A stretch of DNA of 36,450 nucleotides from the IMG/VR virus record IMGVR_UViG_3300032225_000356, positions 1-36,450 of that record; one strand, given 5' to 3'. This DNA is from a virus (taxonomy: Duplodnaviria > Caudoviricetes). This document shows, piece after piece, positions 1 through 36,450 of this stretch (the first letter of the stretch is position 1; each line of letters opens with the position of its first letter). Both the position numbers and the translations under genes were made by a program. The notes beneath the pieces are model-generated. The model was not told the DNA's origin. It ran no database searches and was given only the letters and a program-made list of their open reading frames with translations.

Positions 1-123
1 ATTTAGCACAGAATCAAATCCAAATGGTTCAAACGGTGTTTCTGACTCAGGCTCCGCCGCTCGTTTCTTCTATTGCGCCAAAGCCAGCAAGCGTGATCGC
101 AATGAGGGGTTGGATGGGTTTGA
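1..123. repeat. Terminal direct repeat, copy 1 (circular assembly overlap)
   Basis: Identical to 36328-36450; lies inside the MTase coding sequence. Confidence 0.95.
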
Positions 124-448
124 AGTAAGGGGGAAAGTATTTAATGGGCAAAGTTCCACCCCTGCTGGAAATGCTGATGGCTCTGTTGAAGATAAATTTT
201 CAACATCACCATCAGCCAACTTTCACCCAACGGTTAAGCCAACAGAACTAATGCGTTACCTTGTGCGGTTAGTAACGCCACCAAACGGAACGGTGCTAGA
301 CCCTTTCATGGGTTCAGGTTCAACAGGTAAGGCGGCAATGCTTGAAGGCTTTAACTTTATAGGCTGTGAGTTGGACCTTGACTACATTGCCATTGCTAAA
401 GCCAGAATCAAATACGCTCTCACTCAACGGACAGAACAACTGTTCTAA
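1..448 (+). CDS. DNA methyltransferase (N6A/N4C, beta class), 3' part; continues from 35507 across the join
   Basis: The frame starting at base 2 is open (FSTESNPNG...ARFFYCAKASKRDR) and runs into HPTVKP...VLDPFMGSGSTG (SAM-binding motif I). It is in frame with ATG 35507. Confidence 0.93.
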   Translation, partial: FSTESNPNGSNGVSDSGSAARFFYCAKASKRDRNEGLDGFEVRGKVFNGQSSTPAGNADGSVEDKFSTSPSANFHPTVKPTELMRYLVRLVTPPNGTVLDPFMGSGSTGKAAMLEGFNFIGCELDLDYIAIAKARIKYALTQRTEQLF

Positions 449-462
449 CCCCAAGCCGCGCC

Positions 463-568
463 AAAAACCCTTATAAACAAAGGATAAAAAAACTTTCTCG
501 AAATGGCGTTTAATTGCTCAAAAGTACGGTAGCATTTAATTATTGGTCAAGGTGACCTGAAGGAGAAG
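463..568 (+). promoter_or_regulatory. Cassette header A: CCTT-N7-AAGG palindrome, AAATGGC, -10 TAGCAT (530-535), leader hairpin GGTC-AAGGT-GACC (545-557), SD GAAGGAG
   Basis: Aligns with 32298-32408, with the same spacing from AAATGGC onward. Confidence 0.7.
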
Positions 569-778
569 ATGAAAATGAAAACATTAAGTAATCTAGAATT
601 TCGCCAAAGAGTAGTTGCTACTTCATTGGTAAAAAACATCAGAGGTGCATCTGAAAGCCCATACGCAAACATTCGTTATGTGCATGAAGATACCATGTTA
701 AAAGATTTGCCTGTTGACGTAATGGAAACAATTATTGCGGCTCTTGCTCAGTATGTAGCAGCAGAGGTGAACGCATAA
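569..778 (+). CDS. Hypothetical small protein
   Basis: Strong SD (AAGGAG); TAATG coupling to the next gene. Confidence 0.75.
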   Translation: MKMKTLSNLEFRQRVVATSLVKNIRGASESPYANIRYVHEDTMLKDLPVDVMETIIAALAQYVAAEVNA

Positions 779-1071
779 TGAAACAAGTACCAACAACAGA
801 AAAAGTGCAAATCAAATGGTTTGTTTACTCAATGGGCGAGAAGTTTCCAAAGCAATCAGGTATGAGTGGCTTTAATGCTTTTGATGCTGCTTGCTCTTGC
901 GGTTGGGAATCTCGTACTGGCGGTGCAATCTACCGTTGCGTTAAAGAAGAAGTTGAACTTCACAAATCCATTAAACACAACTACGAGTGGGAATCAACAT
1001 ACACAAAGTCTTACATTGAAAAATTAGAAGCAAAAACAGGTTTTGTTTTTAATTTAAAGGTAGGTGCATAA
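778..1071 (+). CDS. Hypothetical protein with CxCGW...H putative Zn-binding motif
   Basis: ACSCGW motif; TAATG-coupled at both ends. Confidence 0.8.
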   Translation: MKQVPTTEKVQIKWFVYSMGEKFPKQSGMSGFNAFDAACSCGWESRTGGAIYRCVKEEVELHKSIKHNYEWESTYTKSYIEKLEAKTGFVFNLKVGA

Positions 1072-1373
1072 TGAGAACTCCAGCAGAGAAGGCTGCCGAT
1101 ACTCGCAGACACAACAAGGCTAACGCTGCATACGAAGCGCACATGGCTTCTTTTGATTCCGCTTACTACGGCTTTGCCGAAACTCTTTACCCAGAGCGCA
1201 ATGCAAAGATCGCTGCTGCTGAAGCAAGACTGGAACAAGCAAAGTTGCAGTACGAGCAAGAGCGCGAAGCAATCATGGCAGAGTTTGATAAGGCTATGGA
1301 GCCACATGATGTAATCCGCGATGCTGCAAGAAAAGAAGCATGGGCTATCTATGACGAAATTGCAGGTGCGTAA
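1071..1373 (+). CDS. Hypothetical coiled-coil protein
   Basis: Ala/Glu-rich helical sequence; TAATG-coupled. Confidence 0.8.
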   Translation: MRTPAEKAADTRRHNKANAAYEAHMASFDSAYYGFAETLYPERNAKIAAAEARLEQAKLQYEQEREAIMAEFDKAMEPHDVIRDAARKEAWAIYDEIAGA

Positions 1374-1462
1374 TGACTGAAACACCATGTCCAGAACATG
1401 ATGGTGGTTACGACTGCTCACCATTTTGCTCTACTTGTGAAGGCGATCAATTTATAAAATAA
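1373..1462 (+). CDS. 29-aa Cys/His microprotein (MTETPCPEHDGGYDCSPFCSTCEGDQFIK), not in the ORF track
   Basis: AGGTG SD plus TAATG overlap; 4 Cys and 1 His. Confidence 0.7.
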   Translation: MTETPCPEHDGGYDCSPFCSTCEGDQFIK

Positions 1463-1514
1463 ACAATTAAATAGAATTCTGGTTATGGATGTTTTGGAAA
1501 TTCGTAAACAGAAC

Positions 1515-1564
1515 AGGGAAGCCCACCACCAATTCCGTATGTTGCCGTGGTGGGTTTCCTTTAT
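1515..1564 (+). terminator. Probable intrinsic terminator
   Basis: GGGAAGCCCACCAC / GTGGTGGGTTTCCT stem followed by T-rich bases. Confidence 0.65.
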
Positions 1565-1578
1565 GTCCAAAAGTAAAA

Positions 1579-1594
1579 TAAACTAAAACCTATG
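1579..1594 (+). promoter_or_regulatory. Putative leaderless promoter for terS
   Basis: TAAACT (-10-like) 7 nt before an ATG with no SD; near-identical to 33117-33131. Confidence 0.5.
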
Positions 1595-2074
1595 GAAAAT
1601 AAAAAACTTCCAACTGGCAGACCAACTAAGTCTGCAAAGGTAGATACCTTGAAGCGCGAAACCCAAGTATTGGAACTGCGCTCTAAAGGTTGGACATGGC
1701 AACGTATTGCAGATCAAACTGGTTATGCAAATGCTTCAGCCGCATACAACGCTTTTGACAAAGCCATTAAGCGCACGATGCAACCAGCATCCGATGAAGT
1801 GCGAACCTTGGAACTTGAACGCCTAGATAGATTCCTTTCTTACCTATGGGCTGCGATTGAACAAGGCGACCCTGCTGCAATAGATCGTGGACTTAAGATC
1901 ATGGATAGGCGAGCCAAGTATTTAGGACTAGATGCACCAGTTAAACAGCAGGTAGAGATCACAACTTACGAAGGCGGTAGTGACATTGACCGAGAGATCG
2001 AGCGACTTGTCTCCTTACTTGAAGCGAATAACAGCGCGGCGAGTAATTTGGATGAAGCAACAGGCACGACATAA
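1592..2074 (+). CDS. terS: Terminase small subunit (HTH-containing)
   Basis: HTH-like LELRSKGWTWQRIADQTGY and C-terminal RRAKYLGLDAP; directly upstream of terL. Confidence 0.8.
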   Translation: MENKKLPTGRPTKSAKVDTLKRETQVLELRSKGWTWQRIADQTGYANASAAYNAFDKAIKRTMQPASDEVRTLELERLDRFLSYLWAAIEQGDPAAIDRGLKIMDRRAKYLGLDAPVKQQVEITTYEGGSDIDREIERLVSLLEANNSAASNLDEATGTT

Positions 2075-3368
2075 TCAAATCGAACCTGAAGGCAATTGGA
2101 AAACTTGGCTCATACTTTCAGGCCGTGGTTGGGGTAAGACTCGTACTGGTGCGGAATGGTTAGCGTGGCAAGCCATACACCAACCTAAGACCCGTTGGGC
2201 TGTACTAGCACCTACCTATGCAGATGCGCGCGATACTTGCGTAGAAGGTGATTCAGGGCTTCTAAAGGTGCTTAGGGATTATGGAGCATTACGCGAATCA
2301 AATGGTTGGAACCGATCTATCGGTGAATTGTTTTTAGCCAATGGTTCACGAATCAAATTGTTTTCAGCCGATGAACCAGAGCGACTTCGTGGGCCACAGT
2401 TTCATGGCGCATGGTTAGACGAACTTGCAGCGTTTAAATACCCAGAAGCCTACGATCAACTTCAGTTTGGTTTGCGCTTAGGCCAAGACCCTAGAGCAGT
2501 AATAACAACTACACCTAGACCAAAACCGTTAGTCCGAAGCCTGATAGCGCGTGAAGATGGAACCGTACACATTACACGCGGAGCCACGTTCGACAATGCA
2601 GCCAACCTTGCACCAGCAGCCTTGATCGAACTGCAAGCGCGTTATTCAGGCACACGACTTGGACGACAAGAACTCTACGGGGAACTGTTAGAGGACATTG
2701 AAGGCGCGTTATGGACGCAACAGAACTTAGACGAATGCCGTGTAGTCGAAGCACCAAAAGATATGCAGCGCGTAGTTATAGCCATTGACCCTGCCGTAAC
2801 TATGAATGAAAATTCAGATGAAACTGGCATAGTCGTAGCAGGTAAAAACTCTAAAGGTGAAGCCTTTATTATTGCTGACTACTCAATTAAAGCATCACCG
2901 CTTGATTGGGCTAAACGTGCAGTTGAAGCGTATAGAACTCACAATGCAGACGCGATTGTAGTTGAAGTTAACAATGGCGGCGACATGATTCCAGCCGTAA
3001 TTAAACAAGTAGACGCAAGTGTGTTTGTTAAACAAGTAAGAGCCACGCGCGGTAAGCAACTAAGAGCCGAACCTATTGCAGCCTTTTATGAACAAGGCCG
3101 TGTACACCATGTTGGTGTATTGGATAAGTTAGAAATGCAAATGACGACATGGACACCAGAAGACCCTAAATCTCCAGACCGACTTGATGCGCTCGTATGG
3201 GCTTGTACTGATCTACTCGACAATTCAAATCTAACAGGCTACTTGTCTAATCTGGCAGTATGGTGCGATAATTGCAGTCTACCTATGCCTAAGAACGCAC
3301 AGGCTTGTAGTAAGTGCGGAGCATCACTAACCGAGAGTGAAGCCCCACGACATCCGCTAGGGGTTTAA
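1980..3368 (+). CDS. terL: Terminase large subunit (start may be GTG 1980 or ATG 2052)
   Basis: Walker A GRGWGKT, Walker B WLDE, motif III TTTP, nuclease IAIDPA and SPDRLDA; C-terminal CxxC...CxxC. Confidence 0.96.
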   Translation: MTLTERSSDLSPYLKRITARRVIWMKQQARHNQIEPEGNWKTWLILSGRGWGKTRTGAEWLAWQAIHQPKTRWAVLAPTYADARDTCVEGDSGLLKVLRDYGALRESNGWNRSIGELFLANGSRIKLFSADEPERLRGPQFHGAWLDELAAFKYPEAYDQLQFGLRLGQDPRAVITTTPRPKPLVRSLIAREDGTVHITRGATFDNAANLAPAALIELQARYSGTRLGRQELYGELLEDIEGALWTQQNLDECRVVEAPKDMQRVVIAIDPAVTMNENSDETGIVVAGKNSKGEAFIIADYSIKASPLDWAKRAVEAYRTHNADAIVVEVNNGGDMIPAVIKQVDASVFVKQVRATRGKQLRAEPIAAFYEQGRVHHVGVLDKLEMQMTTWTPEDPKSPDRLDALVWACTDLLDNSNLTGYLSNLAVWCDNCSLPMPKNAQACSKCGASLTESEAPRHPLGV

Positions 3369-5411
3369 GTGGCAATTTGGAATCGTAAGCAAATTGATAA
3401 GGCGGCTCCCGTTTTACCTGCTGGTTCGCAAGTAACAAACTTTACCGCAGAAGAACTGCAAGGCATCGCAAGTCAGATGTACCAAATAGGTGTATTTGAA
3501 CCACTACCGCGTAATCCATTTCTTTCTGCTATTCCTTTTGGCCCATCCAATCCATTAAGCCCTAGCGCAATAAATCCAGTCAATGAAGATGGACACACAG
3601 AGCCGCGCCGATGGGAATACCCTGTTGCTTGGAACATCTTTGTTACCGAACAACGCCTAGTACCTTGGAAAGTTTTGCGCGTAGCCGCAGATCAAATAGA
3701 CATTATTCGCCGCTGTGTTGAAGTATCTAAATCAAAAATCTCTGGATTAAGTTGGGACATTTCGTTTAGCGAATCTGCATCCGAAATGGTTTCAGGCACA
3801 AGTGCTAAAGACCACGTTCAAGCCATGCAAGAAGCGCGCGACAAGTACAGCAAAGACATTGCTCGTATGCGCGAGTTCTGGACAACTCCAGATCGCATTA
3901 ACGGCCTTTCATTTAAAGACTGGTTAACAATGGTACTAGAAGAAGTTTTAGTTCTAGATGCTCTTGCCATTTACCCACATCCAGACATGAGTGGCGAACT
4001 ACACAGCCTTGAAATTCTAGACGGTTCAACCATTAAGCCATTGCTAGATGATCGCGGTATGCGTCCACAAAATCCATTTCCTGCTTACCAGCAAATGCTT
4101 TACGGATTCCCACGCGGAGAATTTATTGCATCTTCAGACGACCCAAATCAAGATGGCACATTCTCAAATGACGAACTTATTTATTCAATACGCAACCGCC
4201 GAACTTGGACACCATACGGTTACAGTCCAGTAGAACGATGCCTACCAATCGCAGACATTTACATTAAACGTCAACAATGGTTACGCGCAGAATTTACCGA
4301 TGGCGTTATGTCGGACATGATGCTTACTCCTGACAAAGATAGCAACTGGACTCCTGACTTGTTGCGCGCATACGAAAACATTATTAACGATGATCTTGCA
4401 GGACAGACAGAACAACGTCACCGCGCTCGCATCTTGCCACCAGGATTAACCCCGATTAACAACTACGGATTTAGCGAAAAGTTTAATCCAGCGTTTGACG
4501 AGTATTTGATTAAAGGTATTTGTGGACACTTCGGAGTTATGCCAACTGAAATTGGTTACACCGATGGCGGCGCACTAGGTGGAGCAGGACAACAAAACGG
4601 TGAAGCCGAATCTGCTACTTCCATTGGTATGACTCCACTTATCGGATGGCTAGAAGATTTAATTTCTGACATTAGTTATAAGTTCCTTGGTATGCCACGC
4701 GAACTTGTATTTAGTTTTGATGGTGGGCGCACAACTGAAACAACCGCTAACGCACAAAGGCGAGATATTGAAGTTAAAGGTGGACAGCGATCACTTAACG
4801 AAGCGCGCGCCGAAATGGGACTTCCGCTTATTGATTCACCTGAAGCCGATTCGCCTATTTTGGCCCTTGGCAAAGAACTGTATGTTGTAACTCCTGAAGG
4901 CATTGTTCCAGTTGGTGATGGTTCTACTCCTGCCGTACCTAACCTAACTGCACCAATTGAAGCACCAGTTGAAGAAGTTGATTCAACAGAAAAATCAGAA
5001 TCCATAAAAGTTGGACAGATGGTTTCTTGGAACTCAAGCGGTGGCAGAGCCGAAGGAAAAGTTACAAAGATTGTTAGGGACGGAAAGATAAACGTACCTA
5101 ATTCCAGTTTCACCATTACGGGAACAGAAGATGAACCAGCCGCTTTAATCAGGGTTTATAAAGACGGCAAGCCAACAGATACTTTAGTAGGCCACAAGTT
5201 AAACAGTTTAAATGTTGTGGGTTTTAAGTCAGATGAAGCAACTCAAGAAATTAAAGCATTTGTGAAGTGGGCTAAAAAGGGTAATTGTGATCGGGACTTT
5301 GAGTTCAAATCTATCGAGTCTTTTTATGCTGCAACTTTAAACCGCGCTGCTAAAGATGGTGACTTGTATTTAATTAAATCCATTTCAGAAGTTGCACTAA
5401 AAAAAGCATAA
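3369..5411 (+). CDS. Portal protein with C-terminal Tudor-like (DUF2945/Hva1-type) domain
   Basis: Follows terL; portal-like motifs YGYSPVE and SLNEARAEMGLP; VGQMVSWNSSGGRAEGKV domain at about 5001-5220. Confidence 0.92.
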   Translation: MAIWNRKQIDKAAPVLPAGSQVTNFTAEELQGIASQMYQIGVFEPLPRNPFLSAIPFGPSNPLSPSAINPVNEDGHTEPRRWEYPVAWNIFVTEQRLVPWKVLRVAADQIDIIRRCVEVSKSKISGLSWDISFSESASEMVSGTSAKDHVQAMQEARDKYSKDIARMREFWTTPDRINGLSFKDWLTMVLEEVLVLDALAIYPHPDMSGELHSLEILDGSTIKPLLDDRGMRPQNPFPAYQQMLYGFPRGEFIASSDDPNQDGTFSNDELIYSIRNRRTWTPYGYSPVERCLPIADIYIKRQQWLRAEFTDGVMSDMMLTPDKDSNWTPDLLRAYENIINDDLAGQTEQRHRARILPPGLTPINNYGFSEKFNPAFDEYLIKGICGHFGVMPTEIGYTDGGALGGAGQQNGEAESATSIGMTPLIGWLEDLISDISYKFLGMPRELVFSFDGGRTTETTANAQRRDIEVKGGQRSLNEARAEMGLPLIDSPEADSPILALGKELYVVTPEGIVPVGDGSTPAVPNLTAPIEAPVEEVDSTEKSESIKVGQMVSWNSSGGRAEGKVTKIVRDGKINVPNSSFTITGTEDEPAALIRVYKDGKPTDTLVGHKLNSLNVVGFKSDEATQEIKAFVKWAKKGNCDRDFEFKSIESFYAATLNRAAKDGDLYLIKSISEVALKKA

Positions 5412-5428
5412 GCCGTAGAGATGCGGCT
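5399..5428 (+). other. Candidate -1 frameshift signal (A AAA AAA plus GNRA-capped hairpin)
   Basis: Slippery heptamer 5399-5405, 5-nt spacer, AGCCGTA-GAGA-TGCGGCT hairpin 5411-5428; the -1 frame is the MuF frame. Confidence 0.6.
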
Positions 5429-5437
5429 AAAGCAAGG

Positions 5438-7009
5438 TTGATAGCACAAAACGCGATCATGGTTCAAGCGGCTATGCGCAAACAAGCGGATGCCGAAAAG
5501 ATAGCAAACAAATGGCTTGAGCATAATCTTGCAAAATCAATTACGCCAGAAGAAAGATCGTCTGCTCAATCATGGGCTGCAATAAATGTCCAGATAGATA
5601 ATTCAACATTAAACGAAGTCTTTTCTAAAATGTACGCTTCTGGTTATGCGTTCGGTATTGAAGATGCAAGAACAGAACTTTCTTCTTCCTACCAAATGGA
5701 TTGGGACTCTTGGAAAGCGGGAAACCCTGCTGCTGCATTGCTAGTTGACCCACCTAAAGGATTAGAAACTTTATTAAATCAAGCAAACGTAACCATTAAA
5801 GGCATAGACGAAAAAACACTAAATGACATTGGTTCTTCTTTGGCCTTGTCTTTATCAGATGGTTTAGGCGCAAGAGAAACCGCAAAAGCATTAGATAGAA
5901 TTCTAGATAATCCTGCTCGCTCTATGGTTATAGCGCGTACTGAAACTGCTCGCGCTTTAGTTCAATCAAACTTATCGGCATACAGAGATGCTGGAGTTAC
6001 AGAAATTGAATGGCTAGTAGGCGACCCAGAAGATGAAGATTGCCTTATGAACGATGGCGAAATAGTAACAATTGGCGATGCTTTTGCAAGTGGCGATACC
6101 GAACCACCAGTACATCCAAATTGCGTATGTGATGTAGCCCCAGTTATTTCAAATGAACCAGTTGATACTACTGATGAAAATGTAGACAACAATGACGAGA
6201 ATACAGACGTTACTGAAGTATCACCTGAAGGCGAAGATAATGTTATTCATGATGGTGTTGTAGATGAATCACCAATAACCACGCGCGAGCAGGAAATTGC
6301 TCGTACAGAGTTTATACCTGATAAATGGATTTCTTTAACATCTGAAGAAACTATCAATTATGAAGCATCACGTTTTTTAAACAATCCACGTTACGCAAAT
6401 TTGACTACAAGTGAATTAAAACAAATGGTTGTCGAAAGCGCGCCAATGAAACGATTTATTGAAAATGGTGAAATTCGCAAAAATGGCGATATTGTAGTTA
6501 AAGTCCATGATCTTAATGTTGCGGGTTTGACTAAAGAGATGATTGATAAATTACAAATTGCCGTACAAGACTTACAAACTAAATATCCTAAAGACCATTT
6601 AACAGTTCATGTTGGCGGTATGGCACATAAAAACGCTTATGGTGAAGCACATTTGGGCGATCATGACATACGTTTAAACCCAACTGAAACTATTGTTAAG
6701 GGTCAAGAACCTAACCTAGTTGAAGCGGGTAAATGGAAGATGCCTACCCTTGCTGAAGTTGATCGTTACCAATACACACTTGCCCATGAATGGGGTCATA
6801 CAATAGATTTAGCCAACCCGTGGCGCGCATCACGCGGACGTGAAATTGGTGTTTTAAAACGTAAGTATAAGGATGAATTTACAAGCGGTTATTCACAAAA
6901 AAACACAATGGAATTTTTTGCAGAAATGTTTGCTGAATGGCATTTATCAAAAGGTTCAACACCAAATTTATTAGTGCAAGCAATGGCAGAAAAATACGGG
7001 TGGAAGTAA
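5438..7009 (+). CDS. MuF (SPP1 gp7-like) head morphogenesis protein with C-terminal zincin metallopeptidase-like domain
   Basis: IARTETARA and PPVHPNCVC MuF motifs; acidic linker; HEWGH and EFFAE motifs. Confidence 0.9.
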   Translation: MIAQNAIMVQAAMRKQADAEKIANKWLEHNLAKSITPEERSSAQSWAAINVQIDNSTLNEVFSKMYASGYAFGIEDARTELSSSYQMDWDSWKAGNPAAALLVDPPKGLETLLNQANVTIKGIDEKTLNDIGSSLALSLSDGLGARETAKALDRILDNPARSMVIARTETARALVQSNLSAYRDAGVTEIEWLVGDPEDEDCLMNDGEIVTIGDAFASGDTEPPVHPNCVCDVAPVISNEPVDTTDENVDNNDENTDVTEVSPEGEDNVIHDGVVDESPITTREQEIARTEFIPDKWISLTSEETINYEASRFLNNPRYANLTTSELKQMVVESAPMKRFIENGEIRKNGDIVVKVHDLNVAGLTKEMIDKLQIAVQDLQTKYPKDHLTVHVGGMAHKNAYGEAHLGDHDIRLNPTETIVKGQEPNLVEAGKWKMPTLAEVDRYQYTLAHEWGHTIDLANPWRASRGREIGVLKRKYKDEFTSGYSQKNTMEFFAEMFAEWHLSKGSTPNLLVQAMAEKYGWK

Positions 7010-7509
7010 TGATTGATAACAACAAAGAAACTTGTGAACCGTCATACAATTTTAAACAAGAATTATTTAGCGATTTAATTAACTTAGCCGATTATTTTCC
7101 TGAAGCACAAAAAGAAATTGATCGGCGCATTGAAGAATTTAAACAACGCAAAACCACACCACAAGACAAAGCAATTAAATCTGATGGCTATGTTGCTACC
7201 GCAGGAATGAAAACTGCTGCACAGAGAGCAATAGATTGGCGCGAACAAGGCCATAAAGGTGGCACAGTAATTGGTGCAACTCGCGCACGACAAATTGTGT
7301 CAGGCGAAAAGATGTCAGACGAAACAGTTAAACGTATGTTTTCATTCTTTAGTCGTCACGAAGTAGATAAGAAAGCAACAGGTTTTAATTCAGGCGAAGA
7401 TGGATTTCCATCCGCAGGTAGGGTAGCATGGGATTTGTGGGGCGGTGACGCTGGCTTTAGTTGGTCGCGTCAAATTACCGAACGTCTTAAGCGAGAGGAA
7501 AAATCTTAA
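7009..7509 (+). CDS. Conserved-looking phage head-module protein of unknown function (true start probably ATG 7009)
   Basis: TAATG coupling at 7007-7011; motifs VKRMFSFFSRHE and GRVAWDLWGGDAG. Confidence 0.8.
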   Translation: MIDNNKETCEPSYNFKQELFSDLINLADYFPEAQKEIDRRIEEFKQRKTTPQDKAIKSDGYVATAGMKTAAQRAIDWREQGHKGGTVIGATRARQIVSGEKMSDETVKRMFSFFSRHEVDKKATGFNSGEDGFPSAGRVAWDLWGGDAGFSWSRQITERLKREEKS

Positions 7510-7787
7510 TGGCTTTAATACACACAAATTCGCAGGTGCAGACTACTGCAACCCTTATTGCTACAATTCCACAAACTATGCGATACACCGCTATTTCAAT
7601 TCAGAATGGTCATTCCTCTGCTATCTTTGTTGGCGATTCAACTATTACAACTTCTGGTGCAACCGCAGGTCACTCTATTGCCGCTGGTGGAACTTTCCAA
7701 CTATGGGTTAGTGCTGGCGATAAGGTTTATGCAATTTCGGCTGCCGCTACTGCTGCTGGTGCTGTTTCTGTTCTTTATTCTGCATAG
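7509..7787 (+). CDS. Small beta-rich putative virion protein
   Basis: TAATG-coupled; Ala/Thr/Ser-rich beta-strand pattern. Confidence 0.75.
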   Translation: MALIHTNSQVQTTATLIATIPQTMRYTAISIQNGHSSAIFVGDSTITTSGATAGHSIAAGGTFQLWVSAGDKVYAISAAATAAGAVSVLYSA

Positions 7788-7797
7788 GGGAAACTAA

Positions 7798-8121
7798 GTG
7801 GAACCTGGAATTTACAATTTTAATATTCCGCAAGGTGCAACCGTAAGCCAAGCCTTTACTATCGCAGGTTATGATCTAACAACTTGGACGGCAAAGTTAC
7901 AGGCTCGTACTTCATACGGTGCGCCAGATGCGTTTATTACTTTGACCAATGGCGCAGGTATTACGCTAGGCAACGGTACATTTCAAATTGATTTTACCTA
8001 CACTCAAACTAATTTATTCCCATTAGGCCAATGGGTTTATGATCTTGAAATTACTAACGGCGCAACTCGTTACCGTTTAATTCAAGGCAAGTTTAATGTC
8101 AGCCCACAGGTGACGATTTAA
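7798..8121 (+). CDS. Beta-sandwich adaptor-like protein preceding the fibre gene
   Basis: YNFNIPQGAT...YDLEIT...RLIQGKFNVSPQVT pattern seen in fibre-anchoring proteins. Confidence 0.7.
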   Translation: MEPGIYNFNIPQGATVSQAFTIAGYDLTTWTAKLQARTSYGAPDAFITLTNGAGITLGNGTFQIDFTYTQTNLFPLGQWVYDLEITNGATRYRLIQGKFNVSPQVTI

Positions 8122-10121
8122 TGGCTGGTGAAATTGCCACAACTGACACCATAGTTCAAGTCAATGTAACCGAAAGCGTTGTTGCATTAACTGTTGTTTC
8201 AAATCCAGTTGCGGTTACTGTTTCTGACGTTGGCATACAAGGTCCAACGGGTTTAACTGGTGCGACAGGTGCTACGGGCGCAACAGGCTCAAGCGGTGTA
8301 ATTGGCGTTACGGCTCCAATCACTAACTCTGGAACTTCAACTTCAGCACAACTAGGTTTAGATCAAACTGCTCTAAGTATCACGCCTAGTCAAGTTGCAG
8401 GTACAGCAGTAATCACAACTGACTCACGCCTAAGTGATACACGAACCCCAACCGATGCTTCGGTGACAGATGCAAAGATCGCAACAACTTTGAGTCCATC
8501 CAAAATTACTGGAACGGCTGCGGTCTTAGGCTCTGCCAACGCTTTTACAGTTGGCGGTCATACGATTACAAATGCAGTTGCTTCAATTATTCCGTTGCAG
8601 ATCAATGGTGCTGCTTCGCAAAGTGCAAACTTATTTGAAGTTAGAAACTCAACGCCAGCGATTATTGCAAGAATTACATCAAGTGGTGGAGTATTTTTAG
8701 ATGCACTTGGCGCATCAACAGTAAATGCTGGAAATGCTTTTGTTGTTGGTAGTGCTTATGGTGGCGTTAGATATAACAATGCAATGGTTTCCATACCTGC
8801 ATTGAGTCAAATTGGCACAATCATTCGGGCTAGTGCAAGTCAAACCCCAGACTTATTCCAATTTCAAAGTTCTACTTCTACAATTCTTGGCGGGCATAAT
8901 GCACTTGCCCAAATCTATTCAGGCTCAACTGCTCCACTTTACAAAGCGCAAGGTGGCGCAACTACCGCAACATTAGGTGATGGAACTACCGCAACAATTA
9001 CGACAACTTCAGCACATGGTTTTGCAGTTGGTGATCTTGTTGTCGTTGCAGGAATTACACCTGCTGGATACAACGGAACTTTTTCAATTACCGCAGTTGG
9101 CACAACTACAATTTCCTACCTAAACGCAACAACAGGAGCGCAAACTGTTGCGGGTACAGTTTCAGTTCCACCACAGGCAAGTATTACCCCAAGATCAGTC
9201 GGTACAGTTGGTTTAGTAGTTCGTGCTGCTGGTACACAAATTGCCAATTTACAAGAATGGCAAGATTCAACAGGTACAAGCATAACTAGAATTACTACAA
9301 CGGGTTCAATAAGTACAAACTCAATAACAGTTTCAGGCAGTTCTTCTTTTAACTTTCAAACAAACTTTCAAAATGCTGCTGTTACTCCACTTATTGCAAA
9401 GAATCTTGGTGGAGTTGCAGATGTATTTCAAATACAAAATGGTTCTGCGGTTGTAATTGCTGGCAATAACGTAGTTGGTCAGACTTTCACAGGCTCAACA
9501 ACAACAATTAACTCTGGCGTAGGTGGCGCAACAACGGCTGCATCTGGCGATGGCCTATTTGCAACTTTGACAATGACTACTGCAACTAACCTTGCAGTTG
9601 GTGATCGAATAGTTGTTGCTGGTGTAACTCCTACTGGTTACAACACAACAGGCGCACTTGTAACGGGAGTTAATAATGCTGGACCGTTCACAGTTTCGTA
9701 TCTTAACGGAACAACAGGAGCGCAAACTGTCGCTGGAACTGTTTCTACTCCAGCGCAAGCAAGTGTGACAGCGCGTAGTGCTGGAACTGTTGGGCAGATT
9801 ATTCGTGGTGCTGCTTCGCAATCTAGCGATTTACAACAATGGCAAACTTCTGGCGCAACAGTTTTGGCTAAAATTATTGCAGGGGGCAATATGTTTGCGA
9901 CAGATTTTAGAACTACAAATACTTACGGGTTATTAGGCGAAGCAAATTCTGGTGGGCGTTTATTTATGACTAGAGGAACAACAGCAGTCACCAATCCTGG
10001 AACGAACGCTGCAACACTTTATTTTCGCGATGGCACAACTGCTGGCACTCTCAAACTTGTCGTTCGCGCTGGAACTGCTGGCGCAGAAACGACAATTCTA
10101 GACAACATTCCACAAACCTAA
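8121..10121 (+). CDS. Fibre/adhesin-like structural protein with short collagen-like tract and internal duplication
   Basis: GPTGLTGATGATGATG tract; T/A/G/S-rich; two repeats at a 190-aa period. Confidence 0.8.
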   Translation: MAGEIATTDTIVQVNVTESVVALTVVSNPVAVTVSDVGIQGPTGLTGATGATGATGSSGVIGVTAPITNSGTSTSAQLGLDQTALSITPSQVAGTAVITTDSRLSDTRTPTDASVTDAKIATTLSPSKITGTAAVLGSANAFTVGGHTITNAVASIIPLQINGAASQSANLFEVRNSTPAIIARITSSGGVFLDALGASTVNAGNAFVVGSAYGGVRYNNAMVSIPALSQIGTIIRASASQTPDLFQFQSSTSTILGGHNALAQIYSGSTAPLYKAQGGATTATLGDGTTATITTTSAHGFAVGDLVVVAGITPAGYNGTFSITAVGTTTISYLNATTGAQTVAGTVSVPPQASITPRSVGTVGLVVRAAGTQIANLQEWQDSTGTSITRITTTGSISTNSITVSGSSSFNFQTNFQNAAVTPLIAKNLGGVADVFQIQNGSAVVIAGNNVVGQTFTGSTTTINSGVGGATTAASGDGLFATLTMTTATNLAVGDRIVVAGVTPTGYNTTGALVTGVNNAGPFTVSYLNGTTGAQTVAGTVSTPAQASVTARSAGTVGQIIRGAASQSSDLQQWQTSGATVLAKIIAGGNMFATDFRTTNTYGLLGEANSGGRLFMTRGTTAVTNPGTNAATLYFRDGTTAGTLKLVVRAGTAGAETTILDNIPQT

Positions 10122-10131
10122 GGGAAAACAA

Positions 10132-10356
10132 ATGGCTATTGATTTCAACACACTTCTAACAGATGAACACAAGCGCAACTTACTAACACAGCGAATTGAG
10201 CAATTTGCTGGCGAAGCATATCAGCATGAATTAAACCGCCAGATCGCTGAAAAGATCAACGACTCTGAATCGGTTGCCAGTTCAATGGCTGCATTAGTCA
10301 CGCTTGAAACTGCAATTACGGTTCACCAAGAAGAACTAGATTCTTTAACCGCATAG
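10132..10356 (+). CDS. Hypothetical helical protein (possible fibre chaperone)
   Basis: SD AAGGG; follows the fibre gene. Confidence 0.7.
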   Translation: MAIDFNTLLTDEHKRNLLTQRIEQFAGEAYQHELNRQIAEKINDSESVASSMAALVTLETAITVHQEELDSLTA

Positions 10357-10414
10357 ACAAACACACTAACTGTTTGGGACAATTAACCCAACTTAAATTT
10401 TAAGGAGTTCCATT

Positions 10415-11788
10415 TTGGCGCGCAAGGCAAATACACCTGATACGGCTGTCTATGCTTCTATCTTGAAATTTGAAGATCAGGAAGATGGAACTTTACTGGT
10501 ACACGGTAAAGCAACTGACGATACCTTGGATTCAGACGAACAAGTATGCGACCCTGCTTGGCTAGAACGCGCCATGCCAGAATGGTTTAAATTTGGAAAC
10601 ATCCGCGAACAACATTCTTCTATTGCTGCTGGTGTAGCAACTGAATACAAGAATCAAGGCTCCGAGCATTTTATTACTGCTCATGTTGTGGACCCTTCTT
10701 CAATTAAAAAAGTTAAGGCTGGTGTACTCAAGGGATTTTCTATTGGTATACGCCGCCCAAGAGTAGTTAAAGATAGCAAGGCCATTGGTGGACGTATTGT
10801 TGACGGACAAATTGTTGAAATTAGTCTTGTAGATCGTCCTGCTAATCCTGCTTGCACATTAACTATTGCTAAAACCATAGATTCCGAACTCGTACAAGTT
10901 GAGGAATACACTCAAACCGAAGGTGAAAAAATGTCCAAAATTACAGCAAGTTCAATTATTGAATTAGCAAAAGGCTTTGCAGCCGATACGGTTAAGTTTG
11001 ATAAGGATGCTTTTGAAGCCGCTCGCCGCGCACTAGCAACTTTAATCATGGTTGAAGCAAATGAAATGGGCGAAGGTTCTGATGAAAATTATTCCATCTC
11101 TTGCCTACTTGCAGCAACACACGCACTAATGGAATGGTACGAAGGTGAAGCCCGTGAAGGTGAAGTAGCACCTATGCCAGAAGAATCCGAAGAAATGGAA
11201 ATGGCTATTGAACCAGAATCCATTAAAGAAGAAGATTTAACTATGTGTAAAGAATGTGGCAAGGCTGAAGCCGATTGCAAGTGCAAAGAGTATAAAGCCG
11301 ATGGCGAAATGTGTGATGATTGCGGCAAAGAAATGGATTTATGTATGTGCGATAAATCTAAGTCTGCTGAAAAATGCCTTGAATGTGGATGCCACCAACC
11401 TGCTGAAGATCACGGCAGAAACGATGTAACTACTGCCGTAGTTATTAGTTCAGATGAAAAGTCTGATACCCCAGAAGTTTCCGATATCAAAACTATTGTT
11501 GAAGATATTGTGAAAGCGTTACTAACCAACCCAACGGTTGGCGAAGAAATTGCGACAAAGGCTACTGAATCCGAACGCATTAAGGCGTTGGAATCAGAAC
11601 TAGCACAGGTCAAATCTCTTGCCGCACCAAGTGGACCAAAGCGTTTCGCTGCGGTGAGTAACACAAGCGTCAATGTTAATAAAAGTAAGGCTGCGGTTTA
11701 CCGCGCCAAGGCTGCTGCAACATTAGACAAATCGCTTGCAAATGGCTACCTAGCCTTAGCGATTGACCTAGAAAAATCCGATTCCTAA
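10415..11788 (+). CDS. Prohead protease / scaffolding protein
   Basis: HK97-like protease motifs (IREQH, LKGFSIG, EISLVDRPANP); acidic, Cys-rich C-terminal half; SD AGGAG before TTG. Confidence 0.9.
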   Translation: MARKANTPDTAVYASILKFEDQEDGTLLVHGKATDDTLDSDEQVCDPAWLERAMPEWFKFGNIREQHSSIAAGVATEYKNQGSEHFITAHVVDPSSIKKVKAGVLKGFSIGIRRPRVVKDSKAIGGRIVDGQIVEISLVDRPANPACTLTIAKTIDSELVQVEEYTQTEGEKMSKITASSIIELAKGFAADTVKFDKDAFEAARRALATLIMVEANEMGEGSDENYSISCLLAATHALMEWYEGEAREGEVAPMPEESEEMEMAIEPESIKEEDLTMCKECGKAEADCKCKEYKADGEMCDDCGKEMDLCMCDKSKSAEKCLECGCHQPAEDHGRNDVTTAVVISSDEKSDTPEVSDIKTIVEDIVKALLTNPTVGEEIATKATESERIKALESELAQVKSLAAPSGPKRFAAVSNTSVNVNKSKAAVYRAKAAATLDKSLANGYLALAIDLEKSDS

Positions 11789-11812
11789 CTAAACGAAAGG
11801 TTGGTTCAGCAA

Positions 11813-13498
11813 ATGTCTGAAGCACCAAAGGTCACAGACCTATACGGCGATCTATCGCCACGGGAAGCGGCTGCTCGCCACGAAGAATACCTTGGAGAAT
11901 TAACCAAGTCTAATAGCAAGCCTATTAGTGCTGGTTCAATGATTCAGGGTTCACCAATGGCTGCACTCGCTCCCCAGTCCCCATCCGCCGCTATCGAAGC
12001 CGTACTTGGCAACGAAAGCATGGTTAAGTCAATGGCTCCAGAAGCCCTTGCGTCACTAAACTCTGCACTAGAGTCACAGCGCGCAATTGGAGCAGACATT
12101 GTTAAAGACTTAACTCTTACTAGCCCAATCTCAACTGGTCTTGTAGCCTTCGATCTTGAAGCACCTGCAAAACTTCTTACCCCACGTCCAACCCCATTGC
12201 GCAACAAGATTCCACGCAAGAAGGGTGTCGGTACTTCACACCGCATCAAGGTAATTAGCGGTTACACAGGTACAGGCACAGGCGGCGTAGGTAATACCTT
12301 TCCAGGTATCACCGATGCAACCACAACTGCTTTCGGTTCTGTTAACTACTTGCGTGGTCCTAAAATCTCTTACGCTGGTTACGACAAGGCTGTAAACTAC
12401 AAGCAGTTCTCGCTATCCGATGCTGTTCCATTCTCGGCACAGTTCCAAGGACAGGGATACCAAGACATTCGCCAACTTTCACAGACAAGCGTTCTTTACG
12501 CTTCGATGTTAATGGAAGAGCGTATGTTGCTTATGGGTCGCGGAACCGACACAGGTTTCTCTGGCGCATTATCCGCACCAACATTCTCGCTATCTGCACC
12601 AAATACCGTAACAGGTCAGACTGCTATTGCAGCCACAACCTACTACGTTAACGTGACTGCTGATGCTGGCGCATTTGGTGAATCCATTGTTGGAACAGAA
12701 GCAAACGTTGTTGTTGCCGCTGGCAAGGTACTCCAGATTGACATTACTCCTGTTACTGGCGCACTTGGTTACAACATCTACGTTGGAACTTCAACTGGTT
12801 CTGCTAACCTTAAGTATCAGGGACGCGCCGCTGGAACGAAATTCGTTGTTCAGGGTGCTGCTTCTATCGTTACTGTTGGCGATACTGCACCATTGACAAC
12901 AACTGGTGCTGCTGCAACTCGCGCTGCTGCTGACACTTCTGCTTACGCAACTGGTTACGATGGCATCCTGCCTACCGTACTTGGCGCAGATAGCGGAAAA
13001 ATCAACCGAATCAACTCAACATTTAGCACCAGCAATCCTGGTTCTGAATTCCAAGTTGTATTCAGCGCACTTTACGATGCAGTAAAGGCTGACCCAGATG
13101 AGGTACTGCTTAACGGTCTAGATCGTAAGCAACTATCTGATGCAATTAAGTCAGGTTCAACTGCTAACTACCGTCTAAACATCTCACAAGATGAAATCGG
13201 TGGCGTAGTGCTTGGTGACGTAGTAACTGGACTTCAGAACGAAGTTACAGGTAAGGGTGTATCTCTAACGGTTCATCCTTGGTTGCCACAGGGCGTTGCA
13301 CCTGTATTGTCTTACACGCTTCCAATTCCAGATACAAATGTGTCTGATGTTTGGGCTGTATTCAATACACAGGATTACATGGCTATTGAATGGCCTGTAA
13401 CCCAGTTCGCATACGAAACCAGCACATACTGGAACGGCACTTTCCAATGCCAAGCACCAGCATGGAACGGTGTTGTATCGGGCATTATCTCTGCATAA
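11813..13498 (+). CDS. Major capsid protein with Ig/FN3-like insertion (ORF open from 11801)
   Basis: Position after the protease, strongly biased codon usage, followed by a strong terminator. Confidence 0.88.
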   Translation: MSEAPKVTDLYGDLSPREAAARHEEYLGELTKSNSKPISAGSMIQGSPMAALAPQSPSAAIEAVLGNESMVKSMAPEALASLNSALESQRAIGADIVKDLTLTSPISTGLVAFDLEAPAKLLTPRPTPLRNKIPRKKGVGTSHRIKVISGYTGTGTGGVGNTFPGITDATTTAFGSVNYLRGPKISYAGYDKAVNYKQFSLSDAVPFSAQFQGQGYQDIRQLSQTSVLYASMLMEERMLLMGRGTDTGFSGALSAPTFSLSAPNTVTGQTAIAATTYYVNVTADAGAFGESIVGTEANVVVAAGKVLQIDITPVTGALGYNIYVGTSTGSANLKYQGRAAGTKFVVQGAASIVTVGDTAPLTTTGAAATRAAADTSAYATGYDGILPTVLGADSGKINRINSTFSTSNPGSEFQVVFSALYDAVKADPDEVLLNGLDRKQLSDAIKSGSTANYRLNISQDEIGGVVLGDVVTGLQNEVTGKGVSLTVHPWLPQGVAPVLSYTLPIPDTNVSDVWAVFNTQDYMAIEWPVTQFAYETSTYWNGTFQCQAPAWNGVVSGIISA

Positions 13499-13513
13499 CG
13501 CATAGACAAGTCC

Positions 13514-13557
13514 GTGTGACCCCTGCCCACTAAATCAGGGTAGGGGTCACACTCTTT
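13514..13557 (+). terminator. Intrinsic terminator after the capsid gene
   Basis: 15-bp stem GTGTGACCCCTGCCC / GGGTAGGGGTCACAC followed by TCTTT. Confidence 0.85.
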
Positions 13558-13572
13558 ATGGAAGGTAAAGTA

Positions 13573-13860
13573 ATGGCAAAGTATTTTGCAAGCGATAGGC
13601 GCGCAGTAGAAGTAACTATTGAAGGCGCACGAACAGGCTCTACGCGAACACTTAGAGCAGACAAGAAAGGGTTTTATGAAGTCACTAATAGTTCTGATGC
13701 TAAAGCCCTTAAAGATTCTGGTTTTGTGGAAGCATCACTTATGGGGCCGAGTAGCGGAATCGGTGGCTATCTTTGTGATAAATGCGGTTTCAACGGTTGG
13801 TTTCGCACTTGCGGGAAGTGCGGCACTACACAGGACGGTCCACAAGATGCTGGTCCCTGA
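13573..13860 (+). CDS. Hypothetical protein with C-terminal Zn ribbon
   Basis: SD GAAGGT; CDKCGF...CGKCG. Confidence 0.75.
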   Translation: MAKYFASDRRAVEVTIEGARTGSTRTLRADKKGFYEVTNSSDAKALKDSGFVEASLMGPSSGIGGYLCDKCGFNGWFRTCGKCGTTQDGPQDAGP

Positions 13861-13948
13861 TCAAACTAAAAACATTAAACCTGAAAACATTTACGATGCC
13901 AATGTTTGCGAAGATTGCATTGTTGAAGATTGCGATTGTGAGAATTAG
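13847..13948 (+). CDS. Possible 33-aa Cys-rich acidic microprotein
   Basis: MLVPDQ...CEDCIVEDCDCEN fills the gap before the adaptor gene. Confidence 0.45.
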   Translation: MLVPDQTKNIKPENIYDANVCEDCIVEDCDCEN

Positions 13949-13950
13949 TA

Positions 13951-14847
13951 ATGGCTAACCTTTATGGCAGTACAACACAGGCGTACTCTACTCCGTATCT
14001 CACGGTTGGCGAATACAAGCAAGCACCAACTTCTATTGACTATGACAACCTTGTAACTTCTTCTAGCGACCCTGATGTACAGGATGCAGAACTAGCAAAC
14101 GTTATTGCTCGCGCTTCAAGTTGGATTGATGGTTTTTGTAATCAGGTACTTGCCGCAACCGTAGAAACAGAACAACAGCGCGTTAGATTGCGTCCTGATG
14201 GTTTTCTAGCAATACATCCAAACTTTGACCCATTGATTGCTTTAACAAGTCTTTCATTCGGTATCACTCCTTCACAAATGGTATCTTTTCCAGACGTATC
14301 TGTTGGATGGTTAGAAGATCATTCAATTATCATTCCTTATACCGCCGCAAACATTTCTTATTCAAGCCAAGGCCCACTTCAATTTGGTATGCCAGCGATT
14401 CCCCGCGCTCCTGTATTTTGCAAATACACTTACATTGCTGGATACGCAAACACCACAATTAGCGTTCTTGCAAATGCTGGCTCTACTTCTTTAACAGTTA
14501 AAAGCGGTGCTGGAATTATTGCTGGTTCGAGTCTAACTATTTATGACGGAAAAGAAACCGAAGTAGTAACCGTTGCGTCAAATTATGTATTTGGTTCAAC
14601 TACTGTTCCATTGGTTAATGCCACTTCTTATACTCATGCTGCTGGAGATGCTATTTCTGCATTGCCACCAGCAGTAAAGCAAGCGGCTATATTAGCAACT
14701 ACCGCTTATTTAAAGTCGCGTGGTGATTACGCTTTAGTTATGCAAGCAACCAATTCAGCAGGACAAGTTTCAGACAACACAAATAGCGGTAACTATGATT
14801 TTAGTTTGGCAAGAGAATTATTAAGACCGTTTGTTAGAGTTCGTTAA
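13951..14847 (+). CDS. Head-to-tail adaptor
   Basis: Position; IARASSWIDGFC and LPPAVKQAA motifs of gp15/gp6-like connectors, with an inserted beta domain. Confidence 0.8.
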   Translation: MANLYGSTTQAYSTPYLTVGEYKQAPTSIDYDNLVTSSSDPDVQDAELANVIARASSWIDGFCNQVLAATVETEQQRVRLRPDGFLAIHPNFDPLIALTSLSFGITPSQMVSFPDVSVGWLEDHSIIIPYTAANISYSSQGPLQFGMPAIPRAPVFCKYTYIAGYANTTISVLANAGSTSLTVKSGAGIIAGSSLTIYDGKETEVVTVASNYVFGSTTVPLVNATSYTHAAGDAISALPPAVKQAAILATTAYLKSRGDYALVMQATNSAGQVSDNTNSGNYDFSLARELLRPFVRVR

Positions 14848-15335
14848 TGTCTAGAGCAGAAGTAAGATCACAACTTTATTCTTTTTTAACATCTGCAACT
14901 ACCCTTACTGATGTTAATCAAGTCTTTACTTCATTTCCAAAACAAATTAACTTTCAAAAAAATTCTACGGCTGGACAAAAATCTAGGGCTGTTGTCGTTA
15001 TCTTTGTTGAAAATGAAAATGAAACTCGTATTGCTTTAGGTGGCGCAACTTCTGGAAAGAAAAGAATTGATTACGGAGTAATAGTTCAAGTATTTCACCA
15101 CTCATCTCAACCTAATGCCGAAGATGCTATGGACGACTTTGACGCAACAATAGATTCCATTAAAGACCGATTGCGCTCCGATCATAGATTTGGAAACCCA
15201 AACGGTAATTTAATTTGGCAAGGTGCAGAACCAGAAATTTCAGTTGATTATGGCGAACCACTATCTAGTGATCGTGGCGTTACCGAAACTTGGGCATCTA
15301 TTAGATTTCAAGTTACGCAAATTTATACTGCGTAG
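14847..15335 (+). CDS. Neck / tail terminator-like protein
   Basis: Position, size and TAATG coupling. Confidence 0.65.
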   Translation: MSRAEVRSQLYSFLTSATTLTDVNQVFTSFPKQINFQKNSTAGQKSRAVVVIFVENENETRIALGGATSGKKRIDYGVIVQVFHHSSQPNAEDAMDDFDATIDSIKDRLRSDHRFGNPNGNLIWQGAEPEISVDYGEPLSSDRGVTETWASIRFQVTQIYTA

Positions 15336-15342
15336 CCTGATA

Positions 15343-15384
15343 GGTGTAGGGCTAGGATGCCTTCCCCTAGCCCTACACCACTTT
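15343..15384 (+). terminator. Strong hairpin (terminator or processing site)
   Basis: GGTGTAGGGCTAGG / CCTAGCCCTACACC perfect 14-bp stem with a weak U tail. Confidence 0.65.
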
Positions 15385-15399
15385 AGATAGGACATAATT

Positions 15400-15831
15400 T
15401 TGGATATTAACATGAATGGCGACAAGGCACTTAAAGCCTTGCAGGACATAGCAATAAAAGCAGATAAAGCCATGCTAAAGGCAAGCAAAAAGGTAGGCAT
15501 GGATGCAACAAGAGTTATGAAAAAACAAATTCAAGGACGGCATAAATTAAATACAAAAAGGCCAAATCCTGCCCCACCAGATAAATCGCCAATGAATGTA
15601 ACGGGTGACTTAAGAAGGTCCATTCGTTCTGATGTAAAAAAAGGTTTCATAGGTTATACGGTCATTGTTGGTGCGTATCAAGTTTATGCGCGTCAATTAG
15701 AATACGGCGGTAAAAACTGGAAGTCTGGCGCAAAGTATCCTTTTGTGGAACCTACTGCTAAAATTATGTTGACAAACAACAGAGCGCAAAACATTTATAA
15801 AAATGCTATGCGCGATGCGTTAAGTAAATAG
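15400..15831 (+). CDS. HK97 gp10-like tail completion protein (start may be ATG 15412)
   Basis: TGDLRRSI, YARQLEYG and YPFVEP motifs. Confidence 0.82.
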   Translation: MDINMNGDKALKALQDIAIKADKAMLKASKKVGMDATRVMKKQIQGRHKLNTKRPNPAPPDKSPMNVTGDLRRSIRSDVKKGFIGYTVIVGAYQVYARQLEYGGKNWKSGAKYPFVEPTAKIMLTNNRAQNIYKNAMRDALSK

Positions 15832-15839
15832 GAGTTGTC

Positions 15840-16040
15840 TTGGCTAAGTTTCGTGCTGATATTGACGAAGTGCGGTATTACCCGACATTAGGTATTGAAG
15901 TTTCACCGCAAGATGTAGTTGACTTGCCATCCGATACTGATGCTTATGGATTAAATCCAGTAGGCGAAAGCAAGAAAGCGGATACTAAAGTGGTAGCCGT
16001 TGAAGATGCTGCTGCGGCAGCCGACATTGTTGAGGTGTAA
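15840..16040 (+). CDS. Hypothetical protein
   Basis: SD AGGAG before TTG. Confidence 0.7.
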   Translation: MAKFRADIDEVRYYPTLGIEVSPQDVVDLPSDTDAYGLNPVGESKKADTKVVAVEDAAAAADIVEV

Positions 16041-16044
16041 TTAA

Positions 16045-17232
16045 ATGGCTTTACCAAAGTATAGATCATTTCTTGGGGTTGCTAAAGAAGCCACGCGCGC
16101 CAATGGCGCAGTACCAATTCCTGTTGCTGCCACAGACTTCATTCCGTGTAAAAACATTACGCCATTTGACAACATTAAATACCTAGCCGATGAAGGTTGG
16201 CGCGGTTCTATGGTTTCCAATTATGGTGAAGTACAAGGTCCAATTTATTCTGAATTTGAATTTGGTGGAGATGTATTTGCTGACACCATTGGCTACCCAT
16301 TGGCTGGCGTTCTAGGCGACTACGCAATTACTGGCGCGTCTACTCCTTACACGCACACAATGGCTGTTAAGAACTCTGGTACAGGCCAAGCCACTTCTTA
16401 CACTTTAACCGATTACAACGCTATTGATGCTCGTCAATTTTCTGGCGTACAGTTTGGTTCATTTGGCTTAAAGTTTTCTGCAGAAAATCTTTTGGAATAC
16501 ACGGCTATGGGCAATGGCTATCAGTCTGCTGGTTCTGCAACAATTACAACTGCAACTGGTGCTGCTGGAACAGTAACTTACACCGCCGTTAATAACTTTT
16601 ACGTTGGTCAAATTGTTACCATTACGGGTAACTCGCTTGCCGCGCTTAACCTAACGGCACAGACGATTGTTACTGCAAGCGCAACACAATTTACGGTTTC
16701 TAACGCTGCTACTGGTACGGGTACAGGTGGTACGGCTGCCGTAGTAATTCCAACCACTTCTTATACGGCAGTACCACCATCTGCCGTTTGGTACGGAACA
16801 ACTACTATTGCTAGTTCATTAACTGCTAAATTAGCAGAAGGTGATTTAAACATTAAGCGAACTTTAACCCCTATTCATACTGTGGATGGTTCACAAACTC
16901 CTTACCAGATTTTCCAAGGTCCAGTAGAAGTTGACGGAACTTTAAAGTTAATTATGGAAGATAATACGGACATAAATCGTTATTTGCAAAATACTCAACC
17001 ATCTTTAGTATTAAACTGGACTCAAGGTACTGGTGCTGCATTAACTCAAATTCAATTTACTTTAAGCAAGTGCGCATTTACAGTTGCTAAGGTTGACAGA
17101 AGTAAAGACTTTGTTGAAGTTGATATTAACTTCATTGGAGTTTCTAATACAAATGACATAGGTGCTTCTGGTGGTTACTCACCTGTTAAAGTAATCTTAC
17201 AGAATGCAAAATCAACTGCTGTATACGCATAA
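16045..17232 (+). CDS. Major tail tube protein with inserted beta domain
   Basis: Position before the chaperone and tape measure genes; SFLGVAKE N-terminal motif. Confidence 0.88.
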   Translation: MALPKYRSFLGVAKEATRANGAVPIPVAATDFIPCKNITPFDNIKYLADEGWRGSMVSNYGEVQGPIYSEFEFGGDVFADTIGYPLAGVLGDYAITGASTPYTHTMAVKNSGTGQATSYTLTDYNAIDARQFSGVQFGSFGLKFSAENLLEYTAMGNGYQSAGSATITTATGAAGTVTYTAVNNFYVGQIVTITGNSLAALNLTAQTIVTASATQFTVSNAATGTGTGGTAAVVIPTTSYTAVPPSAVWYGTTTIASSLTAKLAEGDLNIKRTLTPIHTVDGSQTPYQIFQGPVEVDGTLKLIMEDNTDINRYLQNTQPSLVLNWTQGTGAALTQIQFTLSKCAFTVAKVDRSKDFVEVDINFIGVSNTNDIGASGGYSPVKVILQNAKSTAVYA

Positions 17233-17251
17233 AAATTAAGGAAGGCAAAAC

Positions 17252-17611
17252 ATGAGAGTAGAAGTTTATTCAGGCTGGATTCAATTAAGAGAGCCAGAAC
17301 TTGTCCCTGAAAGATTGCGGCGACCTGTATTTGAAAAAAGCGTTTCTGGTGTTTCTTTTGTAGATAACGAAGATGCAACCATTAACGAAGATACCATGAA
17401 ATTCTTTAGTGAATTTAATGATCTAGTTGCTATTGCAATGATTTCTGAATGGTCGTTTGAAGCACCATTAACTATTGATGGAATGTTAGATTTGCCTAGC
17501 AAGTCTTACGATGAAATCAGAACTGCGGTTAGTCCTTTTGTTACGAAACTAATTCCAAGTTTTGGAGTTGACCCTGACCCAAAAGCAACTACCGAGAACT
17601 CCGAAGAATAA
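17252..17611 (+). CDS. Tail assembly chaperone (gpG-like)
   Basis: Between tube and tape measure; contains slippery C CCA AAA at 17578-17584. Confidence 0.88.
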   Translation: MRVEVYSGWIQLREPELVPERLRRPVFEKSVSGVSFVDNEDATINEDTMKFFSEFNDLVAIAMISEWSFEAPLTIDGMLDLPSKSYDEIRTAVSPFVTKLIPSFGVDPDPKATTENSEE

Positions 17612-17796
17612 ATTGGCTTCTTAAAGGCGGTTCACCTGACGATAGATACCCCGCAAATCCATACTTGCGAGATTATTTTATTGTAAAAAACTTTGGTTGG
17701 ACTAAAGATCAAATAGATGAACAACCTGCTGTTTGGTTAGATTGGATGCTTTCAATTCATGGAATCGTACAAGAGATAGAAAATAACGCTCAATAA
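17584..17796 (+). CDS. Tail assembly chaperone -1 frameshift extension (gpGT-like), not in the ORF track
   Basis: -1 frame open for 70 codons (SNYRELRRINWLLKGG...FGWTKDQIDEQPAVWLDW...NAQ*); no convincing independent start. Confidence 0.85.
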   Translation, partial: SNYRELRRINWLLKGGSPDDRYPANPYLRDYFIVKNFGWTKDQIDEQPAVWLDWMLSIHGIVQEIENNAQ

Positions 17797-17840
17797 AGGT
17801 AAACTGTAATTATTGTTTTTTAATGTAAGGATTAAAGCAA

Positions 17841-20051
17841 ATGTCTGAAATCCCACCAGTTTATATTGAATTTAAAGGTGACGTAAAAAGTTTACAAGCA
17901 GCACTTAAAACTGCGCAAGGGGAACTTGATACATTAGGCAAACACGCCAAAAAAACAGGACAAGATACTAAAGGTCTTTCCGCTACTGCGGTTGCTGCTG
18001 GTGCAGTTATGGCAAGCGTATTTCAAAAAGCGGCGGGCGAAGCATTAAAATTTGGCAAAGAATTTGTTTCTGTTTACGCTGACATTGGTAAAGAAGTTCG
18101 CACAATGCAGCGCGTACTTGGTGGAACAGCCGAAGACATGAGCCGTTTGCGTTTTGCTTCAGAAGAAGTTGGAGTATCTAGCGAAACTTTAACTAAAGGT
18201 ATGCGCATACTTTCCAAGCACTTACAAGCGAATGACGCTGCGGCTAAAAGTCTTAAAATTTCTTACCGCGATGCAAATGGTCAAATGCTCCCTAGCACTA
18301 AAATTATTGCTAATCTTGCTGATCGTTTTTCTAAATTGCCAGCAGGTCTTGACCGAACTGCTTTAGCAATGAAAGCCTTTGGACGATCAGGTACAGAAAT
18401 GTTACCAATTTTAAATCTAGGTAAAAAAGGCCTTGAAGAATTTTATGCAAATGCAGACAAACTTGGATTAACTCTTTCAGGCAAAGATTTGGCGGCAACA
18501 AAAGACTACACACTTAAGATGCGTGAAATGCACGCTGCCATCCAAGGCGTTCAGTTATCTGTAGGGCGAGATTTAGTTCCAATACTAAGTGATCTTGCAG
18601 GAAAGTTTGTAAAAGATGTAATTCCTCAAATACAAAACTTTGTAAACGGTTTAATGGGCAAGCAAGGTGTAATGGGTGCGCTTGGAAAATCTGGTGAACA
18701 GGCGCATAAGTGGGGTTTAATTATTCACGCCGCTATGCAATTTGTAATGGATTTCAAAGGTCAACTTGCTGGCATTGCTGGAATCATGGCAGGAATTTGG
18801 GCAATCAGTAAAGTAGCCGCTGGTGCTGCTGCCATTATTAAAATTATACAAAGCGTTATTGCTGTAAATGAGTTAATGACCGCATCTGCCGTTACTGCGG
18901 AAACTGCGGAAGCGGCTGCTACTGGCGGTTTGTCACTTGGTGCGGCTGCTGTTGGCGTTACGGCTGCTCTTGCGGCTACGGGTGCTATGTTGGCGGGGGC
19001 TAAAGCCATCTCAGATCGCTACAAAACGGCTTCCACTAATGCAGTAGCGCAAAGATACGGAAGCGAAAATTCGGGCGCGGGTGGTGGAATTGTAACTGGT
19101 GCAGGATTAAATTCAGGGCTAGATCAAGGAACAGATAATTTCTTTGACACAAGCGGAACAACTAGCGGAACAACTAGCGGAACAACTAAAGCAGTTAAAG
19201 CAACCGCTTTTGAAAAGTTTATGGCTTCACAACAAAATAGACTACAGATATTAAATGCTCGTTTATCTCTAAATATGGCGCAAACCAAAGACTTAAAAAA
19301 AGAAGAACGTTACGCAACTCATTATCGCGATCAAGTTAAAGCAATGTTTAAGGCAGCGCAAGCGCAAGAAAAGAAAACTAGAGGAACAAAAGAACACGCT
19401 GCGGCGCAAGACTACTTAAATCAAATGATGACTACTTACGCTGGTGCTATTGAGTCGGCGGACTCTGCAAAAAAGGCCAATGCCGATCCAACTAAACCAA
19501 TTAAAAAAACTGCTTTAGAAATTATGATACAAAAACAACAAAACCGTTTATCAATATTAAATTCTCGTTTAGCGTTAAACATGGCTCAAACTGAAGATTT
19601 AAAAAAAGAAGCAGGATACGCGACTCAATACCGTGACCAAGTTAAAGCAATGTTTGAAGCAGCGCAAGCACAAGAAAAAAAGACTAAAGGAACAAAAGAA
19701 CACGCCGCCGCACAAGAATACCTAAATCAAATTATGGGTACTTATGCTAGTGCAATAGACTCCGCAAATTCTGCACAAAAAAGTTATGCTGATTCAATTA
19801 AAAAAACATCGGATGCAACCAAATCTCTTGCCGATCAAATGGACAGATTAAGTACCATTGGCACAAACAACAGTTGGATGGCTGCTCAAATTAGGGCTAG
19901 TGGCCCACAGCGCGAAAACTTTGGCGGTTACATTACCGTACCTATTTCTATTGACGGTCAAACCGTATTCCGCGCAACTCAAAAGTATTCAAATCTTAAC
20001 GACAGAAGGAATGTAACTAACGGCTTATCTTTATCGGGTAGTCTAATCTAA
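17841..20051 (+). CDS. Tape measure protein
   Basis: Long Ala/Gly-rich helical protein after the chaperones; hydrophobic central segment. Confidence 0.92.
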   Translation: MSEIPPVYIEFKGDVKSLQAALKTAQGELDTLGKHAKKTGQDTKGLSATAVAAGAVMASVFQKAAGEALKFGKEFVSVYADIGKEVRTMQRVLGGTAEDMSRLRFASEEVGVSSETLTKGMRILSKHLQANDAAAKSLKISYRDANGQMLPSTKIIANLADRFSKLPAGLDRTALAMKAFGRSGTEMLPILNLGKKGLEEFYANADKLGLTLSGKDLAATKDYTLKMREMHAAIQGVQLSVGRDLVPILSDLAGKFVKDVIPQIQNFVNGLMGKQGVMGALGKSGEQAHKWGLIIHAAMQFVMDFKGQLAGIAGIMAGIWAISKVAAGAAAIIKIIQSVIAVNELMTASAVTAETAEAAATGGLSLGAAAVGVTAALAATGAMLAGAKAISDRYKTASTNAVAQRYGSENSGAGGGIVTGAGLNSGLDQGTDNFFDTSGTTSGTTSGTTKAVKATAFEKFMASQQNRLQILNARLSLNMAQTKDLKKEERYATHYRDQVKAMFKAAQAQEKKTRGTKEHAAAQDYLNQMMTTYAGAIESADSAKKANADPTKPIKKTALEIMIQKQQNRLSILNSRLALNMAQTEDLKKEAGYATQYRDQVKAMFEAAQAQEKKTKGTKEHAAAQEYLNQIMGTYASAIDSANSAQKSYADSIKKTSDATKSLADQMDRLSTIGTNNSWMAAQIRASGPQRENFGGYITVPISIDGQTVFRATQKYSNLNDRRNVTNGLSLSGSLI
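19152..19187 (+). repeat. 3 x 12-bp tandem repeat AGCGGAACAACT (SGTT x3)
   Basis: Exact repeats read directly. Confidence 0.9.
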
Positions 20052-23000
20052 TGCCTAGAGATTTACCTTACGTTGGAATTTCTTTTTCACCTAAAGTTAC
20101 TTCAAACACTCCTTGGTTTTTGCGTTCAAAAGTAAAACAAAGTTACCTTACTGCACCTGCAAATAGCATCCCTGCAAGTTTTGGTACGGCTATTGCAAAT
20201 CGCACTTATTCATTTAGCACTAGGCGTGGTCGTACCTATGAGTTAGGGCGCATTGAAGCAGGAGAATGTAATTTAACAGTTAATAATTCTGACGGATTGT
20301 TTGACCCATCTAATACTTCTAGTGCTTTTTATCCAAATGTCTTGCCTTACAAACCCATTGAAATTGCTTGCGCGTATCCGTTAACTGGCAACATTCTTAA
20401 CGACACTAATCTTGCACCAGTTGTGCCAGAAGGCTCTCCATCTACGCCAGCAAAAGTTAGAACTTCCGTTGGCGCAAATGACAGCAATTTTGAACTTGGT
20501 GTAGTTAGTAATTGGTATTCAACAAGTGGAAACATAAGTGCGTTAACTGGTAATCCACATAGCGGTACTTATTCTTTACAAATACAGACAACAACTTCTG
20601 CTCTTTTAGACATTCCTGTTGTATCGGGTCAAAAAATAACAATTAGTTATTGGGTATATTGCGCTACAACTTCAAATGTTTATACAGCAGTTTACGATGG
20701 CGCACTTCCAGTAGCAACAGTTAATCCATTTGTTCTTGGAAGTTCTCCACTAGCAGGTTACTTAGCAGGTTCGGGTGCTTCTTATACGGCAAACTCAACA
20801 TACACTCAAAAAGTTATTACGGTTACACCGCAAACAAATAGAATCGTATTAGTAATAGGCAATAACAATTCACCAAATGCGATAATTTACATAGACGATG
20901 TGCAAGTAGAATTTGGTGCAACTGCTAGTACCTACACAACTACTGGACCAAAGATTTACAATTTGTTTAGCGGATTTGTTGAGCGTTATCCGCAAACTTA
21001 TCAAGCACCTAATCGTGGTCAATCTAATCTATTAGCCACCGATGCGCTTGGTTCAATGTCGCAAGTTAGTTTAAATAGTTTGTACGCTTCTTACTTATTG
21101 CAAGACGCTAATCAAGCACTTTATTATTACCCATGTAATGAAAATGATAAAAGTACCGCCGCATTTAATCAAAGCGTTTATTCACAACCTAATTTAACTT
21201 ATGTTCAATTATTAAAAGGTGGTGGAACAGGGTCGGGTTCGGGTTCATCAGTATTTGGCGTAGGTGCTGCTGACTATCAACTTTTGCTTAAAGGAATGAA
21301 TACTACTGGCGCACAAGGAAATGTAGGAACTGGAACATCTGGCGCACCTGTTGGCACTTTTTTAGGAACAACTGGATTAACTGATCTTGTTTTTTCGTCA
21401 ACGCCTTTAACATTTTCATTTTGGTACTACGCTGGTGCTAGTGATGCCGTTAGTGCACCGTTTACGGATTCTACAATTTTTGCTACAACAGACAATTCAG
21501 GCACATACTTACTCCAATGGCGAATTAACGCAACTGGATACCTTACTTTAGTTGCTTCCAAAATTATTGGTGACGGAGTTGCTACCGAGACTATTTTATA
21601 CACGGCAACTACATCAGCAGGTTTAGTTACTGCTAATAAGGCTTATTACTGTAAGTTTGGCGTTTCAAAATCTGGTGGAACGCTTAGTTGGAGTTTCTAT
21701 GTATCTAACGGAACAAATCAAGAATCTAGTTCAGGTACATCTAGTCCGTCTGGTTGGGCAAGCGTAAGTGGATTATCTGCAATTTACATAGGCGCACCAT
21801 GCTTAAACAATGATGGAGTTGTGGGGCATTTAGCAATTCAGCGCGGAAGTACATCAGGTTTGACTTATCAAAACATTGGATTTTTTGGACAATTAACAGG
21901 TTCAAGTACGCCAGAACAAACTGGAACTCGTTTCTCTAACATGATGAAATACTTTTCAGGATTTAACTATGTTCCTTTTGCAAGCGATTTAGGTCGCTCA
22001 CAGATGCAAGCATTTACTCCTACAAATACAAACTTTGTTGATTACGCTCAATCTATTGCTGATACAGAAAGCGGAACTTGGTTTATTGACGGTGGCGGTT
22101 TTGTTAATTTTGATAACCGTTGGGATAAATTACAAAAGATAACACCATCAGTAATTTTTGGCGATAGCGCAGGTGAAGTGCCTTACGCTGGTGGTGATCT
22201 TGTCGTTAACTATGACCCCACTTACATTTACAATGACGTAGAAATTAGTCGCAACGGTGGCGTGACTGCAAATGCCGTAGATTCAAATTCAGTATTTAAT
22301 TATTTTCCAAGATCGTATACTAAAACTCTTTACAACAATGCAGATTCCGAAGCAGTTGATACCGCTAACTTTATTTTATCTCGTTACAAAGATGCTCATT
22401 TAAGACCAGAACAAATTAAATTAACTCCTGCCCGCAATCCAAGTATTTGGGCATCTGTTTTAGGGCTTGAAGTTAGTGATTACGTTCGCGTTAATAAACG
22501 ACCTCTTGGTAGCGCAAGCATTTCCATTGATTGTTTTATTGAAAGAATAGAACATCATTTTGACGCACAAACTGGCGACTGGGAAGTTGTAGTTACGTTA
22601 TCGCCAGCAGTTGCTACTTACTGGAATCTTGGTGCTATGCAAGCCACTACGACAGGGGCAGCAACAGCAAACACTTATGTATTTACTAAAGGCGCAGTTT
22701 CTAGCGCAGGTTTGACTTCCCCAAGAGATTTGGTTGCTGGTCAAATGCTCCAATACACTTCTGGTGGAATTACTTATGTAGATGTAGTGTCTGGTGCAAT
22801 AACCGAAACTGCTACAACAATTACAGTTCCCGTTCTTAAAGTCGGCAAATTTTCTCAAGGCTATGCTTTTCCTGGTAGTGCTTTGTCTTATGTCTATTTA
22901 AGCAAAGCAACACTTACTGGAGACATTAAAATGGACGCTATTGGTACCGTTAACATCTCCGATACTTTTGGTGCGCTAACAAATCAAAAAGTTTTAGTTG

Positions 23001-23842
23001 ACTTAGAAATTATAGGTTGCACAACTAATGCTGGAAATACTATTACTACCACCAGTCGCGCAAATAATAGTACCTTGCAAGGAGTTGGTGGCTCTAGTGG
23101 AACTTACACGGCTTCACATCTTTCTGGTGCTACTGTTTATTTACTCAATTCTGGAATTGGCGGCAACGTACCTGCTGGAACGGTTGTATCAGAGTATTTA
23201 CCAAATCAAATAACTCGCATTCCGTATTCAGCACCTAGCGCATCTCAATACAATAATTATTCAAAATTAGGTTCTTGGAATAATACTTTGTATCAAGATT
23301 CTACAAACATTGCTTATGGGTTTAGCACAAATCAAGCAGCGTTTTTAACTATAAATCCGTTAATAGATAAAGACAATTATCCCGCAAGCGATTTGGCTAT
23401 TGGGCAAATTGTTACAGTTGGTGACCCAGGTGGAACGAAAGAACCGTTAGGAATTATTGCTTTAGGTACTCCAAACTTATCTGGGGTATGGACTTTAACG
23501 GGATACAAATTAAACGATTTGAACATAGCGTTAAGTGCTGACATGACCATAGACACCACAACATTAAACGCGACTTCTGCATCACTTTCTATTGGTACTG
23601 GACTTTTAATTGGTAATGAGTTTATGTTAATTACTGGCGGTGTGTCAGGCGCATGGACGGTACTAAGAGGTACGCCAGATACCACAATTTCGGTGCAAAA
23701 TAAATCACGGCACTATCAATACGACAAAATTTATACGATTGACTTTACTGGTTTATTTACAACGTACTCAACTGGTGTGGCAGTTTATGAAGGCTATTCT
23801 GGTGCTACTATTGTTCAAGGTTCTGCAAGGTTAGGTTATTAA
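20051..23842 (+). CDS. Large minor tail / baseplate hub protein with probable carbohydrate-binding and LamG-like domains
   Basis: RRGRTYELGRIEAG...NNSDGLFDP N-terminus; NFELG...YIDDVQVE CBM-like segment; 1263 aa. Confidence 0.85.
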   Translation: MPRDLPYVGISFSPKVTSNTPWFLRSKVKQSYLTAPANSIPASFGTAIANRTYSFSTRRGRTYELGRIEAGECNLTVNNSDGLFDPSNTSSAFYPNVLPYKPIEIACAYPLTGNILNDTNLAPVVPEGSPSTPAKVRTSVGANDSNFELGVVSNWYSTSGNISALTGNPHSGTYSLQIQTTTSALLDIPVVSGQKITISYWVYCATTSNVYTAVYDGALPVATVNPFVLGSSPLAGYLAGSGASYTANSTYTQKVITVTPQTNRIVLVIGNNNSPNAIIYIDDVQVEFGATASTYTTTGPKIYNLFSGFVERYPQTYQAPNRGQSNLLATDALGSMSQVSLNSLYASYLLQDANQALYYYPCNENDKSTAAFNQSVYSQPNLTYVQLLKGGGTGSGSGSSVFGVGAADYQLLLKGMNTTGAQGNVGTGTSGAPVGTFLGTTGLTDLVFSSTPLTFSFWYYAGASDAVSAPFTDSTIFATTDNSGTYLLQWRINATGYLTLVASKIIGDGVATETILYTATTSAGLVTANKAYYCKFGVSKSGGTLSWSFYVSNGTNQESSSGTSSPSGWASVSGLSAIYIGAPCLNNDGVVGHLAIQRGSTSGLTYQNIGFFGQLTGSSTPEQTGTRFSNMMKYFSGFNYVPFASDLGRSQMQAFTPTNTNFVDYAQSIADTESGTWFIDGGGFVNFDNRWDKLQKITPSVIFGDSAGEVPYAGGDLVVNYDPTYIYNDVEISRNGGVTANAVDSNSVFNYFPRSYTKTLYNNADSEAVDTANFILSRYKDAHLRPEQIKLTPARNPSIWASVLGLEVSDYVRVNKRPLGSASISIDCFIERIEHHFDAQTGDWEVVVTLSPAVATYWNLGAMQATTTGAATANTYVFTKGAVSSAGLTSPRDLVAGQMLQYTSGGITYVDVVSGAITETATTITVPVLKVGKFSQGYAFPGSALSYVYLSKATLTGDIKMDAIGTVNISDTFGALTNQKVLVDLEIIGCTTNAGNTITTTSRANNSTLQGVGGSSGTYTASHLSGATVYLLNSGIGGNVPAGTVVSEYLPNQITRIPYSAPSASQYNNYSKLGSWNNTLYQDSTNIAYGFSTNQAAFLTINPLIDKDNYPASDLAIGQIVTVGDPGGTKEPLGIIALGTPNLSGVWTLTGYKLNDLNIALSADMTIDTTTLNATSASLSIGTGLLIGNEFMLITGGVSGAWTVLRGTPDTTISVQNKSRHYQYDKIYTIDFTGLFTTYSTGVAVYEGYSGATIVQGSARLGY

Positions 23843-24382
23843 ATGATTGTTCCAAGCACTAGATTATTTACTGCTGGTGAAGTTGAAACTGGCGCGTTTT
23901 TAAACTCTGCCGTAACCAACCTTGGCAACTTTGTTCTTGGTAAACCAATTACTCAAATAATTTGCGCTACAACTCCAGTTGTCATTGCCGCCAATACTAT
24001 TGTTCCAATTCAATTTACTGGATTTATAGTTAACCGCGACAATTCTTGGTCAAACGTAAATAACACTCGCTTTACCGCACAGACGGCTGGTTATTATTAC
24101 TTAACTGGTCAACTTCAATGGGCTGCTACAACTGCTACAACTAGAAGTGCTTATTTTCGCACCAATGGAACAACAAACATAACTGGAAGTTTAGAACAAA
24201 AAATTGCAGCGCAAACAACGGCGCAACCAACAACTACTACTGCTCAATGTTTGGTTTATTTAAACGTAGGTGATTACGTTGAACTTATTGCGTATTCAGG
24301 TACAGCAACCACTCTTGCTGCTCTTGCTACTCCAGCATTTCCAAATACCGCAACTATGAGCGCGATTTGGGTTAGTGTCTAA
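23843..24382 (+). CDS. Minor tail protein with C1q/TNF-like beta-sandwich
   Basis: RFTAQTAGYYY and VYLNVGDYVEL motifs. Confidence 0.75.
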   Translation: MIVPSTRLFTAGEVETGAFLNSAVTNLGNFVLGKPITQIICATTPVVIAANTIVPIQFTGFIVNRDNSWSNVNNTRFTAQTAGYYYLTGQLQWAATTATTRSAYFRTNGTTNITGSLEQKIAAQTTAQPTTTTAQCLVYLNVGDYVELIAYSGTATTLAALATPAFPNTATMSAIWVSV

Positions 24383-24696
24383 TGTTTAATTTAAATGCCG
24401 TGTCTAGTGTGGCGCAATTATTTGCTTTAATAATTACCGCGTTAATTGGTCTTTACGGAATTTGGCGCAGGATAGACAAACGACAAACCGAATCTCAAAT
24501 ACAAACTATTCGGATTAACGACAAACTTGATCGCATTGAATTGCAATTTGGTCCTAATGGTGGCGGTATTCGTGAAGCCGTAAACACAATGTCAGCCAAA
24601 GTTGATAAGATTGAAACCAGAGTAAATACCATTGACACTAAGTTAGCCAATCTTGGTGGGAAATTTGACCAACATATAATAGAAACGGATAATTAA
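24382..24696 (+). CDS. Membrane protein (N-terminal TM helix plus coiled coil) in the lysis cassette
   Basis: Hydrophobic N-terminus; PNGGG motif. Confidence 0.75.
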   Translation: MFNLNAVSSVAQLFALIITALIGLYGIWRRIDKRQTESQIQTIRINDKLDRIELQFGPNGGGIREAVNTMSAKVDKIETRVNTIDTKLANLGGKFDQHIIETDN

Positions 24697-24936
24697 ATGA
24701 CACCATTTATGAAAGCAGTAGCCGAACGCGCTATTAAAACATTCCTACAAACTTTTGTTGCCATTGCTGGTACGGCTAATTTATTTGACGTTGGTTCTAC
24801 AACCGATGCTTTAGGCGTAGCGTTTTCGGCTGCCGTACTTTCAATTATGACCAGCGTTGCTTCTGCGCAATTTGGTAGCAACGGGCCAAGTCTTGCTGGC
24901 GAACAAGTATCTCCAGAAACGGTAGCAGGACACTAA
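24697..24936 (+). CDS. Holin (r1t-like)
   Basis: AERAIKTFLQT...LSIMTSVAS...GPSL signature; two TM segments. Confidence 0.88.
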   Translation: MTPFMKAVAERAIKTFLQTFVAIAGTANLFDVGSTTDALGVAFSAAVLSIMTSVASAQFGSNGPSLAGEQVSPETVAGH

Positions 24937-25346
24937 TGAAACCCGTAGATGCTAAATTTAAAATTACTCAAGGCTACGGAAACAAAAGTGGCCTATACCA
25001 AAGTGGAATGCACAAAGGCGTTGATTATGGCGTTCCTGTTGGCACTTCTGTTTTTGCTTGCGTTGACGGCGTTGTTATTGGTAATAGTTGGGGTTCTGCT
25101 TTTGGGAATCACATAATTATTGCTAATGATAATTTTGTTGATGGTTCTTCTGGGTTATGGATTGGTTACGCGCATCTATCTAAAATCAATGTCAAAGTTG
25201 GGCAAAAAATTAAACGTGGTCAAGTTATTGGACTTAGTGGAATGACTGGTCACGTTACAGGGCCGCATCTTCACATTGAAGTACAGAAACAAGATCGCTG
25301 GAATGCACTTGGTTCTGTTAATCCTCTTAAATGGATAAATGCTTAA
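24936..25346 (+). CDS. Endolysin, M23 peptidase
   Basis: HKGVD, YAHL and TGPHLH motifs. Confidence 0.92.
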   Translation: MKPVDAKFKITQGYGNKSGLYQSGMHKGVDYGVPVGTSVFACVDGVVIGNSWGSAFGNHIIIANDNFVDGSSGLWIGYAHLSKINVKVGQKIKRGQVIGLSGMTGHVTGPHLHIEVQKQDRWNALGSVNPLKWINA

Positions 25347-25591
25347 GAACTAATTTAAATCAATTTGCGGTGTCAGGTTATGTTGCTAATGTGGTTGATG
25401 TGAATACCTGCGGAGTTGCGCGAGTCTACGAAGCCATGACTGAAGAAGATGTTAAAGCCTTACGCGCTCTTCTTGCTGCACCTATTCCTGCAATTGCTGT
25501 TGCAAGAGAATTAGAAGCCGCTAATTTTAAAATTAGTTATCAAATGGTTTATCGTCATAGATCAAATACTTGTTCTTGCGGTTCGCTATGA
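25331..25591 (+). CDS. Small HTH/Zn-binding protein (start uncertain)
   Basis: C...IAVARELE...RHRSNTCSC pattern. Confidence 0.65.
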   Translation: MDKCLRTNLNQFAVSGYVANVVDVNTCGVARVYEAMTEEDVKALRALLAAPIPAIAVARELEAANFKISYQMVYRHRSNTCSCGSL

Positions 25592-26784
25592 CACAATTTG
25601 GCGAGCGCATAAATGAATTGTTGTCTACTGTTGAATCCAATTTATTAGATGCTTCAGTAGCCAAAAAAAAGGCTGAAGAAAATAAAGGTTTACCTTGGAC
25701 TGCTGGCGTCACTCTTGACGGAAATACTGGCGAATTGCGAACTGCTGCCAAAGATGAACCATTTAGTAACTGGGATGATGAACTTAGATCGTGGGGTTAT
25801 GACCCTGCTATTTATGAAGTTGTTGAACCTGTGCGAATGTCTACTTGGCAAACTTATGACGAACGCCAACTATGGGCTTACCGCGCGCAAATTAAATCTA
25901 AAACTAGTCTGACTTCTTCCGAGTTAGAAACCATGACTCAACCTGTAAAGCGTGACCGTAGAAAGCCCGTAGCGCGTCCCATAGGCGCGTACACAATGGT
26001 TGTGCCTATGGGTGACTGGCAGATAGGAAAAAGCGATGGGGACGGTCTGGAAGGTACTGTGGCGCGTATCGAGAATTCATTTAATTCGATTCTTGACCGC
26101 GTTAATTTTTTGCGCAAATCAGGTTATCAAATTGGTCACTTATTTATTGCTTCTCTTGGTGATCTTGGCGAAGGTTGTGCAGGACATTACGAACAACAAA
26201 CATTCAGCATAAGCCTTGATCGGCGCGATCAAAATAAAATTGTTCGCCGCTTGGCGCGTAACGCTTTAATGAAATTGGCTCCAGAGTTTGACCAAGTAAC
26301 GGTTGCCGCTGTTGCTGGTAATCATGGCGAGAATCGCAAAGGTTCTAAATCATTTACTTCAACTAACGACAATGACGATGTAGCAATTTGGGAATCAGTA
26401 GCCGAAACTTTGTCAGTTCGTGAAGAACTTTATGGTCACATTAAATGGTTATTACCGCGTGAAGAACTTTCTGTTTCAGTTCAAATTGGAGAAAAAGTTA
26501 TTGGCTTATGTCACGGACACCAAGCGCGATCTGCTGACATTGTGCGATGGTGGGAAGGCCAATCACTTGGCAATCGTCCCGTGGCTTCTGCTGACATTCT
26601 TTTGTATGGGCATTGGCATCATTTTAAAATGGCAGAAGCATCTAAAGGCCGTTGGTCGCTCGGTGTACCTGCTCAAGATGGTGGCAGTCTTTGGTTTGAA
26701 GAATCTTCTGGCAAGGGAAGTACGGCTGGTCAAGTTACATTCCTGCTGTCGGACAACGGCTGGACTGAACTAGCAATCCTTTAG
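25588..26784 (+). CDS. Calcineurin-like metallophosphoesterase (Mre11/SbcD superfamily)
   Basis: GDWQ, GDLGEG, GNHGE, HGH and GHWH motifs. Confidence 0.88.
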   Translation: MTQFGERINELLSTVESNLLDASVAKKKAEENKGLPWTAGVTLDGNTGELRTAAKDEPFSNWDDELRSWGYDPAIYEVVEPVRMSTWQTYDERQLWAYRAQIKSKTSLTSSELETMTQPVKRDRRKPVARPIGAYTMVVPMGDWQIGKSDGDGLEGTVARIENSFNSILDRVNFLRKSGYQIGHLFIASLGDLGEGCAGHYEQQTFSISLDRRDQNKIVRRLARNALMKLAPEFDQVTVAAVAGNHGENRKGSKSFTSTNDNDDVAIWESVAETLSVREELYGHIKWLLPREELSVSVQIGEKVIGLCHGHQARSADIVRWWEGQSLGNRPVASADILLYGHWHHFKMAEASKGRWSLGVPAQDGGSLWFEESSGKGSTAGQVTFLLSDNGWTELAIL

Positions 26785-27074
26785 TGCTGATCTACCAAAA
26801 GCCAAGGAATTCGGGACAAATAAACGTCCAATCCTGTCAGGTAGTTAACGGCATCTGCGATTTCTTCGCGGAGTTCATTAACAATCTCTTGAGCGTTTAA
26901 TTCTTCCATGCGCTGGTGAGTTAATTTGTCGTATTGTTCACCGCCAAGAATCCGAGTTCGCGCAAAGTTTGTAAATTGCTGTTGGCAGTCTGCAAACTCT
27001 TGGCTAGTCATTCCAAAAGGTGGATACGAAGGTAACGCATAAGTTCCAAGCATCTGATCTTTCATTGCTGCCAT
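26781..27074 (-). CDS. MazG-like / all-alpha nucleotide pyrophosphohydrolase-like protein
   Basis: GGEQYD...ELREEIADAVNY motif. Confidence 0.6.
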   Translation of the reverse strand: MAAMKDQMLGTYALPSYPPFGMTSQEFADCQQQFTNFARTRILGGEQYDKLTHQRMEELNAQEIVNELREEIADAVNYLTGLDVYLSRIPWLLVDQH

Positions 27075-27223
27075 TAGTCAAACTCTCTTTCTTTTCCAAG
27101 TAGGTCCCAATCGGGTTCCTGTACCGTATCACTTTCTGACGCACCGCAATGTGCGCAAGCAAACACATTAACTTTTTCTATGGTGTCTTGATAGACCCAA
27201 TCGTGCAATGTTGTGCAAGTCAT
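27074..27223 (-). CDS. 49-aa Zn-ribbon-like protein (MTCTTLHDW...CAHCG...EPDWD), not in the ORF track
   Basis: TAATG overlaps at both ends. Confidence 0.7.
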   Translation of the reverse strand: MTCTTLHDWVYQDTIEKVNVFACAHCGASESDTVQEPDWDLLGKEREFD

Positions 27224-27426
27224 TATTTAATTTCCATTTCAATAGGTGCAATTAACTTTAAAGCCGTAACAGGATTTTCTTCTACTAACTTGTCGTAGAT
27301 AGGGCATGAATCATCTGGGTCAGTTGGTTTGCACCAGCCGCAAGATTCGTTAACGCCTAACCTGTAACCACTTATAAAAGTTATTGCCAATACGGATATT
27401 GCTGCCAAAATAAATATAATCGCCAT
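27223..27426 (-). CDS. Small membrane-anchored protein
   Basis: N-terminal hydrophobic helix. Confidence 0.7.
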   Translation of the reverse strand: MAIIFILAAISVLAITFISGYRLGVNESCGWCKPTDPDDSCPIYDKLVEENPVTALKLIAPIEMEIK

Positions 27427-27430
27427 GCTG

Positions 27431-27772
27431 TTATTTCCTTCTTGTTAGATTTCTTGCGCGCTTCTTGCGCGCTGCTTTTGCTTCAGGAGTATCGGACATA
27501 AAGTATTCGCGTTCGTATTCCTGTGTGATACTCATGGCAGTTATGCCACGGGCTTTTCGTATTGCCTTGCGTTCATCTTCGTCTGTGCCAGCCCAGATAC
27601 CAAGTACTTTGACTCCAAGTGCATACTCTAAGCATTTGTTTGATACAGAACACGGTTCACAAATTTGTTGTGCCATTGGTTTAAAGAACGCTACATCTTC
27701 AAGACTGTTTGGGAAAAAAACATCTAGTCCTACACCAACACAGTTGCCATCAGATAAATCAGGTACGCTCAT
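27431..27772 (-). CDS. whiB: WhiB-family transcription factor
   Basis: C...FFP...CxxC...C, GIWAG and ERKAIR motifs; basic tail. Confidence 0.92.
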   Translation of the reverse strand: MSVPDLSDGNCVGVGLDVFFPNSLEDVAFFKPMAQQICEPCSVSNKCLEYALGVKVLGIWAGTDEDERKAIRKARGITAMSITQEYEREYFMSDTPEAKAARKKRARNLTRRK

Positions 27773-27998
27773 TGCTGTCTTCGCGTCCTTCTAAATAGCC
27801 GCGCTCGTATGCTGACATTTCTTTATGATCTGTAATTGCATCTAGTCCTGCTAAGTAACCTTCAATCTTTGAATCCACCAGCGCGTTTGCAAGTAGTTGC
27901 CAGATTGGGTCGCCCAAGGGATACAACTCCATGTGAATTACAAGAGCATTGCGAGATTCTTTTGCTTGTTTAATTGCGTTGGCTTGTATGTCTATCAT
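27759..27998 (-). CDS. Hypothetical protein
   Basis: Part of the contiguous leftward operon; AYERGYLEG motif. Confidence 0.7.
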   Translation of the reverse strand: MIDIQANAIKQAKESRNALVIHMELYPLGDPIWQLLANALVDSKIEGYLAGLDAITDHKEMSAYERGYLEGREDSNERT

Positions 27999-28244
27999 TT
28001 ATGCACCAACCAACAAGTGACTATCGCAAACTGGAATTGTTAGCACCGAAACAAACTCCTCTTGCAGTTTTGACGGCTCATGCAAAGCAACAATTTTTAC
28101 TGCTGCTTCTTCTGTGCAACCTGCTACGGCTGCACATTTAATTCCTTTATCTATGTCTACCTTGATTTGCATTACTGCTCCTTCTGGTTTTATGGCTCTC
28201 TGCCTACGGACAGCATACATACATTTAATGTCTATGTGCGACAT
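27999..28244 (-). CDS. Hypothetical protein (start uncertain)
   Basis: First gene of the leftward operon; C...C...CxxH pattern. Confidence 0.6.
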   Translation of the reverse strand: MSHIDIKCMYAVRRQRAIKPEGAVMQIKVDIDKGIKCAAVAGCTEEAAVKIVALHEPSKLQEEFVSVLTIPVCDSHLLVGA

Positions 28245-28384
28245 TTAAGAAAAAACTTTTTAAGCCTACGGTTAAAGGCTTTTTGGGCGACACGACACCA
28301 ATTTATTTAAATGAGTTGCATCTGATTTAAATATGTGTATTGTGGTTCTTGTGAGTCAGAGTGGCTCGGAAAGCAAGGTTTAAA
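28245..28384. promoter_or_regulatory. Divergent promoter region; rightward TTGCAT-N16-TATTGT with leader hairpin GAGTC-AGAGT-GGCTC
   Basis: Strand switch; -35 at 28316, -10 at 28338; tandem GACAC at 28289-28298. Confidence 0.7.
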
Positions 28385-28594
28385 ATGACTAAAGTAATCG
28401 AACTACTAGAACTTGAAGTTTTAGCAGCATCAAAAGGTCTAACTGTTGAAATAACAAAACAAGCAAATCATTTGTTTCAATTACAAGTTTGGGAAAACCA
28501 ATCTCTAATTTGGGATAGCCGTTACACCAGCATTAAGCGCGCTTGCAAAGACATCACAACTGAAATAAATAATAATTTTGTTGCGTGGAAATAA
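28385..28594 (+). CDS. Hypothetical small protein
   Basis: SD AAGG; follows the header hairpin. Confidence 0.7.
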   Translation: MTKVIELLELEVLAASKGLTVEITKQANHLFQLQVWENQSLIWDSRYTSIKRACKDITTEINNNFVAWK

Positions 28595-28625
28595 ATTGTC
28601 AGACCCCAACGCAATAATAAAAGAC

Positions 28626-28663
28626 GGGGAGCAACCCTAACAGCATGAAAAAGGTTGCTCCCC
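28626..28663 (+). other. 11-bp inverted repeat in the sak leader
   Basis: GGGGAGCAACC / GGTTGCTCCCC. Confidence 0.75.
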
Positions 28664-28709
28664 ACAGATACCGCAACAATGCAGTAGCAAAAGAATACAG
28701 GAGAAAACA

Positions 28710-29333
28710 ATGGAACAGCAACAACAAGATGCACTACGCAAGCCATTTCCAAAAGAGCGAATTCAAAAATTACCTACGGGCGGCATTCAACTTGATTACG
28801 TCAGCCACGCATGGGTGACGGATCGGTTACTGGAAGTTGACCCAACTTGGACTTGGGAACCAGTAGCGTTTGACGAAGATGGTTTACCAAAGTTTGACGA
28901 AAATGGTGGGCTATGGATTCGTTTAACCGTTTGTGGAGTTACACGACTTGGTTACGGTGAACCACAAGGACGCGACAAGTACGATTCGGTGAAGGGCAGT
29001 ATTTCAAATTCTCTTCGCAATGCAAGTATGAGATTCGGCGTAGCACTTGATCTATGGGCGCACGAAGTTCAAGGCTCATTACCAGCAAAGGTCAAGCCTT
29101 CATCTGCAACGGACATATTAAAACAACCGTTGCCAAAGAGCGCACCAAAAGAAAAGCCAATGCCAGTTTTAGATCAGAGCGATCAAATTGCTGAAGCCTA
29201 CGTCAAGATTGGTTTAGCCGATAACGCTGACACTTTAAAACAAATCTGGAAAGACTGCACAAACTTTTTAGATGTTGAATACAACGGAACTACCGTTCGC
29301 GCTTACATTATGCAACGCAAGGAAGAAGTTTAA
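28710..29333 (+). CDS. Rad52/Sak-like single-strand annealing protein
   Basis: LRKPFP, LDYVSHAWVTDRL and ASMRFGVALDLW motifs. Confidence 0.85.
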   Translation: MEQQQQDALRKPFPKERIQKLPTGGIQLDYVSHAWVTDRLLEVDPTWTWEPVAFDEDGLPKFDENGGLWIRLTVCGVTRLGYGEPQGRDKYDSVKGSISNSLRNASMRFGVALDLWAHEVQGSLPAKVKPSSATDILKQPLPKSAPKEKPMPVLDQSDQIAEAYVKIGLADNADTLKQIWKDCTNFLDVEYNGTTVRAYIMQRKEEV

Positions 29334-29716
29334 TGAACGCGACACTTCCTTATGCAGGGACTTCAGGATGGTCAGGCTCGGACACAAGTTACGAACGAGC
29401 AATTAACAACGACAAGTCAGGCGTGACCAGTAAGAACCAAACACTATTTATAACTGATCTTTCTTATGCTGGCGAGATGGGTTTGACTGCTAGGGAGTGG
29501 GGTTTAATGCACAGCCTTGAACACCAGACTTATTCGTCAGTTCCATCTGTGCTTCATCTAGACGGCGCAATTGTAAGGCTGACCCAACGGCGCGGAAGGC
29601 ATCAAATTTATGTGCTTCCAAATTTTGTTAATGGTCGGGAAACTGCGCCGCATAAAAGCAATAAAAACAAATCATTTACTTGCGACAATTGTGGACATGA
29701 GCAGGTAACACAATGA
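29333..29716 (+). CDS. Hypothetical protein (possible winged-helix)
   Basis: LPYAGTSGWSGSDTS and GLTARE motifs; C-terminal CxxC. Confidence 0.7.
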   Translation: MNATLPYAGTSGWSGSDTSYERAINNDKSGVTSKNQTLFITDLSYAGEMGLTAREWGLMHSLEHQTYSSVPSVLHLDGAIVRLTQRRGRHQIYVLPNFVNGRETAPHKSNKNKSFTCDNCGHEQVTQ

Positions 29717-29814
29717 CCGTTTTAGATGTAGTTGTTTGCGGGGTTTGTGGACACCAAAAATACATAAATAAAAAATGTTCTATTTGCAAACTTTTAGAAA
29801 AGGTTAAAAAGTGA
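29713..29814 (+). CDS. 33-aa Zn-finger microprotein (MTVLDVVVCGVCGHQKYINKKCSICK...)
   Basis: ATGA/GTGA overlaps with neighbours; two CxxC. Confidence 0.65.
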   Translation: MTVLDVVVCGVCGHQKYINKKCSICKLLEKVKK

Positions 29815-30158
29815 TTGTTACACCAGCGAGCGTTGAAAAACGACTACTAGAACTATCAAAAGAAATTGACGATGTGCAAAAGTTTCTTGACGAATCTGAA
29901 CAGGAATACTTTGTGGCTAAGTCAAAGTGTGAGATTGGATTGGCTAAATCACGGTTGTCTATGCGCCAAGATGGGCAAAAATTTACAGTTCAAGAAAAAG
30001 AAGATTTAGCCACGGTTGAATGCCAAGAACTTTTGCGCGCAGTCGCCACGGCTGAAGCCAAAGTAAGAGCCGCTAGGGGCAATTCACAAAGAGTTCGCAC
30101 ACAAATAGACATAGCCCGATCTATTGGCACTTCTGTCAGAGCATCATTGGATAATTGA
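29811..30158 (+). CDS. Helical protein, possibly UvsY-like recombination mediator
   Basis: Coiled-coil pattern and location between sak and the exonuclease; function is a guess. Confidence 0.55.
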   Translation: MIVTPASVEKRLLELSKEIDDVQKFLDESEQEYFVAKSKCEIGLAKSRLSMRQDGQKFTVQEKEDLATVECQELLRAVATAEAKVRAARGNSQRVRTQIDIARSIGTSVRASLDN

Positions 30159-30161
30159 GAA

Positions 30162-31073
30162 ATGGAAAACAGCATGAACATGAAAGAAACATTAGTAGAA
30201 AAGTTAACTGCATCAGATAAAGAGCGTCCACGTTCTTTACAGACGCTCGTAGGACCATCCGAGATTGGTGGATGCGCTCGCCGCGTATGGCACAGAGTCA
30301 ACGGCACAGAGGTTACTAACCCTGACACGTTGCGACTAGCAGCCATTATGGGTACAGCAATTCACAGCCTTATCGAATCTGTGTTTGCTGGCGATGATCG
30401 CTATCGAATTGAAACCGAAGTATTGGTTGACGATGTGACTGGTCACATTGATTTAATTGATACCAAAACAAATACAGTTTGGGATTGGAAAACTACAACT
30501 AAGAAATCTTTGGCCTATTTCCCAAGCGAGCAACAACGCGATCAGGTTCATTTGTACGGCTATCTAGCAAACGCTAACGGCATTCAAGTAGATACCGTTG
30601 GTCTAGTGGCTATTGCTAGAGATGGTAATGAGAATGACATTGTTGAACATTCAGAACCTTATAACGAAGCCATAGCCCTTAATGCTCTTGCGCATTATCA
30701 TTCAATCCGCGAACAGTTTGAGCCACCTGCACCTGAAAAAGATGCTGACTTTTGCGCAAACTATTGCCCATTTTTTGGAGCCTGTACTGGCATAGTTAAC
30801 GGCAAGTCTGGAGAACCAATTGAGAATCCAGAGATTGCGTCATTGGCAAAAGAATACAAAGAGTTGCAAGGTCAGGTTAAGCAGATTGACTCACAACTGG
30901 ACTTCATTAAGGAGCAGTTGGAAGGCACTCAAGGGATTACCAGCAATGGCATCACAATCAAATGGTCGCAAGTTGCTGGTCGTCAAAGCACCGATGAAGC
31001 CGAAGTTGAAAAGTTACTAGGCTTCGTACCAAAGAAACAAGGCAACGGATACTTAAGATTGACGGTGAAATAA
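30162..31073 (+). CDS. Cas4-like PD-(D/E)XK exonuclease
   Basis: GPSEIGGC, GTAIH, GHID, DWKT, QVHLY motifs and CxxxCPF...C. Confidence 0.88.
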   Translation: MENSMNMKETLVEKLTASDKERPRSLQTLVGPSEIGGCARRVWHRVNGTEVTNPDTLRLAAIMGTAIHSLIESVFAGDDRYRIETEVLVDDVTGHIDLIDTKTNTVWDWKTTTKKSLAYFPSEQQRDQVHLYGYLANANGIQVDTVGLVAIARDGNENDIVEHSEPYNEAIALNALAHYHSIREQFEPPAPEKDADFCANYCPFFGACTGIVNGKSGEPIENPEIASLAKEYKELQGQVKQIDSQLDFIKEQLEGTQGITSNGITIKWSQVAGRQSTDEAEVEKLLGFVPKKQGNGYLRLTVK

Positions 31074-31234
31074 TGATTGCATACCTAAAACTTATTGAAC
31101 GTGAAGCAGAGTTGTTTGAGATCATAAAACGAATACGCAATTTGCATAGCCCATCTAAAGATTTTAGTTACTGCCAAGGATGCAAATACAACTATCCTTG
31201 CGATACTATTCTTGAAATTGACGGTGAAAAATAA
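31073..31234 (+). CDS. 53-aa hypothetical protein (LH...CQGC...YPCDT)
   Basis: TAATG-coupled at both ends; not in the ORF track. Confidence 0.7.
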   Translation: MIAYLKLIEREAELFEIIKRIRNLHSPSKDFSYCQGCKYNYPCDTILEIDGEK

Positions 31235-31380
31235 TGCAGCACACAGAAAAGTACCTAATAGAACTAATTGAAAAGTACGCTCTTTCGTTCCAGCGAGTAA
31301 GTGAAATTATTGCAGCAATGAAAAGCAACGTGGGAAGCCATGCGCAATGGATTGCAGAACTGGAAGAAGCAATTAAATAG
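31234..31380 (+). CDS. 48-aa hypothetical protein
   Basis: GGTG SD plus TAATG; MQHTEKYLIELIEK... Confidence 0.6.
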   Translation: MQHTEKYLIELIEKYALSFQRVSEIIAAMKSNVGSHAQWIAELEEAIK

Positions 31381-31408
31381 CGTCACTTTGTCGTGCAACA
31401 ATTAAGAC

Positions 31409-31699
31409 ATGACGGGACACTTATCGAAGTTATCTTCGCCCAATCTTCCCCTAGCGGCTTGCATTGGAATTGACCCCGAATTATTTTATGCCGAAGATTG
31501 CATAAACCCCGATCAAGAAAAGATAGATGAAGCGCGTCAAATTTGTTTAGGATGCGTTGAACGTATTGTTTGCTTATCTTGGGGAATGTATAACGAAACT
31601 TTTGGTATGTGGGGAGCAATGACCAGCAACGAACGGCGCGATTACAAACAAAGAAAAATGCACAAATTAAAACACTTGAGAGAACTAGGAATTATTTAA
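31409..31699 (+). CDS. whiB: WhiB-family transcription factor (second copy)
   Basis: AAC.G.DPELFY, CxxC...C and GMWGAMTSNER motifs. Confidence 0.92.
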   Translation: MTGHLSKLSSPNLPLAACIGIDPELFYAEDCINPDQEKIDEARQICLGCVERIVCLSWGMYNETFGMWGAMTSNERRDYKQRKMHKLKHLRELGII

Positions 31700-32158
31700 A
31701 TGGAAAATCAACAGCATGATTACATAAATACTTACCTTGAAAACTTGCCGCTAGAACTACGGCCTGATGTTAACGAGCGATTAAAAAATGCGCTTCGTGA
31801 TGCTTGGCGCAATGAATGGGACCCTAAGACGCTTGCCCAGACTGTTGCCAAGTCCAACTACTCAACTGCTCACAGTCCTGCTGGTGTTGCTCTGACGCGC
31901 TTAGAACGGTACTCCAAAGAAAAGTTTAAGATGGCTCCTAATTTAATTTCTGGTTACGGTACTTTTAAAGATGCTCATTGCACCAGAAAAGGTTGCCCAT
32001 GTACTCACAAAGATTGTTACCGTGGCTGGTTCGATGGAGATACAAAACTTGTAGGCATTGGTAAAATTGTAATGGAGTATGAAGTCACTAAGCCTTGTCA
32101 GATTTGTCGCCCACAAACTTTTGAGAATTTAAATTCCTTACTTACTAACTCCTTTTAA
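31700..32158 (+). CDS. Hypothetical protein with C-terminal Cys-rich Zn domain
   Basis: C...CPCTH.DCYRGW...PCQICRP. Confidence 0.75.
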   Translation: MENQQHDYINTYLENLPLELRPDVNERLKNALRDAWRNEWDPKTLAQTVAKSNYSTAHSPAGVALTRLERYSKEKFKMAPNLISGYGTFKDAHCTRKGCPCTHKDCYRGWFDGDTKLVGIGKIVMEYEVTKPCQICRPQTFENLNSLLTNSF

Positions 32159-32168
32159 CGGCAACGAT

Positions 32169-32199
32169 TTGACACGATTACCAAGCCCGTGATTATAAT
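32169..32199 (+). promoter_or_regulatory. TTGACA-N19-TATAAT promoter-like element
   Basis: Both consensus hexamers present, with a long spacer. Confidence 0.55.
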
Positions 32200-32297
32200 A
32201 CGAGCGCAGCGAGTTAGTAAGTTTGTTTTAGAAAAAAGAAGAACAAAAACCGTAACGAAAAGAACCATGAGCGCAAGGTTCCGTACCATAAATCCAT

Positions 32298-32408
32298 AAA
32301 ACCCTTTATTTGCAAGGAAAAATAATTTCCTAAAATGGCATTTTGCAGTATTTAAATGTGATACATTTGTTTCATGAGTCAAGGGGACTCGAAAAGGAAG
32401 TGGTTAAA
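32298..32408 (+). promoter_or_regulatory. Cassette header B: CCTT-N7-AAGG, AAATGGC, TGnTACATT, leader hairpin GAGTC-AAGGG-GACTC, SD AAGGA
   Basis: Aligns with 463-568. Confidence 0.7.
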
Positions 32409-32612
32409 ATGAATACAACAACAAAAGTTACATACGATCTAGTACGCGATAGCAACAACAACATTGTTCGTTATATAGCAATTAGCAAAGGTCATGTTTT
32501 TGGTCAGATCGACAAAGTGGATGCAATTGGCTTAGGCGTAGTTTTTACTTTTAATAGTTTTGTTTTTGACACACTAAAGTCAGCAAAACAATTTGCACAG
32601 AAAGTTGCATAA
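32409..32612 (+). CDS. Hypothetical small protein
   Basis: First ATG after the header; FDTLKSAKQFA motif. Confidence 0.75.
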   Translation: MNTTTKVTYDLVRDSNNNIVRYIAISKGHVFGQIDKVDAIGLGVVFTFNSFVFDTLKSAKQFAQKVA

Positions 32613-32614
32613 CC

Positions 32615-32797
32615 ATGAGCGCACATAAAGTAATTTTTAATCACGCACCACTTCGCGCTGAATCAGTTGGCGCAAATTGCAAGTGTGGTTGGAGTGGATT
32701 TTTAAATACTCGTTCACAAGGCGGAATTACAAAAACAAAGAAATCTTTGTACGGTATGCACAAATGGTCAGTAATCAAAACAAAAGCAGGTGCGTAA
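32615..32797 (+). CDS. Hypothetical protein with CxCGW...H motif
   Basis: ANCKCGW; resembles 778-1071. Confidence 0.72.
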   Translation: MSAHKVIFNHAPLRAESVGANCKCGWSGFLNTRSQGGITKTKKSLYGMHKWSVIKTKAGA

Positions 32798-32976
32798 TGT
32801 ACGCAACTGTTACTTGTGGCAACTGTGGAAGAAATAGCAGTAATGCACCATCAAAGATTAAATGCCCATCAATTAAAATGGTTTTGGAACATTTGCAAAA
32901 ATGTGACCCTGAAGGTAATTGGGATTTTGTTTACAACTCAAAAGGTCAATGGCAAATTGGAAGGGCTGGTGCGTAA
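32797..32976 (+). CDS. 59-aa hypothetical protein (MYATVTCGNCG...)
   Basis: TAATG-coupled start inside the listed 32677 ORF. Confidence 0.72.
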   Translation: MYATVTCGNCGRNSSNAPSKIKCPSIKMVLEHLQKCDPEGNWDFVYNSKGQWQIGRAGA

Positions 32977-33119
32977 TGGATAACTACTGGACACCAAAAT
33001 TTACTGAAGGCTGGAACTGGACGCCACGGGGTCGCAAAGTTATTAAAGTTTTAAATAACTTGGTTTTCTATACGGCTGGAATAATTGTGGTCTTGTTGGG
33101 TTGCATTAACTATGGTTAA
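32976..33119 (+). CDS. 47-aa membrane protein (WTPRGRKV plus TM helix)
   Basis: TAATG-coupled start inside the listed 32919 ORF. Confidence 0.7.
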   Translation: MDNYWTPKFTEGWNWTPRGRKVIKVLNNLVFYTAGIIVVLLGCINYG

Positions 33120-33128
33120 ACTAAACCC

Positions 33129-33368
33129 ATGCGCATCACGCCACTATCCGAACAAGTAGATCAACTTATTAAATCAAGTGGTGCAGCGCGCACAGAAACA
33201 GCCGTATGTACCACTTGGATTCTTGTTACTGAATGGGTAGACGATCACGGAGATGTTTGGCTAGAAGAAAATCGAACAACTGACTTACCTGCATGGCGCA
33301 GAAATGGAATTCTTAACTACATACTTAGCGAGTTTGAGCAACCTTGGGATGAGGAAGAAGATGAGTAG
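33129..33368 (+). CDS. Hypothetical protein, probably leaderless
   Basis: TAAACT 6 nt before the ATG; no SD. Confidence 0.75.
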   Translation: MRITPLSEQVDQLIKSSGAARTETAVCTTWILVTEWVDDHGDVWLEENRTTDLPAWRRNGILNYILSEFEQPWDEEEDE

Positions 33369-33708
33369 CCAACATCGCAAGCATCGGGGTTATGCAACAC
33401 AAAAAATAGTTGCCGATTATTTAAAGATCAATGGTTGGCCTTACGCCGAATCTACGGGTGCTGGTCGCCAAGGTTCTGACATAACTGGTACGCCAGCCAT
33501 TGATTGGGAAATTAAGGCCAGAGCAGACTTTAGCCCTTCAGCCGTAATCAAACAACTGTCAGAGCGCGCTAAAGAAAATGTGCTACCAGTTGCCGTACTT
33601 AGGTTAAACGGGCAGGGAGAAGCCAGCGTAGGGGATTTTGTAAGCATTGTGCCATTGTCCGTGATGGTAAAACTTTTAAGAGATGCTGGTTATGGCAGCG
33701 ACACCTAA
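33361..33708 (+). CDS. Holliday junction resolvase-like PD-(D/E)XK nuclease
   Basis: RKHRGY, GAGRQGSD and DWEIKAR motifs; SD GAGG before ATG 33361. Confidence 0.78.
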   Translation: MSSQHRKHRGYATQKIVADYLKINGWPYAESTGAGRQGSDITGTPAIDWEIKARADFSPSAVIKQLSERAKENVLPVAVLRLNGQGEASVGDFVSIVPLSVMVKLLRDAGYGSDT

Positions 33709-34189
33709 ACTTTTAACTTCAGAATGTGCAGCGCATTTTCCCCGACTTTGGAATTTAATCGAATCTTTGTCGCACAACAAAGACACACGGCGGTATCCGA
33801 TCATGCTCGACATGATTAACTTTTGCCAAGAATTTGAATTATGGGTTACAGTTTCAACCGATCACATGGGCATTGTTTTAAAACTTGAACCACCAGATCA
33901 CGCGGTAGAAGTTACTTATGGTGCTAACCCATTAGTTTCTTTGCGCTTAGATTATTTTTCCGACAACATTGGGGCTATGCTCCTTGCACAAGAGGACATA
34001 GCCATGCAAATGCTTTACGACTTGGGAGATTGGCATAACGCCATCTTGCAGCGCACAGCCCCACCAAACCTTCCTAAATACAACGGGCGGCGCAAGTGTC
34101 CCGAATGCGGTAAATACGCTGTACTTCAACATGAAAAAGATTTGTTTTGTGTTAATCGTGAATGCCAGCATTCTTGGTTAAATGGATAA
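33692..34189 (+). CDS. Hypothetical protein with C-terminal Zn ribbon
   Basis: CPECG...CVNREC. Confidence 0.7.
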   Translation: MAATPKLLTSECAAHFPRLWNLIESLSHNKDTRRYPIMLDMINFCQEFELWVTVSTDHMGIVLKLEPPDHAVEVTYGANPLVSLRLDYFSDNIGAMLLAQEDIAMQMLYDLGDWHNAILQRTAPPNLPKYNGRRKCPECGKYAVLQHEKDLFCVNRECQHSWLNG

Positions 34190-34508
34190 GAAACTTCGTG
34201 AACTGATTCACGAACGATCAGGCGGCTATTGCGAATTATGTTGTTATCCGCTTGCTGATTCTTGGGCAATACATCATCGAAAATTGCGATCTCAAGGTGG
34301 CAAAGATGAAGCCGTAAACCTTGTGGCCTTGCACCATTGGTGTCATAACCTTGGAACTAAGTCAGTTCATTTAAATCCAAAGACGGCAACAGAGCGCGGT
34401 TACATCGTGCCTTCGTGGGGTAATCCAGAGCAAGTTCCAATTTGCCCAGACGACCAAATTAAACTAATGTTATTTAATAATGGAACGAAACAAACAGTAG
34501 GAGAATAA
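34182..34508 (+). CDS. HNH endonuclease
   Basis: CELC, HHRKLRSQGG and NLVALHHWCH motifs. Confidence 0.88.
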   Translation: MDKKLRELIHERSGGYCELCCYPLADSWAIHHRKLRSQGGKDEAVNLVALHHWCHNLGTKSVHLNPKTATERGYIVPSWGNPEQVPICPDDQIKLMLFNNGTKQTVGE

Positions 34509-34512
34509 CAGC

Positions 34513-34869
34513 ATGGCTGGAGAACCAGTAGTTACATTTGTTGGGCGGGTAGCACTTGAACCAACAATTCATTTCACACAAACAGGTCGCGCGGTAGGTA
34601 ATTTTAAAATTGCCGTGACACCACAAACAAAAGAAAACGACACATGGATAGACAAGGAAACTTTATGGTTCGGTGTTTCGCTATGGCGTGGAGCCGAAGC
34701 AGCGATAGATAGCATCGAAAAAGGTTCACTTGTAACCGTTACAGGCAAACTAACCGAAGACAAATACACCAACAAAAATGGTGAAGAAAAAACTGCTCTT
34801 AGCGTGGATGCCGACAACATTGGGTTAATACCCGTGAAGGCCAAACAATCAGAGGAAACACCATGGTAG
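34513..34869 (+). CDS. ssb: Single-stranded DNA-binding protein
   Basis: OB-fold SSB pattern (KGSLVTVTGKL); acidic-aromatic tail EETPW. Confidence 0.92.
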   Translation: MAGEPVVTFVGRVALEPTIHFTQTGRAVGNFKIAVTPQTKENDTWIDKETLWFGVSLWRGAEAAIDSIEKGSLVTVTGKLTEDKYTNKNGEEKTALSVDADNIGLIPVKAKQSEETPW

Positions 34870-35078
34870 CAACATCTAGATTTGATTCAGTAAACAAAAT
34901 TGTAGAAAATACCTATACAGCAACTATCATTGTTAAAAGTTTGTCAGAAGCAATTGCGCAAGAGATTGAAATCTATGCAGAACTGCTTAAGCAAAATGGT
35001 GACATTTACAACCAAGGCGCAGGATTAATTAAAGCCGCGCAACTGGTACGCGAAAATTCGACAGAGAGAGAACTTTAA
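34863..35078 (+). CDS. Hypothetical protein
   Basis: SD GAGG; IAQEIE...AAQLVR motif. Confidence 0.65.
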   Translation: MVATSRFDSVNKIVENTYTATIIVKSLSEAIAQEIEIYAELLKQNGDIYNQGAGLIKAAQLVRENSTEREL

Positions 35079-35350
35079 TGTTTAACCGAAATAGCAATTC
35101 AATGTCTGAAGAAATTACAACCGAACCAATCGTAGACGGTTCATTTGTTGAAACTGCATTTGGGCGCGAAGATTTTAATCCAAGTGATGAAGAAGATCGT
35201 GCCAAGCGCAAATACAACGACACATCTAGTAGCAAAGCAAACGGATTAGACCCAAAGGCTGTACGTCAATGGGCAGAGTCACAAGGAATTGCTTTGCCTA
35301 ATCGTGGACGCTTTCCAGCAGTTGTAGTTCGGCTATATTTAAATAAATAA
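35078..35350 (+). CDS. Lsr2-like C-terminal DNA-binding domain protein
   Basis: AVRQWAESQGI.LPNRGRFP..V..Y matches the Lsr2 AT-hook domain. Confidence 0.85.
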   Translation: MFNRNSNSMSEEITTEPIVDGSFVETAFGREDFNPSDEEDRAKRKYNDTSSSKANGLDPKAVRQWAESQGIALPNRGRFPAVVVRLYLNK

Positions 35351-35352
35351 AA

Positions 35353-35486
35353 ATTGGTCGTAACAATTCAGGGCGGCGACTAATGACCTAAGTAAGTCGT
35401 TAAACTGCTTACCTACTTCTACGGCTAATATGAGGGGAAGCGTGGCAGCCGTAAAAGAAGTCCTAAGCATGACTTTAAACTGCTTG
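35353..35486 (+). ncRNA. Putative structured RNA: two tandem hairpin + H-type pseudoknot units
   Basis: CCTAAGYA...TAAACTGCTT repeated at 75-nt spacing, with different but fully pairing stem-1 sequences. Confidence 0.6.
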
Positions 35487-35506
35487 CATACAATTAGGAT
35501 TAAACT

Positions 35507-36450
35507 ATGAATTATGATTTGCGCAACGGTGACTGTATTGACATTATGCGAACCTTGCCAGATAACAGCGTTGATTCAATAGTTACAGACCCACCTTATG
35601 AACTCGGCTTCATGGGTAAGTCGTGGGATTCAACTGGCATTGCGTACAGCGTAAAAATGTGGGATGAAGTTTTAAGGGTTTTGAAGCCAGGTGGACACCT
35701 ACTTGCCTTTAGCGGCTCTCGCACCTATCACCGCATGGTTGTCGCTATCGAAGATGCAGGGTTTGAAATTCGTGATCAGATCATGTGGGTCTATGGTTCA
35801 GGGTTTCCAAAATCGCTAGACGTAAGCAAAGCGATAGACAAACAAGCACGCGTTGAGCGCGAAGTCGTTAGTTCATTTCAAAGGTCGGGGCGAAGTGGCG
35901 GAATTCTTGGCAAAGAATCCGAGATAACAAGAAACATAACCGCGCCAGCAACAGACAAAGCAATTCAATGGCAAGGCTGGGGAACAGCACTAAAGCCAGC
36001 GCATGAGCCGATTGTTGTTGCCCGTAAGCCGTTGGCAGAAAAGACCGTTGCCGCGAATGTGTTGGCATACGGAACAGGCGCGTTGAACATTGACAGGTCA
36101 CGGGTTACAACTGATGACAATTTAGGACGCGAGGTTTATCAAACTCAAAGTTGGAAAAATACAAGTACCGCTGGTGTGGGCAGCGTTAATGATGATTGGA
36201 AAATGGGTCGCTGGCCAGCCAATGTCATTCACGATGGCTCGGATGAAGTTGTGGAGTTATTTCCTAACACCAATGGTCGTGTAGGAAATACGCAGTATGG
36301 AAGTGGCACAAATACTATTTACGGAACATTTAGCACAGAATCAAATCCAAATGGTTCAAACGGTGTTTCTGACTCAGGCTCCGCCGCTCGTTTCTTCTAT
36401 TGCGCCAAAGCCAGCAAGCGTGATCGCAATGAGGGGTTGGATGGGTTTGA
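35507..36450 (+). CDS. DNA methyltransferase (beta class), 5' part; full gene about 422 aa, ending at 448
   Basis: MNYDLRNGDC...VTDPPY (motif IV), LKPGG, GSGFPKS and RWPAN; open to the window end; missing from the ORF track. Confidence 0.93.
   Translation, partial: MNYDLRNGDCIDIMRTLPDNSVDSIVTDPPYELGFMGKSWDSTGIAYSVKMWDEVLRVLKPGGHLLAFSGSRTYHRMVVAIEDAGFEIRDQIMWVYGSGFPKSLDVSKAIDKQARVEREVVSSFQRSGRSGGILGKESEITRNITAPATDKAIQWQGWGTALKPAHEPIVVARKPLAEKTVAANVLAYGTGALNIDRSRVTTDDNLGREVYQTQSWKNTSTAGVGSVNDDWKMGRWPANVIHDGSDEVVELFPNTNGRVGNTQYGSGTNTIYGTFSTESNPNGSNGVSDSGSAARFFYCAKASKRDRNEGLDGF
36328..36450. repeat. Terminal direct repeat, copy 2
   Basis: Identical to 1-123. Confidence 0.95.

Follow-up and report, generated by a model that had tools for sequence, protein, structure and literature searches.

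A candidate −1 frameshift site at the end of a phage portal gene that would extend the portal with MuF

The window, that is, the whole stretch of 36,450 nucleotides analysed here (IMG/VR record IMGVR_UViG_3300032225_000356, from an uncultured phage of the Caudoviricetes), carries a portal gene followed by a MuF reading frame in the −1 phase (Table 1). The last portal codons are CTA AAA AAA GCA TAA, and their A7 run, which lies in the portal phase, is the slippery heptamer pointed out in the initial annotation. The −1 frame that had been described as open from 5378 into MuF is indeed open from there to 7009 with PF04233 inside it, and recomputation returned the proposed fusion length of 1213 aa. 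A7 runs per se are not rare, with 14 in the window; the chance of an in-phase heptamer at a junction is about 1.7%, from a background of 15 in 12,928 portal codons. The A7 run was unchanged in the sole contig spanning the junction, which is possibly the source of the window and hence not independent.

Table 1. Features of the portal/MuF region and of the second slippery site in the window.
Feature	Position	Strand	Basis or remark
Portal gene	3369..5411	+	680-aa zero-frame product; PF04860, E 2.6e-12; phrog_2662 positions 23-416
Hva1_TUDOR-like insert inside portal	5013..5171	+	PF11160, E 2.6e-07; optional within clade
Slippery heptamer A_AAA_AAA, portal phase	5399..5405	+	Sequence; X_XXA_AAA-type site in 25/25 clade junctions
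−1 frame from predicted shift point	5405..7009	+	534 codons for the N-terminal segment and domain of MuF plus the C-terminal tail; no stops; phrog_2662 positions 518-710
Portal stop codon	5409..5411	+	Within the spacer separating heptamer from stem
3′ hairpin	5411..5428	+	Conserved core 5412-5416 pairing with 5423-5427, 6 nt beyond heptamer
Phage_Mu_F domain	5825..6136	+	PF04233, E 2.8e-09
Zincin-like tail, HExxH at 6785-6799	6275..7006	+	Variable cargo; motif and weak fold matches
C_CCA_AAA site, presumed tail-assembly-chaperone pair	17578..17584	+	Assigned from its location, with tail tube and tape-measure-like genes on either side

The portal clade of the window comprises 25 distinct junctions, which, being of one clade, are not independent observations. 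All 25, the window among them, have an X_XXY_YYZ heptamer that keeps the phase of the portal gene, in the interchangeable forms A_AAA_AAA, G_GGA_AAA and C_CCA_AAA plus one A9 run. Among 202 distinct split portal/MuF junctions, 151 had an own start (a start codon at most 12 nt from the portal stop) without a heptamer, 51 had a heptamer and none had neither; 32 of the 51 lacked a start near the stop and 19 had both. The −1 phase alone was discarded as evidence of frameshifting, because 124 of the 151 own-start junctions share it as the usual ATGA/TAATG coupling. The initial annotation had proposed checking relatives for a conserved slippery site, hairpin and −1 phase, and the clade retains the heptamer throughout, the hairpin core in 17 of 25 junctions and a constant phase. 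The opposite pattern, random phase together with a proper MuF Shine-Dalgarno (SD) sequence, was absent, and no MuF start is conserved in the clade. For 18 of the 25 clade members, single-base codon differences were synonymous in 55-66% of cases when read in the −1 frame and in 19-27% when read in the zero frame, and the portal overlap upstream of any start in a separate high-GC clade gave 70% versus 21% (14 of 17). From the heptamer onward, the −1 frame is open and varies as coding sequence does.

Several relatives join the two genes differently. There are 31 distinct in-frame portal-MuF fusions among them, and a single PHROG profile, phrog_2662, covers both proteins. The portal-MuF of phages Sonali and Mufasa8 is a single ORF, annotated in Arthrobacter phage Sonali as a portal-MuF fusion. 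In one relative (L246), the portal stop is gone at the place where the window has it, and heptamer and hairpin are retained. L015 is the fused sister of L016, whose two pieces correspond to L015 residues 553-611 and 612-681; between the sisters the seam differs, in-frame fusion versus −1 offset, by one base directly after the heptamer; the domain downstream of this seam in L016 is not MuF. Such mapping onto fused relatives was clean solely for this pair, approximately collinear with gaps for L323/L144, L148/L409 and L038/L040, and uninformative for L043/L147, L307/L310 and the window itself. Heptamer junctions are scattered over the portal tree with five label changes (73 rows, quick search, LG+G4); with its midpoint root, this tree shows no direction of change. 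Judging from these sequences, MuF in this family has three forms, namely with its own start codon, as a predicted frameshift extension and as an in-frame fusion. Eleven records of cultured phages match the portal, nine of them in the core, and none of the four matching records examined is annotated with a frameshift.

A 7-bp hairpin with a GNRA loop had been proposed 3′ of the heptamer. The hairpin is present (−9.8 kcal/mol, z −4.4, 0 of 200 shuffles equally good) and a 5-bp core of it is conserved, but neither the GNRA loop nor the two outer base pairs are. The core, 6 nt downstream of the heptamer, was paired in 85 of 85 cells with eight two-sided changes in 17 of the 25 clade junctions, a set chosen by eye, and its covariation of 0.292 was reached by 0 of 500 shuffles, with slid controls at 0.145 or below. 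The loop was rejected as a component of the signal, since it differs between junctions and 10 of the 17 do not form the inner pair. Over all 25 clade junctions, z fell below −2 in just 12, versus 8 of 60 control junctions; outside the 17, the 3′ structure was different or weak, and no junction of the high-GC clade had a hairpin signal (0 of 17 with z below −2). The stem is small, which is a point against the frameshift reading. On the 5′ side, an SD-like element is enriched in the clade (mean −6.45 versus a background of −3.07 kcal/mol), and the window lacks it (−1.0 kcal/mol).

The initial annotation had held that MuF has no good start of its own. This stands insofar as SD pairing is weak (−2.7 kcal/mol at TTG 5438 and −2.1 at ATG 5459) and no start is conserved in the clade, but weak pairing is not decisive alone, because the starts of the sister clade average just −3.2. 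Pairing at ATG 5474 is moderate (−5.0). The first possible start falls anywhere from 2 to 81 codons past the heptamer among clade members, with no fixed place, and 2 of 20 gap-free members have a start codon at the TTG position of the window. When MuF is translated from the heptamer on, its sequence lines up with Met1 of the sister-clade MuF that has its own start.

An alternative that we regard as improbable is that MuF is made separately, either because ribosomes reinitiate behind the portal stop or because they use a weak internal start (TTG 5438, ATG 5459, ATG 5474 or the stop-overlapping ATA), the A-run merely encoding terminal lysines. The sister clade does so, with 151 junctions having a start at the stop and with weak SD elements; 9 of 20 members have ATG at the position of ATG 5474, and a protein database calls the MuF gene at 516 aa, the length from ATG 5459. 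However, the codon overlapping the portal stop varies (GTA 10, ATA 6, CTA 4, TTA 2, GTG 2 and CTG 1, n = 25; L152 and L231 have a GTGA overlap in addition to the heptamer), several members lack ATG, GTG or TTG for 54-81 codons, and the later starts would cut off an N-terminal segment that the sister clade retains. Separate translation also leaves unexplained why heptamers that encode different amino acids (Lys, Gly, Pro) all preserve XXX, as well as the lost stop of L246. Some separate translation of a shortened MuF, for example from ATG 5474, may occur beside the fusion.

It is even less probable that the fusion is real and arises by transcriptional slippage adding one A in the A-run. In its favour are the A7 of the window, the A9 of L014 and A runs of about 9-10, with no hairpin, in seven junctions of a distant group (L300-L315). 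Efficient polymerase slippage is, however, reported at runs of nine (PMC5009743), G_GGA_AAA and C_CCA_AAA of the same clade hold just four A's, and the fixed hairpin spacing and codon phase point to the ribosome. That hairpin and A-run are an intrinsic terminator of antisense transcripts with no recoding role is highly improbable: a consensus scan lists 5428-5411 on the minus strand as terminator-like, but yields one site where 1.1 are expected by chance, a gap of 5-6 nt separates the stem from the beginning of the T-run, of which the GGG and CCC variants have just four T's left, and the missing start, the codon phase and the coding pattern of the −1 frame are left unexplained. An assembly error that dropped one A from a plain in-frame fusion has a negligible probability, since 24 other distinct junctions on other contigs have the same phase, some without a long A-run, even though the run is a homopolymer, in-frame fusions occur in the family and this check rests on assembled contigs.

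The fusion had been described as portal-Tudor-MuF-zincin. Its portal-MuF part is constant, but a crude motif test, run on partly truncated portals, picked up the Tudor insert in just 7 of 25 clade members, and the HExxH tail occurs in just 5 of 25. Tails range from 7 to 721 aa in the clade, and those of the remaining members are absent or unrelated. Because the Tudor insert and the HExxH tail are both optional, the signal would serve the joining of portal and MuF, not an enzyme in particular. The HExxH motif is invariant across 18 aligned sequences, and a PF07737 match lies below the cut-off. The predicted structure of the tail is modest (pLDDT 62); zinc metallopeptidases are its best Foldseek matches, with E values of 0.007 or weaker and nothing at E 0.001 or better, and a PDB sequence search gave no match. 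Motif and weak fold matches together modestly suggest a zincin-like tail, a putative enzyme.

The comparisons strongly support the reading that some ribosomes probably slip by −1 at the end of the portal gene, which would yield a 1213-aa portal-MuF beside the 680-aa portal. The tRNAs would slip on the two Lys codons of the heptamer, aided by the hairpin and, in many relatives other than the window genome, by the 5′ SD-like element. Portal rings would then be mixed, with some subunits bringing MuF, together with the variable tail, inside the head. The C-terminus of SPP1/HK97-type portals faces the capsid interior, so extended subunits would place MuF inside the head. Presumably just a minority of subunits would be extended, which would set the stoichiometry. 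In E. coli, A_AAA_AAA shifts far less than A_AAA_AAG (PMC5009743), and shift efficiency is possibly low in the window because it lacks the 5′ SD-like element.

The same phage carries a second slippery site, presumably in its tail-assembly-chaperone genes, whose C_CCA_AAA heptamer is present in 7 of 7 related loci; it is of the same X_XXA_AAA-G type as the portal site. Ser follows the heptamer in 24 of 25, 16 of 17 and 3 of 3 junctions. This Lys-Ser seam, which in the window would join portal Lys679 to the Ser encoded at 5405-5407, was considered as a prohead-protease site, by analogy with HK97 cleavage, and set aside: the chaperone site shares this context in 7 of 7 loci, and motif counts in head versus other proteins did not discriminate, so it stays a weak idea. 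Two WhiB genes and one Lsr2 gene suggest that the host belongs to the Actinomycetota, and X_XXA_AAA rather than A_AAA_AAG would fit a host with two lysine tRNAs.

With less assurance, we favour the view that portal genes are a further, unrecognised conserved −1 frameshift site in tailed phages, which in this family would be a tunable middle state of fused versus separate MuF, with several gains or losses. Such a site would covalently load a set fraction of portal subunits with interchangeable cargo, such as MuF with zincin or other tails or the non-MuF domain of L016, for packaging at the DNA exit. The literature searched describes no portal frameshift; supplementary prediction lists may include portal cases. 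If true, the phage genes under recoding would include the portal besides tail chaperone, capsid and tail tube, and many MuF genes would be annotated with false starts and truncated N-termini, as in the 516-aa call here. This suggests a simple route to few MuF or effector copies per head, and adjusting a single heptamer would allow the link of MuF copy number to infectivity to be tested. Fused, frameshifted and separately started forms can be compared within the family as nature provides them, including one pair that is one base apart at the seam.

The closest known systems are the tail chaperones of long-tailed phages, lambda gpG/gpGT and SPP1 17.5/17.5*, where a −1 frameshift gives a short and an extended product (PMC5009743, PMC6316719). 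They likewise have X_XXY_YYZ near the end of a morphogenesis gene. However, the G/GT sites sit between the major tail and tape measure genes, whereas the present site lies between portal and MuF, both virion head components and not transient chaperones. Frameshift-extended capsid or tail proteins are described for T7, T3, Lactobacillus A2, Listeria A118, A500 and PSA, and SPP1 gp17.1* (PMC5009743). There, too, a fraction of a structural protein carries a C-terminal addition, which can also occur in frame (PMC5009743), but the additions are mostly Ig-like domains, whereas here the portal would gain an entire minor head protein together with its variable cargo. The E. coli dnaX and IS-element signals also use a Lys-codon heptamer and a 5′ SD-like element (PMC5009743), the latter found here in many relatives but not in the window; they have A_AAA_AAG in place of X_XXA_AAA.

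Single-ORF portal-MuF fusions are described in Microbacterium phage subclusters EA3, EA5 and EA8 and cluster EB (PMC7302621). The domain order in one chain is the same, but MuF is on every portal subunit there, whereas here a stop (5409-5411) intervenes, MuF is in the −1 frame and the out-of-frame join would be partial. In SPP1 gp6/gp7 and the MuF polymorphic toxins, MuF is a separate protein that is targeted non-covalently, and the word frameshift is absent from the main text of the paper describing them; these toxins also have a MuF domain (PF04233) encoded next to the portal and a C-terminal domain that varies among close relatives. The portal site would work like the G/GT frameshift but is not a member of it, and the proposed portal frameshift would be a variation on an established recoding mechanism.

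The portal gene of the window ends in a slippery heptamer, A_AAA_AAA (5399-5405), and is directly followed in the -1 frame by MuF, a minor head gene with a PF04233 domain. The initial annotation had proposed a programmed -1 frameshift between the two. All of its coordinates were confirmed when the sequence was re-read, as was the fusion length of 1213 aa. The portal/MuF signal is real and, judged from the comparisons described here, a programmed -1 frameshift is very likely.

Features of the window at the portal/MuF junction and elsewhere
Feature	Position	Strand	Remarks
Portal gene	3369-5411	+	3' end CTA AAA AAA GCA TAA
-1 frame	5378-7009	+	opens at 5378, passes through Phage_Mu_F domain
Hairpin	5411-5428	+	folding energy -9.8 kcal/mol
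Presumed tail-assembly-chaperone pair	17252-17796		C_CCA_AAA at 17578-17584, 72-codon -1 frame
Two WhiB genes and Lsr2 domain	27431-27772, 31409-31699, 35078-35350	first on -

The record carries direct terminal repeats and is complete at 36,450 bases. A DNA methylase gene is divided between its ends (35507-36448 and 2-448), as would be expected of a complete genome that is circularly permuted. The head and tail gene set comprises terminase, portal, MuF, protease-like, capsid-like and tail genes, and the two WhiB genes and the Lsr2 domain point to Actinomycetota as the host. A Tudor-like insert (5013-5171) has further matches in Limnohabitans phage DC31, to a hypothetical protein, and in Roseobacter phage CRP-811, to a region annotated as major capsid protein. 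The ORF 3' of MuF (7009-7509) likely starts at ATG 7009, in a TAATG overlap, rather than at 6937; by eye, its phrog_2859-like domain appears to be fused in frame to MuF in two relatives, L001 and L002. Between MuF and the protease-like gene (7509-10356) lie four genes with no Pfam match, one encoding a 666-aa Thr/Gly/Ala-rich protein.

Besides the window, 426 loci were collected from viral, metagenome and genome contigs. By profile, 289 loci were typed as split portal/MuF junctions and 75 as in-frame fusions; 36 were set aside as truncated, 16 for lack of a portal and 11 for lack of MuF. Once identical junctions were collapsed, 202 of the split type, 31 fusions and 5 that lack MuF were left. 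An own start was defined, by a threshold of our choosing, as ATG, GTG or TTG within 12 nt of the portal stop. Such a start and no in-phase heptamer were found in 151/202 distinct split junctions. In 124 of these, stop and start overlap as ATGA or TAATG and so place MuF in -1 phase; -1 phase alone was therefore rejected as evidence of frameshifting. The heptamer was present in all 32 junctions without a start near the stop, and none of the 202 lacked both features. Nineteen had both: 17 belong to a high-GC clade where a codon of start type, usually GTG, is located 33-63 nt into MuF sequence that is already conserved, and the other two (L152 and L231) have a true GTGA overlap besides the heptamer. 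It is thus the heptamer versus the near-stop start, not the phase, that separates the junction groups.

On a portal tree of 73 rows (quick IQ-TREE search, midpoint root), the heptamer occurs in all 11 representatives surrounding the window (support 100), and the sister group of 22 rows has MuF with its own start. MuF translated from the heptamer lines up with the first MuF residue of this sister clade, and the earliest possible MuF start in the window's clade varies from codon 2 to 81. From the heptamer on, synonymous variation is 55-66% in the -1 frame versus 19-27% in the zero frame (18/25 members, those without early gaps); inside the portal overlap of the high-GC clade it is 70% versus 21% (14/17 members). 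Anatomy, conservation and coding pattern of the junction are direct observations. A possible weak MuF start at 5474 counts against slippage. Separate translation of MuF, the likeliest alternative, is improbable.

An X_XXA_AAA-type site is found in 25/25 distinct junctions of the window's clade, as A_AAA_AAA, G_GGA_AAA, C_CCA_AAA or, once, an A9 run; the background is 15 heptamers per 12,928 portal codons. Bases 1-3 vary jointly across the clade and alter the encoded residue, which selection on the protein would not require. Transcriptional slippage on the A run could also yield the fusion, a reading that we consider somewhat less probable still than separate translation. A distant portal group (L300, L302, L306, L307, L312, L313 and L315) has runs of about 9-10 A, 34-55 nt before the stop; MuF follows in the -1 frame and a hairpin is absent, and its members are candidates for transcriptional slippage. 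In the high-GC clade (L043, L322-L338), C_CCA_AAA or G_GGA_AAA lies 40-58 nt upstream of the portal stop, and the 5' SD-like element is strong (mean -9.3 versus -4.6). L001 has an in-frame TGA at codon 63 (L001:1493) in an otherwise intact portal, either an error or a variant.

The stem was compared in 17 of the 25 clade junctions, picked by eye for a common stem type. In these, five core pairs were paired in 85/85 cells with 8 two-sided changes, and their signal exceeded all shuffles and slid controls. Kinship alone can lift sequences above shuffles without structure, as the tool warns; the argument therefore rests mainly on the two-sided changes. The GNRA loop, initially counted as part of the signal, was not upheld, as loop and outer pairs vary among the 17. 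A z below -2 was obtained in 12/25 clade junctions versus 8/60 sampled control junctions, and in 0/17 high-GC junctions. L246 has lost the stop at the usual place and retained both the heptamer and the stem, with the distance between them unchanged; the stem therefore belongs to the heptamer, not to the stop. When the viral collection was searched with a DNA pattern of A run, stop and stem, each of the 11 hits was a portal/MuF junction of the window's clade; as the pattern had been derived from junctions of this kind, the result indicates specificity only. That the A run and stem form an antisense terminator is highly improbable.

In L016, the zero-frame piece corresponds to residues 553-611 and the -1-frame piece to residues 612-681 of L015, a sister with an in-frame fusion; L016 and L015 differ by one base immediately after the heptamer, and the cargo at this seam is not MuF. 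In this region (L016:4496-4890) the same heptamer links the portal to a 129-codon non-MuF ORF, fused in frame in L015, which by eye looks ParB-like. A single PHROG profile matches the two window genes in their order. The annotation of Arthrobacter phage Sonali gives a fusion of the portal with a MuF-like protein, and fused genes also occur at ten loci taken from records of bacterial genomes, chiefly those of Streptomyces, Amycolatopsis and their kin. Five changes of the heptamer label are needed on the 73-row midpoint-rooted tree, so the heptamer state was gained or lost several times. An assembly error as the source of the window's junction is scarcely credible.

The most likely reading is -1 slippage, which is very probable: the ribosome would slip on the heptamer's Lys codons, helped by the 3' stem, and portal rings would then be mixed, with MuF on part of their subunits. 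Slippage, its efficiency, ring composition and packaging are what we infer for this junction. Counting against it are the small stem, the window's lack of the 5' SD-like element that is enriched in its clade, and the weakness of this heptamer type in E. coli, as given in passages of PMC5009743.

The window's MuF tail is likely a zincin, as predicted from an HExxH motif invariant across 18 aligned sequences, a sub-threshold PF07737 match and weak fold matches of a modest predicted model to zinc metallopeptidases. Such tails occur in only 5/25 clade members, the rest having none or unrelated ones; recoding would therefore serve portal-MuF, with interchangeable cargo. Long unrelated C-terminal tails are present in L002, L004, L005, L007, L014, L152 and L246, some of which, by eye and from a motif, may resemble ADP-ribosyltransferase domains.

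A literature search covering main texts and few subscription journals found no paper on a portal frameshift. Chaperone, capsid and tail frameshifts, in-frame portal-MuF fusions and MuF toxins are treated in PMC7302621, PMC7911831, PMC6316719, PMC5576092, PMC5009743, PMC10885494, bioRxiv 2025.10.02.679949, PMC5512222, PMC2628397, PMC10299305 and PMC3556154; the passages available to us contain no portal-gene frameshift, and the word 'portal' is absent from the main text of PMC10885494 and the available text of bioRxiv 2025.10.02.679949 and PMC5009743. In the literature searched, the portal is thus a gene for which we found no described case of a type of recoding that is already known. The window itself offers a comparison: a scan of its 75 ORFs for an in-phase heptamer near the stop and a long -1 frame gave four sites. 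Two of these have ordinary overlapping starts, and the remaining two are the site in the portal gene and the one at the presumed tail-chaperone pair. The latter has no strong hairpin (fold -4.8 kcal/mol), and its C_CCA_AAA is kept in 7/7 related loci.
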